Positions 1 through 64,000 of a stretch of 64,000 nt of DNA are shown here, piece by piece. A program made the position numbers and the translations under genes. A model generated the notes under the pieces. That model was not told where the DNA came from, ran no database searches, and saw nothing but the letters and a program-made list of their open reading frames with translations. Each line of letters starts with the position of its first letter. Position 1 is the first letter of the stretch. The stretch is from an uncultured Clostridia bacterium (GTDB lineage: Bacteria > Bacillota > Clostridia > Oscillospirales > CAG-272): positions 113,574 to 177,573 of the forward strand of contig CANRIL010000001.1 of assembly GCA_947630625.1 (NCBI GenBank). The letters run 5' to 3'.

Positions 1-479
1 GGCCGTGCTATTATCACTTTGATATTTTAGCGCACACAAATTCATGGAAAACCGACGAAAATATCCGGATGCTCGCCGAATCGTTCAGAAAGCTGATGCG
101 CACCGACCGCCCCGAAAAGCAGGTCGGCGGCGACTCGTGGGTCGGCTATGTGCTCGGTACGACCGGCTGCCTCAAAGAGGGCTATCAGCTCGGATATGAC
201 GAAAACGGGATTCACTATACATATTTTGACAGAGTCGAATGGCTGTGCCGGTGCGGATGCGCGCCTTATCTCGAACAGCTGCAAAATGAGATCGAGCTCC
301 TTCTGAGCTTCGTTGACGGTGACGGCATATGCAAAGCGCCGATCGCGGAGAATCAATTGAAGGGATTCAGCACATACGGCGGGCAGCAGCTTGAAGTCGA
401 CTGGAAAACGGAGACGAGAAGATTCTGCGACATCACATTCAGGGCGCTTTTGATTTTGCATTATTCGACGCTCTATTGA
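1..479 (+). CDS. hypothetical protein, probably 5'-truncated by the window edge
   Basis: The frame of ORF 69..479 is open back to position 3; co-oriented with the downstream small genes; no recognisable motif. Confidence 0.6.
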   Translation, partial: PCYYHFDILAHTNSWKTDENIRMLAESFRKLMRTDRPEKQVGGDSWVGYVLGTTGCLKEGYQLGYDENGIHYTYFDRVEWLCRCGCAPYLEQLQNEIELLLSFVDGDGICKAPIAENQLKGFSTYGGQQLEVDWKTETRRFCDITFRALLILHYSTLY

Positions 480-529
480 TGTTTTTCGGATATGTCCGCA
501 CGGTAAATCGTATTTAGGGGGATTTGATC

Positions 530-1321
530 ATGAGCGACAGAAAAGAAATAGTGAGAGGCTTTTATGAACAATACGATGAAGACGGACGGCTGAGCAGGAC
601 CCGGCACGGTCAGCTCGAGTACAATATCACGATGACATATATTCACCGATATGCGGCAAAAGGGTCAAAGATACTTGAGATCGGCGCCGGGACGGGCAGA
701 TACTCCATGGCTCTTGCAAAAGAAGGAATGGATGTCACTTCCGTTGAACTGGTTGAAAGCAATCTCGCGGTCCTGAGAGAAAGAAGCTGTGGGATTGAGA
801 ATATTAAATCATATCAAGGGGATGCCGCCGATCTCAGCCGGTTTGCAGACGACTCATTTGATGTCACGCTGTCCTTCGGACCGATGTATCACCTCTATGA
901 AGCGGATGAAGTGAACCGTGCGATCAATGAGGCGATCCGGGTAACAAAGCCGGGCGGGGTGATGATGTTTGCGTTTATTTCCGTATTTGCGATCATGTAC
1001 GCAAACTATTTTTACGGGAACTGGGCAGCGGGACAGAAAGAAAATTTTACGGATGATCATAAAGTGAGGCATTTTAAGGAACAGCTCTTTACGGGTTATG
1101 ATGTGACCGAGTTTGAGGGACTGTTTCGGGATAAGCCGGTCGACTGGATCACAACAACGGGCGTGGACGGTCTTTTGGAGCCGATCGAAAAGCGCCCGGA
1201 TTTTTCCGTGTCGGATGAGGATTTCAAGGCTCTTGCAGAATGGTATTTGGCCTTTTCGGAAAAGCGAGAGCTGTTGGGAAATACAAACCACCTTTTGTAT
1301 ATTTGTCGGAAGAGGTCATAA
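530..1321 (+). CDS. class I SAM-dependent methyltransferase
   Basis: ILEIGAGTGRY motif I, FDVTLSFGPMYHL motif; SD AGGGGG before ATG at 530. Confidence 0.85.
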   Translation: MSDRKEIVRGFYEQYDEDGRLSRTRHGQLEYNITMTYIHRYAAKGSKILEIGAGTGRYSMALAKEGMDVTSVELVESNLAVLRERSCGIENIKSYQGDAADLSRFADDSFDVTLSFGPMYHLYEADEVNRAINEAIRVTKPGGVMMFAFISVFAIMYANYFYGNWAAGQKENFTDDHKVRHFKEQLFTGYDVTEFEGLFRDKPVDWITTTGVDGLLEPIEKRPDFSVSDEDFKALAEWYLAFSEKRELLGNTNHLLYICRKRS

Positions 1322-1382
1322 GGTGTAAAGGGAAATTTTGTCTTGTTGATGGAAAGGCAAAAACATATAAGGAAAAGAAATC

Positions 1383-1817
1383 ATGGTAATCAAGCGAGCC
1401 GCAGAATCGGAGACGGCAGATTTGGCAGCACTGGCTGCTGAAATGTGGGATAGTACTGTTTCGGAATTGACAGTTTCATTCGTGGATTTGGTGAGCAGTG
1501 AAAATTGTGCCTGCTTTATTGCATATCAGGACGATTTGCCCGTCGGATTTGCACAGTGTCAGCTTAGGCATGACTATGTAGAGGGCACAGAGACAAGTCC
1601 CGTTGGTTATTTGGAAGGAATATTTGTTAGAGAGGGATTTCGTCGGTTGGGGATTGCGTCCCGGCTTTTGACCGAATGTCAGAGGTGGGCAAAAACAAAA
1701 GGCTGTGCAGAATTTGCAAGCGATTGTGAAATAAATAATGAGGACAGTTTGAAGTTTCATTTAAAGATGGGCTTTGCGGAAGCGAATCGCATTATCTGTT
1801 TCAGCAAAAAGCTGTAA
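1383..1817 (+). CDS. aac(6'): aminoglycoside 6'-N-acetyltransferase (AAC(6')-I family GNAT)
   Basis: 144 aa; LRHDYVEGTETSPVGYLEGIFV, RRLGIA and EFASDC motifs typical of AAC(6')-Ic/Iy-like enzymes. Confidence 0.85.
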   Translation: MVIKRAAESETADLAALAAEMWDSTVSELTVSFVDLVSSENCACFIAYQDDLPVGFAQCQLRHDYVEGTETSPVGYLEGIFVREGFRRLGIASRLLTECQRWAKTKGCAEFASDCEINNEDSLKFHLKMGFAEANRIICFSKKL

Positions 1818-1878
1818 GATAAGCACGACTCTTTTCAGCTCGATTAAGAAAGTTTCGAGATATGGAAAAAAACAATAT

Positions 1879-2040
1879 ATGCGATATGATTGGATAGATT
1901 ATTCTTCATCATACAAGGAAACTGTCGATTCTTGGCTCGACGAGGATGCGGTGCGGTTTACCGGATGCGATGAAGGTTTTGATGAGTATTATCAATACTG
2001 GAAAACTGTACCGACACGGATACGATCTTGCGCAGTTTGA
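1879..2040 (+). pseudogene. truncated gene fragment (N-terminus resembles small GNAT-type proteins)
   Basis: 53-codon ORF MRYDWIDYSSSYKETVDSWLDEDAVRFTG... that reads like a protein start and then ends early; family call is tentative. Confidence 0.45.
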
Positions 2041-2151
2041 TACAAGGTGCAGGAGAATTAAAAAGTGCGCCTTTGCAGTATAGGTTTAGGGGTATATGTT
2101 GTGAGGCGGCATTTACTTTGGCGCTTATTATGATTATTAGGGGGAACGGTA

Positions 2152-2700
2152 ATGATCGATCGATCAATAATAGGTAAATCTATCTTTAAACTTGAACTTG
2201 AGGATACGGAGTGGCAATTTGAATACATAGATCATGACAGGGAGATAGCAAGAGCGATCGTTTTTGATACGGAGGGATATTACTATTTTGTAAGGGCTGT
2301 TCGTGATGACGATTTCGGGAAAGCGACTCTGATCGAGACGGCGGGAGGCGGTGTGGAAAAAGGCGAAGATCTCACCTCCGCCATCAGAAGGGAGCTAAAA
2401 GAAGAACTGGGAATAGAAGTCGATATCCTATGTAAAATCGGGGTCGTCAGCGACTACTACAATCTGATTCACCGGCATAATATAAACAATTATTTTTTAT
2501 GTAAAATATCTTCCTTTGGAGAAAAGAATCTGACACAAGATGAAATGGAGAGTTTTCATTTATCAACGCTGAAGATGTCTTATATTGAGGCAATCAAAGA
2601 ATATGAAAAACGCTCGGTGACAAGGTTGGGAAAGCTTGTTGCAAACAGAGAATTGCCCGTTTTAAAAAGGGCAAAGGAGATTATCGATAAAATCGGTTAG
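2152..2700 (+). CDS. NUDIX hydrolase
   Basis: Nudix box GGGVEKGEDLTSAIRRELKEELG. Confidence 0.88.
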   Translation: MIDRSIIGKSIFKLELEDTEWQFEYIDHDREIARAIVFDTEGYYYFVRAVRDDDFGKATLIETAGGGVEKGEDLTSAIRRELKEELGIEVDILCKIGVVSDYYNLIHRHNINNYFLCKISSFGEKNLTQDEMESFHLSTLKMSYIEAIKEYEKRSVTRLGKLVANRELPVLKRAKEIIDKIG

Positions 2701-2814
2701 TGTTTGATAATCCCTGTTTGTATCAAGACCGGCAGAAACATAGATATGATCTTGCGGAGTTTGATACGAAACCGATAAAAGAACGAAAAGTGCGTTTTGC
2801 AGGGGAGATAAACA

Positions 2815-3483
2815 GTGAATATTGCGAATAACATTCTTAAGCACTATCTGAAAAATGTATATTTTATCACGGGTACAGCCTATGCCGGAAAGTCAACAAC
2901 GGTAAAAATGCTTGCCGACAAATTTGATATGATCTTTTGCGGAGAAAACTATCACAGCGCAGTATCTGATATTGTGGCAGTACCAGATTTACAGCCGGAT
3001 ATTTGTTATCTCAATAATCTCACTGACTGGAAAGATTTTGTAACCCGCTCTCCGGAAGAATATGAGCGATGGGTGTTCAGCGTAGGAAGAGAAGCCGCAG
3101 AATTTGAAGTCGCCGAGCTTATCTCAATATCAAGAGATAAGAAAGTGATCGTGGATACTAATATTCCGATAGATGTATTAAAAGAAATATCCGATTATAA
3201 CCACGTCGCCGTTATGCTCTGCCCGCAGGCCATGAGCGTTGAACGCTTCTTTGATCGGAACGACCACGAAAAGCAATTTATATTAGATGTTATAAAAAGC
3301 TGTGACGATCCCGAAGCCGTTATGGAAAACTATCGGCGCGGACTTGCCCTTATCAACAGCAAAAAACACTATGATGAATTAGCTGACAGCGGTTTTTTCA
3401 CGATAGTCAGAGAAGATAATGGGGTAGATACCAAAGAAGAAGTCTGTGATTTAATAGCAAAGCATTTTGGTTTATACAAATAA
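2815..3483 (+). CDS. P-loop NTPase / nucleotide-kinase-like protein
   Basis: Walker A GTAYAGKST near the N-terminus; GTG start with SD GGGGAG. Confidence 0.7.
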   Translation: MNIANNILKHYLKNVYFITGTAYAGKSTTVKMLADKFDMIFCGENYHSAVSDIVAVPDLQPDICYLNNLTDWKDFVTRSPEEYERWVFSVGREAAEFEVAELISISRDKKVIVDTNIPIDVLKEISDYNHVAVMLCPQAMSVERFFDRNDHEKQFILDVIKSCDDPEAVMENYRRGLALINSKKHYDELADSGFFTIVREDNGVDTKEEVCDLIAKHFGLYK

Positions 3484-3639
3484 AGTTTCCGTTTATCAAG
3501 GAAAAGCAGACCGAAAAACTTATCACCGCTGGTGCGGTAGCGAGGAATATCTTTTTATATTAAAATCTGCCGGGACGCAGATATCATCTTACAAAGTTTT
3601 ACAGAACATCGAGACATCATTATCGAGGAGGGGAAGCGC

Positions 3640-4128
3640 ATGGAAATATGGGACGCTTATGATGAAAATTTCAATAAGATCGACAACGTGACGTTGATAC
3701 GTGGGGAAAAGCTCCCCGAAGGGCTTTTTCATTTAGTCGGCGAGATCATCGTTAAACATACAGACGGCAGTTATCTGCTGATGCAGCGTGACAGACGCAA
3801 ACATTTCGGCGGTATGTGGGAGGCAACCGCGGGAGGTTCGGCATTACGCGGAGAGACTCCGATCGAATGTGCGGCAAGAGAACTGCGGGAAGAAACCGGA
3901 ATCGTATCAGATCATCTCGTTGAAATAGGTAGAGTGAAAAACTACGAAAAAAATACGTTATATGTTGAATTCTTATGTGTGACAGACTGCAAAAAAGATT
4001 CTGTCACCTTGCAGGAAGGGGAAACAATAGCGTATAAATGGGTGAGCAGAGATGAACTCGTCTCTATGAAAAAGAGCGAACTTCTGACCGAGTGCATACA
4101 GGATTTCGTTGAAGAATTAAAATCATAA
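3640..4128 (+). CDS. NUDIX hydrolase
   Basis: Nudix box GGSALRGETPIECAARELREETG; N-terminal MEIWDAYD. Confidence 0.88.
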   Translation: MEIWDAYDENFNKIDNVTLIRGEKLPEGLFHLVGEIIVKHTDGSYLLMQRDRRKHFGGMWEATAGGSALRGETPIECAARELREETGIVSDHLVEIGRVKNYEKNTLYVEFLCVTDCKKDSVTLQEGETIAYKWVSRDELVSMKKSELLTECIQDFVEELKS

Positions 4129-4151
4129 ATTATCATTTTTATAATCCGCTC

Positions 4152-4408
4152 GAGTCATGACCACCGGCCGTGCCGGTGGCTTGCACAGGCCCCCTTAGGG
4201 CCTATTACCGGCTGAGCCTATAGGCTCGTCGAAAAAGCTTTCGCTTGCGCATCTTGCCCTACTGCTATTGAAATAGCGGTTTCTCTCTATTTCTCGCATG
4301 GATGTAATCGAATGATTCTCCATGATAGCAGGTTCCTCGCTTCGCTCGGATAGTTTTCTGTGCAAAGCTAAAGCTTTTGGAGCCACCAGCACTGCTGGTG
4401 GTTTTCAT
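4152..4408 (-). mobile_element. non-autonomous IS200/IS605-like remnant (both hairpin ends, no tnpA)
   Basis: Related subterminal hairpins CCACCGGC-CGT-GCCGGTGG (4161-4179) and CCACCAGC-ACT-GCTGGTGG (4383-4401); no transposase ORF between them; boundaries approximate. Confidence 0.65.
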
Positions 4409-4419
4409 AGGACAACATA

Positions 4420-4459
4420 ACCCCGGCATGCGGCAGATACGCATGCCGGGGTATTTTTT
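4420..4459 (+). terminator. intrinsic terminator closing the 5' gene array
   Basis: ACCCCGGCATGCG-loop-CGCATGCCGGGGT followed by ATTTTTT. Confidence 0.8.
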
Positions 4460-4578
4460 GTCTGCTCCTGCGGGACGCGGATGTGTGCTGCGCGTTCACA
4501 TTTGAGAACGGCTTATCATATAATGTCTCCGTGACGATCAGGCGCACGCTTTACGCGCGTCTTTAATGGGGTGATATT

Positions 4579-6426
4579 ATGTGCGGCATAGCCGGTTTTT
4601 CTGATTTTGAAGAAGATTATACATTTGACAGGGCAAGATGGGCGGGAGTGCTCGTCGACATGAGAAAGTCGCTCGCTCATCGCGGTCACGACCAGACCGG
4701 AGAATATCTTGACAGGCACGTGGGGCTTTCGCATACGCGCCTTTCCATCCGCGATATTTCCGGGGGAATACAGCCGATGCGCCGCTTTGCGGGCGGACGC
4801 GAATATGTCATTGTCTATAACGGTGAGGTTTATAATATGGACGAACTTGTGCCCGAACTGACGCGGCGCGGATACGTCTTTGAAACGACGAGCGACACGG
4901 AGGCGATTCTTTACGCTTATATGGAATTCGGTCTTGACTGCGCCGCGATGCTGAACGGAATTTTCGCTTTCGCGATCTGGGACGGCAGACTTGAACGGCT
5001 GGTTTTGTGCCGTGACCGCCTCGGCGTCAAGCCGCTGTTTTACGCCGAGCGCGGAGGCGAGCTGATTTTCGGCTCTGAACCGAAATCCCTTTTCTGCCAT
5101 CCGGATATCTCGCCGGAGGCTGACGACGAGAGCTTCCACGAAATCTTTGCAGTAGGTCCCGCGAGGACGCCGGGAGTCGGAGTTTTCAAGGATGTTTACG
5201 AGGTTTTGCCCGGCCACATCATGATATATGACCGCGGCGGACTTTCGGGGTTCTCATATTGGGATCTGGCGGCGCACCCGCACACCGACTCTTATGAAGA
5301 AACGGTCGAGAAGACCGGATTTTTAGTCCGTGACGCAATAATTCGGCAGATGGTTTCTGACGTGCCTGTATGCAGCTTTTTGTCGGGCGGGCTCGATTCA
5401 AGCATCATAACGGCCGTCGCGTCAGAATATATGCGCGAAAAAGGCGCTCTGCTTCACACGTTTTCCTTCGATTTTACCGAGAATGACGAGTATTTTCGAG
5501 CGAACAGCTTCCAGCCGACGCGCGACAGACCGTTTGTCGACATGCTCCTTCAGATATTAAAGGTCGATCACACATATCTTTACTGCTCGGACGAAGAGCT
5601 TGCCGATATGCTGCCGAAGGCTGTTTTGGCAAAGGACCTGCCCGGAATGACGGACGTTGACGCGTCGCTGCTTTATTTCTGCGGGCTCGTCAAGGAACAC
5701 AATAAGGTGGCGTTGACCGGCGAATGCGCCGATGAAATTTTCGGCGGATACCCTTGGTTTTATAGGCCCGAACTGCTCTACGCAGACGGGTTCCCCTGGT
5801 CGCATGACATCTCCGCGCGGACGACGCTTTTGCGCGACAGCGTGGTCGAGCGGCTTCAGCTTGACGAATACGCAAAACAGCGTTACCGTGACGCGCTCGC
5901 CCGCGTTCCTAGACTGCCGGGGGAGGACAGGGAAGCGTCTCGACGGCGCGAGGTTAGCTGCCTTAACATCCGCTGGTTCATGCAGACGCTGCTTGACAGG
6001 ATGGACCGCACGAGCATGGCGCACGGGCTCGAAGTGCGCGTTCCTTTCGCCGATCACCGCATTGTCGAATATCTCTATAACGTCCCGTGGAGCATGAAAT
6101 ATCGCGACGGCAGCGAAAAGGCGCTTCTGCGCGACGCGTGCGAGGGGCTGCTGCCGCCGCCTGTCCTTCGCCGGAAGAAGAGCCCGTATCCGAAGACGTA
6201 TAATCCAGCATATGAATCTATTCTCGCGTCGAGACTGAGGGGTGTGCTTGACGACAAAACCGCCCCGGTAAACGCTTTTCTCGACAGAGAAAAGACGGAG
6301 AGGTTCCTGTCATCCCCCAAGGATTACGGCAAGCCGTGGTTCGGTCAGCTCATGGCGGGCCCGCAGATGGTCGCCTACATCCTCCAGATAAACGACTGGA
6401 TGAAAGATTACGGCATATCATTCTGA
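4579..6426 (+). CDS. asnB: asparagine synthetase (glutamine-hydrolysing), AsnO-like
   Basis: N-terminal MCGIAG Ntn nucleophile, HRG(H)D, SGGLDSS, GECADEIFGGY, C-terminal WFGQLM. Confidence 0.93.
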   Translation: MCGIAGFSDFEEDYTFDRARWAGVLVDMRKSLAHRGHDQTGEYLDRHVGLSHTRLSIRDISGGIQPMRRFAGGREYVIVYNGEVYNMDELVPELTRRGYVFETTSDTEAILYAYMEFGLDCAAMLNGIFAFAIWDGRLERLVLCRDRLGVKPLFYAERGGELIFGSEPKSLFCHPDISPEADDESFHEIFAVGPARTPGVGVFKDVYEVLPGHIMIYDRGGLSGFSYWDLAAHPHTDSYEETVEKTGFLVRDAIIRQMVSDVPVCSFLSGGLDSSIITAVASEYMREKGALLHTFSFDFTENDEYFRANSFQPTRDRPFVDMLLQILKVDHTYLYCSDEELADMLPKAVLAKDLPGMTDVDASLLYFCGLVKEHNKVALTGECADEIFGGYPWFYRPELLYADGFPWSHDISARTTLLRDSVVERLQLDEYAKQRYRDALARVPRLPGEDREASRRREVSCLNIRWFMQTLLDRMDRTSMAHGLEVRVPFADHRIVEYLYNVPWSMKYRDGSEKALLRDACEGLLPPPVLRRKKSPYPKTYNPAYESILASRLRGVLDDKTAPVNAFLDREKTERFLSSPKDYGKPWFGQLMAGPQMVAYILQINDWMKDYGISF

Positions 6427-6459
6427 TCCCACTTTAAATTTTTACCTCAAATAAAAACA

Positions 6460-6522
6460 AAACTTCCTGCGCGCAGGCACCGCCAAAAAAATTTTGCGCG
6501 CGGGAAGTTTTTGTGATATACT
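6460..6522 (+). promoter_or_regulatory. asnB terminator hairpin overlapping a sigma-A promoter of the two-component operon
   Basis: AAACTTCC..GCGCGCA / TGCGCGCGGGAAGTTT stem with T-tract; TTGCGC-N17-TATACT. Confidence 0.55.
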
Positions 6523-6558
6523 TTATTTGCAGCATAATAAAGCCGGGGGGCGAATGAG

Positions 6559-7230
6559 ATGTACAGAGTTTTCGTTATAGAGGATGACCGCGGGATCGCC
6601 GAATCGATCAAAATGCAGCTCACGATCTGGGGGCTGGAAGTGATTGTTGCGGACGACTTTTTCAATATAATGGCGGAGTTCGCGTCCGCCGACCCGCAGC
6701 TTGTGCTGCTCGACATCGCGCTCCCTTATTTTAACGGATACTACTGGTGCTCGGAGATCCGCCGCGTCTCAAAGGTGCCGATCATATTCATTTCGTCCGC
6801 GTCCGACAGCATGAACATCGTCATGGCGATGAATATGGGCGCCGACGATTTCATTGCGAAGCCGTTTGACGGCAGCGTCCTGACGGCGAAGGTTCAGGCG
6901 CTTCTGCGCCGCGCTTACGACTTCGGCGCGAACGCGACGATAATTGAGCACCGCGGCGCGCTGCTCAACACGTCCGACTGCACGCTGACGTATAACGGGG
7001 AGCGTGTCGAGCTGTCGAAGAACGAATACAGGATACTTTCAACTCTGCTTGAATCAAAGGGACGTGTCGTCAGCCGCGAACGTCTGATGGAGCGGCTTTG
7101 GGAGACTGACTCGTTCGTGGACGACAACACTCTGACCGTCAATATTAACCGTCTCCGCCGCAAGCTGTCGGAGGTCGGGCTGAACGACTTCATTGTGACG
7201 AAGGTCGGCGTCGGCTATATTATAGAATAA
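6559..7230 (+). CDS. OmpR-family response regulator (BceR/GraR-like)
   Basis: Receiver IEDD...LLDIALP...GADDFIAKPF and winged-helix NTLTVNINRLRRKL. Confidence 0.92.
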   Translation: MYRVFVIEDDRGIAESIKMQLTIWGLEVIVADDFFNIMAEFASADPQLVLLDIALPYFNGYYWCSEIRRVSKVPIIFISSASDSMNIVMAMNMGADDFIAKPFDGSVLTAKVQALLRRAYDFGANATIIEHRGALLNTSDCTLTYNGERVELSKNEYRILSTLLESKGRVVSRERLMERLWETDSFVDDNTLTVNINRLRRKLSEVGLNDFIVTKVGVGYIIE

Positions 7231-7246
7231 CGGAGGCGGACGGACG

Positions 7247-8242
7247 ATGAATTTCTTTCGCTATCTGAAGGACAGGCGCGGCGTCCTCCTTCTGCTTTTG
7301 TCATTTGCCGTGATATTTGCTGTCGTGTTCATCTTTTATTCTCTGCCGTTCGCCGCGGTCGTTTATCCGGTGCTGCTGTGCGCGCTGATAGGGATCATAT
7401 ATCTCGGCGTCGATTATTACCGCGCAAGCCGAAAACACATGGAGCTTTTGCGCGCGGCGGAGGACATTGACTGTATCGTCTCGATGCTCCCCGCCCAAAG
7501 GACGGTGACGGATGAAGACTATCGACGGCTTTTAGACCTTGTTTCAGAGGCGAACGCCTCTATCGTTTCGGGCGTTGAGGCAAAATACGACGACATGATC
7601 GAATATTACACGGTCTGGGCGCATGAAATCAAGACGCCTATAGCCTCGATGCGCCTTATCCTCGAGGAGGAGGACAGCGAACGCTCGCGCAGGCTCTCGG
7701 AGGAGCTTCAGCGGATTGAGCAATATGTCGAGATGGTGATGACGTTTCTGCGCCTCGATTCGGATTCGACAGATTATGTCTTCCGCGAATGCGCGCTTGA
7801 CGATATAATAAGATCGTCCGTCAGAAAGTACAGGACGCAGTTCATCCGTCGGCGGCTCGGTATCGCATATGAGCCGACTTCGGCAAGGATCGTTACTGAT
7901 GAAAAGTGGCTCTCGTTCGTAATCGAACAGCTTATTTCAAACGCGATCAAGTATACGCGCGAGGGCGGCGTCACCGTGAGCGTGAAGGACGATGACGACG
8001 CGGCGACGATTTCAGTCACCGACACGGGCATAGGCATTTCGCCGGACGATCTGCCGCGCGTATTCGAGCGCGGATATACAGGGCTCAACGGCAGGGCTGA
8101 CAAAAAGGCGAGCGGACTAGGGCTTTACCTCTGCCGCAGGATATGCAATCGCTTCGGGTATGAAATATCAGCCGTCTCTCGCAGGGGAGAGGGAACGACA
8201 GTTTCTGTCAGAATGCCGAAGGAGCACGTCGCGGCTGAATAG
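7247..8242 (+). CDS. intramembrane-sensing histidine kinase (BceS/GraS-like)
   Basis: Two adjacent N-terminal TM helices, WAHEIKTP H-box, NAIKYT, DTGIGI, GLGLY. Confidence 0.92.
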   Translation: MNFFRYLKDRRGVLLLLLSFAVIFAVVFIFYSLPFAAVVYPVLLCALIGIIYLGVDYYRASRKHMELLRAAEDIDCIVSMLPAQRTVTDEDYRRLLDLVSEANASIVSGVEAKYDDMIEYYTVWAHEIKTPIASMRLILEEEDSERSRRLSEELQRIEQYVEMVMTFLRLDSDSTDYVFRECALDDIIRSSVRKYRTQFIRRRLGIAYEPTSARIVTDEKWLSFVIEQLISNAIKYTREGGVTVSVKDDDDAATISVTDTGIGISPDDLPRVFERGYTGLNGRADKKASGLGLYLCRRICNRFGYEISAVSRRGEGTTVSVRMPKEHVAAE

Positions 8243-8245
8243 CGG

Positions 8246-8322
8246 TCTTACAAAAGTGTAAGATACGAAGGGGGAAATGTAAGCCGAAAAGATGGCGGCT
8301 CGTCCCCCTTCTTTGATATAAT
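8246..8322 (+). promoter_or_regulatory. response-regulator operator and extended -10 of the ABC transporter
   Basis: TCTTACA-AAAG-TGTAAGA inverted repeat (8246-8263), second TGTAAG half-site 21 bp downstream (8278-8283), TGnTATAAT at 8314-8322; architecture typical of Bce-like targets. Confidence 0.75.
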
Positions 8323-8366
8323 CATGAACAGAAATTCGAAAAACGTTTTCGGGAGGAATTTTTGTT

Positions 8367-9131
8367 ATGAGTATGCTTGAGGTCACACACCTTAAGAAAA
8401 CGTATACAACTCGCTTCGGCGGCGATAAAGTGGAGGCTCTGCGCGATGTAAATTTCACCGTTGAGAGCGGGGAATATGTCGCGATCATGGGCGAGTCGGG
8501 AAGCGGTAAAACGACGCTTCTGAACATTCTTGCGGCGCTCGACAAGCCGACAGGCGGCAAAGTCGTTTTAAACGGGATAGACTTATCGACGGTAAAAGAG
8601 TCGGCAATGGCGGCGTTCCGGCGCGACAACTTGGGATTTGTGTTTCAGGAATTCAACCTTCTTGACACGTTTTCGATCGAAGATAACATTTATCTGCCGC
8701 TCGTCCTTTCGGGAAAATCTCACGCGGACATGAAGCGCAGGCTCGTCACTATCGCAGAGCAGCTTGGGATCACCGACATACTTAAAAAATACCCTTACGA
8801 GGTTTCGGGCGGACAGAAACAGCGCGCGGCGACGGCGCGCGCGTTGATCACTTACCCGCAGATAATTCTCGCGGACGAACCGACCGGCGCGCTTGATTCG
8901 AAAGCTACGGACGAGCTTTTGAATCTCTTCTCCGACGTAAACAAGTCCGGACAGACGATCTTGATGGTAACGCATTCCGTCAAGGCGGCGAGCCGCGCCG
9001 GACGCGTGCTGTTTATCCGCGACGGCGAGGTCTTCCATCAGATCTACAGAGGCGAGCAGACGAGCGAGGAGCTTTTCGCCAAAATATCTGATACGCTTAC
9101 AATACTTGCCGGAGGCGGTGAAATAAAATGA
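8367..9131 (+). CDS. ABC transporter ATP-binding protein (BceA-like)
   Basis: GESGSGKTT, VSGGQKQR, ILADEPTGALD. Confidence 0.93.
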   Translation: MSMLEVTHLKKTYTTRFGGDKVEALRDVNFTVESGEYVAIMGESGSGKTTLLNILAALDKPTGGKVVLNGIDLSTVKESAMAAFRRDNLGFVFQEFNLLDTFSIEDNIYLPLVLSGKSHADMKRRLVTIAEQLGITDILKKYPYEVSGGQKQRAATARALITYPQIILADEPTGALDSKATDELLNLFSDVNKSGQTILMVTHSVKAASRAGRVLFIRDGEVFHQIYRGEQTSEELFAKISDTLTILAGGGEIK

Positions 9132-11170
9132 GCGTATCTATGTACCCAAAACTCGCCTTCCGCGGTATATGGAAAAACAAGAAGCTTTATATTCCGTATA
9201 TCCTGACAGCCGTCGGCATGGTCGCGATGTACTATATCGTCACGTCCGTCTCATATTCGGACGGGATCAGAAATATAAGCGGCGGGGACACGATAGTTGA
9301 GATATTGTCGTTCGGTTCCGTCATCATGGCGATTTTCGCGGCGATATTCCTCTTTTATTCAAGCTCGTTTCTGATGCGGCGCCGCCAGCGCGAATTCGGA
9401 CTTTACAATATCCTCGGCATGGGCAAGCGGCACATCGGCATGATAATGCTGATCGAAACAGCGTTCACTGCGGCGATCTCGCTTGTGTTCGGGTTTATTT
9501 TCGGCATAGCGTTTTCAAAGCTGGCGGAGGCGGGGATACATTATATAATGAAAACGGAGGTCGGATACGAGCTCACGGTGTCGTTTGAGGCGATCCTTTC
9601 GGCTATCCCGATTTTCGCCCTCATATTTGCCGTCATCTTAGTTTTCACGCTCCTTCGCGTGCGCATGTCAAATCCGATAGCGCTTCTTCACAGCGAAAAC
9701 GCCGGAGAGCGTCCGCCGAAGGGAAACCCGCTTATCGCGATCATCGGCGTCATACTTATCGGCGCAGCGTATTATATCGCGCTGACGACGGAGAATCCGA
9801 TATTAGCGCTGGCGCTCTTCTTTGCCGCTGTCGTTATGGTCATCGTCGGGACGTACGCGCTCTTTATCTCAGGCTCAGTCGTGATGTGCCGGCTGCTCAA
9901 GCGGAACAAAAAATATTATTATAAGCCCGAAAATTTCATATCCGTTTCGTCGATGTCCTTCCGCATGAAGCGCAACGGCGCGGGGCTTGCCTCGATCTGC
10001 ATTCTTCTGACGATGGTCCTCGTGATGCTCACGGCAACGTTTTCGCTTTATTCGAGCGAGGAAGACATAATAAGGTCGTCTTATCCGCGCGCGCTGATGT
10101 GTGAGTCCGCCTTCTGGACGTTTGAAGAATTTGAAAACGACAAAACGGCGGAATCGTTCCGCAAGGCGGCATTTGCAGCGCTTGAAAATGCCGGATGCGA
10201 GCCCGAAAACGAATATTTCTTCCGCATGGCGTATATGATCTCGACAATGATCGACGGCGAATTTTATTCATTTAACGACGTTGAAGCCGGCGTAGATATT
10301 GAGGATTATTACCAGGCAAATGGAACATACAACTTATATATGATGCCCGTTCGCGACTATAACGACATGTACGGAACAGACTATAAGCTCGCCGACGACG
10401 AGGCGCTCATTTATTCTGTTTATTCGATGGGCACCGAATATAAGGACGACGTGGTAAAGATCGGACACATTGGCGAATATAAAGTCGTCGGCCACGTAGA
10501 TGAAATGCTTGACTGCGACAGGATAACGATAAGCGCTTTTCCGACGCTTATTGTGATAATGAATAACGTCGGGAAAAATTTCGAACCGCTGAGCGGCTTT
10601 GCTACGAGGTATTATTATTACGGCTACGACGTTGCCGAGGGAACAGAGAGGGCGGCTCAGGAGGCGATATACAATATCGAATTGACAAAGGACGGAAATG
10701 AAAATTTCCCCGGACTGTCAACGCTTTCAACCTCATCAAGAGAACGCGACCGGATAGATTTCTTTTCGATGTACGGCGGAATATTCTTTCTCGGTGTGAT
10801 GCTTTCGATCATGTTCATGCTCGCGGCTGTGCTTATCATCTACTATAAGCAGATCTCCGAAGGATACGAGGATTCCGGCAGATTTGAAATAATGCAGAAG
10901 GTCGGGCTGACAAAAAAGGACATCAGGCGAAGTATAGACGCGCAGATGAGGACGGTGTTCGTGCTGCCTATCGCGGCGGCGGCGCTCCATCTCGCCTTCG
11001 CGTTCCCGATGCTCAAGCGAATGCTTTTGATGTTCAATTTTAAAAACTGTCCGCTGCTCCTTTTGACGGCGGCGATGTGCGTGCTGATATTCGCGGCGAT
11101 ATACCTCATCGTATATAAACTGACCGCGGGCGCGTATTACCGCATCGTCAGCGGCGGCGAAAGAGAATAA
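9128..11170 (+). CDS. ABC transporter permease (BceB/FtsX-like)
   Basis: Multiple TM helices, REFGLYNILGM, large extracellular loop, IIYYKQISEG. Confidence 0.9.
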   Translation: MSVSMYPKLAFRGIWKNKKLYIPYILTAVGMVAMYYIVTSVSYSDGIRNISGGDTIVEILSFGSVIMAIFAAIFLFYSSSFLMRRRQREFGLYNILGMGKRHIGMIMLIETAFTAAISLVFGFIFGIAFSKLAEAGIHYIMKTEVGYELTVSFEAILSAIPIFALIFAVILVFTLLRVRMSNPIALLHSENAGERPPKGNPLIAIIGVILIGAAYYIALTTENPILALALFFAAVVMVIVGTYALFISGSVVMCRLLKRNKKYYYKPENFISVSSMSFRMKRNGAGLASICILLTMVLVMLTATFSLYSSEEDIIRSSYPRALMCESAFWTFEEFENDKTAESFRKAAFAALENAGCEPENEYFFRMAYMISTMIDGEFYSFNDVEAGVDIEDYYQANGTYNLYMMPVRDYNDMYGTDYKLADDEALIYSVYSMGTEYKDDVVKIGHIGEYKVVGHVDEMLDCDRITISAFPTLIVIMNNVGKNFEPLSGFATRYYYYGYDVAEGTERAAQEAIYNIELTKDGNENFPGLSTLSTSSRERDRIDFFSMYGGIFFLGVMLSIMFMLAAVLIIYYKQISEGYEDSGRFEIMQKVGLTKKDIRRSIDAQMRTVFVLPIAAAALHLAFAFPMLKRMLLMFNFKNCPLLLLTAAMCVLIFAAIYLIVYKLTAGAYYRIVSGGERE

Positions 11171-11191
11171 ATTTAATATAATATCGTTTGT

Positions 11192-11296
11192 CTCGGCGGG
11201 ACATGCCGGGGCGGAGCCCCACGGAGAGCGAAACATTGCAATTTCCCCGCACACACCTCCCGTGGCGACACCTCCGCCCCGCCATGTCCCGCCGAG
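11192..11296. other. long imperfect GC-rich hairpin (candidate ncRNA or MITE)
   Basis: CTCGGCGGGACATG/CATGTCCCGCCGAG, CGGGGCGGAG/CTCCGCCCCG and CCACGG/CCGTGG nested stems. Confidence 0.55.
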
Positions 11297-11300
11297 CCGC

Positions 11301-11334
11301 AAAAACGCCGAAATTTCCGGCGTTTTTTTATTTT
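11301..11334 (+). terminator. intrinsic terminator
   Basis: AAAAACGCCG-loop-CGGCGTTTTTTT. Confidence 0.75.
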
Positions 11335-11410
11335 CCGCGAAAGATTGGCGTCAAAAACGCGAGTATTATAATAGGCGCGCATATCGGGGGCGCCGCTGGG
11401 AGGTGGAGAA

Positions 11411-12601
11411 ATGAAAAGGATGACAGCGCTGTTTCTTGCAGCATTAATATTGACTTTTTGCGGATGCTCAGATGGAATGCACGGGGCGGCGGAAGAGAAG
11501 CTGATCGAGTCAAATAAATCAGCCGTCATATGCGGAGATATGCTTTATTATAACAAGAGGGCAGCTTCTGGCAGAGGCAAATGGTCGGGCTATTTGCAGC
11601 CGATAAGTTTTCTATATCAGGATTTATCTAATATTCGCGAGCGCGGGCTGCCCGTGTTCGGAGACGAGCTGACGGATATGAGCGAGAATCCGTTCCGAAC
11701 GCTTGACAGCTTTAATATGCTGATCGACCCGACGGCGACGGCTGAAAACGGCGGGGAAGCGGTCATAATTTTCGAGCAAAGTTGCGGATTTGTCGGGGAC
11801 GACCCGGATCATCCGAACAGGGCGATCGAGCTCACGCGGCTCGTGTCGTACAACACGCGCACGGGCAGATTCAAGATCATCTGTGACGGGATAGTCGGCA
11901 GCTTTATTTCGTTCTGTCTTTACGGCGAAACTCTCATATATGAAACGCTCGATCCCGATCTCGGCGCGACATTTTATTCGGTCGGAAGACAGGGCGGAAA
12001 GAGCGTATCGCTCGGAACGGTCGACAGCCCGGAGACTTTGTTTTTGTCGGTATACGGCGGCAAGATATATTATGCCGTGCCCGAAAGCGGCGGCGTTTCG
12101 ATATATACGTGCGATATAAAGTCGGCGGAGCATGAACGCATTGACACCGTTCCGGTCATGTTTCCCGCCCGCTTCCTCGCTTTTATAGACGGTGCGATTT
12201 ATTATGGCGCCGCGCCGAGCGATCATGACGACTACGGTATAACATATGACATCGTTAAGCGCGATGTCGGCGGGGCGAACGAGCAGACACTTCTTCGCGG
12301 TGTAGAATCGGCAATTTGCTGCGGCGGGGAAATATTATATGTGCCACACGGCGATTCTGTGTCCGGGGATGAAAACATGACGATATCATATTACAAATAC
12401 GATATCGAGAGCGGCGAGAGCGCGATGCTTTTCACATATACGCTTGAAGACGCGGAAGCGCGTATTTTTTCGGTAACTGCATTTTCGGATAAGTATATTT
12501 TCTGTGTAGAGAGAGATATCGTAGGTGGGTCGGCAGGCAGACAGATGTGTTTTGACAGGCGGACAGGGGAGATTTTATATATCCCGACGGAAGAAATCTA
12601 A
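11411..12601 (+). CDS. lipoprotein, probable beta-propeller (DUF5050-like)
   Basis: Signal peptide ending in lipobox-like FCGC; repeated GxxIYY beta motifs. Confidence 0.65.
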   Translation: MKRMTALFLAALILTFCGCSDGMHGAAEEKLIESNKSAVICGDMLYYNKRAASGRGKWSGYLQPISFLYQDLSNIRERGLPVFGDELTDMSENPFRTLDSFNMLIDPTATAENGGEAVIIFEQSCGFVGDDPDHPNRAIELTRLVSYNTRTGRFKIICDGIVGSFISFCLYGETLIYETLDPDLGATFYSVGRQGGKSVSLGTVDSPETLFLSVYGGKIYYAVPESGGVSIYTCDIKSAEHERIDTVPVMFPARFLAFIDGAIYYGAAPSDHDDYGITYDIVKRDVGGANEQTLLRGVESAICCGGEILYVPHGDSVSGDENMTISYYKYDIESGESAMLFTYTLEDAEARIFSVTAFSDKYIFCVERDIVGGSAGRQMCFDRRTGEILYIPTEEI

Positions 12602-12615
12602 AATGGGAGGACGAT

Positions 12616-14958
12616 GTGTTTACAAAAATTTTGCGCCTTATACCGTATGAGCTAAATAAGGCTGTATCCGCGCCGTTTATCAGGCTGACGGCAATTCTTC
12701 TTTTGGCAGTAAATATCGTTATGTGCGCATATTATTATGAAAGCTCATATTCAAAATCGGAGAAGATGTACGAGGACGCCGTATATCAGCTGTATGTTGA
12801 CGACTCGGATGAGTTCTATTCGGAATATGACCGCATTAAAAAAGAATATGCGGAGCTTGATTATTTTGTAGACAAGGAGCCGTCGAAATTTTACGGCGGA
12901 GGGAAATACTACGACATATCGCTTTTCGACAGCGTTTACAGCATAATCACCGCGGATGAGTCTTACCATGAGCGCATGAAAAGTATAGTCAGGACGGCTG
13001 AGGACATACGCGACAGCTATAAAGAGATGGGGAAAACGGACAGCTTCATATATAGGTATGAAAGCGCCGAGGCAAAGCTGTACGCGGATCTCGACCGAAG
13101 TGTTAAGCTGAGCGGCAGCCAGGTCGAAGGCTGGCGGGAATATTTTGAATACAGGGCGGAGTTCTTTCCCGCGATGATACTTGTCGCCGTTATATGCGTA
13201 TATATCGCGACGGAGGACAGGTCGAACGGATTTCATTTTATTTCGATGATATGCAAAAACGGGCGGACGCCTGATGTCGCGGCAAAATTCGGTTCCGCTA
13301 TGATACTGTCGGCTGCCGTGACAGTGATCTTCACGTTTTCGTCGTTTGTAACGGTCGGATTTTTTGCAGGCGGGTATTCCGATTTTACGGAGGCGGTTCA
13401 GGCGGTGTATGCTCAGACGGGCGTCATGCCGTTTGAGCTTTTCCCGTTGAAAATAAATATGCTCGGCGCTGCCGCGAGTGGGCTGATTTTAAAGATCGCG
13501 TCGTCGTTAATATTCTGCGCCGTCGTGTTTCTGCTTTCGTCGGTTATCAAAAACAGCGCCATAAGCCTCGGCGCGGGCGCGCTCGTTGTCGTCGGATGCT
13601 ATTTCGGCTTTGAGCTGACGGAACCAGTGTTTTCAGGTCAGTGGAGGTATCTTGACATCTGGTCGGTATATGATCTCAGCACGTTCGCCGGACATTACCG
13701 CGCGGTGGATTTACTCGGGCAGAGCGTAAATATCGCATATATATTGGCAATAATCGCGGTTTTAGCGGCGACAGCGGCGCTTATTGTTTCCTGCGCGGTT
13801 TGCTCGGTGAAGGTCGTGCGGATGAGGCAGCGTCGGAAAAACGTCTTTTCCCGCGTTAAAGCTATATTATCAGGGAAAAGAAAGCCGCGCGGATGCACGT
13901 CGTTGATGTTTTACGAGTTTTATAAGCAAAAACCGCTCATTTTGCTGCTCGGCGCGGTCGTGGTCATAAAGCTGTTCGTTTCAGCCGGATACTATTCGCC
14001 CGAATATACGCGATATGACGACGTGCTCCGTGAGTATATTTATAAGATAGGCGGCGAATATACAAAGGAAAAAGCGCAGTTCATAAAGGATGAGTACGAA
14101 GAATGTCTTGAAAGCGTAGACATGTTTGACACGGTCGAAAAAGATTATTGGCAAGGGCTGATATCAGACGAATATTTCAGCAGGCTCTACGAGCAGTACA
14201 AGGAATCGTCCTCAAAACTACCGGTGCTCGAAGACCTGTCTGAACGCTCGGACTATCTCGATAATTTATACAGTTTGCGTGGGATTCGCGGATCGTATCT
14301 ATATGACAGCGGGTATTATATGTTAGTGTCACAAGGAACGGATTTTATCGCGATCGTCTTTATCGTTGTTTTTTGTTGCCGGTCATACATTTGCGAGCTG
14401 TCGCCATCCGGCGGAGGGGTGACTTTGATTTCAGGGGCGACGGAGAGGGGAAGAGCGTATCTGTTCCGCATTAAACTGTTGTCATGTACGCTCACGGCGC
14501 TTCTTATAAAAATTTTATCTATGATCATTGACGTGTGTTTGTTTGCCCGCTCATACGAGCTTCCCAAAGATTTATCCGCTCGGCTTCTGAGTATGCCGAG
14601 ATACGGAAATACGGCGGTGAATTTTACGGTCGGCGGATACCTTGTGTTCTGCGCTGTTTTAAGTTTGATCGGCACTGCAATGATCGCGGCGATTTGCCTT
14701 TGCCTGACGGTGTGGCTCCGGCGGGCGCTGCTCGTGTATTCCGTTTCCGCGGCAGCTGTATTTATTCCGTATTTTATTATCAGATCGGGAGTCACGGCCG
14801 CCGGATATATCGACGTTGCAGTTTTAAGCGACTTTGACAGGCTGTATATTATGTCGCCGCCTTTCTGGTGGGCGATATTCTTCCCGGCGGCAGCGCTTTT
14901 GACCGTTTTGACCGTGATACTGACAGACCGGCGTGTCGCACGCACGGTGATAAAATAG
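12616..14958 (+). CDS. ABC exporter permease with two tandem permease modules
   Basis: Two similar halves, each YE(L/F)xK + TM + extracellular domain + (N/R)GR..K + TM bundle; lies upstream of an ABC ATPase. Confidence 0.7.
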   Translation: MFTKILRLIPYELNKAVSAPFIRLTAILLLAVNIVMCAYYYESSYSKSEKMYEDAVYQLYVDDSDEFYSEYDRIKKEYAELDYFVDKEPSKFYGGGKYYDISLFDSVYSIITADESYHERMKSIVRTAEDIRDSYKEMGKTDSFIYRYESAEAKLYADLDRSVKLSGSQVEGWREYFEYRAEFFPAMILVAVICVYIATEDRSNGFHFISMICKNGRTPDVAAKFGSAMILSAAVTVIFTFSSFVTVGFFAGGYSDFTEAVQAVYAQTGVMPFELFPLKINMLGAAASGLILKIASSLIFCAVVFLLSSVIKNSAISLGAGALVVVGCYFGFELTEPVFSGQWRYLDIWSVYDLSTFAGHYRAVDLLGQSVNIAYILAIIAVLAATAALIVSCAVCSVKVVRMRQRRKNVFSRVKAILSGKRKPRGCTSLMFYEFYKQKPLILLLGAVVVIKLFVSAGYYSPEYTRYDDVLREYIYKIGGEYTKEKAQFIKDEYEECLESVDMFDTVEKDYWQGLISDEYFSRLYEQYKESSSKLPVLEDLSERSDYLDNLYSLRGIRGSYLYDSGYYMLVSQGTDFIAIVFIVVFCCRSYICELSPSGGGVTLISGATERGRAYLFRIKLLSCTLTALLIKILSMIIDVCLFARSYELPKDLSARLLSMPRYGNTAVNFTVGGYLVFCAVLSLIGTAMIAAICLCLTVWLRRALLVYSVSAAAVFIPYFIIRSGVTAAGYIDVAVLSDFDRLYIMSPPFWWAIFFPAAALLTVLTVILTDRRVARTVIK

Positions 14959-15050
14959 CGTTGATCTGGCGGATCGAACGTGTGGGGGTAATATTTTGTG
15001 TTCTCACGCAGATCCACGCGGCGCTTCATATTAAAAAAGAGGAGATCATC

Positions 15051-15968
15051 ATGAAACTTTCAATTAACGGCATCTCAAAGAGTTACGGCAAAAAGTGCGC
15101 ACTTGCATGTTTTAATGCCGAATTTGAGCCGGGGATATATGCGCTTCTCGGACCGAACGGGAGCGGCAAATCGACGCTTATGAACATTATCGTCGGAAAT
15201 CTGAGTGCGGATTCCGGAAACATAACGTTCGAATGCGACGGTGAGACGGAAGATACTCTTAAAATGGGCGCAGTATTCCGCAAAAAACTCGGATTTATGC
15301 CCCAATATCCCGGCATGTATCCGAATTTTACGGTGGGGCGGTTCATGTGGTATATGGCGGCGCTTAAAAACATAGGCGCGGAGCTTGGCAGAAAAGAACG
15401 GCGCGAATATATTTCTTCTGAGGTGAGTCGGCTGCTCAGTGCCGTTGAGCTTGACGATGCTGACGTATACGGCAGGAAGATCGGCGCGCTGTCCGGCGGG
15501 ATGAAGCAGCGGCTCGCGCTTGCCCAGGCGATGCTCGGCGACCCGTCCGTCATAATACTCGACGAACCGACTGCCGGGCTCGACCCGAAACAGCGCATAT
15601 CGATCAGAAATTATATCTCAAAAATTGCATTTGATAAGATCGTAATTATCGCCACACACGTTGTCTCAGACATAGAATATATCGCGAAAGACGTTATTAT
15701 GCTCAAAAAAGGCTTGATCATCGACAGCGGTACGCCGCGAGAGCTGACTTCAAAAATTGAAGGGAAGGTCTGGCAGATCGACGTACATGAAAGCGAAGTT
15801 GAAAAGGTCGGAGAAGAATGCAGTGTTACAGGCATAAGCAAAGATGAATCTGACATAGCGCGGCTGCGCGTTATATCGGAGACGCCGCCGACGTGTGACT
15901 CGATAAACGTTTTGCCGACGCTTGAAGATTATTACCTTTACGTTTTCGGTGACGATATTCAGCGGTAA
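15051..15968 (+). CDS. ABC transporter ATP-binding protein
   Basis: GPNGSGKST, LSGGMKQR, ILDEPTAGLD; SD GAGGAG before ATG at 15051. Confidence 0.92.
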   Translation: MKLSINGISKSYGKKCALACFNAEFEPGIYALLGPNGSGKSTLMNIIVGNLSADSGNITFECDGETEDTLKMGAVFRKKLGFMPQYPGMYPNFTVGRFMWYMAALKNIGAELGRKERREYISSEVSRLLSAVELDDADVYGRKIGALSGGMKQRLALAQAMLGDPSVIILDEPTAGLDPKQRISIRNYISKIAFDKIVIIATHVVSDIEYIAKDVIMLKKGLIIDSGTPRELTSKIEGKVWQIDVHESEVEKVGEECSVTGISKDESDIARLRVISETPPTCDSINVLPTLEDYYLYVFGDDIQR

Positions 15969-16093
15969 TCAACATCCGCAAAAATAAATACACAAAAAAA
16001 CACGCGCTGCGACGGCTCGTGCTTTTTTGTATTAATTCCCTATAAATGGACAATAGAAATCGGATAAATGTACCTAAAATTTACAAAAAAATA

Positions 16094-16122
16094 TTGACAA
16101 CATTTTTAGACGCGCGTATAAT
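16094..16122 (+). promoter_or_regulatory. consensus sigma-A promoter
   Basis: TTGACA-N17-TATAAT, exact consensus. Confidence 0.85.
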
Positions 16123-16160
16123 ATATACATGCCTAAAATAAAGTAAGTGATTTTAGAGGA

Positions 16161-16547
16161 ATGTCTATGGAACTTGATGTCTATAAAAAATTGCCGGATG
16201 CCGAATTTGACGTAATGTGCGCGATCTGGAGCGTACCCGCACCGACGACGACGCCTGTTCTTATGCGAGTTGTCGGCAATGAAAAGGGCTGGCGCGCGCC
16301 GACGCTCATTTCATTTCTCGTCAGACTTGAAGACCGCGGGTTTATCCGTTCCGAGAAAAACGGAAAGGAGCGCCAGTATTATCCGATGGTCGACAAAAAA
16401 TCATATATGACTGAATTCACGAGGCGTTTCCTCAATCAGTATCACGGCGGTTCGCTCAAATCATTCCTTGATACGCTCGCGGGTGACGGCAATCTCAATT
16501 CCACCCAGTTTGACGAGCTGCTCGGCTGGCTCCAGTCAAGAGCATAA
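16161..16547 (+). CDS. BlaI/MecI/CopY family transcriptional repressor
   Basis: LPDAEFDVMCAIW, W..PTLISFLVRLEDRGFI, YYP, HGGSLKSFL. Confidence 0.88.
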   Translation: MSMELDVYKKLPDAEFDVMCAIWSVPAPTTTPVLMRVVGNEKGWRAPTLISFLVRLEDRGFIRSEKNGKERQYYPMVDKKSYMTEFTRRFLNQYHGGSLKSFLDTLAGDGNLNSTQFDELLGWLQSRA

Positions 16548-17320
16548 TGCCTCAGCCGATAGACCCGACCTCGGTCGTCAACCGCGCGCGGTTTCTGAAT
16601 ATTTGTTACGAGCATAACCGCAGAAAGGACGCGGGAGAAGGGATCGGAACGCTGAATGAAAAGCGGATACACCTTGTTTTGAAGGACTATTTCGACCCCG
16701 ACCGAACGCATCATGAGATACCTTATATGGGGTATATCGCGGATATAAAGAATGACGACGGAATTATCGAAATACAGACAGGCGCGCTCAACCCGCTCTT
16801 TGCGAAGCTGGGCGCGTTTCTTCCAGGTTCGAAGGTGACGCTCGTTCACCCGCTTATATCAAAAAAGACAGTCTCGTGGATCGACCCTGAGACGGGAAAG
16901 ATTTCTCCGAAAAGAACATCCCCGCGCCGTGAAACGCCTCTTGACGGGCTTATTGAGCTGTATAATATCAGAAGCTACGTCGGGGACGCCAATCTTCGCG
17001 TCCGTTTTCCCTTGATCGAGGCGGATGAATACAGGATGAAGGACGGCTGGAGCCGCGACAAAAAGCGCGGTTCTCACAGATACGATCGCATTCCGATCCA
17101 GCTTTTCGATATTATATCCCTCGATTCGCCGCTTGATTATAAGCTGAAATATCTTCCCGAAACGCTGTTTGAAACTGAATTTACAACGGCTGATTTCGCG
17201 CGCGAGGCGCGCACGAGCAGGAAGGCGGCGTATTACGCGCTTACGGTGCTGAGTGAGGCAAATGTAGTCTCAAAGGTCGGCAAAAAGGGAAGCAGTTACT
17301 TATACAAATGCCTTTTATAG
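16547..17320 (+). CDS. conserved hypothetical protein, PD-(D/E)XK-like N-terminus plus C-terminal winged helix
   Basis: EKRIH..LK..., HE....YIADI....IIEIQT pattern; FTTADFA...GKKGSSYLY wHTH-like end; TAATG overlap with the upstream gene. Confidence 0.6.
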   Translation: MPQPIDPTSVVNRARFLNICYEHNRRKDAGEGIGTLNEKRIHLVLKDYFDPDRTHHEIPYMGYIADIKNDDGIIEIQTGALNPLFAKLGAFLPGSKVTLVHPLISKKTVSWIDPETGKISPKRTSPRRETPLDGLIELYNIRSYVGDANLRVRFPLIEADEYRMKDGWSRDKKRGSHRYDRIPIQLFDIISLDSPLDYKLKYLPETLFETEFTTADFAREARTSRKAAYYALTVLSEANVVSKVGKKGSSYLYKCLL

Positions 17321-17352
17321 TCTTGCCTAAAATACTGTCCGGCGATTTTCGC

Positions 17353-18507
17353 TCAGGACAGTGTTTTTCTTTTTGTGATACGATCCGCTGCGTCGCAGAA
17401 TCTTTCTGCCTCGCTCATCGTATTGAAAGCGCCGAATGATGCGCGGACGGCGCCGGACGGAAATGTTCCGAGCGTCCTGTGCGCGAGCGGCGCACAGTGC
17501 AGTCCGGCTCTGAGGCAAATGCCGAATTCGTCAAATGTCGAAGCAATTTCGGAAGATGTCTTACCGTTTATATTGAAGAGAAGCGTCGAGCCGGGCGTGT
17601 CGTTATAGACGTTTATGTCATCATTTTCGCAAAAGCGGTTTATTATATATTCACATATCCGAGTTTCATGCGCACGTATATTGTCGATCCCTTTCTCACG
17701 GACAAATCTGATCCCGTAAGCGAGCGAGGCTATCGCCGGTGAGGGAAGCGTTCCTGCCTCGAACCTGTCGGGGAGGTGTTCCGGCATGACGAGCGGGATA
17801 GATTCGCTGCCGCTTCCGCCCTCGATCGTTGTTTTAAGCTCCTCCGCCGCGACATCGCCGAATATGATCGCGCCGCACCCCTGACAGCCGTAAAGCCCCT
17901 TATGACCGGGCACGCAAACAGCGTCTATTTTGCAGCGGCTCATGTTTAGAGGAATGCTCCCGGCTGACTGCGCGCAGTCAGCGATCATATATATGCCGTG
18001 TTCGCGGCAATATTCGCTTATTTCTTCTATCGGGAGGATTCTCGGAATTATATTTGACTGATGCGTACAGATGAGCAGCCGTGTGTTTTTCCCGCGCTTG
18101 CGCTCGATGTCGTTGAGAATGTCTTCCGTTGTGCCGGAGCTGCGGAATATATCATACGTCGCGCCGAGCCTCATTGCCGCCTGATGCACGGGACGCAGAA
18201 CGCTGTTGTGCTCCATATCGCTTATCAATATGTGGTCGCCGTGATGCGTCATCGCCTTTATTGCAAAATTGAGCGCGTACGTTGTGTTCATCGTAAACGC
18301 AATGGACTCCGGGGAAGCGGAAAACAGCTCCGCCAGTTCCTCGCGTGTGCGGTATACGGCCTCGGCTGCCGCTAAAGCGAGCGAATGCGAGCCTCTGCTC
18401 GCGTTTCCGCAGCTGTTTCTCTGATAATTGTCCGCCGCCCTGTAAACCGCGTCGGGTTTGGGGAACGTAGTCGCGGCGTTATCAAAATATATGAGTCTTT
18501 TTTTCAT
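17353..18507 (-). CDS. aminotransferase class V / cysteine desulfurase family
   Basis: YFDNAATT, DCAQSAG, PGHKGL, RAGLHCAPLAH. Confidence 0.9.
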   Translation of the reverse strand: MKKRLIYFDNAATTFPKPDAVYRAADNYQRNSCGNASRGSHSLALAAAEAVYRTREELAELFSASPESIAFTMNTTYALNFAIKAMTHHGDHILISDMEHNSVLRPVHQAAMRLGATYDIFRSSGTTEDILNDIERKRGKNTRLLICTHQSNIIPRILPIEEISEYCREHGIYMIADCAQSAGSIPLNMSRCKIDAVCVPGHKGLYGCQGCGAIIFGDVAAEELKTTIEGGSGSESIPLVMPEHLPDRFEAGTLPSPAIASLAYGIRFVREKGIDNIRAHETRICEYIINRFCENDDINVYNDTPGSTLLFNINGKTSSEIASTFDEFGICLRAGLHCAPLAHRTLGTFPSGAVRASFGAFNTMSEAERFCDAADRITKRKTLS

Positions 18508-18722
18508 AGCGATATTATGTCTCCGTATCTGATCCTCGCTCTTTTCAGCGCTCTTTCAGCCGCGTCGGCATAGAGCGGCGCGATCTCGATGCCGTATGCG
18601 CATCCGCGCCGTGTCAGATTTGATTCGATTTCAACGATCTTATGCGGTATATTTGATTTTGTCAGTACGCCGCTGCCGCGCTGCGCCGTTGTCATCGATA
18701 TGAACGGCAAAATACATCTCAT
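18504..18722 (-). CDS. DUF3343-like small protein
   Basis: 72 aa with S.TTA and GCAYGI motifs; overlaps the desulfurase start. Confidence 0.7.
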   Translation of the reverse strand: MRCILPFISMTTAQRGSGVLTKSNIPHKIVEIESNLTRRGCAYGIEIAPLYADAAERALKRARIRYGDIISL

Positions 18723-18796
18723 TTCATAAACATCCTTTGATTGTGCCGACGTTTCACGTTAGTACCATTATATGCCGACCACCACCCGGCCGCAAC

Positions 18797-18830
18797 AAAA
18801 TCGCCCCGGCGCTGAAAAGCGTCGGGGCGG
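18797..18830 (-). terminator. intrinsic terminator of the glycoside hydrolase gene
   Basis: Minus strand CGCCCCGACGC-loop-GCGCCGGGGCG followed by ATTTTG. Confidence 0.65.
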
Positions 18831-18845
18831 AGCATAAAGCTGCTT

Positions 18846-21800
18846 TTATTTCTTTACATCGTAAAACGTGACGACAGGGCTGCACATGACGCCCATGTCG
18901 CGGTATTTGTATTCATAGCACCAGCCTTCGCCCGTTGTGCGCCATTTGTCGGGGCCGTACCAGTCGTTGCCGTAGTCGGTCGCGTGCAGCGCGCCGAAGC
19001 TGTTGTGGCGCGTGCCGAGCAGCGTTACGCGGAGCGTGTGCTCGCCTTCGGGAAGCTCGCCGAAATCGGCGGTATACGGCTCATACGCGATGATGCGCTC
19101 GTCTCCCTCGTCAATTTTCACGGTGACGGCCGCGCCGCGGTATGCGTTTACGCGGACGACGCAGTTCCCGCCGGGCGAGGTGAACGGGAGCTCGTATGTA
19201 ATGTTGCCTGAGTAGAACGGCAGCCCCTGGCTTGTGACGGCGCCGAATCCGAGCGCGTCTTCTTTGGCGATTATGGTTTTTCTGCATCCGCGCACCTTCA
19301 CGCCGAAATCGCCGAGAACGTAACACCATTCAGTCGCCGTTCTGTCGCCGAGCGGCAGCGTCACATCTATGACGTTTTCGCCTTTGCGGATCGGCGGCAG
19401 GGAAACCGTTTTTATCGATTTGTCGGTGAAATAGCCGCGGGGCGTCACATCTACATCGGCTCCGTTGAATTTTATGACCGAAAACTCAGGATGTTCGATC
19501 GCAAACAGCGCGCCTTCATATTCTATCTCCGAATCAAACGTGAATCGCAGGTTGATTTTATGTTCAGGCGGCTTTTTAACGATAGTCCACGGCTGCGCCG
19601 GCCTTGGATTGCGGCGACCCATGCCGAGGGCGAGGCGGCAGATGTTGTCGGCACGCAAAATCTCTTCTTCAACAGGGGAAAGCTCGCCTTCATCGACTGA
19701 ATACCTCGCCGTGTCAAGCAGCAGGACGTTCGGCTCGGAAAGCGTATATGCGGCGGGTAGGCGGAAATCCGTCTGCGCCGTGACCTCATAGCGAGGACGG
19801 TCATTTGTGTCGACGGTGTTGATGTCGAGGCAGCGGTCGAGCCGCAGAAGCAGGGAATCCTGCGCGTAGATTATGCAGTTTATGTACGTTTTTCCGCCGG
19901 ATATGTGAAAATCGATGCTTTTTATCTCTCCGTTTACGGTGTCGTAAAGCACGGGGGAATATTCGTCCTCAAGCTTGATCGTTATGCGGCGCGGATGGGA
20001 AACGTCCGGGCAGACCGGCATTGAAATATGTGCGATGAAAAGCCAGTCGCAATCATTATCGCGGCGCATCTGATATATAAGGTCATTTGTTTCATTTCCG
20101 TTCGCCTCGGAAATGCTCAGCATCCGCACATCCGTAAGTGCGGAGAGAACAGCGGCGCGCGAGAACTGCACGCGGCGGCAGCGCAGGGAAAGCCGCTCAG
20201 GTTCGTCCGAACGCTTTGCGTCGACATATTTGGGCGGGTCACCCGCAAATATGATCTCGCCGCCCTTGTCGGCAAAATCAGAAAGTATTGAGAGCGTCGT
20301 GCCGCGTATCGTTTCGGGAGCCGGAACGACGACGACATCATACGTCATCTCGCCGACCCTGAGCCCCGCTTCCGTTTCTATGAACTGATCCGGCAGTGTG
20401 GACTCGCATATGAAATCAAAGTCGATGCTGCCGGTTAGCAGCCAGCGCGTGATATTTGCGAAATTTTCTTCAAGCTGAGATTTATAGCGCGAACAGAGAT
20501 CGTTCGGCCCGAAGCGCAGCCAATAGCTCTCGACGGGGTGAATTACGCCGACGCGAACGACAGGTTTGCCGCGTGTCATCGCGGTGTTGACGCGGGCGAA
20601 ATGGTCTTCAACGTATTTGTATTTATCGTACCACGGCGATTGATAATTGATCGAGGCGGGGTAATCGCGCTTTGCGTCGCCCTCCATTGATACCCACGAC
20701 AGATGGTGAACGCGCACGGTCACACCGAGCGCCGCCTGCCAGTCGCCCTGGAACTTGTGCCCTCTGAAATCGAAGTCCCAGTTCGTAACGCCGTAAAGCT
20801 CGCTCGTCATTCCTTCGCGGCCGTACTGATGAACGGCGGACTGCGCCTGCTTCGCCGTCGTCAGTTCAACTCTGTTGCAAAGCATATCTATGCCGGGCAG
20901 CTGCATGTTGCGGTATGAACGCATGGCGTCACCGACGGCGTGTGTCTGCGATTCGAGCGTAGGCTCTTCCATCAGGTGCCCGGTGAAAAGGATGCCGTTT
21001 TTTTCGCACCATTTGCCGCACCTGTCGTTATATCCGCGCGTGAACATCTCGGCGGCGCAGTCGTGGAAGTGATATCGCGCCTGCGACACCTCGCCGTTCG
21101 GGAGTTCGAGAATTAGGCAGGGAAGTTCATTTACAATGTCGTATCCGTAACGGTCAAGGAAAAATTCAGGTAAACGCGGCGTCCACGGGAAAACCGCGCG
21201 TGAACGCGCGTCCGGCTGACTGCGCGAAAGCGTCCTCTTTGAGGCGAACTGCGGCTCATCCGTGAAGATCGCGGGGATAAGACCGCCGAAGTCACTGCCG
21301 AATCTTTCACGGTATACATCGTATGTGAGCCTGATAAACGAGTCCGCCGCGTCGGGATCAAGCGTATCAATATATGCGGAATTGTTGTACCATTCGGAAA
21401 AGCCCTGGCAATATGAATTGAAATACCATCTGACAGCGCCCGCCGTCAAATCGTCCGTCGGTTCGACGCGCGTATATTTTTCCATCTCGCCGCGTTCGTT
21501 CGCTATAACATCAAATACGGCGACGATATACGGCGCGCCCTTGCTGACGGCTTCGTCAAAATCGAGCGCGCCGTCCGGAGCGTGGAGCTCGGCGGTCAGC
21601 GTGCGCTGGCGCAGCTCCGGATGATCTTTTGTGACTTTGCCGCCGCATGAACCGGACGGCCATCTGTCCTCATCGTAAAGCCACGCCTTCATGCCGAGTT
21701 CCCTTGCGCGTTCGACACAGGCGCCGACCAGGTTTAGGAAATCGTCGGACAAATACGGCGTTGCCATTCCCGTGCGCGAGTGCATGTGGAACCCGCCGAA

Positions 21801-21953
21801 TCCCATCTTAAAAAGGCAGTCTATCTGCCGCAAAAGCTCGTCCCGCTCGAGCTCGCAGTTCCAGCTCCAGAAAGGCGCGCCCCTGTATTCAGAGGTCGGA
21901 TCCCTGAAAAGCTCATCGTCAAGGCGATATTCCGTATTTTTTTTGTAAAGCAT
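18846..21953 (-). CDS. large glycoside hydrolase (GH106 alpha-L-rhamnosidase-like)
   Basis: PFWSWN, GFGGFHMH, WLYDEDRWPSG, IFTDEP, PGIDML, SELYG; start MLYKK at 21953 with SD GAGGTG. Confidence 0.75.
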   Translation of the reverse strand: MLYKKNTEYRLDDELFRDPTSEYRGAPFWSWNCELERDELLRQIDCLFKMGFGGFHMHSRTGMATPYLSDDFLNLVGACVERARELGMKAWLYDEDRWPSGSCGGKVTKDHPELRQRTLTAELHAPDGALDFDEAVSKGAPYIVAVFDVIANERGEMEKYTRVEPTDDLTAGAVRWYFNSYCQGFSEWYNNSAYIDTLDPDAADSFIRLTYDVYRERFGSDFGGLIPAIFTDEPQFASKRTLSRSQPDARSRAVFPWTPRLPEFFLDRYGYDIVNELPCLILELPNGEVSQARYHFHDCAAEMFTRGYNDRCGKWCEKNGILFTGHLMEEPTLESQTHAVGDAMRSYRNMQLPGIDMLCNRVELTTAKQAQSAVHQYGREGMTSELYGVTNWDFDFRGHKFQGDWQAALGVTVRVHHLSWVSMEGDAKRDYPASINYQSPWYDKYKYVEDHFARVNTAMTRGKPVVRVGVIHPVESYWLRFGPNDLCSRYKSQLEENFANITRWLLTGSIDFDFICESTLPDQFIETEAGLRVGEMTYDVVVVPAPETIRGTTLSILSDFADKGGEIIFAGDPPKYVDAKRSDEPERLSLRCRRVQFSRAAVLSALTDVRMLSISEANGNETNDLIYQMRRDNDCDWLFIAHISMPVCPDVSHPRRITIKLEDEYSPVLYDTVNGEIKSIDFHISGGKTYINCIIYAQDSLLLRLDRCLDINTVDTNDRPRYEVTAQTDFRLPAAYTLSEPNVLLLDTARYSVDEGELSPVEEEILRADNICRLALGMGRRNPRPAQPWTIVKKPPEHKINLRFTFDSEIEYEGALFAIEHPEFSVIKFNGADVDVTPRGYFTDKSIKTVSLPPIRKGENVIDVTLPLGDRTATEWCYVLGDFGVKVRGCRKTIIAKEDALGFGAVTSQGLPFYSGNITYELPFTSPGGNCVVRVNAYRGAAVTVKIDEGDERIIAYEPYTADFGELPEGEHTLRVTLLGTRHNSFGALHATDYGNDWYGPDKWRTTGEGWCYEYKYRDMGVMCSPVVTFYDVKK

Positions 21954-22099
21954 ATTACACCTCGAAAAAGCGTCTGATTTTTTTGATTTTGCGATAAAGA
22001 CCGATATGTTTTGTCCATTTCGGATTATATCAGATGAATGATAATAAGTAAAGAAAAACTTGTAATAAACACACTTGAAATTTTTCTGACAATTTCGTA

Positions 22100-22128
22100 T
22101 TGACAAGCGGGAAATAATGTGGTATTAT
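22100..22128 (+). promoter_or_regulatory. sigma-A promoter of the tRNA cluster
   Basis: TTGACA-N17-TATTAT with an AT-rich upstream region. Confidence 0.7.
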
Positions 22129-22156
22129 AATTGAGCGTTCAGAAAGCGCGGTACTT

Positions 22157-22228
22157 GCGGGTGTAGTACAATGGTTAGTACGCCAGCCTTCCAAGCTGGA
22201 TACGTGGGTTCGATTCCCATCACCCGCT
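22157..22228 (+). tRNA. tRNA-Gly(TCC)
   Basis: GCGGGTG/CACCCGC acceptor stem, CCAGC-CTTCCAA-GCTGG anticodon arm, GGTTCGATTCC; CCA not encoded. Confidence 0.96.
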
Positions 22229-22237
22229 TTTACAAAT

Positions 22238-22311
22238 GTACCTGTAGCTCAGCCGGATAGAGCAACTGCCTTCTAAGCAGTAGGTCGCGGGTTCGAGTCC
22301 CTCCAGGTACG
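22238..22311 (+). tRNA. tRNA-Arg(TCT)
   Basis: GTACCTG/CAGGTAC acceptor stem, CTGC-CTTCTAA-GCAG anticodon arm, GGTTCGAGTCC. Confidence 0.96.
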
Positions 22312-22318
22312 GTAATAC

Positions 22319-22393
22319 GGTGGGTGTAGCTCAGTTGGTTAGAGCGTCAGGTTGTGGCCCTGAAGGCCGTGGGTTCGAGTCCCATCATTCACC
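22319..22393 (+). tRNA. tRNA-His(GTG)
   Basis: Encoded G-1, anticodon loop TTGTGGC, GGTTCGAGTCC. Confidence 0.96.
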
Positions 22394-22398
22394 TTTTG

Positions 22399-22434
22399 AC
22401 CGTGTCGCCATTTAATAGGCGGTACGGTTTTTTT
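22399..22434 (+). terminator. terminator after the tRNA cluster
   Basis: ACCGTGTCGCC-loop-GGCGGTACGGT followed by a T-run. Confidence 0.75.
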
Positions 22435-22444
22435 GCCGTCACTA

Positions 22445-23221
22445 TTAAAAGGCGTGATTCTGCCTGAAAACTTCAAAGGCGATGATGGCGGCGGATGATT
22501 GTGCCGACAGCGCCGCTTTGAAATCACGGCCGTAGTCGATCCTGACCGTTTCGTCGACCTTCGCCATGAGATTTTTTGAAATTCCGCGCATCTCGCCGCC
22601 GACTATTATGAATATCGGAGCTTTCAGCGACACGCCGTACATCGAGACGGCGTTTTCCTTTGCCGCCGCAATTATCTTGTATCCGCGGGCTCTGAAAATA
22701 TCTATTGCCGCCGATGGGTCGGCTGAAAACATCGGCGCAAGCTCGGACGCGCCGGCGGACGAACGGCAGACGACGCCTGCAGCCGACATCCAGTTTCGCG
22801 GGGGAAGTACGATCCCGTTCGCGCCCGCGGCGTAAATAGAGCGCACGGCGGAGCCGAAATTATACGGGTCCTCGATCCCGTCAAGCATCATATAAAAGCC
22901 GTTGTCAACAATGTCGTCGTCGGTCAGCTCCGGCAGAGTGCGTTCACCGCACAGCGCCACAAATCCGCCGTGGCTCGTCCCGAGCGTCAGTTCAGCTATT
23001 CGGTCGGGATCGGCTTCAGTAAGCGTAAATCCGTGTTTGTCCTTTATTTTTTGCAGCCATGAAAGCTCGCGCGCGTATTTGTCCTTTCGAGATGCGTCAT
23101 ACAGTATCTCGTTTATGCGCCGCTCCGATATGCCTTCATCGCGGGATTTAATGATTGCTCGTATTGAGGTAAGTCCCTCAAATACGTTTGAGGGGAGATA
23201 TTTTTCGGCTTCGTTTTTCAT
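22445..23221 (-). CDS. TrmH/RlmB-family SPOUT RNA methyltransferase
   Basis: LDGIEDPYNFGSAVRS, IVGGEMRGIS, SLS-like ALSAQSSAAII. Confidence 0.88.
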   Translation of the reverse strand: MKNEAEKYLPSNVFEGLTSIRAIIKSRDEGISERRINEILYDASRKDKYARELSWLQKIKDKHGFTLTEADPDRIAELTLGTSHGGFVALCGERTLPELTDDDIVDNGFYMMLDGIEDPYNFGSAVRSIYAAGANGIVLPPRNWMSAAGVVCRSSAGASELAPMFSADPSAAIDIFRARGYKIIAAAKENAVSMYGVSLKAPIFIIVGGEMRGISKNLMAKVDETVRIDYGRDFKAALSAQSSAAIIAFEVFRQNHAF

Positions 23222-23249
23222 TTTTTATAAACCACATCTTTCATGAGTT

Positions 23250-23278
23250 TCATAATACCGCTCATTTCCTCATAGGAT
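23250..23278 (+). promoter_or_regulatory. probable sigma-E promoter of spoIIID
   Basis: TCATAA...CATAGGAT resembles the SigE consensus; spoIIID is a known SigE target. Confidence 0.55.
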
Positions 23279-23323
23279 TTACTAAACAATCCGCAAGCAA
23301 GGAAGAGAGGAAAAGCGGCAGCA

Positions 23324-23629
23324 GTGAAAGCAGTAAGGTCGAGGATAAACCTCGGAGGCAAAGACAGGGAAGAGTTGATAGGGGAATACATAATCGAGCA
23401 CGGTGCAACGGTCAGGGGCGCCGCCGCTTATTTCGGCATATCAAAGTCGACCGTACATAAAGATGTCTCGCTGCGTCTGCAGGAAACAGATTATGAGCTG
23501 TACCGCCGCGTCAAAGCCGTCCTTGACAGAAACAAGGCGGAGCGCCACATCAGAGGCGGCGAGGCGACAAAGCGCAAATACATGATAAAGCGCAGTCTCA
23601 GCGCAAAACCTGATTGTGCCGGATCGTAA
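23324..23629 (+). CDS. spoIIID: sporulation transcription regulator SpoIIID
   Basis: ATVR.AA..FGISKSTVHKDV..RL and NKAERHIRGGEATKRKY signatures. Confidence 0.95.
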   Translation: MKAVRSRINLGGKDREELIGEYIIEHGATVRGAAAYFGISKSTVHKDVSLRLQETDYELYRRVKAVLDRNKAERHIRGGEATKRKYMIKRSLSAKPDCAGS

Positions 23630-24302
23630 AATAACCGAATGTCGCAGGCTTAATTGTGCGATTTATCAGTTTTGTATAATAGTCGGGATTCCCGTATGGA
23701 CCGACGCCGAATTTCATGCCTGTGCCGAAAACTACTGTTTTGCCTTGCGTCAAAAGCTCGCTTGCAAGCGTGCGCACCGACGGCAGGTGTAGATTGCAGT
23801 AATTTATCTCGTAGACGGCACGCGGTATCTTATATAGCGATTGAGCGGCGCGATCGGGTATCCACAGCACCGCTTTTTCGGTTTCGGTGATTACAGGAAT
23901 AAATTTTAGGTCATAAATTATGCTGTGCAGTTCGGAGATGATCATGTCTGCGTCTTTCGTGGGCGGGACGGTGATGAAAATGTACTTTTCGCCGTTGCTG
24001 ACCGTCACAAGCCTTGAAAGTCCTCGCATTTTGGAGACGCCGGGAAAAAGCGGAACAACGGAAACAGCGCGTATCCGCGGTTTACATTTTATATTTTCGC
24101 GGAAAGTTCTTTCGAAAGTTCGCCGTGTGTCAAGATGTATCGGAACGGACAAGGACGGATCAAAAAAGAATGCGAAATAAATGAGCTTGACTGAGTTGCG
24201 TTCGTATGCGTCGATTATGCTGCGAAGCCTCAGGCGGTCATTTTCTTTATCGGGGTGAAGATATGTCCGCGCGAAATAATCATTCAGCGAAAATAAAGCC
24301 AT
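23598..24302 (-). CDS. degenerate CpsB/YwqE-like PHP-fold protein
   Basis: Order of segments KYIFITVP, FIPVITETEK, YEINYCNL, VVFGTG matches the CpsB layout, but the catalytic His/Asp residues are absent; SD GAGAGG before ATG 24302. Confidence 0.5.
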   Translation of the reverse strand: MALFSLNDYFARTYLHPDKENDRLRLRSIIDAYERNSVKLIYFAFFFDPSLSVPIHLDTRRTFERTFRENIKCKPRIRAVSVVPLFPGVSKMRGLSRLVTVSNGEKYIFITVPPTKDADMIISELHSIIYDLKFIPVITETEKAVLWIPDRAAQSLYKIPRAVYEINYCNLHLPSVRTLASELLTQGKTVVFGTGMKFGVGPYGNPDYYTKLINRTIKPATFGYFTIRHNQVLR

Positions 24303-24513
24303 GAACAGCTGCCTCTCGAAAAGACGATTTTGACTGTACCAAAACATTTAACTTATTATAACACAAATTTGGCCATAACGATATTGCAAATTCAAATAAA
24401 GTGGGATATAATTTGAATGTGATAAATCAACAAACTCGCGGCCGTTTTATCGGTGCTGTTTCGCATGCGGAATACGGGGGAAGACCTCGCGTTATTGGAT
24501 TTGCGGAATCAGC

Positions 24514-24543
24514 AATTATACAAAATGCAAATTTTGTATAATT
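24514..24543. promoter_or_regulatory. perfect 13-bp inverted repeat over the coaX -10 (candidate operator)
   Basis: AATTATACAAAAT-GCAA-ATTTTGTATAATT. Confidence 0.6.
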
Positions 24544-24572
24544 CAGAGAAGTGATTTTAGGTGGGGGATCGT

Positions 24573-25391
24573 ATGCTGCTTGCTATTGATATCGGCAACA
24601 CGAGCGTCGCGTTCGGGCTTTTTGATATGCAGGCCGACGCCAATATGGATGCGCCGCTGGAGCCGGTCGTTCTTTCGCGCGTCGCTGTTCGGAAAAACGC
24701 GAGCGCCGATGAATACGCTGTCATGATGCGTGAGATCCTTCGGCTTCGTCTCGGCGTGAATGAACCTGAGATCGACTCAGCCGCGATCTCCTCAGTCGTC
24801 CCAAGCACGTCGCTCGCCGTATCCGAGGCTGCCGTGATCTTATCAGGCAAAAAACCGTACATGATCGGTCCCGGCGTTCGCACGGGCTTCCGTATCGGTA
24901 TTTATGATCCTGCGTGCCTCGGAGCCGACATCGTATCAAACGCGGCAGCATCACTTGATCTGTGTCAGCCTCCGCTCGTCATATTTGACGCCGGTACGGC
25001 AAACACTATCACTGTCATCGACAGTGACCGCACATTGACCGGAACGGTCATTTCGCCCGGTCTGCGTATCTCGGCGGCAGCCTTATCTGAGCACGCTGAG
25101 CTGCTCGATTCTGTGCCGCTCGGCGGCGGCAAGCTGCCTATGATCGGCCGTGACACCGAGGAATCTGTCAGAGCCGGGCTCATATATGGAAATTCCATGA
25201 TGCTCGACGGCTTTGTCCGCAGTATTCGCGAGAGTCTTTCATCGAAGGACAAGCCTCAAACGCTCAGTCTTATCGCGACCGGTGAATTCGCGCCGGTCAT
25301 AATCGAGCATTGTAGAAATAAATTTACATTTGATGAGGCGCTTACACTCAAGGGTGTCGCATCACTTTACAGACGAAATCGCCTCTCATAA
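24573..25391 (+). CDS. coaX: type III pantothenate kinase
   Basis: LAIDIGNT, ISSVVP, LGADI, DAGTANT, ATG..A, LTLKG. Confidence 0.92.
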   Translation: MLLAIDIGNTSVAFGLFDMQADANMDAPLEPVVLSRVAVRKNASADEYAVMMREILRLRLGVNEPEIDSAAISSVVPSTSLAVSEAAVILSGKKPYMIGPGVRTGFRIGIYDPACLGADIVSNAAASLDLCQPPLVIFDAGTANTITVIDSDRTLTGTVISPGLRISAAALSEHAELLDSVPLGGGKLPMIGRDTEESVRAGLIYGNSMMLDGFVRSIRESLSSKDKPQTLSLIATGEFAPVIIEHCRNKFTFDEALTLKGVASLYRRNRLS

Positions 25392-25493
25392 AGATTTTGT
25401 ATAATTCCGGCTACGGCCGTAATTATAAATTAAACTGCGCCACACCGCTGTATTCGCGGGCGGCAGCACGGGTTTGAGTCCCGGAGGTGTAAA

Positions 25494-26090
25494 ATGAATA
25501 CAGTAACGAAAAACCATGAGCGCACTCGCAAGCTCGTGGGAACCGCCATCCTGACTGCCATCGTAGTCATACTTCAGTTTATAAGTCTGAATCTGCGATT
25601 CACAGCATTCTCGATCACGCTTGTACTTATGCCGGTCGTCCTTGGCGCCGCGCTTTACGGCGTTGCGACTGGTGCGTGGCTCGGATTTGTCTTCGGCGTT
25701 GTCGTCCTTGCCACCGGCGACGCGGCTGCTTTTCTCGCGGTCAGCATTCCTGCGACGGTTGCGGTCGTTCTCGCCAAAGGAACGCTTGCCGGGCTTGTAT
25801 CCGGTGCGGCTTATAAGCTGCTTGAACGCTTCAACAGATACGCGGCGGTCATCACGGCGTCGGTGCTCTCCCCTGTCACAAACACCGGTGTTTTCCTTAT
25901 AGGCTGCCGGCTGTTCTTCTGGGATACGATCAAGTCCTGGGCATCTGATAATGGTCAGAGCGTGGTTGTGTATGTCATTCTGGGGCTGGTCGGGATAAAT
26001 TTTATAATCGAACTTGCGATCAACCTGATTTTAGACCCCGCCATCGTCCGCCTTATAGATATTGTCAAGAAGCCTAAAGCAGCCGATTGA
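25494..26090 (+). CDS. ECF transporter S component, probably PanT-like (pantothenate)
   Basis: About six TM helices, PVVLGA..YG...GAWLG, NTGVFL, NFIIE; adjacent to coaX. Confidence 0.8.
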   Translation: MNTVTKNHERTRKLVGTAILTAIVVILQFISLNLRFTAFSITLVLMPVVLGAALYGVATGAWLGFVFGVVVLATGDAAAFLAVSIPATVAVVLAKGTLAGLVSGAAYKLLERFNRYAAVITASVLSPVTNTGVFLIGCRLFFWDTIKSWASDNGQSVVVYVILGLVGINFIIELAINLILDPAIVRLIDIVKKPKAAD

Positions 26091-26110
26091 TCGAATATCG
26101 CTCACATTAT

Positions 26111-26151
26111 GGGAACCGCGATCTTGTTTTCGCGGTTCCCGATGTTTTTTT
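26111..26151 (+). terminator. intrinsic terminator
   Basis: GGGAACCGCGA-loop-TCGCGGTTCCC followed by GATGTTTTTTT. Confidence 0.75.
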
Positions 26152-26293
26152 GCTTAAAAAAATTTTAAAAAAATTTTGAAAACAGTTCAATTTGCTGCAA
26201 AACTATGGTATAATGTTGATATGGCGTAGCTGCGAGCCTTTCGCATTGGACTCGTCACGCCGAAATAATTACTTATTCGGAGGAATATTCCAC

Positions 26294-26725
26294 ATGAAAA
26301 TGCGTGTTCTTTATTCATCGGGCAACAAGAAGGTCGTTGCTTACGCCACAGCTCTCGGTGAGGCTCAGGACGATCAGAGATCGGCTGCCGATACGATTCC
26401 GCCCGCCTATTCCTGCGACCGTGAACGTCTCGTCGTTCTCGTGCTCTCGGTAGGCGCAAAGCTTGAGGACAAGGTTCGCCTCTTCATCGGTGAGCTTACG
26501 CCCGCAAGAGCGCAGAACGTCGCCTTCGTTTTTGAAAGCAAGGACAAGACAAGGACTCCGGCGATGGATCAGGCGATCGACATTATAAGACAGGCAGGCG
26601 CTAACGTTTTGGTAGACAATATTTATTATGTTGCCGGCGGCGGGCTCTTCTCTTCAAAGCTCTCCGTTGAGGAGCGCCGCGATATCGTTGAGTGGTGTGA
26701 AGGAATAAAGGCTTCGTTAAAGTAA
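26294..26725 (+). CDS. flavodoxin-like-fold hypothetical protein
   Basis: MRVLYSS N-terminal beta-strand and alpha/beta pattern ending IVEW; SD GGAGGA; TGnTATAAT at 26206-26214. Confidence 0.6.
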   Translation: MKMRVLYSSGNKKVVAYATALGEAQDDQRSAADTIPPAYSCDRERLVVLVLSVGAKLEDKVRLFIGELTPARAQNVAFVFESKDKTRTPAMDQAIDIIRQAGANVLVDNIYYVAGGGLFSSKLSVEERRDIVEWCEGIKASLK

Positions 26726-26737
26726 GTTCGACAAAAA

Positions 26738-27175
26738 TTGAAGAAGCTTTTTATCTACACAGACGGTTCCTGCAAAAAAAATCCCGGTCCCGGAGGCTGG
26801 TGCGCCATACTTGTATACGGGAAAACCGAAAAGGTCATCTCCGGCGGCGAGGCTGACACGACGAACAACCGCATGGAACTCATGGCCGTTATAAAGGCTT
26901 TGGAGGCTCTGAAAGAGCCGTGCGACATTGAACTTGTTTCGGATTCACAGTATGTCATAAACGGACTCTCAAAGGGCTGGGCGGCGTCGTGGAAGCGCAG
27001 AGGATGGAAAAAGTCGGACGGCTCGCCCGCGCTTAATCCTGACTTGTGGGAAAGGCTACTTGAGCTTATCAGTGTCCACGAGATCAAATACGTCTGGACA
27101 AAAGGCCACGACGGACATGAATATAATGAACGCTGTGATTCGATCGCGCAGAGCGAGGCTGACAAATATAAATAA
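26738..27175 (+). CDS. rnhA: ribonuclease HI
   Basis: [41 protein letters not shown]. Confidence 0.96.
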
Positions 27176-27223
27176 AAATCAGAGGAATTGCCGATAAAAA
27201 CGGCTTTTCCTCTGTTTTTCGAT

Positions 27224-28000
27224 TTATAACGCCTTTGTGGCATCGCTGTTATAATAATAGTATTCGATCCCGCAAAACCGGCTCGATATCAGCTTTTCAA
27301 GCGAATGAAGAACGGGCGCTTCCGTGTTGTAATGACCGGCTTCGATCACGTTGATGCCGTACCCGGCGGCGTCTATGTCGAGGTTGTAACCGCATCTGCC
27401 TGTAACGAATGTGTCAGCGCCTGCACTGATAGCGTTCATCAGGTAGTCCTTCCCGTCGCCGCCGAGAAGCGCGACTTTGCTGACCGCTCTCCCAGAGTCA
27501 ACAGTGATCAGCATGTCGGCGCTGAGCGCAGCTTTTACTTTTGAGCAGAATTCGGAGAATGAAAGCGGTGCGCACAGCTTTCCGATCCTTCCGATCTGTT
27601 CTCCGTCAGGTCCGAATGGCTCAGATTTTTCTATTCCAAGCAGACCCGCGAGCGTGTCATTGACGCCGACTTCAGGCAGTGCATCAAGCCGTGTGTGATA
27701 CGAAAGGACGTTTTGCCCATGCGTTACGGCGTAAATCGCCGCGCGGGATGATGGTGTACCTTCCGAGAGCGAGCGGAGCGGTCTGAATATAAGTGGATGG
27801 TGCGAGATGACCGTATCACAGCCTACCTCGTTTGCAAATTGAAGAGCGCCGACGGTCACGTCGAGCGTAAAAAGAATTTTTTTGACGTTTGCCCCGCTGT
27901 CGGCGCACACCATGACCCCGTCGTTGTCCCAATCACATGAGAGCGAACGCGGTATCATTTCGTCAAGATACGATATAAGCTCACCGATTTTAATTTCCAT
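27224..28000 (-). CDS. Nif3-like dinuclear metal centre protein
   Basis: WDNDG, ISHHPLIF, YHTRLD, GHYNTE. Confidence 0.9.
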   Translation of the reverse strand: MEIKIGELISYLDEMIPRSLSCDWDNDGVMVCADSGANVKKILFTLDVTVGALQFANEVGCDTVISHHPLIFRPLRSLSEGTPSSRAAIYAVTHGQNVLSYHTRLDALPEVGVNDTLAGLLGIEKSEPFGPDGEQIGRIGKLCAPLSFSEFCSKVKAALSADMLITVDSGRAVSKVALLGGDGKDYLMNAISAGADTFVTGRCGYNLDIDAAGYGINVIEAGHYNTEAPVLHSLEKLISSRFCGIEYYYYNSDATKAL

Positions 28001-28004
28001 TTTA

Positions 28005-28727
28005 TTATTCTACAACCCGATCATCCGCGAGCAGTTCAGAGAGCCGCATAACGATCGCTCGCTCATCTGACGTGTCCGCCCCGGAGATGTCCTTCCCTCT
28101 TATTATTCCATTATATTTTGAAATCTCATGTTCGAGATATTCGCGCCGGACGTTTTCGGACTCAAACTTTTTCAGCCTGAAATCCCCGTAAAACGCCGTA
28201 AAATCATCTGCGGCGCGCGCTGCTTTGCCCGTGCAGCCCGTGTAGTCGGCGCAGATAACAGTATAATATTTTCCCTCTTCGCACACCGTAAGCTCAGAGA
28301 TTATTAGAAATCCGCTGTCCCAGAGCGCGCGGCGCGCGGCGTCGTGCTTCGTCATTGGCTGGATCACAAGGCGAAACCCGTCCGACCTTATAAAACCGGC
28401 GCGCAAAATTATATCCGCTATCAGCTCGCCGCCCATACCGCATACGGCGGCGTCCGTGATCCCGCACGCATCAAGCGCGTCAAACCCGGACGTGAGAACG
28501 CATGTCACGCGGCTTTCAAGGCCGTGAGCCGAGATATTTTCCATCGCGCGCGCCAATGGCATTTGATTTATATCGGCGGCATATGCGCGCACGGCGAGCC
28601 CGGTTTCGACCGCGTATATCGGAAGAAACGCATGATCCGTACCGATATCGGCAAATATCGAGGACGGTCTTATGTATGACGCCGCCGCCGAAAGACGGGA
28701 GCTCAGAACTATATGTTTATTTTCCAT
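28005..28727 (-). CDS. trmK: tRNA (adenine22-N1)-methyltransferase TrmK
   Basis: LSSRL, ADIGTDHAFLP, CGMGGELI, VIQPMT. Confidence 0.88.
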   Translation of the reverse strand: MENKHIVLSSRLSAAASYIRPSSIFADIGTDHAFLPIYAVETGLAVRAYAADINQMPLARAMENISAHGLESRVTCVLTSGFDALDACGITDAAVCGMGGELIADIILRAGFIRSDGFRLVIQPMTKHDAARRALWDSGFLIISELTVCEEGKYYTVICADYTGCTGKAARAADDFTAFYGDFRLKKFESENVRREYLEHEISKYNGIIRGKDISGADTSDERAIVMRLSELLADDRVVE

Positions 28728-28777
28728 AAAAAGAAAGCAAGAGGGGCAAAAAGGTGTGCCCCTCAAACGCGGTTGCT

Positions 28778-28984
28778 TTATTTGTTCTTGCTTTCAAGGA
28801 ATTCGTTGATCTTGGCGACGAGCGCGTCCGGGTCGGTTGCGTGGACAGCGCACGCCTGCTCAATCGTTTCGCCGGCGGATGCGGGGCAGCCGAGGCAGTG
28901 CATGCCTATCTCGAAGAAGAATCTTGCGGTTTCACGGTCCATTTCGAGCACGTCTGTGATTATCGTATCCTTTGTTACTTTCAT
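28778..28984 (-). CDS. DUF1858 domain protein
   Basis: GMHCLGCPASAGETIEQAC.VH. Confidence 0.88.
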   Translation of the reverse strand: MKVTKDTIITDVLEMDRETARFFFEIGMHCLGCPASAGETIEQACAVHATDPDALVAKINEFLESKNK

Positions 28985-29015
28985 TTTGACCTCCGGAAAT
29001 ATTTAAAGTTTTTTA

Positions 29016-30329
29016 TTAACCTGCTTTTTCGTTTATCTCGCCGACGCTGTCGATCTTGTCATCGACGATCGGCACTTTCTTTATGATCGCTCCGAGCCCG
29101 GTCAGTTTTTCCACGATGTCTTCATATCCGCGCTCGATGTATTTGATATCGTAAATTTCGGTGACGCCCTTCGTCATAAGCGCCGCAATGAGCACTGCGA
29201 ACCCTGCTCTTAAATCGACGGCTTTGACGCGCGCCGGATGAAGCGATTCGACGCCCTCAATTATCGCTGTCGCCGTCTCTTCATTTACATTGATTTTTGC
29301 GCCCATCGCGCGAAGCTCGTTTACATAACGGAATCTTTCAGGCCAGATCGTCTCCCTTATATTGCTTATTCCGTTCGCAATCGAGAGCAGAGGCGCCATC
29401 TGCGGATGAAGGTCAGTCGGAAATCCGGGATAAGGCAGCGTTTTGATAGATGTCCGCCTGTAATTTCCCGAGCCCGTGACGATCACGGAATCGTCAAGCA
29501 TTTCGACCTCGGCGCCTATCTCTTCAAGCTTCGCCGCAATTGATTCGAGATGCTTTGGAATGACGTTGTTGATCTTTATATGACCGGATGTTGCGGCGGC
29601 GGCTATCATGAACGTCCCCGCCTCGATCATGTCAGGAATAATAGCGTATGTGCAGCCGTGCAGCTTTTCAACACCGCGTATCTTTATCATGTCCGTTCCG
29701 GCGCCTGTTATTCTCGCGCCGCACGTATTCAGAAAATTGGCGACATCAACGACGTGAGGTTCCTTCGCCGCATTGTCTATCGTTGTGATCCCCTTGGCGA
29801 GAACTGCCGCCAGCATGACATTTATTGTGGCTCCGACGGATATTCCGTCAAAATATACGCCGTTGCCGCGCACGCCGAGAGGCGCGTTTATCGTTATGTA
29901 TTCTTCGTCAGTCCTTACTTCACCGCCAAGCGCTTCAAGCCCCTTTATATGGTAATCGATCGGTCTTACGCCGAAATCGCATCCGCCGGGATAGCCGACA
30001 TGCGATTTGCCGAATCTGCCGAGCTCCGCGCCGAGCAGATAATATGACGCGCGCATCTGACCGACAAGATTGCGGTCGGAAGTCGACCCGACGAGGTTTT
30101 CCGTGTCTATCTCGATCGCGGAATCGCCAATGACCGTAATTTCCGCGCCCATTCCGCGGAGAATATCGAGAGAAGTTGAAACATCGCTTATATCCGGTAT
30201 ATTTTCAAGCCGGCATTTGCCGGAGACAAGAATTGTCGCATATATTATAGGCAAAGCGGCATTTTTCATGGCGCTTACGTCTACGCTGCCACGTAAGGGT
30301 ATTCCGCCCTCTATGACAAGCTTATCCAT
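29016..30329 (-). CDS. murA: UDP-N-acetylglucosamine 1-carboxyvinyltransferase
   Basis: KNAALP, MRASYY, PGGCDFG.RPID, PYPGFPTD, DLRAG, IERGYE. Confidence 0.96.
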   Translation of the reverse strand: MDKLVIEGGIPLRGSVDVSAMKNAALPIIYATILVSGKCRLENIPDISDVSTSLDILRGMGAEITVIGDSAIEIDTENLVGSTSDRNLVGQMRASYYLLGAELGRFGKSHVGYPGGCDFGVRPIDYHIKGLEALGGEVRTDEEYITINAPLGVRGNGVYFDGISVGATINVMLAAVLAKGITTIDNAAKEPHVVDVANFLNTCGARITGAGTDMIKIRGVEKLHGCTYAIIPDMIEAGTFMIAAAATSGHIKINNVIPKHLESIAAKLEEIGAEVEMLDDSVIVTGSGNYRRTSIKTLPYPGFPTDLHPQMAPLLSIANGISNIRETIWPERFRYVNELRAMGAKINVNEETATAIIEGVESLHPARVKAVDLRAGFAVLIAALMTKGVTEIYDIKYIERGYEDIVEKLTGLGAIIKKVPIVDDKIDSVGEINEKAG

Positions 30330-30625
30330 AATGATTATCCCTCCTTCGGGAATATGTATTCAAAAGCGCGTTTAGAGCGCGCGGAAGAAATATTCTGAGC
30401 CTTGAGCGTCAGGCCACAGACATGGCATGACCATAATATTATAGCAGACAACGGAAAGAAAAGAAAGTGTTAATTAAAAATTTTTATTTTTGTTCATAAT
30501 TTCGCACCTTTTAGATAATTATATAAGGCCATTTTAGGCAAAAGTATACATAATGCACACGAGAGTTTCCTGAAACTGAAGGCTATTATGATTATATTCG
30601 GTGCGTATATTTTGTGTGTCGGATT

Positions 30626-31744
30626 TCAGGGTTCAAATGTCAGGACGCCTTCTATATAGCATATAACGGCGAGGTCGGCGACGAGCCCGTAGCTGCGCGT
30701 ACCCTGTGTGCCCTGAAGCGTCAGATATGTGTTGTTTATCGTTCCGGACACTGTCGCGGCGATATTTTCTTCGTATTTTTCGAAAAATTTATTATATGAG
30801 CGCATCTCGTTCACGACATGCGCGTCAAGTCTTGAGTAGCAGTCGCTGTAAAGTTTCCGGTCTGCGCGGGAAAGCGCGGAGTAAACGTATTCAAGCAGCC
30901 CCTGTGTGCCGCAGTATCTGATATAGGCGTCGTCGCTCTCCATGCAGATGAGGTACGCCATAAAGTTTGCTTCGTCTTCCGGCGCGATGCCGCGCTGATG
31001 GGACATTTCGTGCGCCATCGTATAGACTATCGTGTAATCCGGGAAATTAATGTTGACGTTTGCTTCCCCGGTAAAAAACGTGTAAACGCCCGCGATATGC
31101 GTATACGTCATCGGCTCGCTCAGCGCGATCGACTTCACGCGCGAACGCAGCGGCATAATGAAGCTGTATTTCTCGCTCGCCTTTATATACGCGTCGTTGA
31201 GTTTGTCGTTGAGTTCGTTCATCGAATACGGCATGACGGATGAGCCGTCCCTGTCGAATTCGACATCTTTTGCTTCGAGGTTGACCGTTTCCGTGAGGGC
31301 GACGGCAGTCTCATATATCTCATCCGCGGAAATGCCGCGGCGCTGCACGCCGAGCTTTTCCGTCACAGAGGAGCCCTGATATCCTGTGCCGAGCGTGAAC
31401 ACAAAAATGATGTAAATATATGCGATTATGGACAAAAGCGACGTGATATATCTGACGCTCCCCGCCTTTTCCCCCGCAATTTTCGGAATAACTCCGAATA
31501 TGACGATTATAAGCAGCGGTATCAGAAAAAGTACCATCGTCTCGGCGAGCGAGAACGGGAGCCATCCCGTCAAAAATGCGTAGACGGCGCGGAAAAAGGA
31601 CGCGATATAGATATTGAAAAAGTCCGCAAAGCGCGGCGAAAAAACGCTGATTATATGGATCAGCGCTGCTATCGGAAGGATCGCGAATATGACCATCGGC
31701 ACGGCCGGAACATATTTGTTTATCTTCTTCAGTGTCTCTTTCAT
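30626..31744 (-). CDS. DUF3810 family membrane-anchored zinc-peptidase-like protein
   Basis: FFTGEANVN, HEMSH (HExxH), EDEANF. Confidence 0.85.
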   Translation of the reverse strand: MKETLKKINKYVPAVPMVIFAILPIAALIHIISVFSPRFADFFNIYIASFFRAVYAFLTGWLPFSLAETMVLFLIPLLIIVIFGVIPKIAGEKAGSVRYITSLLSIIAYIYIIFVFTLGTGYQGSSVTEKLGVQRRGISADEIYETAVALTETVNLEAKDVEFDRDGSSVMPYSMNELNDKLNDAYIKASEKYSFIMPLRSRVKSIALSEPMTYTHIAGVYTFFTGEANVNINFPDYTIVYTMAHEMSHQRGIAPEDEANFMAYLICMESDDAYIRYCGTQGLLEYVYSALSRADRKLYSDCYSRLDAHVVNEMRSYNKFFEKYEENIAATVSGTINNTYLTLQGTQGTRSYGLVADLAVICYIEGVLTFEP

Positions 31745-31745
31745 A

Positions 31746-32654
31746 TCAAAAATCTATTTGCTTTCCTGTAAGTTTCAGAATATCATCTGGTATCGGTGCC
31801 GTCACGGTGACGGTGCCGGATGATGCCGGAAATGTGAGCCTGTACGCATGGAGCGCCTGCCGCCCGATAAATTCGCGGCTGCCGCCGTACAGCTCATCCC
31901 CGGTGATCGGATGTCCTATGGAAGAAAAATGAACGCGGAGCTGGTGCGTTCTGCCCGTAACGGGTTCCGCGGCTACGATCGTATGGCCGCCGCATTTATA
32001 TAGGCACGTATAATTCGTTTCGGCAAAGTCCGCGCCGACCGTGTATTCGGGGACGGACTCGCGCAGGATTATTGTGTCCGCTCTTCGCTTTATATATGAG
32101 ACGATTTTGCCGCTCTGTCCGCATGGCAGCTGCAGTATCCCGTCAAGCACCGCGATATATGTCTTTTTTATGTTTCCCGCCGCCATATGACGCGCAAGGA
32201 TTGACGATGAAAGCTTGCTTTTCGCGAGCAGCACTGCCCCGCTCGTGTCCGCGTCAAGCCGGTTGACGGCTCTGAAAACGAACGGCAGCCCTCGTCTTCT
32301 GTATTCCGCGCAAAGCGCGTTCGCGAGTGTGTCAAGGTAATGACCGTGAGACGTATGCGTTGGCATGCCGCTCGGTTTGTTGACTACAAAAGCTCCCTCA
32401 TCCTCATAGATAATATCGACTATATCCTCCGACGGAAAGATATAGTCGTTTTCGTCTTCATATGTATCAGCGTCATCAGCGACTATTATGTCGCCTTCAC
32501 GGACAACGGCGCGGACGGTAACGTCCGCCCCGTTGAGCGTTATGCCGTGCGGGCGCGCCTTGAGGAGCTTTATAAGAGTTCCGGACGCGCCGCACGTGCG
32601 AAGGACGCTGTATATTGTTTTGCCGTTTAAATCGGCGTCCGCGATTATTCTCAC
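31746..32654 (-). CDS. RluA-family pseudouridine synthase
   Basis: VNKPSG, NRLDADTSG, TGRTHQLRVH, QALHA. Confidence 0.92.
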   Translation of the reverse strand: MRIIADADLNGKTIYSVLRTCGASGTLIKLLKARPHGITLNGADVTVRAVVREGDIIVADDADTYEDENDYIFPSEDIVDIIYEDEGAFVVNKPSGMPTHTSHGHYLDTLANALCAEYRRRGLPFVFRAVNRLDADTSGAVLLAKSKLSSSILARHMAAGNIKKTYIAVLDGILQLPCGQSGKIVSYIKRRADTIILRESVPEYTVGADFAETNYTCLYKCGGHTIVAAEPVTGRTHQLRVHFSSIGHPITGDELYGGSREFIGRQALHAYRLTFPASSGTVTVTAPIPDDILKLTGKQIDF

Positions 32655-33715
32655 TCAGCCGAGAAAGAAAATACGGTCGTGTAGTCGTAGACCTCGCCGG
32701 GGGCGAGCTCCGTCGACGGAAATTCGGGATGGTTCGGGCTGTCGGGATAATGCTGCGTCTCAAGGCAGAGCGCGGCGAATCTGCGTTTCGGCACGCCGCC
32801 TTTATACGGAGCCTCCGTAGTGTCGATGCAGTTGCCTGTATAGAGCTGGATCGCCGGCTGGTTCGTATAAACCTTCATGACTCTGCCCGATTTCGGATCG
32901 CGCACCGTTGCCGCAAGCTCGCACCTGCCGCCGTTGTCGAGGATGAAGTTGTGGTCATAGCCCTGTCCGTATCTGAGCTGGACATCGTCTTTACCGATAT
33001 CTCTTCCGACGGGCTTCGGCGTCCTGAAATCGTGAGGCGTGCCGTCGACCTTGATGATCTTCCCTGTCGGTATCAGCTCCGCGTCAACTTCGCCGTAAGC
33101 GTCTGAATTGATCATCACCTCATGGTCGAGTATATCTCCGACCTCGTATCCGGCAAGGTTGAAATATGAATGATTCGTCAGGTTCAGCACTGTCCGCTTG
33201 TCTGTCTTCGCCGTATAGCGGATCGAGAAATCGCATGAATCTACCGGGAGCGTATATATTACGTGCAGAGTTAAAGTTCCCGGATAGCCCTCCTCGCCGT
33301 CCGGCGAGACGTAGGAAAGATCGAGCGACATTTCCTTTTCGTTGTCGGCTAAGACCGTGACCTCCCACATGCGGCGGTCAAATCCGACCTTTCCGCCGTG
33401 AAGGTGGTTATGTACGTTATCGTTTTTATAAAGCGGGTATGTAACGCCGTCAAGCGTGAATTTCGCGCCGCCAATGCGGTTGCAGTACCGGCCGATTATC
33501 GCGCCCGGATATCCTCCGCACGTGAGATATGAATCGGGGTCGTCGTATCCGCACACAACGTCTGCCATAACGCCGTTTTTGTCGGGAACGTTTATTGAAA
33601 CAATCGTTCCGCCGAGGTCGATGAAGCGGACGCTCATTTTACCGTTGTCCATCGTGTAAGCTGTAACGGTAACTCCGTCGCGCGTCACGCCGAAAGTTGA
33701 TTTTGTGATGCTCAT
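32651..33715 (-). CDS. galM: aldose 1-epimerase (galactose mutarotase)
   Basis: GRYCNRI, HLHGG, NLTNHSYFNL, YDHNF, CLETQHYPDSPN. Confidence 0.94.
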   Translation of the reverse strand: MSITKSTFGVTRDGVTVTAYTMDNGKMSVRFIDLGGTIVSINVPDKNGVMADVVCGYDDPDSYLTCGGYPGAIIGRYCNRIGGAKFTLDGVTYPLYKNDNVHNHLHGGKVGFDRRMWEVTVLADNEKEMSLDLSYVSPDGEEGYPGTLTLHVIYTLPVDSCDFSIRYTAKTDKRTVLNLTNHSYFNLAGYEVGDILDHEVMINSDAYGEVDAELIPTGKIIKVDGTPHDFRTPKPVGRDIGKDDVQLRYGQGYDHNFILDNGGRCELAATVRDPKSGRVMKVYTNQPAIQLYTGNCIDTTEAPYKGGVPKRRFAALCLETQHYPDSPNHPEFPSTELAPGEVYDYTTVFSFSAE

Positions 33716-33718
33716 ATT

Positions 33719-34735
33719 TCAGTCCTCGTAGCCCTTAGGATTTTTGACGACGAAATTATATGAATCACGGCACATATCGTCGAGCGTTAGTTCGGATTCC
33801 CATCCGAGCACTTCTTTCGCGCGAGTCGGGTCGGCGTATGATACGGCGATATCTCCCGCGCGGCGCGGCTGGATGTTGCGCTTGATCGGCTTGCCGCACG
33901 CGCGCTCGTAGGCGTCGATCACTTCAAAGACGGAGTACCCTCTCCCGCAGCCGATGTTGTAAGTTTCCCAGCCGACGACATTGGCGGCGCGCCTGAGCGC
34001 GGCGATGTGCGCCTTCGCGAGGTCGGTCACATGAATATAGTCGCGGATTCCCGTTCCGTCAGGCGTATCGTAATCCGTGCCGAAGACGGTTATCGAATCC
34101 CATTCGCCGAGCGCGACCTTCTGGATGCGCGGAATTATGTTGTTCGGTATGCCCATCGGGTCCTCTCCGAGCAGCCCGCTCTTGTGCGCGCCGATCGGAT
34201 TGAAATAACGCAGACATGAAACGCTCCATTCCGGGTCGGAAACGCAGAGGTCGGCAAGAATGCGCTCGATGATTATCTTCGTCTCGCCGTACGGGTTCGT
34301 CGCGTGCGTGATCGGGAAATTTTCCTTCATGGGCACGCTTTCGGGCTCGCCGTAAACCGTGGCGGACGACGAGAAGACGATGCGCTTTACGCCGTGAGCC
34401 GACATGCTCTCGCAGAGCTTGATCGTTCCTGCGATATTGTTGTAGTAATATGTGAGCGGTATCTTTACCGATTCGCCGACGGCCTTCAGCCCGGCAAAAT
34501 GTATCACGGCGTCGATCTTATTCTCGTCGAATATGCGGTCGAGCGCTTCGCGGTCGAGCATATCGGCTTCGTAAAATTTAAAATCCTTGCCGGTTATCTC
34601 TTTTATTCTGCTTATGACACACGGCTTGCTGTTGTAGAAATTGTCGAATACGACAACGTCATAACCTGCCGTCAGAAGCTCGACGACTGTATGCGAACCG
34701 ATAAATCCTGTGCCGCCTGAAACGAGTATAGTCAT
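33719..34735 (-). CDS. galE: UDP-glucose 4-epimerase
   Basis: GGTGFIGSH, HFAGLKAVGES, FSSSATVYG, YGETK, LRYFNP. Confidence 0.96.
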   Translation of the reverse strand: MTILVSGGTGFIGSHTVVELLTAGYDVVVFDNFYNSKPCVISRIKEITGKDFKFYEADMLDREALDRIFDENKIDAVIHFAGLKAVGESVKIPLTYYYNNIAGTIKLCESMSAHGVKRIVFSSSATVYGEPESVPMKENFPITHATNPYGETKIIIERILADLCVSDPEWSVSCLRYFNPIGAHKSGLLGEDPMGIPNNIIPRIQKVALGEWDSITVFGTDYDTPDGTGIRDYIHVTDLAKAHIAALRRAANVVGWETYNIGCGRGYSVFEVIDAYERACGKPIKRNIQPRRAGDIAVSYADPTRAKEVLGWESELTLDDMCRDSYNFVVKNPKGYED

Positions 34736-34753
34736 TTTTTCAGCCTCCGTTTC

Positions 34754-35671
34754 TTATGCCCAGAGGTCATCCGGGTATACGCCCGCCTCAACGAGCGAAT
34801 TGATGCCCGCAGCGACCGTCGGCTTGTCCTCGCGGACGGTGACGCCGTACCAGTGCGCGCTGCTCGTGAGCATGTCGACCTCGCACTTGCCCGCCGTTAT
34901 CATCTCGAATACGGCCGTCGGCAAAAGCGCCTCGCACTTCATGGGGTCGCGGTCAGGGTTTGTAAGCGTTTTCAAAACGTTTTCACGCAGCGCCGGGAAA
35001 ATATCCTTCGTCATGCCCCAGCAGTTCATTGAAACTATCGAATTTTCATCGAGCGGGACCCAAACGTCGTTTTCAAGCGACTCCGCGCCTTCCGGTATCT
35101 CAGCGTTCGGGCGGATCTTGAACGTTTCGACGATCGAGGTGAGCTTGCCCGCTTCGTTTGTCTTGCATATGCCGCGCGTGACAGTTCCGTTCGGCGACAT
35201 CGTGTTTTTGAGCACGTATCCGACCATGCAGTAATGTCCGAAATCGCCCGTCGCCTTTGCGTCGCGAAGGAACTCGGCAATTTTTTCGTACATTTCCCTG
35301 CCGTAGAAATCATCGGCGTTGATGACGGCAAAAACGTCGTCTCCTACAACGGATTCAGCGCAGAGCAGCGCGTGCGACGTGCCGAGCGGCTTCGTTCTTC
35401 CTTCGGGGACGACAACGCCTTCTGGAACGTTGTCAAGCGTCTGATACGCGTATTCAACCTTGATCTTGCCGCGCAGACGAGCGCCGATCGTTTCTTCAAA
35501 ATCGCTCTCGTTTTCGGGCTTGATGATGAACACGACCCGGTCAAACCCTGCTCTTATAGCATCATAGACGGAAAAATCAATGATGAAATTCCCATGCTTC
35601 GTGATGGGGTCGATCTGTTTGAGTCCGCCATAACGGGAACCCATGCCTGCTGCCAGTACAACGAGTGTCAT
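34754..35671 (-). CDS. sugar-phosphate nucleotidyltransferase
   Basis: LAAGMGSRYGGLKQ, INADDFYG, VSMNCWG. Confidence 0.88.
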   Translation of the reverse strand: MTLVVLAAGMGSRYGGLKQIDPITKHGNFIIDFSVYDAIRAGFDRVVFIIKPENESDFEETIGARLRGKIKVEYAYQTLDNVPEGVVVPEGRTKPLGTSHALLCAESVVGDDVFAVINADDFYGREMYEKIAEFLRDAKATGDFGHYCMVGYVLKNTMSPNGTVTRGICKTNEAGKLTSIVETFKIRPNAEIPEGAESLENDVWVPLDENSIVSMNCWGMTKDIFPALRENVLKTLTNPDRDPMKCEALLPTAVFEMITAGKCEVDMLTSSAHWYGVTVREDKPTVAAGINSLVEAGVYPDDLWA

Positions 35672-35681
35672 AATAAATACC

Positions 35682-36542
35682 TCAGTTCGTTTGAATTATA
35701 TTCTTTGCCGCCGTAAGTGTATTTTGCAGCAGCATAGATATCGTCATAGGGCCTACACCGCCGGGAACCGGCGTTATGTAGGACGCGATCGCGGACACGG
35801 ATCCAAAATCAACGTCTCCGCAGAGCTTGCCGTTTTCGTCTCTGTTCATGCCGACATCAATGATGACGGCGCCCGGCTTCACCATATCGGCAGTTATAAA
35901 TTTTGCCTTGCCGACGGCAGAGACAAGAATATCGGCTTCTTTTGTGACGGACGCGAGCTCTTTTGTCTTCGAATGGCACACGGTCACAGTTCCGTCTGCG
36001 GCGAGCAGAAGGATCGCCATCGGCTTGCCAACAATGTTGCTCCTGCCGACAACGACGCACCGCGCACCGCTGATTTTTATATCGTAATAGCGCAAAAGCT
36101 CCATTATCCCTGCGGGAGTGCACGGCAGAAGCGCCGCCTCTCCCTTCAATATTTTGCCGACGTTTATCGAATGAAACGCGTCAACGTCCTTTTCCGGGAC
36201 AATGCGTTCCGTTATATGCGATTCATCAATATGACGCGGCAGCGGCAGCTGCACGAGAATTCCGTGAACGTCCTTTTCAACGTTAAGTCTGTCTATCAGC
36301 GACAAAAGCTCGTCTTCGGTCGTATTTTCGGGGAGCTCGTATACCCATGAATTGAATCCGACCTCCTCGCAGCCGCGCTTTTTGTTGCGGACATAAACGG
36401 CTGACGCCGGATCATTGCCGACTATAATGACGGCAAGCCCCGGCTTGGTTTCCATGCCGGAAACCTCCGCCTTTATCCTTTCACGCACCGACGCGCTGAC
36501 CGCGCGCCCGTCAATTATCGCCGCCTGCATCTTCCCCGTCAT
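35682..36542 (-). CDS. folD: methylenetetrahydrofolate dehydrogenase/cyclohydrolase
   Basis: YVRNK, GILVQLPLP, KDVD, PCTP, GRSNIVGKP, TPVPGGVGPMT; start overlaps the lgt tail. Confidence 0.96.
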   Translation of the reverse strand: MTGKMQAAIIDGRAVSASVRERIKAEVSGMETKPGLAVIIVGNDPASAVYVRNKKRGCEEVGFNSWVYELPENTTEDELLSLIDRLNVEKDVHGILVQLPLPRHIDESHITERIVPEKDVDAFHSINVGKILKGEAALLPCTPAGIMELLRYYDIKISGARCVVVGRSNIVGKPMAILLLAADGTVTVCHSKTKELASVTKEADILVSAVGKAKFITADMVKPGAVIIDVGMNRDENGKLCGDVDFGSVSAIASYITPVPGGVGPMTISMLLQNTLTAAKNIIQTN

Positions 36543-37524
36543 GTCCTTCCTCAGCATCTGTCCAGTCGTTGTCGTCATACGCGCTGTCCGTGTCCTCAAC
36601 GGCTGTATCTTCATCGTCGGTGAAAAGCTCGCCGTCGTCCACATCAGACGTGCCGTCCGCGCCGTCAGCCAATCTGACCGACGCGCCGCGGCGCCTGATC
36701 CCAAGCACCACAAGCGTCACAGCGCCGCCGATAAACAGGCAGAACGCGAGAAGCTGCGACACGCGTATCCCGGTGTTTCCGATATAAAGGCTGTCCGTGC
36801 GAAGCCCCTCGATCAGCATCCTGCCGAAACCGTACCACGTGACGTACCACAAAAACGCCTGCCCGTCATATTTTTTATGCTTAAGGAGCCGGAATATGAG
36901 GGCGAACCCGAGAATGTTCCAAAGGGACTCATAGAGGAACGTCGGGTGATAATAATGCGTGATGCCGAATGCGTTTTTGATGCCCATGCGGCAGAATATG
37001 TCAGTTTCAACGCCGTGCGCCTCCGCGTTCATAAAGTTGCCCCATCTGCCTATCGCCTGACCGAGCAGCGCCGCATGGCCAGCCATATCGAGTATCTTAA
37101 GGAATGAAATATGCTTTATGCGCGAGACAACGACGACCGTGATCGCCGCGGCAATGACGCCGCCGTATATCGCAAGCCCGCCTTCCCAGACGGCGACAAT
37201 ATTGTAAAGCGTCCCCGTCAGCTTTTCCCAGAACGAGCCTTCGGTGACGGTGAAATTGCCGATTCCGTGGAACAGCACGTAATAGAGCCTTGCACCGATG
37301 ACGCCGAAAACGATCGAGAAGATAAAGTAGTCAAGAATATCGTCGGTGCTGATGCCGGCTTTTTTTGCCTTGATAAAAACAACGGCGCAGACGGAGATTA
37401 TCGCAAGCGTCACGATGATGCCGTACCATGCGACGGTCCTGCCGAACAGGGTGAACGCGATTTTATTTACCTGAAATTCCCCGATCCCAAGGCCGGGAAA
37501 TGAGAGCGTATTTACCTCGGACAT
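36511..37524 (-). CDS. lgt: prolipoprotein diacylglyceryl transferase with acidic C-terminal tail
   Basis: WYG, GARLYYV, GGLAIYGG, QAIGRWGNF.N.E, HPTFLYES, EGLRTD; SD AAGGAGG. Confidence 0.95.
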   Translation of the reverse strand: MSEVNTLSFPGLGIGEFQVNKIAFTLFGRTVAWYGIIVTLAIISVCAVVFIKAKKAGISTDDILDYFIFSIVFGVIGARLYYVLFHGIGNFTVTEGSFWEKLTGTLYNIVAVWEGGLAIYGGVIAAAITVVVVSRIKHISFLKILDMAGHAALLGQAIGRWGNFMNAEAHGVETDIFCRMGIKNAFGITHYYHPTFLYESLWNILGFALIFRLLKHKKYDGQAFLWYVTWYGFGRMLIEGLRTDSLYIGNTGIRVSQLLAFCLFIGGAVTLVVLGIRRRGASVRLADGADGTSDVDDGELFTDDEDTAVEDTDSAYDDNDWTDAEEGHDGEDAGGDN

Positions 37525-37550
37525 CCGGATCCTCCTTTTCCGGCGCAAAC

Positions 37551-37595
37551 AAAAGACGCCTTATATATTGTACAATACTTCGGCGTCTTTTGCAA
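37551..37595 (-). promoter_or_regulatory. terminator hairpin overlapping the lgt promoter
   Basis: Minus strand AAAAGACGCC...GGCGTCTTTT stem overlapping TTGCAA-N17-TACAAT. Confidence 0.6.
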
Positions 37596-37608
37596 GAGAA
37601 TAGTCGAT

Positions 37609-40600
37609 TTACTTTTCTACTTTGAGTAAAATTTTTGTTTTTGCGCCCGTCGGCATGAAGTTCACGCGTTCGCCGGCGCGAACCGTTTTTTCTATGATAT
37701 CAACTCCGTCAACGTTCGCGTCCCCGGCGTCATCTTCGCAGGTTGACGCAGCTCTGACGCATATCTCGACTTCGTGCTCGCCGGCGCGGACGCGGGCGTT
37801 AAATTCGGTGTCCCCGTAGGCGGTCACCGAAACCCCGCCGCGGTCAAGCTCGATGCCGAGATAATACTTCATCGTGATCCTGTAAAACCACGCGGCAGAC
37901 CCTGTATATCCGCTCCAGCCGCTTTTGCCCGTTATCCCGTCGCCGTAATAAATATCGGCGGTGAGAAAATACGGCTCCGAGGTGAATGCTCCGCCTATAC
38001 GCCCGCGCTCGTAAATGCTGACCGGGGAGATGGAGGCAAGCAGCCGCCTTCCCGTTTCCCTGTCGCCTATTGCAAAAAACGAGGCGGCGCACCAGACGGC
38101 GGCGTGCGTATACTGTCCTCCGTTTTCCCTTATCCCGGCGGGATACCGGCAGATATATCCGTGCACCTCCGTTTTGTCATACGACGGCGCGAAAAGCCTC
38201 AATATTCCCAGCTGCCCGTCATAAAGGTGTTTTAGGACGTTTTGAAGCGCTGTGCGTGAGCGCTCGCGGTCAGCGTCGGCAAATACGGAGAACGACTGCG
38301 GCAAAAGGTCGATTTTGCATTCGGAGCATTTCACAGAACCGAGAGGTTCCCCGTCGTCGTCAAACGCGCGGACATACCATCCGCCGTCCCACGCGGAAAC
38401 CTCCGCCGCGGACACAAGCGCATCGGCGTCGTACATGAGCCGTTCGGCAAGCATCGGGTCGATGCCGGCGCACGTCAGCATTTCGGAAAATCTGCGGTAT
38501 ACGACCGCAAAGAAGAACGCGAGCCAGACGCTCTCGCCGCGTCCGCGGACGCCGACCTCGTTCATGCCGTCGTTCCAGTCGCCTGAGCCGATCAGGGGCA
38601 GCCCGTGCTCACCTCTTTGAAGAGATGCGTTGATTGACGCGATACAGTGTTCAAGCACGGTCGCGCTGTAATCCGTGACACCCGCCGTCTCGTATCTGTC
38701 GCCCTCGTCATCCCTGAGCGGCGGCGAGGTGAGGGACGGCGTGCGCAATGAGAGTATATCCGCGTCCCCGGTCGCGAGCACGTATTCAGCCACTGCGTAT
38801 GGCAGCCACATATAATCGTCGCTGCATCGCGTCCGCAGCCCTCCGCCGTAGGGCGCGCCGTGCCACCAGTGCTGGACTCGTCCGTCCTCATACTGCCGCG
38901 CGCAGCAGCGAAGTATCTGCAATTTTGTAAGCGCGGGGCAGAAATAGAGCGCGGCAAGGCTGTCCTGAAGTTGATCTCTGTACCCGTAAGCGCCGCCCGA
39001 CTGATTATATCCCGACCTTGCGAGAATCCGTACAAACAGAGCCTGATACGCGGCGAAGTCAAGAATTCCCGAAAGAAAGCTGTCGCGGCTGCCGTCAAAG
39101 ACGTGTCTTTGCAGGATTTTATCGGCGCGGCGTCTGTATTTTTCAAACGATGCAAGGATAAAGTCAGATCGGCGGAATGTGTCGCGAATGTGGAATACGC
39201 ATTTTTCGCCCGCCGGAAAAGCCGCGACGGCAAATCCGCACTCGCCCGCTGAAAATGCGCACGGAACTCTCAACATGTCGCCGAGATTTTCTACGGAATC
39301 GTGTATTTCGTCGGACACGGCGAACAAAGAGACGCGCGCCGCGGCGTCCGACAAAAGCGACAGGATGCCGCCTGAATAGATCGACGGCGCGGACGGACAG
39401 AAATAAAGCGCCGCGCGGACGTGTTCCACTGCAATCTCCGTCTCCGGACGGATGCGGATGTGGTAGAGCTTTACGGGCAAAAGCGCATCGACGCCGACAC
39501 GCAGCTCATACGATATGCCGCCGACAGTGCCGCAGAAAAGACCGCAGTCCCTTCCCCACACGACCTTATCCGCCGAACGCGCAAGATCATACGTCACGCC
39601 GTCCGCCGTCAGGCATATCGTCTCGCCCGGCGTTCCAAGCAAAGGATCATTGTGGCGGCGGCTGACGGTTGACATCGCGGAGTTCGCGTACCAGCTGTAG
39701 CCGCAGGAAAGATTCGTAAGCAGCGTGCCGAAAACGGTGTTCGCGTATATCATCGAGTACGGCGATTCGTTATATCCGTTGGAAATCTCTGCCGCACCAG
39801 AAACGATTTCGCACGAAATACGATTGCTTGAGTGCGTATTATAAACTATTTCCGTGACCGCCGCCTTCTCCGGCTTGACGACCGTGAACGTATGCGACGT
39901 TCCGATATCGACGGTGCGGCAGGACAAAGCGATAAACAAAAGCTCGTCCTCCGGCGAAAGCGGTTCCCTGTCAAGGATGAAGATGCCGTTGTTTTTCCCG
40001 ATCAGCCGTTCCGAACCGCTCTCCTTCACCATCTGCCGCAGCTTTCCCGTACCGCGCGCGAAATATCCGGACGACGGCGCGATAAATACAATATCAAACC
40101 TCACGCCGGAAACAAAGAGGAATCGCTTTGCCGCGATCAGCTCCGATACCGCAAAAACGTCTGCTGATGACGTAAGCTCGCAGCAGAAGACCGTGACGAT
40201 CGGCAGATCTCCCGATATGCCGTACCGCCACAGAAAATCGCGCCTGTACCGCGGGCTGATGTTGTCTCCGCACTCGATGATTTTTACCGGGTCACGGCAT
40301 ACGGCTCCCGCAAGTTCCATAGCACATCTGACGGCAGCCATATCAGCGCCGGCGAGCGCCGACAAGGCGTTGAGATGCGTTTCCATTCCGATCCGAGCCT
40401 CATCCGCCGAAATAACCGTCTCGCCGTCAGAAGATAGAGAGACGCCGCATTTGCGCGGGCTCCCGGACGACATACCGGACACGACGGCCGCAAACACGGG
40501 ATGAACGCATGCTCCGTCCTTCACATTTTCATCGGCGGACTTGTCGAATATCTTCTTCACGTCCTCGAAATCATACCGAAACGGAAGGATCGTGTCCTTG

Positions 40601-43600
40601 CGCGTGTGTATGCGGACATTGTCACCGCGCGATGGTGTGACCCTGACCGTCAGCGCAGTCTTTTCTTCGGGCGCGGTCTTTCTTTCATATCTCACGGCAA
40701 AGTCGTCGATCATTTCCGAGGTAATGAACAGATCGGAATACGACGGCGCGCTCTCATACGACTGCCGCTTATTCATCACCGGGTCAAACATGAAAAGAAC
40801 GTCGTAGTTCCCGTCGATCCCCGAAACGGTCAGTTCGCACACGGCCGTCGGAGACGAATGGGCGACAGTCAATATGAGTTCGGTTTTGATGATGTGCTCG
40901 CCGAGCACGAATTCGTTCACATATGAGACGGCTGCGCCGTCTGTCGAAAACTGCACGCGCTGACCGGACGTACACGCAGCCACTGTGTCACCGACGCGAA
41001 GAAGCGCTGTAAATCCGGAGCATCCCCGAACAGCGGGCTGAGAAATCAGCGTCTGCCCGTCGTAAATCACAATTTCACCGGACTTTTTCGCGAATATCTT
41101 TTCCCTGCCGTTTGAAACGACGGCTGAATCTGAAACGATCGCGGTGCCGTCGATCTTCCCCGTTACAGGCACGTGCTCCTTCGCCCGTATCTCCGCCTTC
41201 TGCTCGGAAACTCTTCTGTTTATCCCGATGTTTTCAAACAGCATCGGCAGCGCCGCGCGGATCGACGGCTCACGGCAGAAGCGACTTCTGTTTATTCCCG
41301 AAAGGCAATAGTTTGCCGCTGATGTGATGCTCATCCCGATGTGGTGCGACATATATATCATCGCGACGCCGTATTCTTCCCCGACGCGGAAATCGGTCAT
41401 GTCAAGCGACTCGTAAAAGCCGTATTTGCCGTAAAGCCTGCCGTCGCGGTGGTCGGCGAGCACATATGCGGCGCTCGCGTCAAACTGCGAGAGCAGATAG
41501 AGCGAATAAGGCGCTATGACGTTGTCGTCCTTGATGTCGGGCGAGATCGCGAGCGAGTCGCAACCGTGCGCCTTATATGAATAGTTGACGCTGTCGTCAA
41601 AATCGTAAAACGACGATTCAGACCTGCCGTAAATTCGTTTCCCGTCGAATAAAACGGGGTCGCCGCTCTGGAAAAAGTTCGCTGCGGCGAGCGCTTCATA
41701 CCTCGCTGTTCCGGGGACTGCCGGAAGAAAAATCGCGGGCATGAAATATTCAAACGCGCTTCCGCTCCAGGATAGCATCGCCTCTATCCCAACCTCGTCG
41801 CTGTACACACGTCCGAGTGAGGCAAGGTGTTCGCCAGGGACTTGTCCCGTCGCCGCCGTATAAAAGCTTGTCGTCAATATCTCTCCGGCGTAGAGGTCGT
41901 ATACGTTTTTGTCGTATTCCTTTGCGGCTGAATTGTAGCCGATATAGAATAGACCGCGCCGCTTGTTGTAAAGCGCCGAGAAATCGGCGTCCCCGATCAG
42001 CTCAGTTATCTGTTCCGTCAGCTCTTCCGCGCCTCCGTATTCGAGCAGCGCGTTTTTCACCGTAAGGAGGCAAACGATGAAATTCCCGCTGTCGACCGTT
42101 GAAACATACGCCGGATAAAGCACTTCAAGCGAGCGGATATCGTACCAGTTATATAAATGCCCGTGCCATTTTTCAAGATGCGATACAGTCTCAAGAGTGT
42201 CTTTGATCCGCGACTTCATCTCCTGATACGGAATAAACCCGAGATCGTATGCGTTTACGGTCGACAGCATGTATAGACCTATATTTGTCGGCGAGGTGCG
42301 CTCCGCGACCTTTGACTCGGGCTGCAGCGTTACATTGTCTGGCGGGAGAAAATGATATTTCTTTTTTACATTGTCAGCGAAAAAGCGCCACATACGCTCG
42401 GCATCGAGCATTATGCCCGCCCGGCTCTCCTCGTCTCCCGTGTCAATGTGACGCGCGGCGGCAGAGCTGCAAAGCCTGTGTGTTAAGATCGGGAACAAAA
42501 ACCAGAAGACACCGTAGACGGGCAGTATAAGCCTGCATATGCCGTCCGAGATCAAAACAGACGCGAGCGCGAGAGCCCCCGCAAGCAGCGTTATCCACAT
42601 GCGCCGGACATATGAAAGCGCGCTCCCCGTATTCTCCATGTCGGATGACGCTGCCGTTTTCCATTCAAGGAGCTTCCGCTTTGAAAATTTCATTCTGTAA
42701 AACGCGCGGTAAACGCCGTCCGCGGAGTTTGCTGCAATATCGACCGCCGACGAGAGCCCGAACCAGACTTCAAACAGCGCAGCCTCGTAATAATTCGGGA
42801 CGCCTGAAAAATACCGCCTCCAGGGAATGCGATACGAACCTATAACGAGTGTCGCCGCCTTGAAAATGTGGTCTGATACGGACAGAAGATAGATCAGAAC
42901 GCCGAGCGGCGTCGAGCCGATAAGCGAGAGCAGGATCGCTGCCGGACGAATTATCGAGGTCAGCGCGGACATGACCGGCTCGAACATTATGAGCCTGTCG
43001 GTTATCCCGACGGGATTTTTGTATTTTTCCCCGGTCTGCGACGGTATCCCCAGCCGCAAAAGGCACGTCGCCTGTACGTCGCCGCGTATCCATCTATGAG
43101 CGCGCGAGCGCTCGCGAAGATAATCGCGCGGCACCCCGTCGTATACGCGAAGGTCGGACGCGTGTCCGCAGCGCAGCCGTATTCCTTCCGCCGTGTCGTG
43201 GCTGAGGATACGCTCGTTCGGGAACGCGCCGTATATCGTCTTCATATACGCGTCGACCGATATAAGTCCCTTGCCGCAAAATGAACCGGTGCCGAACAGA
43301 TACGAATAGACTGAAAAAGACGATCTTTCATATTCGCTTCTGCCGCCGTATGCGTATCTATATGAGGTGTACCGGCAGCGCCGGTCGGCGTCACTCAGCG
43401 AAACATGCGCCTCCGGCGCTATGACGCCGTAGCCGTCCGACACTATTGGGTATCCGCTGCTTCGCGAAATCGTCGGCGCGCAGCACGGGTGAAGCGCCGT
43501 TGCGATAAGTTTTTTTATGTCGGAATAAAGAATTTCGGTGTCCGCGTCAAGCGCGAGCACGTATTTATATCCTGTTGGCTCCCCGCCGTGTACGGACAGA

Positions 43601-44871
43601 TTCGTTTTTTCGCCGCTGAGAAGCGAGAACAACTCCGCCTGCGCGCCGCGCTTTCGCTCAGCGCCTATATAGCGCCGCTCGCTTTCAGACCACGTGCGCC
43701 CGCGCCAGAATAGATACGCTTCCCCGCCGCCCTTGTTTATTTCATCGATGCGGCTGACCGCGTACCTGATTATGTCATCATCTCCGTCAGCCGCCTCCGT
43801 ATCCGCGTCCGGCAGGTCGGCAAGAACGGCAAAGCCGAGGCAGTCGCTCCTGTACGCCTTCGCGTATGTCGCGAGCCTGTCAAAGACGGCTCTGTCGCCG
43901 CCTTTGCCGGAGAGGGACACCGTGTAGACGAGCATTGTTTTCCCTTCCGGCGGGATCACATCGAGCGAGAGGCGCGGCAGGATGTCCGGAACGTCCGCGC
44001 GCGAGTATATCCATTCAAGCAGCAGCTTCAAAAACGCCCGCATCGGCAGATACGACGCGAGCGCGCCGAAAAACAGCGCCGTTCTGTCGCTGCCGTAAGC
44101 GACGGCGGCGAGTGCCGCCGCCGTCAGTGCCGGTACGATATAAAGCGTCGGGAAATAGAGCGCCGCCGCCATGCCGTGGCGCGAATATTTCATTATGTGC
44201 CAGCCGACGTGCCGCGCTTTGCTGCCCGGCTCCGATTCTTCGGCATTTTTTAAAATCAGCTTTGATGTCTCGTATTCTCCCATGTGGAAGCGGCGGCTGA
44301 TCTCCGCCAGTTTGCGCCTGTACATGCTTTTGGTGTCGCTGTCGCAGCGCACATACACTCCCGCCGGGTCGCGGATGAGCACGGATTCCGAATATGACAC
44401 GGTTTCATATATATGCTCAAAATCTATGTCGCGCAGCCCGAATATAAGCCGGACGGCGTCTCCGACGCGGAAGAGCGTCCCTGCGCGTATTCCCTCGGCG
44501 ATCATATCAACGGCGACGAGATGAAAATATACGCGCAGGTAAAATAACTCGCCGACTGTCAGATATGAATGTTCGCGCTGATAGTCGTTTATCCTCGATA
44601 TAAGCCCGGCTTCATCCAATGTAAAGACGCACTCCTCCGTTATGCGGCGGCAAAGCTCCATGATGCGCGGCTCGCCGTGCTCCGTCGGCAGCGATTTTAC
44701 TTCCTTAAGCGTCGATATCGCGGATTCAGTCAGCTTTATAATAAGGAGCCTGTTTTCAAAAAGCCATCGTTCATCGGGAGCGGATGAGAATGACAGCGGC
44801 GACGCGCGCCTTATCGCCGACAGATTTCCCCTTACTCTTCTTTTCAGCTTTAAAACGGCAGATGAACTCAT
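37609..44871 (-). CDS. cyclic beta-1,2-glucan synthase-like protein (GT84 + transglycosylase domain + GH94 phosphorylase; NdvB/Cgs family)
   Basis: LDADT, ILSHD, HRWIRGD; PPDN, RTSPTNIG, YVSTVDSGN, SWSGSAFEYFMP; QSGGAYGYRDQLQD, GDWNDGMN, RENGGQYTHAA. Confidence 0.88.
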   Translation of the reverse strand: MSSSAVLKLKRRVRGNLSAIRRASPLSFSSAPDERWLFENRLLIIKLTESAISTLKEVKSLPTEHGEPRIMELCRRITEECVFTLDEAGLISRINDYQREHSYLTVGELFYLRVYFHLVAVDMIAEGIRAGTLFRVGDAVRLIFGLRDIDFEHIYETVSYSESVLIRDPAGVYVRCDSDTKSMYRRKLAEISRRFHMGEYETSKLILKNAEESEPGSKARHVGWHIMKYSRHGMAAALYFPTLYIVPALTAAALAAVAYGSDRTALFFGALASYLPMRAFLKLLLEWIYSRADVPDILPRLSLDVIPPEGKTMLVYTVSLSGKGGDRAVFDRLATYAKAYRSDCLGFAVLADLPDADTEAADGDDDIIRYAVSRIDEINKGGGEAYLFWRGRTWSESERRYIGAERKRGAQAELFSLLSGEKTNLSVHGGEPTGYKYVLALDADTEILYSDIKKLIATALHPCCAPTISRSSGYPIVSDGYGVIAPEAHVSLSDADRRCRYTSYRYAYGGRSEYERSSFSVYSYLFGTGSFCGKGLISVDAYMKTIYGAFPNERILSHDTAEGIRLRCGHASDLRVYDGVPRDYLRERSRAHRWIRGDVQATCLLRLGIPSQTGEKYKNPVGITDRLIMFEPVMSALTSIIRPAAILLSLIGSTPLGVLIYLLSVSDHIFKAATLVIGSYRIPWRRYFSGVPNYYEAALFEVWFGLSSAVDIAANSADGVYRAFYRMKFSKRKLLEWKTAASSDMENTGSALSYVRRMWITLLAGALALASVLISDGICRLILPVYGVFWFLFPILTHRLCSSAAARHIDTGDEESRAGIMLDAERMWRFFADNVKKKYHFLPPDNVTLQPESKVAERTSPTNIGLYMLSTVNAYDLGFIPYQEMKSRIKDTLETVSHLEKWHGHLYNWYDIRSLEVLYPAYVSTVDSGNFIVCLLTVKNALLEYGGAEELTEQITELIGDADFSALYNKRRGLFYIGYNSAAKEYDKNVYDLYAGEILTTSFYTAATGQVPGEHLASLGRVYSDEVGIEAMLSWSGSAFEYFMPAIFLPAVPGTARYEALAAANFFQSGDPVLFDGKRIYGRSESSFYDFDDSVNYSYKAHGCDSLAISPDIKDDNVIAPYSLYLLSQFDASAAYVLADHRDGRLYGKYGFYESLDMTDFRVGEEYGVAMIYMSHHIGMSITSAANYCLSGINRSRFCREPSIRAALPMLFENIGINRRVSEQKAEIRAKEHVPVTGKIDGTAIVSDSAVVSNGREKIFAKKSGEIVIYDGQTLISQPAVRGCSGFTALLRVGDTVAACTSGQRVQFSTDGAAVSYVNEFVLGEHIIKTELILTVAHSSPTAVCELTVSGIDGNYDVLFMFDPVMNKRQSYESAPSYSDLFITSEMIDDFAVRYERKTAPEEKTALTVRVTPSRGDNVRIHTRKDTILPFRYDFEDVKKIFDKSADENVKDGACVHPVFAAVVSGMSSGSPRKCGVSLSSDGETVISADEARIGMETHLNALSALAGADMAAVRCAMELAGAVCRDPVKIIECGDNISPRYRRDFLWRYGISGDLPIVTVFCCELTSSADVFAVSELIAAKRFLFVSGVRFDIVFIAPSSGYFARGTGKLRQMVKESGSERLIGKNNGIFILDREPLSPEDELLFIALSCRTVDIGTSHTFTVVKPEKAAVTEIVYNTHSSNRISCEIVSGAAEISNGYNESPYSMIYANTVFGTLLTNLSCGYSWYANSAMSTVSRRHNDPLLGTPGETICLTADGVTYDLARSADKVVWGRDCGLFCGTVGGISYELRVGVDALLPVKLYHIRIRPETEIAVEHVRAALYFCPSAPSIYSGGILSLLSDAAARVSLFAVSDEIHDSVENLGDMLRVPCAFSAGECGFAVAAFPAGEKCVFHIRDTFRRSDFILASFEKYRRRADKILQRHVFDGSRDSFLSGILDFAAYQALFVRILARSGYNQSGGAYGYRDQLQDSLAALYFCPALTKLQILRCCARQYEDGRVQHWWHGAPYGGGLRTRCSDDYMWLPYAVAEYVLATGDADILSLRTPSLTSPPLRDDEGDRYETAGVTDYSATVLEHCIASINASLQRGEHGLPLIGSGDWNDGMNEVGVRGRGESVWLAFFFAVVYRRFSEMLTCAGIDPMLAERLMYDADALVSAAEVSAWDGGWYVRAFDDDGEPLGSVKCSECKIDLLPQSFSVFADADRERSRTALQNVLKHLYDGQLGILRLFAPSYDKTEVHGYICRYPAGIRENGGQYTHAAVWCAASFFAIGDRETGRRLLASISPVSIYERGRIGGAFTSEPYFLTADIYYGDGITGKSGWSGYTGSAAWFYRITMKYYLGIELDRGGVSVTAYGDTEFNARVRAGEHEVEICVRAASTCEDDAGDANVDGVDIIEKTVRAGERVNFMPTGAKTKILLKVEK

Positions 44872-44946
44872 AATAACTCCAGTGTGATGTAATATTTATA
44901 TTATCATCCACATACTGGCGGTTTATTCATGCGCGTCAGACGCGCG

Positions 44947-44980
44947 AAAAAGGGCTCCCGCCAACCGGGAGCCCCAATAA
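44947..44980 (-). terminator. prfB terminator
   Basis: Minus strand GGGCTCCCG-loop-CGGGAGCCC followed by TTTT. Confidence 0.75.
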
Positions 44981-44986
44981 ATTCGA

Positions 44987-46102
44987 TTATTTTCCGCCTG
45001 CCGCTTTCCATTTGAGATAAGCGTTGATGAATCCGTCAATATCGCCGTCCATCACGGCCTGGATGTTGCCGTCCTCGTATCCGGTGCGCGTGTCCTTCGC
45101 GAGCGTGTACGGCATGAAGACGTATGAACGGATCTGAGCGCCCCATTCGATGTTCGTTTTAACGCCCTGTATATCTTCGACGCGCTCAAGATGTTCGCGT
45201 TCCTTTATTTCGAGAAGCTTTGCCTTCAGCATTTTGAGCGCCGTTTCCTTGTTCTGAAGCTGGCTGCGCTCAGTCTGACAGCCGACGACGATGCCGGTCG
45301 GCTTGTGTACGATCCTTATTGCAGATTCGGTTTTGTTGATGTGCTGTCCGCCCGCGCCGCTCGACTTGTGCGTTGTGATCTCAAGGTCGGCTTCGTTGAT
45401 CTCGATCGAGCCGTCGTCGGTAAATTCGGGCATGACCTCGACAGAGGCGAACGAGGTGTGCCGCCTGCCCGACGCGTCGAACGGGGACACACGGACGAGG
45501 CGGTGTACGCCGTTTTCGCTCTTGAGGTAGCCGTAGGCGTTAAGTCCCTCTATCATGATCGTCGCGCTCTTGAGTCCGGCTTCTTCGCCGTCAAGCCAGT
45601 CGATGAGCTTTACATTATATCCGTGACGCTCGCCCCAGCGCGTATACATGCGGTAGAGCATGAGCGCCCAGTCCTGCGCCTCGGTCCCGCCCGCGCCCGG
45701 ATGGAATGAGAGGATCGCGTTGTTCGCGTCGTACTCGCCGGACAAAAGAACTTCTATGCGCATCCTGTCCTCGTCGCTTTCAATCGCCGCCGCCTCGGAC
45801 GTGATCTCGTCTATCATCGACTCGTCGTTTTCCTCGATAGCCATTTCCGCCATCATGATCGCGTCTTCAAGCCGCTGGCACAGCGTCTCATATTCCGCGA
45901 CCTTGTCCTTGAGCTGCTTGATCTCTTTCAGAACGCGGCTCGAATTTGCCTGATCAGACCAGAAATTATCCGCATAAGTCTGCGCCTCAAGCTCCGCTAT
46001 ACGTTCCTTCACGCTGTCAATGCGGAGCGCCGAACCGAGATCTCTGACAGGCTCTCTCATCGAGATGAGCTTGTATTTTGCTTCTTCAAGTGCTATTATC
46101 AA
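44987..46102 (-). CDS. prfB: peptide chain release factor 2 (single uninterrupted ORF)
   Basis: GAGGTEAQDW, SPF specificity motif, GAGGQ; TTG start with SD GGAGG. Confidence 0.96.
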   Translation of the reverse strand: MIIALEEAKYKLISMREPVRDLGSALRIDSVKERIAELEAQTYADNFWSDQANSSRVLKEIKQLKDKVAEYETLCQRLEDAIMMAEMAIEENDESMIDEITSEAAAIESDEDRMRIEVLLSGEYDANNAILSFHPGAGGTEAQDWALMLYRMYTRWGERHGYNVKLIDWLDGEEAGLKSATIMIEGLNAYGYLKSENGVHRLVRVSPFDASGRRHTSFASVEVMPEFTDDGSIEINEADLEITTHKSSGAGGQHINKTESAIRIVHKPTGIVVGCQTERSQLQNKETALKMLKAKLLEIKEREHLERVEDIQGVKTNIEWGAQIRSYVFMPYTLAKDTRTGYEDGNIQAVMDGDIDGFINAYLKWKAAGGK

Positions 46103-46159
46103 AACCGTTACCTCCGGGCGTTAAAATATTTCGTCCGTATTTTTACTATAATTTATGCC

Positions 46160-46291
46160 GTTTGACTTCCCTTGTGTGCGGCGGAGCCGAAAGCTGTGCT
46201 TGAGGGGATCAAAATCTGATGATTTCGATTGAACGCAAGTTCAATCGCCGCCGCGCAGCGGCGAGCATCGGCGGAGCCGATGCAAATCATC
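46160..46291. other. multi-hairpin element including a perfect four-way junction
   Basis: GATGATTT/AAATCATC encloses CGATTGAAC-GCAA-GTTCAATCG, CGCCGC-GCA-GCGGCG and GCATCGGC-GGA-GCCGATGC. Confidence 0.7.
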
Positions 46292-46300
46292 CGTAATCTT

Positions 46301-46605
46301 TTTGGGATTTAAATGGCAAATCCGTGAAGATATTATACCACGAAGCAAAAATGCTTGCTTGCAAGGGCATTTTTGCGAGGCCGTCAATGCCGAGTCTGCG
46401 GCGAAGCCGCAGCAAAAGCGCGTAAGACGCGCTTTTGGGATTTGCAAAGCAAATCCACGAGGACATTATACCACGAAGCAAAAATGCTTGCTTGCAAGGG
46501 CATTTTTGCGAGGCCGTCAATATTGAACCTGCGGCGCAAGCCGCAGCAAAAGCGCGCGCAAGCGCGCATTTGGGATTTACGAAGTAAATCCGTGAAAATA
46601 TTATA
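46301..46605. repeat. tandem repeat, about 2.3 units of 133-135 bp built from short palindromes
   Basis: Units start at 46301, 46434 and 46569; 57-bp identical core at 46332-46388 and 46465-46521. Confidence 0.9.
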
Positions 46606-46628
46606 ACATGATGAGATAATTTTGTAAA
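46600..46628 (-). promoter_or_regulatory. probable sigma-A promoter facing prfB
   Basis: Minus strand TTTACA-N17-TATAAT. Confidence 0.6.
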
Positions 46629-46689
46629 GTGCTTTTCTGACTATGCCGATCTTGTGAGAAAATAAAAAACATTAAAATTCGAATGCGGC

Positions 46690-46718
46690 TTGACATTGCG
46701 GGCGTTTTTGTTTAAAAT
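46690..46718 (+). promoter_or_regulatory. sigma-A promoter of the GH127 gene
   Basis: TTGACA-N17-TAAAAT. Confidence 0.7.
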
Positions 46719-46760
46719 CAAACCGTAAAGTCTATATACTTCTGAAAGGATGGAGGAAAT

Positions 46761-48689
46761 ATGAAAAAACTGACCTCCCCCGACATTCGCAGCATAAAGC
46801 TTGACGATGCGGGCTTTTTCGGACACTTCATCAATATCGTGAGAGACAGCGTTATCCCGTACCAGTGGGAAACGCTGAACGACAGAGTGCCGGACGCGGC
46901 TCCGAGCCACTGTGTCGAAAACTTTAAAATCGCCGCCGGTGAGGCGGAGGGCGAATTTTACGGCTGCGTGTTCCAGGACAGCGACCTTGCAAAATGGCTT
47001 GAAGCCGTCGCCTATTCGCTGATGAGCAAACCTGACGCGGCGCTTGAGGCGACGGCGGACGATGTGATCGAGCTTATCGGGCGCGCACAGCAGCCGGACG
47101 GATATCTCAATACATATTATACAGTCAAGGAGCCGGGACGCCGCTGGACAAACCTTCGCGACAACCATGAGCTTTACTGCGCCGGACATATGATGGAGGC
47201 CGCCGTCGCATATTATTATGCCACGGGCAAGCGCCGTCTGCTCGATATCATGACGCGAATGGCGTACCACATCGACTCCGTTATCGGTCCTGAGGAAGAG
47301 AAGCTGCACGGTTATCCCGGACATGAGGAGATCGAACTCGCGCTCGTGTCGATGTACCATGCAACAGGCGACCCCCTCATGCTGAAGCTCGCCAAATATT
47401 TCATCGACGAGCGCGGACGCGAGCCGAGATTTTTTGATATCGAGGCAGAAGCGCGCGAAGGCGCCCGCCGCAATCGCCGTTACCGTGACCCGGGAGACTA
47501 CGCGCAGTGGCACCGCCCAGTCCGCGAACAGGACGCGCTTGAGGGGCACAGCGTTCGCGCCCTTTATCTTGCGACGGGAATGGCAGATGTCGCGCGCGAG
47601 ACAGGCGATGAAACGCTCCTCGACGCGTGCCGCAGATTATATGATAATCTTGTCCACCGCCGGATGTACATAACGGGCGGCGTCGGCTCATCGCCGGCGG
47701 GAGAACGGTTTACTTTTGATTACGACCTCCCGAACGACACTGTCTACGCCGAAACGTGCGCGTCGATCGCGCTCTGCTTCTTCATGCGCGCCATGCTCGG
47801 AAACGAGGCTGACGGACGTTACGGCGACACGATGGAGACGGCGTTTTATAATACGTGTATCGCCGGGATGTCGCTTGACGGGCACAATTTCTTCTACGTC
47901 AACCCGCTCGAAGTCCGCCCCGAGGCGAGCCGCAGAAATCCCGAACACAGACACGTCCTGCCCGTGCGCCCGAAATGGTTCGGCTGTGCGTGCTGCCCGC
48001 CGAATCTTGCCCGCCTCATAATGAGCATCGGCAGGTATATCTACACTGTCGACGGCAGCACGATCTATACAAACCTTTACGTCGCCGGCGACGCCTCGCT
48101 GCATACGGCGGAAGGCGATGTCACGCTCAGGACGGAAACGCAGTATCCGCTCGACGGTACTGTTAAGGTTATGGCTTCTGCCGGAAAATATTCACTCGCT
48201 CTGCGCATCCCCGCATACTGCGGCGGGAAATACTCGGTCACGCTGAACGGCACGCCGCTGAATGCGGAGATCAGAAACGGATATGCCGTAATTGAACGCG
48301 AATGGGCTGACGGCGACTGCGTTATTTTGACGATAGATATTTCTCCACGGCGCGTTTACGCGCATTATAAGGTGCAAAACGATGCCGGAAAAGTCGCCGT
48401 CGCGCGGGGACCTATCGTTTACTGCCTTGAAGAAGCGGACAACGAAACGCCTCTCGGCGGCGCTGCATTGCCGCAGTCGTCGGAGCTTTCATGCGAATAC
48501 AAACCTGACAAGCTCGGCGGGATCTTCGAGATAACGGCTGACGGAACTGTCGCCGTCGACGACGGCGACGACTCGCTTTACCGCAGCACACCTCCGGCGA
48601 GAAAAAATACAAAGCTCACCTTTATCCCGTATTACACATGGGCCAACAGGGGCGAAGGCGAAATGACCGTGTACGTCCGAGAGTCATGA
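46761..48689 (+). CDS. GH127 beta-L-arabinofuranosidase family protein
   Basis: FQDSDLAKWLEA, HELYCAGH, GHEEIELAL, GHSVRA, YAETCAS, CACCPPN Zn ligands. Confidence 0.92.
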   Translation: MKKLTSPDIRSIKLDDAGFFGHFINIVRDSVIPYQWETLNDRVPDAAPSHCVENFKIAAGEAEGEFYGCVFQDSDLAKWLEAVAYSLMSKPDAALEATADDVIELIGRAQQPDGYLNTYYTVKEPGRRWTNLRDNHELYCAGHMMEAAVAYYYATGKRRLLDIMTRMAYHIDSVIGPEEEKLHGYPGHEEIELALVSMYHATGDPLMLKLAKYFIDERGREPRFFDIEAEAREGARRNRRYRDPGDYAQWHRPVREQDALEGHSVRALYLATGMADVARETGDETLLDACRRLYDNLVHRRMYITGGVGSSPAGERFTFDYDLPNDTVYAETCASIALCFFMRAMLGNEADGRYGDTMETAFYNTCIAGMSLDGHNFFYVNPLEVRPEASRRNPEHRHVLPVRPKWFGCACCPPNLARLIMSIGRYIYTVDGSTIYTNLYVAGDASLHTAEGDVTLRTETQYPLDGTVKVMASAGKYSLALRIPAYCGGKYSVTLNGTPLNAEIRNGYAVIEREWADGDCVILTIDISPRRVYAHYKVQNDAGKVAVARGPIVYCLEEADNETPLGGAALPQSSELSCEYKPDKLGGIFEITADGTVAVDDGDDSLYRSTPPARKNTKLTFIPYYTWANRGEGEMTVYVRES

Positions 48690-48720
48690 TGGTTCAGACT
48701 GTTTAAAAATTTCATATCCG

Positions 48721-48765
48721 AAAAAGGCAGACGCCCGATGATGGGTCGTCTGCCTTAGTTTTTTT
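48721..48765. terminator. bidirectional terminator
   Basis: AAGGCAGACG-CCC..GGG-CGTCTGCCTT flanked by A- and T-runs between convergent genes. Confidence 0.75.
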
Positions 48766-48783
48766 AGTATTCAGTATCTGTTT

Positions 48784-50280
48784 TTACGCGATGTCGGGGA
48801 TGTTGTTGAGCTTTTTGGTATCGACATTGACTTTGTAATCCGCCGTGTAATCCTCGGCAAGGTCGCTGTATTTGTCAGACACGAGCTCGCTGAATACGGT
48901 CGCCTCCCATGCGGGTCTGCCGTCACCGACGTAATACATCACGTGATATCCGTAAGACGTTTCAATTACATCGGTGTCGCCTGCCTTGCGGTCTTCGTCG
49001 AATATCCAGTCCTCGAATTCTTCAACCATCTGACCCTCGGCGACGTTTTCATAAAGACCGCCGTTCATAGCGGAACCTGTATCGGATGAATAACGGTTCG
49101 CGAGATCGGCAAACGCCTCCTCGCCTCCGCCGTCCTTCTTGAACTGTTCAAGGATCGCGTCGGCAGCCGCCTTGCATTCTTCCTTTGTTTCGTAATCGTC
49201 AAACGAATAGAGGATGTGACGCACGTTCTTTGTCTCGGATTCGTCGAGATGAGCCGGTTCGGTCACAAAATATACGGAAACGTTGCCGGAGTCCGCTTTG
49301 ATCGTCTTTACATCGTTTTCTTTTCTTCCGTCCTCAAACAGCCACTTGCTGTATTCGGCGCTTTCGTTGTACGATGCGTTGTTGACGACGGAATTTTCAA
49401 CCGCGGAGTCGATGTTATCGTTGCTCATCTTGTCCTCTGCGAGGATCTTGCGGAGCGTTATGTCGAAATCCTTAAGGCTCTTTGCCGATGCGAGCTCTTC
49501 CGCCTTTTCGTCGGCTGTCTTTCCCTCGGTCGTCTTTCTGAACGTATAGACCTTATAGCTTACCTTGAGATAATCGTTTTCGTTTTCCTCATACTGCTTC
49601 TTTATCTCGTCGTCGGTAACTTCGATCTTGCTGAGCGTGTCATAGTAGAACTTCTGATTGAGATAATAGAGCTCAAGCGCGTCGCGTATGTCGCTCTCTT
49701 TTACGCCGAGGCCGTAGTTGTTGTGGATATACTTCTCAAGGCTGACGCCCGCCTCGTCGGCGTGCTTCTGCATTGCCCTGATCGTCATGTCTATCCTTCC
49801 CTCCTCAACGTCGGTGATCTCCATTCCGGCGGCATGCGCGGCTTCGGCAAGGATGAGCATATTGGCGATGTTGCTCGACGTGCTGTTCATGAAATAGTCA
49901 AACCATGTCATGCTGTCGTTGTACTTCTGCTCGCGGAGCGGCATCGAGGTGTTGAGATTATAATAGCTCTGATAATATTCGAAATACGAACGCTGTGCGT
50001 TGAAGCTGTCGCGGAAGAAATATGACACCATCGCGTTGTTCACTTCAAAATGTTCGCTCGTGATAGAGACGCGGTCGCGCAGATAATTTCCGGTGCTTCT
50101 GATCGACAAAACGATAAGGCAGCACGACGCGACAAGGATTGCGATTACAAGCAGGATCGACACCGCAATTACGGCGATCTTCATCGTGTCGCGGCGCTCA
50201 GCTTTTTTCTGCTCGCGCACCTTGTCGAGACGAGCCTGTTCTTCGGCTCTTTTAAGTTTGGTTCTTTTGGCTTTTCCCAT
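48784..50280 (-). CDS. membrane-anchored parvulin-type peptidyl-prolyl isomerase (PrsA/SurA-like)
   Basis: N-terminal TM, NVRHIL, FADLA..YSSD.GS..NGGL, MVEEFEDW, ETSYGYHVM. Confidence 0.85.
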   Translation of the reverse strand: MGKAKRTKLKRAEEQARLDKVREQKKAERRDTMKIAVIAVSILLVIAILVASCCLIVLSIRSTGNYLRDRVSITSEHFEVNNAMVSYFFRDSFNAQRSYFEYYQSYYNLNTSMPLREQKYNDSMTWFDYFMNSTSSNIANMLILAEAAHAAGMEITDVEEGRIDMTIRAMQKHADEAGVSLEKYIHNNYGLGVKESDIRDALELYYLNQKFYYDTLSKIEVTDDEIKKQYEENENDYLKVSYKVYTFRKTTEGKTADEKAEELASAKSLKDFDITLRKILAEDKMSNDNIDSAVENSVVNNASYNESAEYSKWLFEDGRKENDVKTIKADSGNVSVYFVTEPAHLDESETKNVRHILYSFDDYETKEECKAAADAILEQFKKDGGGEEAFADLANRYSSDTGSAMNGGLYENVAEGQMVEEFEDWIFDEDRKAGDTDVIETSYGYHVMYYVGDGRPAWEATVFSELVSDKYSDLAEDYTADYKVNVDTKKLNNIPDIA

Positions 50281-50329
50281 TTCCTAAGTCTCCAGTTTTT
50301 TATTTGATCTTTAAATTTTTATCGTGGAT

Positions 50330-51637
50330 TTAAGTATCGCTCACGGAATCTTTGTCCGGTGAGGAAATAGTTACCGTCAGCCTTTCGGGCATTTTGTCGT
50401 CGACCGTTTTTACGGTGAACGTCAGCCCCTCAAATGTGAAGCTGTCGCCAACATTTACGGACAGACCGAGCATTTGCGCGCACCATCCGCCGAGGATCGT
50501 ATATTCGCTCTCGATCATAGACGTATCGCTCCCGGGCAAAAGCTCCGAAAACAGCTCGCGCAGACGCAGCTTGACGCTAACGTCGTATTCGTTGTCGCTT
50601 ATTTTTATGATGTTCGGCTCGATCTCGTCCGATTCATCCCAGATATCGCCGACAATGACCTCGAGCGCGTCCTCCATCGTCATTATGCCCATGATGCCGC
50701 CGTAAGAGTCTACGACGAAAAGAAGCTGCTGCTGCTTTTCACGCATCAGCTCGACGGCGCTATGAACCGGTGTCGTCTTCGGAACGAACAGCGCCGGGCT
50801 CATCAGCTCGCGCAGATATGCGCCCATGTCCGATTTTTCATTGATCTCGCCGGATTCTATCCTGAAGAGCAGCTTGTTGAGATGGAGCACGCCCAAAACG
50901 TTGTCGGCAACGTCATCGCAGACGGGCAGACGCGAATGTCCGGACGCGAGCGCCTGACGGATGATCTTCTCCGCCGGGTCGCCGATGTCTATGTATTCGA
51001 TGTCGACTCTCGGCGTTATGATCTCGTATGCCTTTATGTCCTTATAACTTATAGCGCGCTTTACAAGCTGCGTGTTCGCCTCGTCAAGAACGCCCTCGCT
51101 CCCGACAATGTCCATCACGCTTGAAAGCTCGCCCTCGGATATCGCTTCCTCTTCATCCTGCCGGAAACGCGCCCAAAGCCGAGAAAGAAGATCCATCAGC
51201 TTGTTTACGGCGAATATCAGCGGATAAAATATAACGGACAATACCTTGAGCGGGACTGCGGAGAAAAGGCAGATCGACTCGGCGCGCGCTTTGCCGATCG
51301 TTTTAGGCAGAACCTCGCCGAAAATGAGCACGATAACCGTCATTAAAACGGTTGCCACCCATGAAAAGTGCTCGCCAAGCAGAGAAACGACGACTACGGT
51401 CGCCATTGACGATGAAAACTGGTTTACGACGTTGTTCCCTATCAGGATCGCGGCAAGCATATTGTCAAAATGCGAGAGAAAATAAACCGAGAATCTTGTA
51501 GAGAGCGACTTCTTTTTTTCGTGTCTTTCGTATAGACGCCCCGGCTTTACGGACGTGTATGCGATTTCAGTCCCCGAAAAGAACGAGGAAAACACGATCA
51601 AAATCGCGATAACTGTCAGGTACAGAGGATAATTCAT
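50330..51637 (-). CDS. CNNM/CorB hemolysin-family protein (DUF21-CBS-CorC)
   Basis: SSFFSGTEIA, ILIGNN, FGEVLPK, GHSRLPV, TMEDALEVIVGDI. Confidence 0.9.
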   Translation of the reverse strand: MNYPLYLTVIAILIVFSSFFSGTEIAYTSVKPGRLYERHEKKKSLSTRFSVYFLSHFDNMLAAILIGNNVVNQFSSSMATVVVVSLLGEHFSWVATVLMTVIVLIFGEVLPKTIGKARAESICLFSAVPLKVLSVIFYPLIFAVNKLMDLLSRLWARFRQDEEEAISEGELSSVMDIVGSEGVLDEANTQLVKRAISYKDIKAYEIITPRVDIEYIDIGDPAEKIIRQALASGHSRLPVCDDVADNVLGVLHLNKLLFRIESGEINEKSDMGAYLRELMSPALFVPKTTPVHSAVELMREKQQQLLFVVDSYGGIMGIMTMEDALEVIVGDIWDESDEIEPNIIKISDNEYDVSVKLRLRELFSELLPGSDTSMIESEYTILGGWCAQMLGLSVNVGDSFTFEGLTFTVKTVDDKMPERLTVTISSPDKDSVSDT

Positions 51638-52635
51638 ACGTTTTCCTCCGTATCGGTTTCATCGTCCATATCGCCGACAAGGTATTCGAGGATGTCCTCG
51701 ACCGTGACGATGCCGGACACCTCGCCGCCCTCACGCGTGACGAACGCGATGCTCGTCTTTTCCCTGCTCATCTCGGACAAAGCTACGTTTGCCGGAGTGT
51801 CCGCCGGGATGAAATACGGCGGCGACATTATATCGCGTATATCGGATACGCCGTGCCTGATCGACGCGCGCAGATAAATGCGTATGTTCAAAACGCCGAC
51901 GGGCGTTCCGTTTTCAACGACCGGGAATCTCGTGTGCTGGACGGAGCGCGATATCGCTATCACTGTGTCGCGGTCAGCGTCACACGGGAGCTTGACAGTG
52001 TTTTTCCAGCTCGTCTCAATGTCTGAAAGCGGCGTGCCGGAGATGCCGAACGCGGATTTGATCAGGCTGCCGTGTTCGGGCGGCTGTTCCTCGTCGACGG
52101 CAACGGTGTCGACAAGCGCCTCGACCTCGTTCTCCGTATAAGTGACCTCGGCCTTTGATTTGCCAAGCAGGATCCGGGAAAACAGCCCCGTCACGAACGT
52201 TATTGCAGCGATCAGCGGGCGAAGCAGCTTTATTGAAGCGAGCATCACCGGGGAAAGCGCCTTTGCGGTGACCTCGGGGCAATCCTTCGCGAATCGCTTC
52301 GGCAGCATTTCCGCCGTCAGGAATATGATGACGGTCGAGATCAATGTAGCCGCTGTGATCGCGAACGACCCGCCGACGCGCATGGCGATCAGCGTCGCGG
52401 CGGTGGCGCAGCCGATGTTGAATACGTTATTGCATATGAGTATAGCCGAGAGCGCCGAATCAAAGCTGTCAAGCACACGAACAACGCGGCGCGCGCGCTT
52501 GTCACCCTCGTCCGAAAGGCTCATCATCTTTGCCCTGCCGACGGAGGCAAACGCAGTTTCAGCGCCTGAACACACCATCGAGCCGAAAAGGCACAGCACA
52601 AATACGATTATACTCGGCAAAGGACTGTCGTCCAA
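51634..52635 (-). CDS. CNNM/CorB-family protein lacking the C-terminal CorC domain
   Basis: SGAETAF, ILICNN, AEMLPK, HTRFPV, TVEDILEYLVG and then the ORF ends; TTG start. Confidence 0.85.
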   Translation of the reverse strand: MDDSPLPSIIVFVLCLFGSMVCSGAETAFASVGRAKMMSLSDEGDKRARRVVRVLDSFDSALSAILICNNVFNIGCATAATLIAMRVGGSFAITAATLISTVIIFLTAEMLPKRFAKDCPEVTAKALSPVMLASIKLLRPLIAAITFVTGLFSRILLGKSKAEVTYTENEVEALVDTVAVDEEQPPEHGSLIKSAFGISGTPLSDIETSWKNTVKLPCDADRDTVIAISRSVQHTRFPVVENGTPVGVLNIRIYLRASIRHGVSDIRDIMSPPYFIPADTPANVALSEMSREKTSIAFVTREGGEVSGIVTVEDILEYLVGDMDDETDTEENV

Positions 52636-52677
52636 ATATTATCAACTCCCGGAAAACTAATATTAGATATTATAGCA

Positions 52678-52715
52678 GAAAACGCCGAACACTGAATTTA
52701 TGTTCGGCGTTTAAA
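52678..52715 (-). terminator. terminator of the cmk-ispH/rpsA operon
   Basis: AAACGCCGAACA-loop-TGTTCGGCGTTT. Confidence 0.7.
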
Positions 52716-52737
52716 AAGTTATTTCGAAGATGAACGA

Positions 52738-54822
52738 TCAGTTCTCGTCTGCGCCGTCCTCGGTATAAACGCTGTCATTCGGAGAATCGGTTGAATAAAC
52801 CACGCCGTTGCCGTATGATGAATCATCATCCTCAGGCTTCTCTTCCACAGCAGCGGGAGCCGCGGGTTCGGAAAGCGCCTTGATCGAAAGGCTGACCTTC
52901 TGCTTCTCCTCGTCGATAGCGATAATCTTCGCGTCGACTTCCTGACCGATCTCAAGTACATCGGCAGGCTTTGCGATGCGCTCACGGCTGATCTCGGAGA
53001 TATGGATAAGCCCGTCCTGCCCGGGAACGACCTCAGCGAATGCGCCGAAAGGCGTGAAGCTGACGATCTTGACTCTCGCGGTGTCGCCGACAGAATACTT
53101 CTCATGGAGCAGTCTCCACGGATTCGTTTCCTCTGTCTTGCAGCCGAGGGAGATCCTGTGCTCGGCACGGTTCATATCGATTATGTATGCGTCTATTGTG
53201 TCGCCGACAGAAACGACCTCGGAAGGATGCTTCACATGCTTCCATGTGAGCTCGGAGATATGTATCATACCTTCGATGCCGGGGGCGATCTCGACAAACA
53301 CGCCGTAAACGGTCATATTCTTGACAGTACCCGTGTACCACTTGCCAATTTCCGCCGTAGACCAGAACGCCTCTTCGCGGGCGCGCCTTTCGGCACGTGC
53401 GGCATCACGGATGGAGCCGTACGCACGCTTGCCGCGAACGTCGACTTCCTTGATCTTTACCTTCTGCGTCGTCCCGACGAGAGCGGACAGGTCGCCGTTT
53501 CTCGGAACGCCGGAAAGGGACGCGGGGATGAAGACGCGGACGGAACCGACCATCATCACGAGCCCGGACTTCACAGCCTCGGAAATTTTGCCCTCGATGA
53601 TGGCTCCTTCCTTCGCTTTTTCCTCCATTGTGAGCCAAGCGGCGTCGGAATCGACGCGGCGCTTTGACAGCATGGCAATACCGTCAATGTCGCTGTTCTT
53701 GATGACGAACGCTCTGACCTGGTCGCCTACCTTCACGAGCTCGGAGAGCTTCGCCGACGGGTCGTCGGTAAACTGTTCGAGCGTGATGATGCCGGTCGTC
53801 TTGCCGCCGATATCAAGATGCACTTCGGTTCCCGATACGGATGTAACGGTGCCCGTGACGATATCTCCCGAATTTATAGTTTTCAATGACTCGTCGATAA
53901 GCTCCTCGAATGATTTGTTGTTTTCGAGTTCTGCCATTTTGGTTTTAACCTCCTCAATTAGCCCGTCGGGCGTTGACGCTCCGGCGGTTATTCCGATTTT
54001 ATATGTACTTCCGAAAAGCTCGGTCGGAATATCGTTTGCAGTCTCTATCATGTAAGTGCGGGGACACAGCTCACGGCACACATCATAGAGCTTCTTTGTG
54101 TTGGAGCTGTGAGAGCCGCCGATGACGAGCATCACGTCGACTTCCGGCGCGAGCTCGGCAGCTTCTGATTGACGCCGCTCCGTAACACTGCATATTGTAT
54201 CAAAAATCTCGACGTTTGTACAGTGTTTTTGAATAATTTCTATGCAAAAAATCCACTCTGACAGCTTTTGCGTCGTTTGAGCTGCCATTATAAGGCGAGA
54301 TTCCCTCCATTTGCTTATATCATGTGTCGAAATATAGCGGGAAAGCTCATCCTTTGAGGCGAAAACGTGGCATTCGCCGCGCGCCCAGCTGACGATCCCG
54401 CGCACCTCCGGGTGCTCTTCAGCCCCGATCAGGATAAAAACGGAATCCTCGTCCGTCTGCTCGTCCGCGATCCTATGGACCTTCGAGACGAAAGGACACG
54501 TGCAGTCGATCACCCGAAAATTCGGATTTCCCGACTCAAGCTCCCGCAGATGCTCTTCTTCCGATTTTGTTATCCCGTGCGCACGTATAACGACGGTCGA
54601 CGGCTCGTTTTCGGTCGAATCCGCGGCGATACCGTCAACTTGTTCGCTATTTATAGATTTTACACCCATCCGGGCTAATTTGTCAAGATACTGACGGTTA
54701 TGAATTATGTCGCCGTAGGTGTAAATTTTACTTTTTTTTTCGGCGATGGCCGCTTCAAGCGTTTCCGTCGCACGGCGGACGCCGAAACAGAAGCCTGAGC
54801 TGCCCGCAACAGTCACCTTCAT
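52738..54822 (-). CDS. ispH: bifunctional IspH (LytB) / ribosomal protein S1 fusion
   Basis: GFCFGV, IIHN, RAHG, DCTCPFV, QTT, TIC..T..RQ, SSNT, TAGASTP followed by four S1 repeats (e.g. DGLIHISEI). Confidence 0.93.
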   Translation of the reverse strand: MKVTVAGSSGFCFGVRRATETLEAAIAEKKSKIYTYGDIIHNRQYLDKLARMGVKSINSEQVDGIAADSTENEPSTVVIRAHGITKSEEEHLRELESGNPNFRVIDCTCPFVSKVHRIADEQTDEDSVFILIGAEEHPEVRGIVSWARGECHVFASKDELSRYISTHDISKWRESRLIMAAQTTQKLSEWIFCIEIIQKHCTNVEIFDTICSVTERRQSEAAELAPEVDVMLVIGGSHSSNTKKLYDVCRELCPRTYMIETANDIPTELFGSTYKIGITAGASTPDGLIEEVKTKMAELENNKSFEELIDESLKTINSGDIVTGTVTSVSGTEVHLDIGGKTTGIITLEQFTDDPSAKLSELVKVGDQVRAFVIKNSDIDGIAMLSKRRVDSDAAWLTMEEKAKEGAIIEGKISEAVKSGLVMMVGSVRVFIPASLSGVPRNGDLSALVGTTQKVKIKEVDVRGKRAYGSIRDAARAERRAREEAFWSTAEIGKWYTGTVKNMTVYGVFVEIAPGIEGMIHISELTWKHVKHPSEVVSVGDTIDAYIIDMNRAEHRISLGCKTEETNPWRLLHEKYSVGDTARVKIVSFTPFGAFAEVVPGQDGLIHISEISRERIAKPADVLEIGQEVDAKIIAIDEEKQKVSLSIKALSEPAAPAAVEEKPEDDDSSYGNGVVYSTDSPNDSVYTEDGADEN

Positions 54823-55433
54823 AAAGAGGCGTTCTCCTTTTCAGCGATCGAGCAGATGCGGTCAAATATAAGCGACGCCGCGTCTGAATATTTTGTTCTG
54901 CCCTCAAATGCGGAAAACTCTTCCGGCTTTATGACCTCGCCGAATATCACGTCGTTGCGGCGGAACATGCGCAGCTTGTTGCCCTTCGTCTTAAAATATA
55001 CGGGGACGACAGACGCGCCCGAGCGCATGGCCATAAGACCGACGCCCGATTTGATGCTGTCCGCCGTGTCGCGCAGCTCCACTCCGGGGCAGCGCGTCCC
55101 CTGCGGGAAAACGCAAAGGACATCGCCCTCCGAAAGCACGGAAAGCGACGTTTTCAGCGCGACAACGTCTCCCGCCTTCCTGTGGACGGGAAACGCGCCG
55201 AGGGCGCGCAAAATCGCGCCGAGCGGCGGGAAAAACAGCTCCGCCTTCGCCATGAAGTGTATCTGCCGCTCGGTTATGACGCCAAGTATGATAGGGTCGG
55301 CGGCGGACGTGTGATTCGGCGCGATGATCACCGCACCCTCATTCGGTATATTTTCCTCACCCGAGACATGGACGCGGTAGAACGTGCGGAAAAATCCGGA
55401 AACGAGCGCTTTCGCAAACTTATAAAACGTCAT
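54819..55433 (-). CDS. plsC: 1-acyl-sn-glycerol-3-phosphate acyltransferase
   Basis: NHTSAAD (NHxxxxD), FMAKAEL, FPQGTR. Confidence 0.92.
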   Translation of the reverse strand: MTFYKFAKALVSGFFRTFYRVHVSGEENIPNEGAVIIAPNHTSAADPIILGVITERQIHFMAKAELFFPPLGAILRALGAFPVHRKAGDVVALKTSLSVLSEGDVLCVFPQGTRCPGVELRDTADSIKSGVGLMAMRSGASVVPVYFKTKGNKLRMFRRNDVIFGEVIKPEEFSAFEGRTKYSDAASLIFDRICSIAEKENASL

Positions 55434-56103
55434 CGTAATTTGTACCGAGCTGACCGTTTATTATTCTTATCGCGGCGGCGAAAGTGTCCTTCGGTTCAAA
55501 TCCGGAGTTGTCGAGCATAACGGCGTCGTCCGCCGGTACTGCCGGAGACGCTTCCCTTTCCCTGTCTGCGCGGTCGCGCTTGGTGATATCGGAAAGCACC
55601 TCGTCAAGCGTGACGTTCTCTCCCTTTTCGGCAAGTTCGAGATAGCGGCGTTCCGCGCGCTGCTTCGGAGACGCAAAGAGGAATATCTTAACGTCAGCAT
55701 CGGGCATAATTACCGTGCCGATATCGCGGCCGTCCATCACGACGCCGCCGCGCGCCACCATCGAGCGCTGCATTCCGTCAAGAAACGCTCTCACCTCAGG
55801 TACGGATGAAACTGCCGACGCATACATGGAGATTTCGGGCGAGCGTATCAGCCCGCTCACGTCTTCTCCGCAAAGATATACGTGCTGTTCTCCGTCCTCA
55901 TATTTCAATTCGACAGTTATCCCTTCAAGGGACGCGACGATCCCCGCCTTATCGTCCATCGCGATGCCGTGTCTGCACGCGTTAAGGCCGACCGTGCGGT
56001 AAAGCGCGCCGGTGTCAACGTATATGAGTCCGAGTTTGCGCGCGATGTTGCGCGCGAGAAGGCTTTTCCCGGAGCCGCCGGGCCCGTCAATTGCTATGTT
56101 CAT
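55420..56103 (-). CDS. cmk: cytidylate kinase
   Basis: IAIDGPGGSGKS, DTGALYR, MDGRDIGTV. Confidence 0.95.
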   Translation of the reverse strand: MNIAIDGPGGSGKSLLARNIARKLGLIYVDTGALYRTVGLNACRHGIAMDDKAGIVASLEGITVELKYEDGEQHVYLCGEDVSGLIRSPEISMYASAVSSVPEVRAFLDGMQRSMVARGGVVMDGRDIGTVIMPDADVKIFLFASPKQRAERRYLELAEKGENVTLDEVLSDITKRDRADREREASPAVPADDAVMLDNSGFEPKDTFAAAIRIINGQLGTNYDDVL

Positions 56104-56135
56104 TCTTCTGCCCTTTCTTTAAAAGGTAATATTTT

Positions 56136-57371
56136 TTATTTTGCCGCAGCGGCACGTCCTGCGGCGCGGCCTGTTGAAAATGCTATCTGTAAATTATATC
56201 CGCCGGTGTACGCGTCAACGTCGATGACCTCGCCGCAGAAATATAGCCCCTTTATGCGCTTTGATTCCATCGTCTTCGGCGTGAGCTCCTTCGTATCGAC
56301 GCCGCCGGAGGTGATGATCGCTTCCTCTATCGGGCGTTTGCCGTCTATCGGTATCGTGAATCCCTTAAGTGCCAGAAGCAGCGAACGCCGCTTTGCCCGC
56401 GTCAGCGTCCCGCATTTTTCGTGCGGCTCGATCCCGGCGGCGCGGATCATATGCGGTATCATTGCCTGAGGCAAAAGGTCGCCGCATGCGTTTATCATAT
56501 CGCGCGCGGAATACTTTTCAAAATCGGAGATCAGCCGCGCGTCGAGCGTTTTTTCGTCGAGCGCCGGCTTCATATCTATTTTCGCTGTATAACGTTTGCC
56601 GTCCTCCATGTGCGCAGACGCCGACAGCACGAGAGGCCCCGTGATGCCGAAATGCGCGAACAACAGCTCTCCCATCTCGGAAAATACGGTTTTGCCCGAC
56701 GCGTCGTCAATTACATCGAGCCTCACATTTTTGAGTGTCAGCCCGGAAAGCGACGCGCACGGTCCCCCCGCCTCGAGCGGGACGAGGGACGGGCTTGTCT
56801 TTGTCACATTTAATCCGAGCTCACGGGCGATCCGGTAGCCGTCTCCGTCGGAGCCTGTCGCCGGATATGAAAGTCCGCCTGTCGCGATTATAACACGGTC
56901 AAAGTCATATTTTTTTTCGTCCTGAGCAATCACGCCGGTGACAACTCCGCCGTCCGCCGTCACTCCCCTGACGCGGCAGTGCGTGATATGCACGCCTCCG
57001 CGGACGCAGTAAGCGCGAAGCGCGTCAACTATGTCATACGCCTTATCGGATACGGGGAAAACGCGCCTCCCGCGTTCGGTCTTGAGCGGGACGCCGAGAG
57101 ATTCAAAAAACGCCATCGTGTCGGTGGGCGAAAACGACGAGAGCGCCGCATATAAAAAGCGCGGATTTCTTGGCACATGGAGCAGGAATTCGTTCACGTC
57201 GCATTCGTTTGTTAGATTGCATCTTCCCTTGCCTGTTATCGCGAGCTTTCTCCCGACGCGCTCATTGCGTTCGAAAAGCGTCACGTCGGCGCCAATTTCG
57301 GCAGCCGTTCCCGCCGCCATCATCCCGGAGGCGCCCGCGCCTATGACGGCGACGCGGACACGTTCAGACAT
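56136..57371 (-). CDS. HI0933/BaiN-family flavoprotein oxidoreductase
   Basis: GAGASGM, GRKLAITGKGRCNLTN, ATGG.SYP.TGSDGDG, TGGYNLQIA. Confidence 0.92.
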   Translation of the reverse strand: MSERVRVAVIGAGASGMMAAGTAAEIGADVTLFERNERVGRKLAITGKGRCNLTNECDVNEFLLHVPRNPRFLYAALSSFSPTDTMAFFESLGVPLKTERGRRVFPVSDKAYDIVDALRAYCVRGGVHITHCRVRGVTADGGVVTGVIAQDEKKYDFDRVIIATGGLSYPATGSDGDGYRIARELGLNVTKTSPSLVPLEAGGPCASLSGLTLKNVRLDVIDDASGKTVFSEMGELLFAHFGITGPLVLSASAHMEDGKRYTAKIDMKPALDEKTLDARLISDFEKYSARDMINACGDLLPQAMIPHMIRAAGIEPHEKCGTLTRAKRRSLLLALKGFTIPIDGKRPIEEAIITSGGVDTKELTPKTMESKRIKGLYFCGEVIDVDAYTGGYNLQIAFSTGRAAGRAAAAK

Positions 57372-58233
57372 TGTCCGTTTCCTTATTGTAGATCTCGTAT
57401 TCGTCCCAGACGCTTTCAAGCTTTGCAAACGTCTCCGCCAGCTCGTCCTTTTTCTTGCGGCTGATGCCGACGATGAGAGCGTTTATGAGCGAGAGCGGCG
57501 CGACGAGCGAATCTACGAACGACGCCATATCGCTCTTTGCGAAAAGGAGCCTGTCCGAGAGCCCGACGATCGGAGAACCCATGCCGTCAGTTATGCCGAT
57601 TATCTCAGCGCCGTGATTCTTCGCAAATGAAACGCCCTTTACGATGCGTTTTGAATACCTTGGGAACGTGATCGCGATCAGAACGTCGCCCTCCCCGATG
57701 CGGAGCAGCTGTTCGAGCACCGTGCTTTCGGAAGATGAATCGACGTGCACGACTTTGTCAAATACGAGCGTCAGATTGTGAGAGAGCATATCGGCAAGCA
57801 TCGACGACGTTCCGGCGCCCGCGATATAGATTTTTCTCGCGCCGACGATCGTGTCAAGCGTTTTGTCGAAATCCTCCGTCTTGTTGCACTCGATCGTTGA
57901 TTTGATGCGCGCCATGTCAGCCGAAAGCGTGCGCTCAAGCACATCGTCGTCCCCGATCATCTCATCCGTCATTTCGATCCGCTGTACGGATGTGAGCATT
58001 GAGCGGACAGATTCGCGGAGCGCGTACAAGAATTCGGGGTACCCTTCAAACCCGAGCTCGCTCGCGAAACGGACGACAGTCGATTCCGAAACTCCGGCAG
58101 CTTCGCCGAGCTTTGACGCGGTCATGTACGCGGCCTTTTCATAATGGAGCAGTATGTACTCGGAAATGCGCTTCTGTCCCTTCGACATACTTCCCATTCC
58201 GGCCCTGATCAAGCTAAGAATATTATTATTCAT
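57364..58233 (-). CDS. MurR/RpiR-family transcriptional regulator (HTH + SIS)
   Basis: VSESTVVRFA..LGFEGY, FPRYS, ITD..SP. Confidence 0.92.
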   Translation of the reverse strand: MNNNILSLIRAGMGSMSKGQKRISEYILLHYEKAAYMTASKLGEAAGVSESTVVRFASELGFEGYPEFLYALRESVRSMLTSVQRIEMTDEMIGDDDVLERTLSADMARIKSTIECNKTEDFDKTLDTIVGARKIYIAGAGTSSMLADMLSHNLTLVFDKVVHVDSSSESTVLEQLLRIGEGDVLIAITFPRYSKRIVKGVSFAKNHGAEIIGITDGMGSPIVGLSDRLLFAKSDMASFVDSLVAPLSLINALIVGISRKKKDELAETFAKLESVWDEYEIYNKETDNV

Positions 58234-58291
58234 CGAAAATCACCTCTGGCTTATTCCCTTTCGGGAATAAGCAAAAGTCCATACGCATTTT

Positions 58292-58320
58292 ATTATAGAT
58301 TGCTTCGTCATAAATGTCAA
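58292..58320 (-). promoter_or_regulatory. consensus sigma-A promoter of the rpiR-cmk operon
   Basis: Minus strand TTGACA-N17-TATAAT. Confidence 0.85.
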
Positions 58321-58454
58321 GTATATTTGCGTCACAAAGTTAAACTATTTATATTATAAATCAAGTGAAATCGCCGATATAAGGCCGTCGCAGGCGAAAG
58401 ACATGCCGGGTTGGCGCTGTTTTTTGCCGTAATTTTAAATGAAGCTTATAGGTA

Positions 58455-58483
58455 TTGATTTTTTCTCTTTCACGTGGTATAAT
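58455..58483 (+). promoter_or_regulatory. sigma-A promoter of the SRP RNA
   Basis: TTGATT-N17-TATAAT with extended TG. Confidence 0.75.
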
Positions 58484-58491
58484 AGCGCATA

Positions 58492-58792
58492 GGGTCGTGT
58501 TGTAAGGCCATACGAACCGGGGAGCCAGCGGTGCCTTGTACCTGAAATCCGCTATATGCAGGGGCAGATTCCCGGGAGTGAGGGATATTTCCGTGCGGCT
58601 TGCGCCGTGTGGAGCCGTGTTGAAGGATGGGTCCCGCGCAATCGAAGGCTGTGAACCATGTCAGGTGGGGAACCAAGCAGCATTAAGCAGTTTTTTCGAT
58701 GTGCCGCGGGCGCGCCTCTCCCGAGCGGCTTGCACTGTTAACACGCATGCGGGTATTTCGAACCTCGGGTGTATGGTCTTACAAAGCGACCC
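58492..58792 (+). ncRNA. ffs: signal recognition particle RNA, large (Alu-containing) bacterial type
   Basis: Helix 8 TCAGG-TGG-GGAA-CCA-AGCAGCA; Alu-like GGGGAGCCAGCGGTGCC...AATCCGCT; 5'/3' closing stem; canonical position upstream of dnaX. Confidence 0.9.
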
Positions 58793-58823
58793 TTTTATTT
58801 TTTTAACGGAGGTCACAGAAAAG

Positions 58824-60443
58824 ATGTATCTCGCGCTGTACCGCAAGTATAGGTCGGTCAATTTTGACGATGTGTGCGGGCAAACCCACGTTACCTCGAC
58901 TTTGAAATACGAGGTCGAGCATGGCATGATATCGCATGCGTATCTTTTCTCAGGCCCCAGAGGAACCGGAAAGACTTCGTGCGCAAAAATTCTTTCCCGC
59001 GCCGTCAACTGCGAGCATCCCGTGAACGGCAATCCGTGCAACGTCTGCCCTTCGTGCAGAAGCATTCTCGCAGGTTCTGCCGTCGATGTCGTTGAAATGG
59101 ATGCCGCGAGCAACAACGGCGTCGACAACATCCGCGACATCCGCGACGAGGTGATATATACGCCCGCCGAGCTGCGGTACCGCGTCTACATCGTCGACGA
59201 GGTGCATATGCTCTCCGCCTCCGCGTTCAACGCGCTGCTTAAAACGCTTGAGGAGCCGCCGGCGCATGTGATCTTCATCCTTGCGACAACCGAGCTTTAT
59301 AAGCTGCCGGAAACAGTGATCTCCCGCTGCCAGCGCTTTGATTTTCACCGCCTGACCGTCCCCGTCATCTCCGAACGGCTGAAAAAAATCGTCGAGGCGG
59401 AGGGACTGACGGCGACGCGCGGCGCGCTCGATGAGCTTGCCCGCATTTCAAACGGCGGCATGCGTGACGCGATATCGAATCTTGAGCTCTGTGCGGGGCG
59501 GCACACTGAAATAAATGAAGCGCTCGTCTCGGACGTGTTCGGCAAGCTCGGATATGAGCAGGTCGCCGCCGCCGCGCGCGCGGTTTCGACAAAGGATTAC
59601 GACGCTGTCTTTTCGATAATCAACGAGCTGTCCGCCGCCGGGCGCGACATAGGCGTATTTTGGGATGAGCTGTCGTCATTTTACCGGGATATGCTCATAA
59701 TGAAGACGACAAAGTCGCCGGACAGGTATCTCGATATATCCGAAACTTCCATGGAAACGCTGAAAAAGACAGCTTCCCTCTTCTCCGTCGCCGACCTTTT
59801 ATATCAGTGCAGGCTGATCGACGACGCCGCCGCGGACATCGCGAAAAAGACGGGCTCAAAGCGCCTCTCGGCAGAGCTCGCGCTCGTCAGGATGTGCGAC
59901 CCGTCGCTCTCCCTCGAACCTGATGCGCTGCTTTCGCGAATGGCGCAGCTCGAGGACAGGCTCGCCCTTCTCTCCGCCGGGAAAGCCCCAGCGCAGCCAG
60001 TACAATTAGAACAGACCGCCGAAGAAAAGAACAGCATGCCCGAAAACAGCTACCCGTCGAATAATAAAAAAGACGGAGCAAGCGTTCAGGTCGGAAAAGA
60101 CGGTCAGCCGAAAGCTGCCGTCAACACGGGTGCGGAACCTGAGCCCCAAGCGCCGAAAGCGCGCGAACCGATCCCTTATTTCAGCGACCTGATCTCGCGC
60201 GCCGCCGAGCGAAACAGCTTTATCGAGGGCTTCCGCCAGTTCATCAGCGGATGGAGAGTACCCGGCGGATTTTTGATCGAATGCGACAATCCCTTCACCG
60301 CGAAGGTCTGCACCGACAACAAGCCGATGCTGACGGAGCTATTCACAATATTTGAAGGGCGGCTCGTCAGCGAGGACGAGATAACGATAACGGTAAAATC
60401 GGGCGGCGGGCATCACACGCCGGTCAGCCTTGACACTTTTTAA
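58824..60443 (+). CDS. dnaX: DNA polymerase III subunit gamma/tau
   Basis: MYLALYRKYR, GPRGTGKT, DEVHML, SRCQRF, GGMRDA; SD GGAGG. Confidence 0.96.
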   Translation: MYLALYRKYRSVNFDDVCGQTHVTSTLKYEVEHGMISHAYLFSGPRGTGKTSCAKILSRAVNCEHPVNGNPCNVCPSCRSILAGSAVDVVEMDAASNNGVDNIRDIRDEVIYTPAELRYRVYIVDEVHMLSASAFNALLKTLEEPPAHVIFILATTELYKLPETVISRCQRFDFHRLTVPVISERLKKIVEAEGLTATRGALDELARISNGGMRDAISNLELCAGRHTEINEALVSDVFGKLGYEQVAAAARAVSTKDYDAVFSIINELSAAGRDIGVFWDELSSFYRDMLIMKTTKSPDRYLDISETSMETLKKTASLFSVADLLYQCRLIDDAAADIAKKTGSKRLSAELALVRMCDPSLSLEPDALLSRMAQLEDRLALLSAGKAPAQPVQLEQTAEEKNSMPENSYPSNNKKDGASVQVGKDGQPKAAVNTGAEPEPQAPKAREPIPYFSDLISRAAERNSFIEGFRQFISGWRVPGGFLIECDNPFTAKVCTDNKPMLTELFTIFEGRLVSEDEITITVKSGGGHHTPVSLDTF

Positions 60444-60470
60444 AATATAATTAATGAAAGGCGAGAAAGC

Positions 60471-60818
60471 ATGAAAGCCAGAATACCGAAAGCAGGCGGC
60501 GGAGCCGCCAATATGGATCAGATGATCCGTCAGGCGCACAAGATGCAGGAACAGATGGAGGCGCTTCAGGCTGACCTTGACGCGCGCGAATACGAAATTT
60601 CCGCGGGCGGCGGCATGGTCAAGCTGAAGATCAACGGTCAGAAGACGATCACGTCTCTTGAAATCTCCCCTGAGATCGTCGACCCCGACGATGTTGAGAC
60701 GCTTTCAGACATAATCACCGCAGCCGTCAATCAGGCGATAAAGCAGGTCGAGGACACGAACGCGCAGGAGATGCAGAAGATCACCGGCGGAATCGGGCTC
60801 CCCGGCGGGATATTCTAA
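60471..60818 (+). CDS. ybaB: YbaB/EbfC nucleoid-associated protein
   Basis: QA.KMQ..M, AGGGMV, DPDDVETLSD; dnaX-ybaB-recR synteny. Confidence 0.93.
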   Translation: MKARIPKAGGGAANMDQMIRQAHKMQEQMEALQADLDAREYEISAGGGMVKLKINGQKTITSLEISPEIVDPDDVETLSDIITAAVNQAIKQVEDTNAQEMQKITGGIGLPGGIF

Positions 60819-60821
60819 GAG

Positions 60822-61421
60822 ATGTCTTCATATATTGAGCCGATCGAGCTGCTTGCGGAGCAGTTCCGCCGCCTCCCCGGAGTCGGCAAAAAATCAGCCG
60901 TCCGGATGGCGTTCTCCGTGCTTGAGATGTCCGTTGACGACGCGAAGGCATTTTCAGACGCGATAATGAACGCCAAGACGAGCGTTCACTTATGCCCTGT
61001 ATGCGGCAACATGACGGACGGCGATATCTGTTCGGTATGCAGCGATGAAAGCCGCGACAGGACTGTGATCTGCGTCGTCGAGAATTCGCGGGACGTTATC
61101 GCGCTTGAGCGCGTCCGTGAATATAACGGGCTTTATCACGTGCTCGGCGGCGTCATTTCCCCGCTTGCTGGGATCGCGCCGTCTGACCTCAATGTGGAGA
61201 CGCTGCTCACCCGCGTTGCAGGCGGCGAGGTCAAGGAGGTAATAATCGCGACAAATCCGAACGTTGAGGGCGAAACGACGGCGATGTACATATCAAAGCT
61301 TCTCTCCCCGCTCGGCGTCAAAACGTCGCGCCTCGCATACGGCATACCTGTCGGCGGCGATCTTGAATACGCCGACGAGGTGACGCTGAACCGCGCGATC
61401 GAAGGCAGACGGGAAATTTGA
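60822..61421 (+). CDS. recR: recombination protein RecR
   Basis: LPGVGKKSA, C4 zinc finger, YHVLGG, EGETTA, GGDLEYAD. Confidence 0.97.
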   Translation: MSSYIEPIELLAEQFRRLPGVGKKSAVRMAFSVLEMSVDDAKAFSDAIMNAKTSVHLCPVCGNMTDGDICSVCSDESRDRTVICVVENSRDVIALERVREYNGLYHVLGGVISPLAGIAPSDLNVETLLTRVAGGEVKEVIIATNPNVEGETTAMYISKLLSPLGVKTSRLAYGIPVGGDLEYADEVTLNRAIEGRREI

Positions 61422-61440
61422 TCATAATCAAAAAGAGAAT

Positions 61441-61486
61441 ATCGCGGAGAGAAAACTTTTCGGCAGTTTCTCCCCGCGATTTTTTA
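61441..61486 (+). terminator. terminator after recR
   Basis: ATCGCGG.GAGAAA..TTTCTC.CCGCGAT followed by a T-run. Confidence 0.7.
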
Positions 61487-61591
61487 TAATTTGCGTTTTT
61501 TATCAATTTTTCGACATTTAAGGTTGCGTTTTCGCAATAATGCGTTACATTATTTATAAGGAGAGTTATATAAACAAGAAAGGAGAAGGTC

Positions 61592-62149
61592 ATGGAAGAC
61601 AGCGGCATTATTGAATTGTTTTTTGATCGCGATGAGCAGGCGATCTCAAGGTCGATTGAGAAATACGGCTCATATCTTCATACGATAGCCAAAAACATAC
61701 TCGGCAGCAAAGAAGACGCAGAAGAGTGCGTCAACGAGACGTGGCTTGCCGCATGGAACAATATTCCGCCCGAAAGACCCGGCTGTCTGCGCGCTTATTT
61801 TGCGAAGATAACGCGAAACATTGCAACAAACATGTATCGCAGAAACAACAGCAAAAAGCGCGGCGGCGGACAAATCGGCGTTGTCTTCGAAGAGCTCTCC
61901 GAATGTATTTCCGATAATATGTCGGCGGAGGACGAAATCGAGAATAAGGAGCTCGTTTTGTATATCAACCGCTTCCTTGATTCTCTTACGGAGCGCGACA
62001 GGGTGATGTTTGTGCGAAGATATTTCTTCGCCGACGACATCGGGGAGATTTCCGTCAGGTTTGGCGTCAGGGACAATTATATTCGGGCCGTACTCTCAAA
62101 GACACGGCGCAAGCTGAAAAAATATCTGGAGGAGGTTTATTTTAAATGA
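61592..62149 (+). CDS. ECF RNA polymerase sigma-70 factor
   Basis: DAEECVNETWLAAW, ITRN.A, region 4 FVRRYF...SKTRRKLK. Confidence 0.92.
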   Translation: MEDSGIIELFFDRDEQAISRSIEKYGSYLHTIAKNILGSKEDAEECVNETWLAAWNNIPPERPGCLRAYFAKITRNIATNMYRRNNSKKRGGGQIGVVFEELSECISDNMSAEDEIENKELVLYINRFLDSLTERDRVMFVRRYFFADDIGEISVRFGVRDNYIRAVLSKTRRKLKKYLEEVYFK

Positions 62150-62787
62150 AAAACGACAATCTATTTGACGCCTTCGGAAGTATTGACGACCGTTTCATCG
62201 AAGAGGCGGAAAAGGTTCACGTCGAAAAAAAGCGGGACAGCCGTCAGCTATATTTCAGCCGCTTCGCGATGACGGCGTGCATGCTGCTGCTCGTCGTCTC
62301 GATCACACTGTCCTTATACCTGTTTTCAGACCGTACAACTCCGGGCGACGATGTTTATTTCACTGAACCGAACATAACGGCGAACACCGCCGAAACGGAA
62401 ACCGCAGTAAAAAACAACGGCGATTTCATCATTAAAGACGGTGTTCTGATCAGTTATATCGGGCACGGCGGGATCGTGACGATCCCGGACAGCGTATCAG
62501 CGATCTCAGGCGGTGCGTTTATCGGTTCGGAAAATATAACGCATCTTATTCTGGGGAAAAATATTTCGTCGATCGACCCGCTGGCGCTTCGGGAACTGAC
62601 CTCGCTCAAAAATATCACCGTAAGCAGGTGGAACGAGCATTTCAAAGTGTCAAACGGGAAGCTGTTTGAAAAAACTGACGACGGGATATTCGTTCTTATG
62701 AGATTCGGCAAGAAGAGCGACGAGAAGATACTCGGACTCAAAACTTTATACGCGACCCCGATGTTTTCGCTCTATTGTGAAAATTGA
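62146..62787 (+). CDS. probable anti-sigma factor with TM helix and BspA-type LRR segment
   Basis: IDDRFIEEA N-terminus, single TM, VTIPDSVSAI..AF and LGKNISSI..AL repeats; coupled to the ECF sigma. Confidence 0.7.
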   Translation: MKNDNLFDAFGSIDDRFIEEAEKVHVEKKRDSRQLYFSRFAMTACMLLLVVSITLSLYLFSDRTTPGDDVYFTEPNITANTAETETAVKNNGDFIIKDGVLISYIGHGGIVTIPDSVSAISGGAFIGSENITHLILGKNISSIDPLALRELTSLKNITVSRWNEHFKVSNGKLFEKTDDGIFVLMRFGKKSDEKILGLKTLYATPMFSLYCEN

Positions 62788-62819
62788 ACCGTTCGGCTCG
62801 AATTTGGCGCTTCCCTGTC

Positions 62820-63572
62820 TTATTTTATTAGACGGCGAAGCGCCTCGACCGCGATTTTGATCGAGCCGTCCGTATCGTGGCAGTCGGGGTCCGATATGCC
62901 GAGCGACTTGCGCTCCTGGTTCCAGACGCATGTGAGAACGGTCCCGGCGCGGACGCCGAGAGCTGATGCGACCGTGAATATCGCCGCAGATTCCATCTCG
63001 CTCGCAAGGACGCCGAGGCGGCGCCACGCGTTCCATTTATATAAAAGCTCGTCAGCTACAGGCATGCGCTCAGGCGAATGCTGCCCGTAAAACGAATCCT
63101 TGCACTGGACGACGCCGACATGGCGGCGGATGCCGAGCGCGTCAGCCGCACCTGTCAACGCGCACGTCACCTCAAAGTCGGCGACAGCCGGAAATTCGAT
63201 CGGCGCGTATTCGCGGCTCGTTCCCTCCGCGCGGACGGCTCCCGTCGCGATCACAGCATCCCCGGCGACGATGTCCGTGCGGATGCCGCCGCACGTTCCG
63301 ACGCGGATGAACGTGTGCGCGCCGAGCGCGACCGCCTCCTCCATCGCGATAGACGCGCTTGCGCCGCCGATCCCGGTCGACAGCACGGAGACTGTTTTAC
63401 CTTCAAGCGTCCCTGTGTAAGTTACAAATTCGCGGTTCGTCACGACGTGGCGCGCGCCGTCGAAGTATTTGGCGATCAGCTCGCATCTGCCTGGGTCGCC
63501 GGGGATTATAACGTATTCCCCGATGTCGCCCTTTCTGCACGCTATGTGGTACTGTTTTTCATTTACTTCCAT
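62820..63572 (-). CDS. udp: uridine phosphorylase
   Basis: [36 protein letters not shown]. Confidence 0.93.
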
Positions 63573-63632
63573 ACGGTCGTCCTCCTTAAGAAAATTAAAG
63601 CCCCGCGGCGCGGCGCGCCGGGGAGGTAAAGC

Positions 63633-63672
63633 AAAGGGGAAAAGCTTTTTACGAAGAAGCTTTTCCCCTTTA
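63633..63672 (-). terminator. hairpin/terminator between the acidic protein gene and udp
   Basis: AAAGGGGAAAAGCTT...AAGCTTTTCCCCTTT inverted repeat. Confidence 0.6.
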
Positions 63673-63685
63673 TAATTGCTATTTA

Positions 63686-64000
63686 TCAGTCAGCGTCAGA
63701 GAAGTGCTTGTCGCATGCAGGGCAGATCATGTCCTTGGGGTCGATGTCGGGATCGAAATAGACTGTCTCGCCGCAGTGCGGGCACACGACCTCATAATAA
63801 TCCTCGTCGCAACCTTCGCACTCGTCGCAGTCGCAGTCGCATTCCTCGTCGTCATCGTCCTCGTCGTACCAGTCATCATCGTCGTCGCAGCAGCAGTCGT
63901 CGTCATCGTCACATTCGAAAACTACTCTTTCAACGTCGCCGAGATCGTGGTCGAGCTCTTCAGCGTATTCGGAAAGCTCAGAGATATCGTCCTCAACATC
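63686..64000 (-). CDS. acidic protein with C-terminal zinc ribbon (CD1247-like), 5'-truncated by the window edge
   Basis: Open frame [24 protein letters not shown]...[12 protein letters not shown]...[10 protein letters not shown]...[12 protein letters not shown]; not in the ORF track because its start lies outside the window. Confidence 0.75.

Follow-up and report, generated by a model that had tools for sequence, protein, structure and literature searches.

The first 4140 nucleotides of the window (the whole 64,000-nucleotide stretch of DNA analysed here) are probably a cassette array in decay, one of a family in gut Clostridia with single-gene, co-oriented cassettes. The arrays are built around a repeat, called R here. 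A complete R is an imperfect palindrome of approximately 60 bp followed by a conserved extension of up to about 150 nt. The arrangement is integron-like, with a serine recombinase apparently taking the place of an integron integrase.

Results

Gene content of the array

The array sits between a hypothetical gene and asnB (Table 1). A sequence-only reading had listed seven small plus-strand ORFs or fragments here, and both ORF calls and profile matches bear this list out. Their G+C content is indeed lower, at 0.37–0.46 over positions 1200–4000 versus 0.51–0.62 over 4400–6400. The short spacers it described are real, as is the single terminator at 4420, which is the only strong one on the plus strand.

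Table 1. Features of the array and its downstream flank, in window coordinates.
Feature	Position	Strand	Remarks
Hypothetical gene (359 aa), 3' part	1..479	+	ORF; start 600 nt before the window
Cassette-leader remnant GGATAT...GGTAAATCG...AGG	486..523	+	Directly 5' of methyltransferase start codon; by-eye reading
Class-I SAM methyltransferase gene	524..1321	+	Methyltransf_11 at 2.3e-18
AAC(6') aminoglycoside acetyltransferase gene, predicted	1383..1817	+	NF043067 AAC_6p_group_E
Truncated GNAT gene, N-terminal 45 codons	1879..2013	+	Full length 156 aa, intact in relative G010
R copy c1: right (P') arm and extension, ~12 nt of inner left arm	2003..2086	+	nhmmer, HMM positions 28–112, E 1.3e-14
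NUDIX hydrolase cassette gene 1	2152..2700	+	PF00293 at 1.8e-10; between c1 and c2, same strand
R copy c2: full imperfect palindrome, extension shortened	2710..2802	+	nhmmer, HMM positions 11–104, E 1.4e-17
P-loop (Walker A) protein cassette gene	2815..3483	+	Between c2 and c3
Start of left (P) arm, 3' end of P-loop cassette	3484..3499	+	Homology to locus L093
R copy c3, degenerate	3544..3621	+	nhmmer, HMM positions 8–85, E 2.4e-7
NUDIX hydrolase cassette gene 2	3640..4128	+	PF00293 at 7.9e-18
Strongly structured repeat element (281 nt), inserted	4140..4420	+	Fold z = −9.5
Intrinsic terminator closing the array	4420..4452	+	13-bp stem, 10 G-C pairs, then T-run
asnB	4579–6426		Downstream of the terminator

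The 359-aa hypothetical protein has no Pfam or NCBIfam match. Its gene is a cassette gene in other arrays, where homologues adjoin R sites (on both sides in locus L044, downstream in L084). A faint remnant of the R extension (13.8 bits, HMM) lies 50–90 nt 5' of its start codon. The putative leader remnant in front of the methyltransferase gene was judged by eye against the leaders of other R loci. In genome G006, an R copy lies directly 3' of this methyltransferase gene. The predicted AAC(6') ORF clears the curated equivalog cut-off of its family (184.8 bits versus 140, residues 8–144 of 144 aa). A homologue with 70% identity forms a single cassette within a Mod-type gene in L114, and a metagenome contig without AAC(6') joins 1312 to 1877 (side 38). 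When the intact GNAT protein of G010 was used as a tblastn query, only residues 1–45 matched in the window, and the C-terminal part was not found anywhere in the genome. Each of the two intervals between R copies is occupied by one gene, the first by NUDIX gene 1 and the second by the P-loop gene; the P-loop protein matches no family above cut-off. The 281-nt element lies outside the cassette system and is an insertion at the distal end. It has no Rfam or tRNA match, relatives hold several copies of it, and one metagenome contig lacks it, with 4139 joined to 4421 (side 101).

Repeat R in the window

R is present in three co-oriented copies, which a whole-genome nhmmer search recovered with E-values of 4.5e-14 (c1), 2.8e-17 (c2) and 8.5e-7 (c3). 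Copy c2 also matches the R HMM on the minus strand, and its DNA folds as a palindrome (z = −3.2; z = −5.2 for the copy in L079); its GA centre is predicted at 2743–2744. Neither c1 nor c3 shows a palindromic fold (z = −0.8 for each), and c3 is 67% identical to c1 across a 30-nt core. Copy c1 and the GNAT fragment do not meet cleanly at the palindrome centre. Their junction is an ordinary deletion, which we count against the cassette explanation. Downstream of the P-loop gene, the homology to L093 ends at 3499 (L093 position 3967), within the R copy of that locus at 3950–4063. An R HMM search of the spacers at 480–523, 1322–1382, 1818–1900 and 4129–4200 gave no match even at E ≤ 50; the lack of a detectable R between the first four genes also weighs against our explanation.

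The sequence-only reading had proposed a different, short recombination site, the loose post-stop motif AA(A/G)T-N4-5-(T/C)TT(A/G/T). Recombination-type sites do lie between the last genes, but the relevant repeat is R and not this motif, and with a ~60-bp palindrome and a conserved extension of up to ~150 nt it is not short. The motif occurs nine times in 1–4140 versus 3.07 ± 1.78 times in 500 dinucleotide shuffles (at least nine in 4 of the 500), a circular test, as the motif was derived from the same sequence. One proposed site, at 2708, violates the motif's own pattern, and two matches that had been passed over (2063 and 2788) fall inside R. Two of the proposed sites, at 2708 and 3481, do adjoin R at the outer end of its left arm.

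R as a putative attachment site

An isolate chromosome (G437) carries a 58.8-kb prophage that splits hsdM and has R halves at its two ends, P' at L057 ~3985 and P at L137 ~1500, 58.8 kb apart. The ends read hsdM-N...TAT-GA-P' and P-GA-TCC..., the latter running into the remainder of hsdM (DPTCGS). The gene is split at the D-P codons (...Y-D/P-T-C-G-S), and the only letters in common are GA. The matching phage record encodes a 523-aa protein with Resolvase, Recombinase and Zn_ribbon_recom domains, 3 kb from R. Alignment of 20 full copies of R revealed imperfect symmetry over ~50–60 bp about a central dinucleotide, as in attP-type sites. In a scan that covered 58 of 67 candidate ORFs ending at R, 12 of the 58 were methyltransferase N-termini (six HsdM, four MmeI, one N6_N4 and one RlmL/THUMP).

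From these comparisons, we assign R as the putative attP-type site for one family of large serine recombinases (LSRs), which temperate Heliusvirales-type phages and small elements carry. We place the insertion point of these elements at the Asp-Pro codons within the DPPY or DPxCGSG motif in DNA methyltransferase genes (and one RNA methyltransferase gene), with only the central GA common to the junctions.

Arrays elsewhere and their breakpoints

A pattern scan identified 81 unique R instances, chiefly in metagenome-assembled genomes (MAGs) of rabbit-gut Clostridia. Nearly all come from MAGs of one collection and may be affected by sampling bias or by errors in binning, which counts against the cassette explanation. 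Two to five R matches are found in 26 of 80 non-redundant loci; the arrays reach five co-oriented copies, with one gene per interval. The 41 intervals between R copies measure 394–1370 nt, and in 40 of them the largest ORF lies on the strand of R. No pair of neighbouring R sites in the 80 loci has mixed orientation. The first gene after R, surveyed at 40 of 41 candidate loci, encodes a GNAT protein in nine, a class-I methyltransferase in three, a NUDIX hydrolase in two and various other proteins in 16, and belongs to no family in 10.

The 122 R matches include 44 full sites, 58 right halves and 12 left halves. Thirty of the 58 right halves start at HMM positions 42–45, and eight of the 12 left halves end at 45–46, after which GA-(T)CCNCC remnants follow. 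Compared with G002, genome G011 has one extra cassette, placed exactly at the GA of the P-GA-B' site in G002. The breakpoints cluster at the centre of the palindrome. Mapping where homology ends, as had been suggested, places the breakpoints of related arrays at the centre of R.

These data also bear on an explanation without cassette mobility. R copies could be scars of the integration and decay of LSR phages and small elements, with cargo lying beside attP; homologous recombination and deletion would be the only processes that form and reshuffle arrays, and single cassettes would not be units of site-specific transfer. The R halves at the prophage ends, the ordinary deletion junctions in the window and the many array genomes without a cognate LSR agree with this, and R copies are 80–90% identical over 60–200 nt, enough for RecA. 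However, integration splits attP and should leave half-site scars, yet 44 of the 122 matches are full palindromes between single genes. All 41 intervals have the length of one gene, and the G011/G002 difference and the half-site ends lie at the GA centre and not anywhere in the homologous stretch. We consider this explanation fairly unlikely.

Some copies of R have a terminator as well as a stop codon in their extension; others have an extended −10 element of the TGTGGTAYNAT type there, with a conserved leader ahead of the start codon. Together with the observation that genes always follow R on its own strand, this would also fit a portable regulatory module, selected upstream of stress and detoxification genes, with the likeness to attP being secondary. 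As the main role of R we find this improbable. It does not explain why the left arm is palindromic, why half sites occur at prophage ends, why methyltransferase genes are truncated or why breakpoints cluster at the centre, and R matches no Rfam family. A regulatory role can coexist with the cassette-array explanation.

Cassette sharing and gene order

Together with its flanking parts of R, the P-loop cassette aligns to L093 at 89% identity (788 nt) and to L069 at 88% (753 nt), and the second NUDIX gene is 81% identical over 498 nt to an L072 gene with R on both sides. The asnB and two-component genes of the same genomes match those of the window's host at only 64–77% (78–533 nt). We infer from these identities that cassette units move horizontally. 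In six relatives, no R lies near the homologues of the AAC(6'), GNAT, P-loop and methyltransferase genes, which speaks against our explanation.

A comparison of gene order across relatives had been proposed, and the order does vary: 3' of the 359-aa gene it differs in all four same-genus genomes that have its orthologue. Variant joints are also present in metagenome contigs; most of those from R to R have sides of 23–30 nt and could derive from other organisms or repeats, a further point against. If the locus were simply a conserved operon of accessory enzymes, with repeats that are alike by chance or through low complexity, this would account for the single terminator and for the first four genes without detectable R. 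This reading is contradicted by the R E-values (down to 1e-17 in the genome), the 81 instances elsewhere and the variable gene order within the genus, and we regard it as very improbable.

Recombinase search

The earlier idea that a recombinase lies upstream of the window did not hold. Neither Recombinase (PF07508) nor Phage_integrase (PF00589) has a match on the 182-kb contig (C1), 113 kb upstream of the window included, and the absence of a recombinase is counted against the cassette explanation. PF00589 matches occur in the genome only on contigs C21 (two), C4 and C47. The host genome's own two LSRs are just 31–33% identical to the R-linked LSR. An LSR with at least 56% identity is found in only two of five array-bearing genomes, with a fragment in one more. 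Both of these results also count against the explanation that we favour.

A classical integron array, or a CALIN (an attC cluster without an integron integrase), would give co-oriented small cassettes with this typical cargo of GNAT, NUDIX, methyltransferase and AAC(6') genes. That no attC structure is visible was confirmed by an Rfam scan of 1–5000, which returned no attC-like match, and indeed no match at all, at E ≤ 1. The R consensus contains no RYYYAAC...GTTRRRY cores, with no GTTRRRY at the 3' edge of the alignment. No tyrosine recombinase lies on the contig, and R is split at the ends of an LSR-encoding prophage. The missing recombinase, the missing cores and the prophage ends contradict an IntI/attC system, which we regard as barely conceivable here. 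What survives of the integron-like capture array first proposed is its cassette-type character, as opposed to a fixed operon; the short motif and the upstream recombinase do not.

Proposed model

In an intact array, each cassette consists of a right half-site (P'), the conserved extension, one gene and the left half (P) of the next site; a full R reads P-GA-P'. The extension supplies a stop codon and either a terminator or a promoter-like leader. Cassettes would enter and leave by breakage and joining at the GA centre, a mode of gain and loss suggested by the comparisons above. The likeliest route would be a circle with one attP-type site and a recombinase acting in trans; homologous recombination among near-identical R copies would be a second route. 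In the present genome, one full site and two degraded sites are left, and those of the first four genes are lost. A deletion has joined the GNAT gene to an R copy, and the unrelated 281-nt element has entered at the distal end. In this state, with no cognate recombinase present, the array is probably immobile now. Its genes may be transcribed from their own leaders or by read-through as far as the terminator at 4420.

The standard reaction of phage serine integrases is attP × attB; for attL × attR they require a directionality factor. An array in which full attP-type sites separate the cassettes needs attP × attP or attP × attR activity, multi-cassette circles or RecA, and we count this against the model.

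More broadly, and only tentatively, gut Clostridia may possess a second, independent gene-capture system analogous to integrons and built on an LSR. One-gene cassettes with attP palindromes would be moved in trans by recombinases of phages or other elements, land in the conserved D-P motif of DNA methyltransferase genes and pile up into co-oriented arrays that spread between bacterial families. If so, a cassette landing in the D-P motif of a DNA methyltransferase would disable restriction-modification systems, and the cargo of such a system would include AAC(6') genes.

Comparison with known systems

Integrons combine the tyrosine recombinase IntI, attI and attC sites, the latter defined by R''/R' cores (RYYYAAC...GTTRRRY). 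Their co-oriented, mostly single-gene cassettes are bounded by imperfectly palindromic sites, and CALINs have no nearby integrase. The R arrays are likewise co-oriented, with single genes (40 of 41 intervals) between imperfect palindromes; they share the GNAT, NUDIX, methyltransferase and aminoglycoside acetyltransferase cargo, and integrase-less arrays occur in both. Beside the present array there is no IntI-type tyrosine recombinase, as C1 is without PF00589. In contrast to attC, R is conserved in sequence (80–90%), is the putative attP of an LSR and is without the attC cores. Its crossover is placed at the palindrome centre, not at one edge. R arrays also have no platform integrase or attI, and many of their cassettes carry their own promoter-like leader.

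Composite SCC islands (SCCmec and psi-SCC) are tandem series in which some elements have recombinase genes and others have none, with repeated att sequences at their borders. In SCCmec and the Enterococcus cassette chromosome (ECC), the LSRs CcrAB/C insert circular "cassettes" into a gene-borne attB (PMC6222049). SCC and ECC elements are multi-gene units of tens of kb that target rlmH, whereas R units measure 0.4–1.4 kb, hold one gene, target methyltransferase DPPY/DPxCG motifs and are separated by full attP-type palindromes. The present array is not in rlmH but has a hypothetical gene on one side and asnB on the other, on a contig without PF07508.

Among gene-disrupting serine-integrase elements, A118 inserts in comK and SPbeta (SprA) in spsM. 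Streptococcal ICEs disrupt hsdM, mutT and rumA. Those with serine integrases are reported to target hsdM and mutT, with direct repeats of 2–8 bp (PMC4701971). The R-bearing prophage within hsdM, with its LSR and 2-nt overlap, is of this kind. Arrays of single-gene units between intact attP-type sites, which the R family has, are not reported for such phages and ICEs in these accounts. Unlike theirs, the target of the single R att family is one motif that recurs across methyltransferases of different classes (HsdM, MmeI, Mod-like, N6_N4 and RlmL-like).

The clostridial elements Tn4451 and Tn5397 encode LSRs (TnpX and TndX) and excise as circles with a GA dinucleotide at the joint. They carry their own recombinase and several genes, whereas R cassettes carry no recombinase. 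The CIMEs related to streptococcal ICEs and IMEs are recombinase-less, att-flanked units that can be mobilised in trans and accrete in tandem; they depend on tyrosine integrases and on att identity segments at tRNA genes or gene 3' ends. R cassettes share with them the recombinase-less unit between att sites, but a CIME is not a single-gene unit that recurs as many as five times.

Results

Positions 1-4140 of the window hold a series of short + strand genes (see table). G+C is 0.37-0.46 over 1200-4000 versus 0.51-0.62 in asnB and beyond. The gene series, its low G+C and its single terminator agree with the sequence-only reading; the loose motif it had noted after several stop codons and read as a possible short recombination site does not stand, and that observation is borne out in part. 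There are 9 occurrences of the motif, whereas shuffled sequence gives 3.07 ± 1.78; a count of 9 was reached by 4 of 500 shuffles. The test is circular because the motif was taken from these same bases, and one cited occurrence, at 2708, breaks the motif's own definition. The real sites are attP-type palindromes of a serine recombinase family.

Features of window positions 1-4452. Positions of the R copies were set by a profile built later; their E-values are whole-genome values.
Feature	Position	Strand	Remarks
Hypothetical gene, 359 aa		+	begins the series; last 158 codons in window
Class-I SAM methyltransferase	524-1321	+	
AAC(6')	1383-1817	+	NCBIfam AAC_6p_group_E, 184.8 bits (cut-off 140)
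GNAT gene fragment	1879-2013	+	first 45 codons; intact 156-aa gene in same-genus genome G010
R copy c1	2003-2086		right half and extension; E 4.5e-14
NUDIX gene (NUDIX1)	2152-2700	+	
R copy c2	2710-2802		full site, matches opposite strand too; E 2.8e-17
Walker-A (P-loop) protein	2815-3483	+	no family assigned
R copy c3	3544-3621		degenerate; E 8.5e-7
Second NUDIX gene (NUDIX2)	3640-4128	+	
281-nt structured element	4140-4420		between NUDIX2 and terminator; fold z = -9.5 (folded as 4145-4455)
Terminator	4420-4452	+	sole strong one on this strand

A PDB sequence search with the P-loop and 359-aa proteins gave no match below E = 0.1. The region 10-14 kb 5' of the window (locus L003, 9963-13384) holds two adjoining class-I Glu/Gln-type aminoacyl-tRNA synthetase genes (581 and 559 aa) with a TMEM164-family membrane protein gene 3' of them, and looks like ordinary core context of the array.

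A repeat search of the window revealed a three-copy direct repeat in the spacers 5' of the last three genes. This repeat, R, is an imperfect palindrome of about 60 bp (left arm P, GA centre, right arm P') with a conserved extension. Of the three copies, only c2 has an imperfectly palindromic fold (z = -3.2). Immediately 5' of the 359-aa gene, the extension has left a 13.8-bit remnant. The spacers between the first four genes have no detectable copy, and an HMM search of spacers 480-523, 1322-1382, 1818-1900, 3484-3545 and 4129-4200 found no site remnants, so the resemblance to a left arm seen by eye at 1333-1370 has no support. A lone degenerate right-half copy (E 1.9e-8) lies elsewhere in the genome, on the minus strand of contig C6 (1364-1434), directly 3' of the stop codon of a 109-aa HTH gene and followed by a terminator.

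Two subtypes of R could be distinguished, a ..AATAATCTTACCGAG.. type and a ..TATAATCTTGCAGAG.. type. The extension occurs in promoter-like and in terminator versions. Many cassettes carry a conserved leader that follows its promoter-like part and precedes the start codon (GGATAT...GCCCGGTAAATCG...ATTT.AGG; examples lie 3' of R in loci L093, L063 and L017). Window positions 486-523, about 40 nt before the methyltransferase start, resemble this leader by eye and were read as a remnant of it. The leader has no Rfam match in the window, and an Rfam scan of 1-5000 (E ≤ 1) was without a hit: this stretch has no known riboswitch, nor an attC-type RNA or any other known RNA.

The identity of R came from phage records. 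By blastn, R lies at the ends of two Ca. Heliusvirales records. In the first, a repressor-like HTH gene comes next after R, and the gene for a 523-aa large serine recombinase (LSR) lies 3 kb in; in the second, an MmeI-family gene is cut short by R. Scanning species-representative genomes for the pattern yielded 86 stretches, or 81 unique instances, nearly all in metagenome-assembled genomes titled Clostridia, Oscillospiraceae, Lachnospiraceae and others. An isolate chromosome (G437) has one of them. There, the right half of R (L057, ~3985) directly follows ...S-I-Y-(D) of an hsdM gene and the left half (L137, ~1500), 58.8 kb away, directly precedes (D)-P-T-C-G-S of the same gene. GA is the only sequence common to the two prophage junctions. 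Judged from their sequence, these junctions bear the hallmark of a serine integrase that recombines attP with attB across a 2-nt overlap; the full palindrome is therefore taken as an attP-type site and its halves as attL/attR-type junctions. R is thus homologous to the putative att half-sites that flank an LSR prophage. A first reading of R as a coding remnant or leader peptide (..RYxLAEFDTKP..) was dropped because the palindrome and the prophage ends account for the conservation. Abutted IS or MITE terminal repeats were ruled out, as there is no linked transposase and the halves flank an LSR prophage. A 206-nt R query had no blastn match among PLSDB plasmids. A pattern scan of IMG/VR gave only two matches, both of junction type, and hence no free attP in a viral contig.

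Methyltransferase N-termini account for 12 of the 58 scanned ORFs that end at R (6 HsdM, 4 MmeI, 1 N6_N4 and 1 RlmL/THUMP; the candidates numbered 67, the rest being duplicates or already scanned). Several further R-terminated ORFs lack a Pfam match and, by reading, end in ...IYID. A single att family is directed at the Asp-Pro codons within the DPPY / DPxCGSG motif of several methyltransferase classes, namely HsdM, MmeI, Mod-like, N6_N4 and RlmL/THUMP; besides the G437 pair, such junctions were seen in L065, L076, L098, L104, L119, L078 and L114. Directly after the junction, the integrated element adds a 21-codon tail, a stop codon and a terminator. The work points to phages and elements of one family that insert at the catalytic or SAM-binding motif of several DNA methyltransferase classes. 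Such insertions should inactivate restriction-modification in the host.

Other genomes carry arrays in which R bounds units of one gene each. Among 80 non-redundant loci, 54 have one R match, 16 have two, six have three, one has four and three have five. By nhmmer of the fetched loci, the sites are co-oriented, up to five in L072, L079 and L089 and four in L117, and no adjacent pair among the 80 loci is in mixed orientation. The 41 intervals between neighbouring sites measure 394-1370 nt with one main ORF each, on the strand of R in all except one. This exception, in L093, holds an 89%-identical copy of the window's P-loop cassette. The first gene 3' of R, tallied for 40 of 41 candidate loci, is GNAT in 9, class-I methyltransferase in 3, and NUDIX, MarR and HTH_3 in 2 each; twelve other families occur once each and 10 genes have no family. 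A typical array starts with a right-half junction, has full sites within and ends with a left half; what is left of the methyltransferase motif, GA-(T)CCNCC..., comes next.

Breakpoints are concentrated at the centre of R. The 122 non-redundant matches comprise 44 full palindromes, 58 right halves, 12 left halves and 8 extensions only. Thirty of the right halves start within three positions of the centre, and 8 of the left halves end at it. Compared with G002, genome G011 has one extra unit, made up of a right half, a leader, an HNH gene and a degenerate left half; its insertion point is precisely the GA of the left-half site of G002. Cassette units are also common to distant hosts. Taken together with the R parts on either side, the P-loop cassette of the window matches L093 at 89% identity (788 nt) and L069 at 88% (753 nt); in L069 the homology begins in the middle of a junction-type R. 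NUDIX2 shares 81% identity with a gene in L072 that has R on both sides. In the genomes sharing these cassettes, asnB and two-component genes are only 64-77% identical to the window's over 78-533 nt. Cassette identity of 81-89% against 64-77% in the core indicates that the units moved between distant hosts.

In metagenome runs X5, X7, X9 and X11, summed contig depth over the P-loop cassette (2773-3542) is several-fold above that of neighbouring genes, as it is over the methyltransferase (925-1386) in two runs. This depth is not a copy number and suggests that these units occur in more organisms in those samples. R-to-R joints in metagenome contigs (2005->2740, 2031->3593, 2084->2811) and the joints 436->2736, 1311->2596 and 2754->4057 were not counted as evidence: their sides measure 23-30 nt, and other organisms with R may be the source.

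Gene order at this locus is not fixed. Of 61 genomes searched, the window's own included, 22 match part of 1-4600 (9 of 18 within the genus). The 359-aa gene has orthologues of 85-86% identity in four relatives, and what lies 3' of it differs in each: a methyltransferase, R and a 295-aa gene in G006; a different methyltransferase and a NUDIX-like gene in G007; a NUDIX-like gene, full R, a methyltransferase start remnant and an HNH gene in G011; and a NUDIX-like gene and a left-half site in G002. The gene-order comparison proposed from the sequence thus favours a variable array. In none of the four does asnB lie in the 1.1 to 9.8 kb of downstream DNA examined. In six relatives, homologous genes have no R nearby.

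The window's own array is eroded and probably immobile. In c1, about 12 nt of the inner left arm survive, and this copy is joined to the GNAT gene at codon ~45, where the intact gene of G010 reads ...N-D-P...; the C-terminal part is absent from the whole genome. The junction does not fall cleanly at the centre and is most simply read as an ordinary deletion. One metagenome contig joins 1312 to 1877 and therefore lacks AAC(6'). The left arm expected 3' of NUDIX2 is missing, and the 281-nt element stands in its place. Another contig joins 4139->4421, precisely without this element. It has similar hairpins near both ends, with no Rfam match and no tRNA or tmRNA in a scan of 4100-4500. Several copies, 80-95% identical, occur in relatives, some of them at contig ends or next to an IS3-type transposase or a tyrosine integrase. 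Speculatively, it may be either an unclassified ncRNA or a PATE-like, non-autonomous element of the IS200/IS605 type.

The sequence-only reading placed any recombinase 5' of the window, but none, serine or tyrosine, is encoded on the whole 182-kb contig. The LSRs that this genome does encode (contigs C52 and C20) share 31-33% identity with the R-linked LSR, and only two of five array-bearing genomes have an LSR at least 56% identical to it. Two LSR genes lie side by side in genomes G440 (C9:87747-90772) and G442 (C34:8858-11679); their identities to the R-linked LSR are 56-60% for one and 41-43% for the other, and the fetched 1.5-kb flanks of these pairs have no R.

Discussion

The integron-like reading holds for the cassette-like array; it fails for the sites as proposed and for a nearby recombinase. 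The cassettes may travel as circles, each bearing one attP-type site and moved by an LSR in trans. Array growth would come from recombination at R sites already present, or from homologous recombination of one R copy with another. Phage serine integrases are known to be directional and to act on attP x attB only, and this directionality is the weak point of the proposed movement. Ccr and TnpX enzymes are more permissive.

No integrons are known from Firmicutes, and the shuffling of small accessory genes there is poorly understood. If true, an array system built on attP-type sites of a serine recombinase would be a concrete, testable route for single-gene spread between families of gut Clostridia, with a cargo that includes acetyltransferases of the aminoglycoside-resistance type. 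R and the recombinase families are characterised well enough to be put to a direct recombination assay. The window itself, with its eroded and probably immobile copy, has a more modest practical bearing.

A literature search for serine-recombinase cassette arrays or similar found no description. The main text of the Heliusvirales paper (PMC11283538) makes no mention of integrase, attachment, integration site or recombinase. Systems described elsewhere include an LSR-driven enterococcal cassette chromosome (PMC6222049) and streptococcal ICEs whose serine integrases are reported to target hsdM and mutT (PMC4701971). The side-by-side LSR genes of G440 and G442 resemble the integrase doublets and triplets of streptococcal ICEs.

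Follow-up and report, generated by a model that had tools for sequence, protein, structure and literature searches.

Transposable elements of bacteria create promoters by chance, and small intergenic repeats may be tied to promoters or built from modules: Correia elements of Neisseria create or carry promoter -10 boxes, and BOX elements of pneumococcus consist of modules in variable number. Integron cassette arrays and IMEX arrays arise by regeneration of their target, the recombination site in these systems being a folded single-strand hairpin with extrahelical bases. Elements of the IS200/IS605 group carry two similar hairpins at their ends, and those of the IS608 type show a bias towards the lagging template strand. 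To our knowledge, no bacterial element inserts at one defined core-promoter position, and a search of the full-text literature found none. As given in excerpts of the respective sources, IS608 inserts 3' of a short word, which remains in the left flank (PMC5934647), and the left end of IS200 holds a bidirectional terminator hairpin at nucleotides 12-34 (PMC4513863). Excerpts on single-stranded DNA describe d(GNA) loops and GCGNAGC mini-hairpins as unusually stable in DNA and as found at ssDNA priming sites (PMC3201870; PMC13037366), and G4-type ssi signals as ssDNA of about 100 nt that forms three hairpins carrying GCGNAGC/GCGNNAGC mini-hairpins (PMC13037366).

The locus studied here lies in the window, the whole 64,000-nucleotide stretch of DNA analysed, and occupies the promoter of a release-factor gene named prfB in a first-pass annotation. 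The repeats, the hairpins and the minus-strand TGnTATAAT words starting at 46332, 46465 and 46600 reported there were all found at these positions. One X-type and two B-type units form a tandem array here, together with a remnant:

44987 to 46102, minus strand: class-I peptide chain release factor gene (Pfam PCRF 200 bits, RF-1 131 bits)
46103 to 46165, minus strand: native 5'UTR and ribosome-binding site of this gene, by homology to the UTR in genomes G002/G011
46166 to 46207, no strand assigned: degenerate remnant with the hairpin-like word TGCGGCGGAGCCG, missing from the empty promoters of relatives
46208 to 46337, plus strand: X-type unit (7 X heads in the genome, all within arrays)
46332 to 46340, minus strand: internal TGGTATAAT, a putative extended -10 promoter without -35 and the -10 word nearest to the gene
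46338 to 46470, plus strand: B-type unit 1 (B1), 133 nt, register set by junctions at other loci
46345 to 46376, plus strand: core hairpin 1, a 32-nt stem with GG bulge and A5/T5 tracts, the same in 9/9 B-type units
46465 to 46473, minus strand: internal TGGTATAAT at the B1/B2 joint, likewise a putative promoter
46471 to 46605, plus strand: B-type unit 2 (B2), 135 nt, its 3' end being the element-borne ATTATA (minus strand TATAAT)
46478 to 46509, plus strand: core hairpin 2, read from the sequence
46552 to 46567, minus (promoter) strand: GCGCGC hairpin followed by TTTTGCTG, terminator-like in sequence, inside unit 2
46600 to 46628, minus strand: composite promoter, with 11/12 promoter matches plus TG the best promoter-like site of the region

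The tandem arrangement stands as first described, while the array proved longer, with the X-type unit and the remnant lying between the B-type units and the 5'UTR. When the register is taken from other loci, the supposed third, partial unit consists of the last part of B2 and the native promoter flank. A repeat search returned a 104-nt pair of 88% identity, 133 nt apart, and a 58-nt block in three copies spaced by 133 and 135 nt; an invariant block of 57 nt is the same at 46332-46388 and 46465-46521. Tandem Repeats Finder did not report the 133-nt array and gave a 12-nt period only. The X-type unit runs from a small cloverleaf head (TGATTTCGATTGAAC...GCAAATCA) through a truncated tail and the GGATTT hairpin to ATTATA, and is 93% identical over 267 nt to the copy on contig C5; a small ORF in the X head was ruled out because copies differ by a 2-nt indel that disrupts the reading frame. 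In the remnant, the repeat search detected part of the CTGCGGCG..GCCGCAG hairpin, and this stretch may be an old, decayed unit.

Orthologues of the release-factor gene were found in 17 same-genus genomes (77-94% identity), none of which carries an array at this promoter (0/17); the remnant is likewise missing there. The UTR stretch ...TTTATGCCGT has a homologous counterpart in G002 and G011 that immediately adjoins the -10 box, and same-genus genomes retain the -35 word with its flank TTTGTAAAG in front of the gene. Here, the composite promoter combines the native -35 TTTACA (46623-46628) and a native 17-nt spacer ending in TGT (46606-46608) with the TATAAT of the element (46600-46605), and about 440 nt of terminator-like hairpins now lie between the gene and its own -35.

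Short-read contigs assembled from four public DNA runs break within the array; summed depth in the core bins was 300-540x, compared with about 4-10x for the flanking sequence. Among the public runs listed as containing this sequence, none was an RNA run. A joint from 46340 to 46600, skipping 259 nt, was seen in runs of two other studies and would fit an allele without both B units, although it was not counted as evidence because its shorter side spans only 23 nt. Contig breaks of this kind could point to an assembly artefact, yet the probability that the array is an artefact or a neutral tandem duplication confined to the release-factor locus is negligible: the same units recur at six loci elsewhere in the genome and across many genomes and studies, and units 1 and 2 differ at about 12% of positions with their stems compensated, which neither collapse nor a duplication artefact would give. 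Both were refuted by the dispersal data, in agreement with the earlier view that the array is no neutral duplication.

Seven loci of the source genome hold such units, 9 of B-type and 7 of X-type, and the core palindrome does not occur in this genome outside these units. Searching the core genome-wide and in metagenomes, as the first-pass annotation had proposed, retrieved these six further loci and, as an exact 32-nt match, more than 117 stretches of other gut and rumen MAGs; the 117 loci were gathered by this exact match, and unit ends were called with a regular expression for ATTATA. Matches were obtained in 14 of 41 relatives, the source genome counted, and the exact core was present in 18/401 genomes, 14/177 genera and 8/30 families of an order-wide sample, with no match for a reversed-pattern control. 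The exact core had no match in viral contigs, nor did the unit match plasmids or phages in blastn. Sites occupied in G006, G002/G011 and G016 are empty in the source genome. The repeat pattern exceeds chance, since the units recur at six other loci of this genome and in many others. The units are dispersed and very probably make up a small, non-autonomous family of mobile elements found in gut and rumen Clostridia. A core unique to this locus and devoid of covariation, named beforehand as the counter-case, is the opposite of what was found, the core being dispersed and its stems compensated.

Within a unit, CCAYGAA is followed by the bulged hairpin of 32 nt, GARGCCGTCAAT and a cloverleaf of three hairpins with its closing stem, and ATTATA comes last. 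In B1 this reads CCACGAA, core hairpin, GAGGCCGTCAAT, three-hairpin tail and ATTATA, and folding predicts three hairpins plus the closing stem. The stems in the array are GGATTT..AAATCC, GCAAAAATGC..GCATTTTTGC, CTGCGGC..GCCGCAG and GCGCG..CGCGC, and the closing stem covaries (AATGCC/GGACATT in B1, AATATT/AATATT in B2). Exactly three hairpins were predicted in 60 of 67 tails, the mean folding energy being -35.5 against -21.0 for shuffles (median z -4.5). Compensatory pairs were found in the tails, and compensatory GT..AC and GCG..CGC variants of the core occur in other genomes, the GCG..CGC variant in 3 copies of one of them; selection on structure, as originally proposed, is supported by covariation in tails and core alike. 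The 32-nt core hairpin is identical across all 9 B-type units of the source genome, and the first 48 nt agree in 36 of 36 unit pairs (heads 100%), while the tails of these pairs average 82.6% identity. The unit ends CCAYGAAGCAAAAA... and ...CTGCGnATATTATA are not inverted repeats, and no second conserved hairpin was seen per unit, the hairpin nearest the right end varying between genomes and not resembling the core. A CRISPR array was ruled out, given that the parts between the cores are mutually homologous (76-92% identical) and structured rather than unrelated spacers. A MITE of a DDE transposon (Correia/RUP type) was likewise rejected, as terminal inverted repeats are lacking and no duplication exceeds a possible TA.

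The units lie inside extended -10 promoters, with the TGn on one side and the -10 hexamer on the other, and in one orientation only. One clean filled/empty pair reveals the junctions (joints marked by a slash): the empty site on contig C18 of the source genome reads TTGTAA-N17-TATAGT, and the filled site in G002/G011 TTGTAA-N17(..ATGG)/TATAAT..element..TTCGTGG/TATACT. No target duplication is visible in this pair, with a 2-nt TA duplication possible though not required, and the left flank ends in native AnnnTA. After insertion, the native -35, spacer and TGn meet the TATAAT of the element, the element's ...TTCRTGG meets the native hexamer, and both joints read TGnTAnnnT again. A -35 hexamer with at least 4/6 matches at a spacer of 16-18 nt accompanies 56 of 84 terminal units compared with 10% of 5000 random positions; with at least 5/6 matches, these values are 33/84 and 1.3%. 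TG stands at the expected place in 71/84 terminal units versus 213/2075 genome-wide TATAAT hexamers; whether other copies also sit at promoters was a check put forward in the first-pass annotation. P-type arrays are those whose units have CCAYGAA...ATTATA ends; 45 of them come with a flank of 1 kb or more, and in 32 of these a gene starts less than 300 nt further downstream (median 51.5 nt). The downstream genes are unrelated housekeeping genes. These results suggest that the units very probably represent a mobile element that homes to promoters.

Growth of the arrays by repeated insertion at a promoter with regeneration of the -10 box, as put forward in the first-pass annotation, agrees with filled and empty sites, flank statistics and the new TATAAT. 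This does not extend to array L107, which repeats the odd hexamer ATGATA and fits local duplication rather than re-insertion; two loci in G016 that share the -35 and spacer as well also fit local duplication. The gene-proximal hexamer differs from TATAAT in 21 of 59 cases; of about 78 full units, only 4-5 deviate at the distal hexamer. One could envisage spread with no dedicated enzyme, in which replication template switching or gene conversion uses the flanking 9-11-nt TRTGnTATAAT microhomology, slippage between the direct -10 repeats lengthens the arrays, and the hairpins promote fork stalling. Direct repeats of the -10 region do always bracket the units, L107 repeats a non-consensus hexamer as slippage would, no enzyme was found, and a consensus distal with a native proximal hexamer might equally be expected from switching within the shared TGGTATA. 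We nevertheless consider such a process very unlikely, as it leaves unexplained why the 48-nt head is identical in all 36 pairs beside tails of about 83%, why compensated core variants proliferated and why mini-hairpin loops are strand-specific, and a pair of microhomology switches joining unlinked loci would be expected only rarely. It also fails to account for a sister element, termed S-type, whose 39 copies in G041 sit at TTGATT words with only 6 nt of homology.

The S-type element has a core in common with the units described here. Each of its 39 copies in G041 lies 3' of TTGATT and ends in TTTATT; among 27 distinct loci, most left flanks end in ..TTGATT/ and the right flank is unconstrained. 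The single canonical IS200-like tnpA of G041 has one copy 155 nt upstream of it, and an IS200-like element in G042 shows the same words, TTGATT/ and ..TTTATT/.

A co-occurring transposase, which the first-pass annotation had suggested looking for, was not found. The Y1 transposase family PF01797 had no match in the source genome (94% complete). Above cut-off, it was detected in 8 of 29 element-bearing genomes tested, several hits being partial or weak, versus 10 of 27 element-free relatives, and within one relatives' set in 2/14 versus 10/27; as these are MAGs, incompleteness or supply from another replicon is possible. TnpB-type PF07282 was above cut-off in 0/5 genomes. IS110 exceeded it in 6/14 element-bearing and 2/27 element-free relatives and in only 1/5 high-copy genomes, and the ends of the two IS110 copies of the source genome are unrelated. 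Genes for IS200-type Y1 transposase, TnpB and IS110 do not track the element. No recombinase adjoins the arrays at 9 loci of the source genome, none recurs on clustering of 459 ORFs around fetched loci, the core was absent near metagenomic relatives of the G041 TnpA (0/20), and no RAYT-like gene was seen in the source genome. The pairing rule between guide and cleavage site of IS608 could not be mapped onto the CCAYGAA linker. A Y1 HUH transposase is thus an unlikely candidate for the moving enzyme.

A missing dedicated transposase would fit a ubiquitous host recombinase, and integration of a circle by hairpin-dependent site-specific recombination, like that of integron attC cassettes or Xer-dependent IMEX phages, was considered. 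The joined ends ATATTATA/CCAYGAA would mimic the promoter target AnnnTA/nCAYA, a tyrosine recombinase, possibly of the host, would exchange one strand pair, replication would resolve the product, and arrays would accumulate because the target is recreated. The end-joint resembles the target on both crossover sides over about 11 nt, which a mechanism of the IS200 type does not need, and the bulged core hairpin, the strand-specific loop signature and the uniform array orientation beside the promoter are in keeping with it. We regard this route as quite unlikely, however, since the joints have no shared overlap (native proximal hexamer, distal TATAAT), no integrase gene was found beside the arrays, neither attC-like R/L boxes nor a dif-like dyad is visible by eye in the joint, and the S-type sister has its target word on a single side, as IS200-like elements do. 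The units as integron attC cassettes proper were rejected, there being no neighbouring integrase and the arrays lying at many unrelated promoters (attC motifs judged by eye only).

Regarding the nature of the moving form, the top strand holds 71 GCGNAGC words and the bottom strand 2, and hairpin loops comprise 77 GNA triloops versus 3 TNC, while G-U pairs show no strand asymmetry (66/1861 versus 67/1846). The GCGNAGC mini-hairpin loops sit on the strand opposite to the promoter. Absent G-U asymmetry together with this placement favours ssDNA over RNA, and the invariant heads beside tails of about 83%, combined with loops on one strand, favour a folded ssDNA intermediate, through which the element somewhat more probably moves than not. 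The earlier proposal of an undescribed element of RNA or ssDNA units is hence supported as to the element, with ssDNA the better of its two options. The top strand lies on the C-rich strand in 6 of 7 arrays of the source genome, where orientation is fixed by the gene.

The same observations bear on the possibility that the units are primarily host regulatory devices, be it a small transcription unit (-10, hairpin RNA, terminator) or a structured leader or attenuator, with the core palindrome at about -20 to -51 as an operator or insulator and mobility secondary or extinct. The promoter strand of each unit does read from -10 through hairpins to a terminator-like core, in this genus also with a GCGC hairpin followed by a T run; orthologous insertions are retained in four species-level genomes (L041, L076, L108, L119), and head invariance could mean selection at each locus. 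Against this stand the evenly distributed G-U pairs and the stable loops in the non-transcribed orientation, a closing stem that takes in the -10 word and would be missing from the transcript of that promoter, the unrelated downstream genes, a core palindrome found nowhere else in the genome and presence that varies among close relatives. Rfam covariance models gave no match at E<=1 across 45000-48000 on both strands. A primarily regulatory role is therefore distinctly improbable.

The best explanation, to which we assign a probability of roughly 55%, is a non-autonomous mobile element family that inserts at the promoter -10, moves as a folded single strand and grows in tandem. The moving form would be the CCAYGAA..ATTATA strand, the template strand of the downstream gene, and a trans-acting enzyme would read the head by its invariant sequence but the tail by shape only, which is the logic of IS200/IS605 'peel-and-paste' elements and REP/RAYT systems. 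Insertion would recreate the target, allowing further units to insert or units to duplicate by slippage, and either course would explain the arrays. The core hairpin probably doubles as a bidirectional terminator, like the left-end hairpin of IS200, in which case the release-factor gene would be read mainly from the nearest TGGTATAAT (46332-46340) with a leader of about 230 nt.

A bolder and only tentative proposal is that of an undescribed class of mobile DNA homing to the -13/-12 junction of extended -10 promoters, its enzyme being neither Y1 HUH, TnpB-linked nor IS110. Such an element would capture the host -35 and TG to transcribe or melt itself and give the gene a replacement TG and a terminator-insulator, and the excised single strand would be primed or recognised through its cloverleaf with DNA mini-hairpins. 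Among prokaryotes, it would correspond to the retrotransposons that target promoters in yeast. If the preferred reading of a single-strand mobile element holds, the units represent a natural system in which DNA of roughly 130 nt recognises TGnTATAAT promoters, rewires expression of the downstream gene and accounts for why hairpin arrays are found again and again in front of housekeeping genes of uncultured gut Clostridia, and they point to a hairpin-specific strand transferase or a host enzyme put to such use. Hairpin arrays of this kind break assemblies and may be mis-annotated as leaders or sRNAs.

Among described systems, Correia and BOX/RUP repeats resemble the units as small intergenic repeats with promoter -10 boxes (Correia) or variable module number (BOX), whereas the units have differing ends without terminal inverted repeats and insert at a defined promoter position. 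Integron cassette and Xer-dependent IMEX arrays share the uniform orientation and growth by target recreation, but use one attI or dif site instead of many promoter targets, and the arrays described here have no integrase nearby and no joint overlap. G4-type ssi signals are likewise three-hairpin ssDNA with GCGNAGC mini-hairpins, a likeness by description that serves as a lead only, and are phage and plasmid replication origins as opposed to the chromosomal insertions found here.

The closest parallels are with IS200/IS605 elements and PATEs, which have in common with the units the lack of visible target duplication, fixed orientation, insertion 3' of a short left-flank word (TTGATT for S-type, ..TA of the -10 for P-type), a subterminal bulged hairpin 6-7 nt from the left end with the look of a bidirectional terminator, and a strand-specific ssDNA signature, one S-type copy adjoining an IS200-like tnpA. 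They differ in that the units have one conserved hairpin each and a three-hairpin-junction tail, that most carrier genomes are without Y1 transposase or TnpB, and that the target context is promoter-specific and constrained on both sides of the cut; a word of 5-6 nt on the 5' side of the cut is not enough to account for TG and -35 being enriched on its 3' side. Depending on the direction in which the MAG contigs are replicated, the position of the top strand, mostly on the C-rich strand, may be the opposite of the lagging-template bias of IS608-type elements and speak against an IS200-like reading. With REP/BIME and REPIN-RAYT systems, the units share short extragenic imperfect palindromes, invariant hairpins beside variable parts, and mosaic or tandem clusters, and G041, with 39 S-type copies and a single-copy Y1 gene flanked by one of them (seen once), may be a REPIN-RAYT-like case; in contrast, the units are not inverted pairs, have low copy number (9-40), occupy promoters instead of gene 3' ends and lack a RAYT-like gene in the source genome. 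On balance, we judge the units to be REP/PATE-like elements with promoter homing.

The tandem pattern that the first-pass annotation had described at 46301-46605 is present in the sequence: a repeat search of the window returned two 104-nt copies (88% identity, 133-nt spacing) and a 58-nt block occurring three times at spacings of 133 and 135 nt, with the 57 nt of 46332-46388 identical to 46465-46521. Tandem Repeats Finder called no 133-nt array, and no Rfam family matched the array region at E ≤ 1. Side-by-side comparison of all copies in the genome of the window set the register, in which every unit starts directly after ATTATACCA and ends with ATTATACCA. Two unit types, B and X, share a tail of about 85 nt; in the B-type (132-137 nt) the head is a 32-nt bulged hairpin, the core, and in the X-type (168-170 nt) it is a small fold of three hairpins. 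The units reported earlier are real, but the array was given too short, as it also takes in an X unit and a remnant:

44987-46102, minus strand: class-I release factor gene (PCRF and RF-1 domains)
46166-46207: remnant
46208-46337: X unit
46338-46470: unit B1
46471-46605: unit B2
46761-48689, plus strand: GH127 beta-L-arabinofuranosidase-like gene, flanking the array

The X-type head at 46208-46295 forms a small cloverleaf with a TGATTT/AAATCA closing stem and three hairpins looped by GCAA, GCAG and GGAG, and gene-proximal X-type units in three arrays, unlike B-type units, lack an adjoining -10-like hexamer. The release-factor gene has an unbroken reading frame of 371 aa with a TTG start, and a paralogue of 37% identity lies elsewhere on the same contig; directly downstream of the gene is a very long ORF (2420 aa, 37609-44871, minus strand).

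The core is not confined to this locus. The window's own genome (2.49 Mb, 63 contigs, 94% complete) holds nine B heads and seven X heads at seven loci, plus two degenerate copies. The unit was matched in 14 of 41 relatives, this genome included, and in 9 of 18 same-genus genomes, counts that refer to non-independent samples and to MAGs throughout, in which repeats are often unassembled; contigs of public runs break inside the window array. The exact 32-mer occurs in at least 117 stretches among the matches listed for one-per-species genomes, in MAGs from gut and rumen with labels such as Oscillospiraceae, Acutalibacteraceae, Ruminococcus sp., Ca. Flemingiibacterium and Ca. Colimorpha. When the order was sampled evenly and scanned with up to two mismatches, 18/401 genomes, 14/177 genera and 8/30 families matched (reversed-pattern control: 0); searches of viral contigs, plasmids and phages yielded no copy of the element. 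This dispersal excludes a local duplication or an assembly artefact as the origin of the array and bears out the earlier view that it is no neutral duplication. Four species-level genomes (loci L041, L076, L108 and L119) carry one unit at the same promoter of an orthologous gene, with a few substitutions in the tail, which means that some insertions are old and have been kept.

None of 17 same-genus genomes has an array upstream of the release-factor gene, whose promoter there reads TTTACA-N17-TGnTAnnnT. The -35 flank of these promoters (TTTGTAAAG, plus strand) is also found at 46625-46633 of the window, and therefore the rightmost "-10" of the array completes the native promoter, yielding the best promoter-like site in the region (11/12 matches plus TG). 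A filled/empty pair locates the insertion point between -13 and -12: an empty site on another contig (C18) of the window's genome reads TTGTAA-N17-TATAGT-UTR, and the filled site in two other genomes reads TTGTAA-N17 ending in ATGG, then TATAAT...element...TTCGTGG, then TATACT-UTR. The distal hexamer (-35 side) is the element's and the proximal one (gene side) native, with no visible duplication.

The question raised earlier, whether other copies also sit at promoters, can be answered in the affirmative for most of the loci collected. For loci gathered by exact core match, with unit ends set by a regular expression for ATTATA, a -35 word at a 16-18-nt spacer has at least four of six matches in 56/84 terminal units and at least five in 33/84, compared with 10% and 1.3% of 5000 random positions; TG stands at the expected place in 71/84 terminal units versus 213 of the 2075 TATAAT hexamers of the window's genome. 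The flank consensus of 60 distinct right junctions is n-C(97%)-A(92%)-Y(98%)-A(83%), with T-K-T-C-A-A at +18 to +23. The proximal hexamer is TATAAT in 38/59 cases and takes other forms (e.g. TAAAAT, TATACT, TATCAT) in 21/59, which look like natural -10 variants; in 4-5 of about 78 full units the distal hexamer is something other than TATAAT. Among P-type arrays (units with CCAYGAA...ATTATA ends) with at least 1 kb of flank, 32/45 are followed within less than 300 nt by a gene reading away, with a median core-to-start-codon distance of 51.5 nt; six appeared to face the opposite way, several of them artefacts of crude ORF calling. Two loci of one further genome (G016; L012:~1380-1620 and L026:~1420-1620) have in common the element along with about 45 nt on its upstream side that contain a full TTGACA-N17-TGGTATAAT promoter; for one of the two, the orthologous site in the window's genome has two adjacent genes with no promoter. 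A larger, promoter-carrying segment may have moved. Beside the array at 127-530 of contig C38 of the window's genome, a stretch at ~590-640 resembles a tRNA T-arm and acceptor 3'-end (..GGTTCGAATCC..CCA, read on the other strand, with no complete tRNA evident) and could be an attachment-site remnant.

The covarying hairpins noted at first reading were recovered in both modules. The 14-bp stem of the core includes a GG bulge and A5/T5 tracts, and a search dropping the exact-core requirement found apical variants, decaying copies and two compensated variants. One of the latter, GTAAAAATGC..GCATTTTTAC, is present in at least six genomes, and the other, GCGAAAATGC..GCATTTTCGC, in three copies within a single genome; such variants in several copies of one genome show proliferation after mutation. 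Tails are very different between genomes, yet 60/67 fold into exactly three hairpins plus a closing stem under DNA parameters, with a mean energy of -35.5 kcal/mol versus -21.0 for mononucleotide shuffles (median z -4.5), and RNAalifold on a plain MAFFT tail alignment gave seven pairs with compensatory changes (at one pair, C-G 29, U-A 21, A-U 4). G-U pairs are as rare on one strand as on the other (66/1861 and 67/1846). The loops, by comparison, are strongly one-sided: on the top strand, on which the unit is written CCAYGAA...ATTATA, 164 of 202 hairpin loops are closed by C-G and 128 are triloops, 77 of them GNA and only 3 TNC; GCGNAGC occurs 71 times versus 2 on the bottom strand, and GCGNNAGC 31 times versus 4. 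These are "mini-hairpin DNA" motifs, which two papers (PMC3201870, PMC13037366) describe as unusually stable as DNA (Tm ~76 °C for GCGAAGC) and as occurring at ssDNA priming sites. The downstream gene has the top strand as its template, so that RNA made from the adjacent promoter would bear the complementary, unfavoured loops. A single-stranded DNA form of the element is therefore our favoured reading, at a probability of roughly 0.55. We disfavour a purely regulatory RNA cassette, since the stable loops lie on the wrong strand, G-U pairs show no strand asymmetry, the target genes are unrelated and presence or absence varies. In 6/7 arrays of the window's genome the top strand lies on the C-rich strand.

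Among the nine B units of this genome, all 36 pairs agree completely over the first 48 nt (CGAA, core, GAGGCCGTCAAT), and tail identity averages 82.6% (75.6-91.8%). Such a contrast is expected if the head holds a sequence-specific cis site and the tail is constrained in fold only, and if every ancestor needed an intact head for copying.

A co-occurring transposase, which the first-pass annotation had suggested looking for, did not emerge from searches for Y1, TnpB-type and IS110 enzymes, none of which tracks the element. PF01797 (Y1 transposase) has no match in the window's genome, and among relatives exceeds the cut-off in 2/14 carriers versus 10/27 non-carriers; three more carrier sets gave 4/5, 1/5 and 1/5, several matches being partial or weak. 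A TnpB-type domain above cut-off was found in 0/5 genomes. IS110 transposases passed it in 6/14 carriers versus 2/27 non-carriers, with five of the six from one clade and only 1/5 high-copy carriers positive, and the two IS110 copies of the window's genome have unrelated ends. A ~1.57-kb IS110-family IS present there in two copies of 97% identity (L172:~1215-2784 on contig C7; L173 on C16) has TATAAT at its left end and TTGAC at its right, as expected for a junction promoter, and has no sequence relationship to the hairpin element. The neighbours of the arrays are ordinary housekeeping genes. Tyrosine recombination of a circular form, dependent on the hairpins, would accord with this lack of a dedicated transposase and with an end-joint that mimics the target on both sides, but the joints share no overlap, and we consider it unlikely.

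The one positive enzyme lead comes from a sister element, the S-type, with the same 32-nt core and other ends (TTGATT, then CCAGAA-core...CCCTTTATT). Genome G041 holds 39 copies of 85-97% identity (L174:1180-1965; related copies in L206-L235) that sit at varied intergenic places with a TTGATT-like word on the 5' side, each ending in ..CCCTTTATT, and a complete copy stands 155 nt upstream of its single canonical IS200-like tnpA (118.6 bits). An IS200-like element in a further genome (G042) has the same flank and end words, and no core was found near 20 metagenomic relatives of the G041 TnpA. Downstream of the G041 tnpA is a hairpin (ATACCCCGCACTTCAGTGCGGG) similar to the first hairpin of the S-type tail. 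Enzyme-free template switching through -10 microhomology would account for the joints, but leaves the invariant head, the loop asymmetry and the S-type unexplained, which makes it quite improbable.

Building on the observed anatomy, dispersal, promoter position, joints, fold and strand signature, the single-stranded reading would have the top strand excised or copied and folded into head hairpin and cloverleaf, after which a trans-acting enzyme would read the head and, on the template strand, set the element 3' of the ..TA in a -10 box. The two resulting joints again read TGnTAnnnT, in line with the earlier proposal of repeated insertion at a promoter that regenerates its -10, so that the site could be hit again or slip, giving tandem arrays; the array at L107, in which the odd hexamer ATGATA recurs, resembles a product of slippage. 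At the release-factor gene, the full promoter at 46628-46600 would now fire into unit B2, where two terminator-like features lie in its path, first a GCGC hairpin with a T run behind it (46567-46552) and next the core; the latter is similar to a hairpin at nucleotides 12-34 of IS200 that acts as a bidirectional terminator (PMC4513863). The internal TGGTATAAT words of the array have no -35, and the release-factor gene is probably read from them, the nearest (46332-46340) lying about 230 nt from the start codon.

A full-text literature search, judged mostly from abstracts, found no description of insertion at one fixed extended -10 position with -10 regeneration. There is a substantial chance that the mobilising enzyme is new, and with it the class of element. 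The closest known kinds are non-autonomous IS200/IS605 derivatives (PATEs) and REP/REPIN elements, with which the element shares a single-strand logic, the absence of duplication and a target word in the left flank, a rule stated for IS608 in PMC5934647. It departs from them in two defining features, having neither paired similar end hairpins nor a resident Y1 transposase, and it adds to them fixed-position insertion in extended -10 promoters, with the -10 regenerated.
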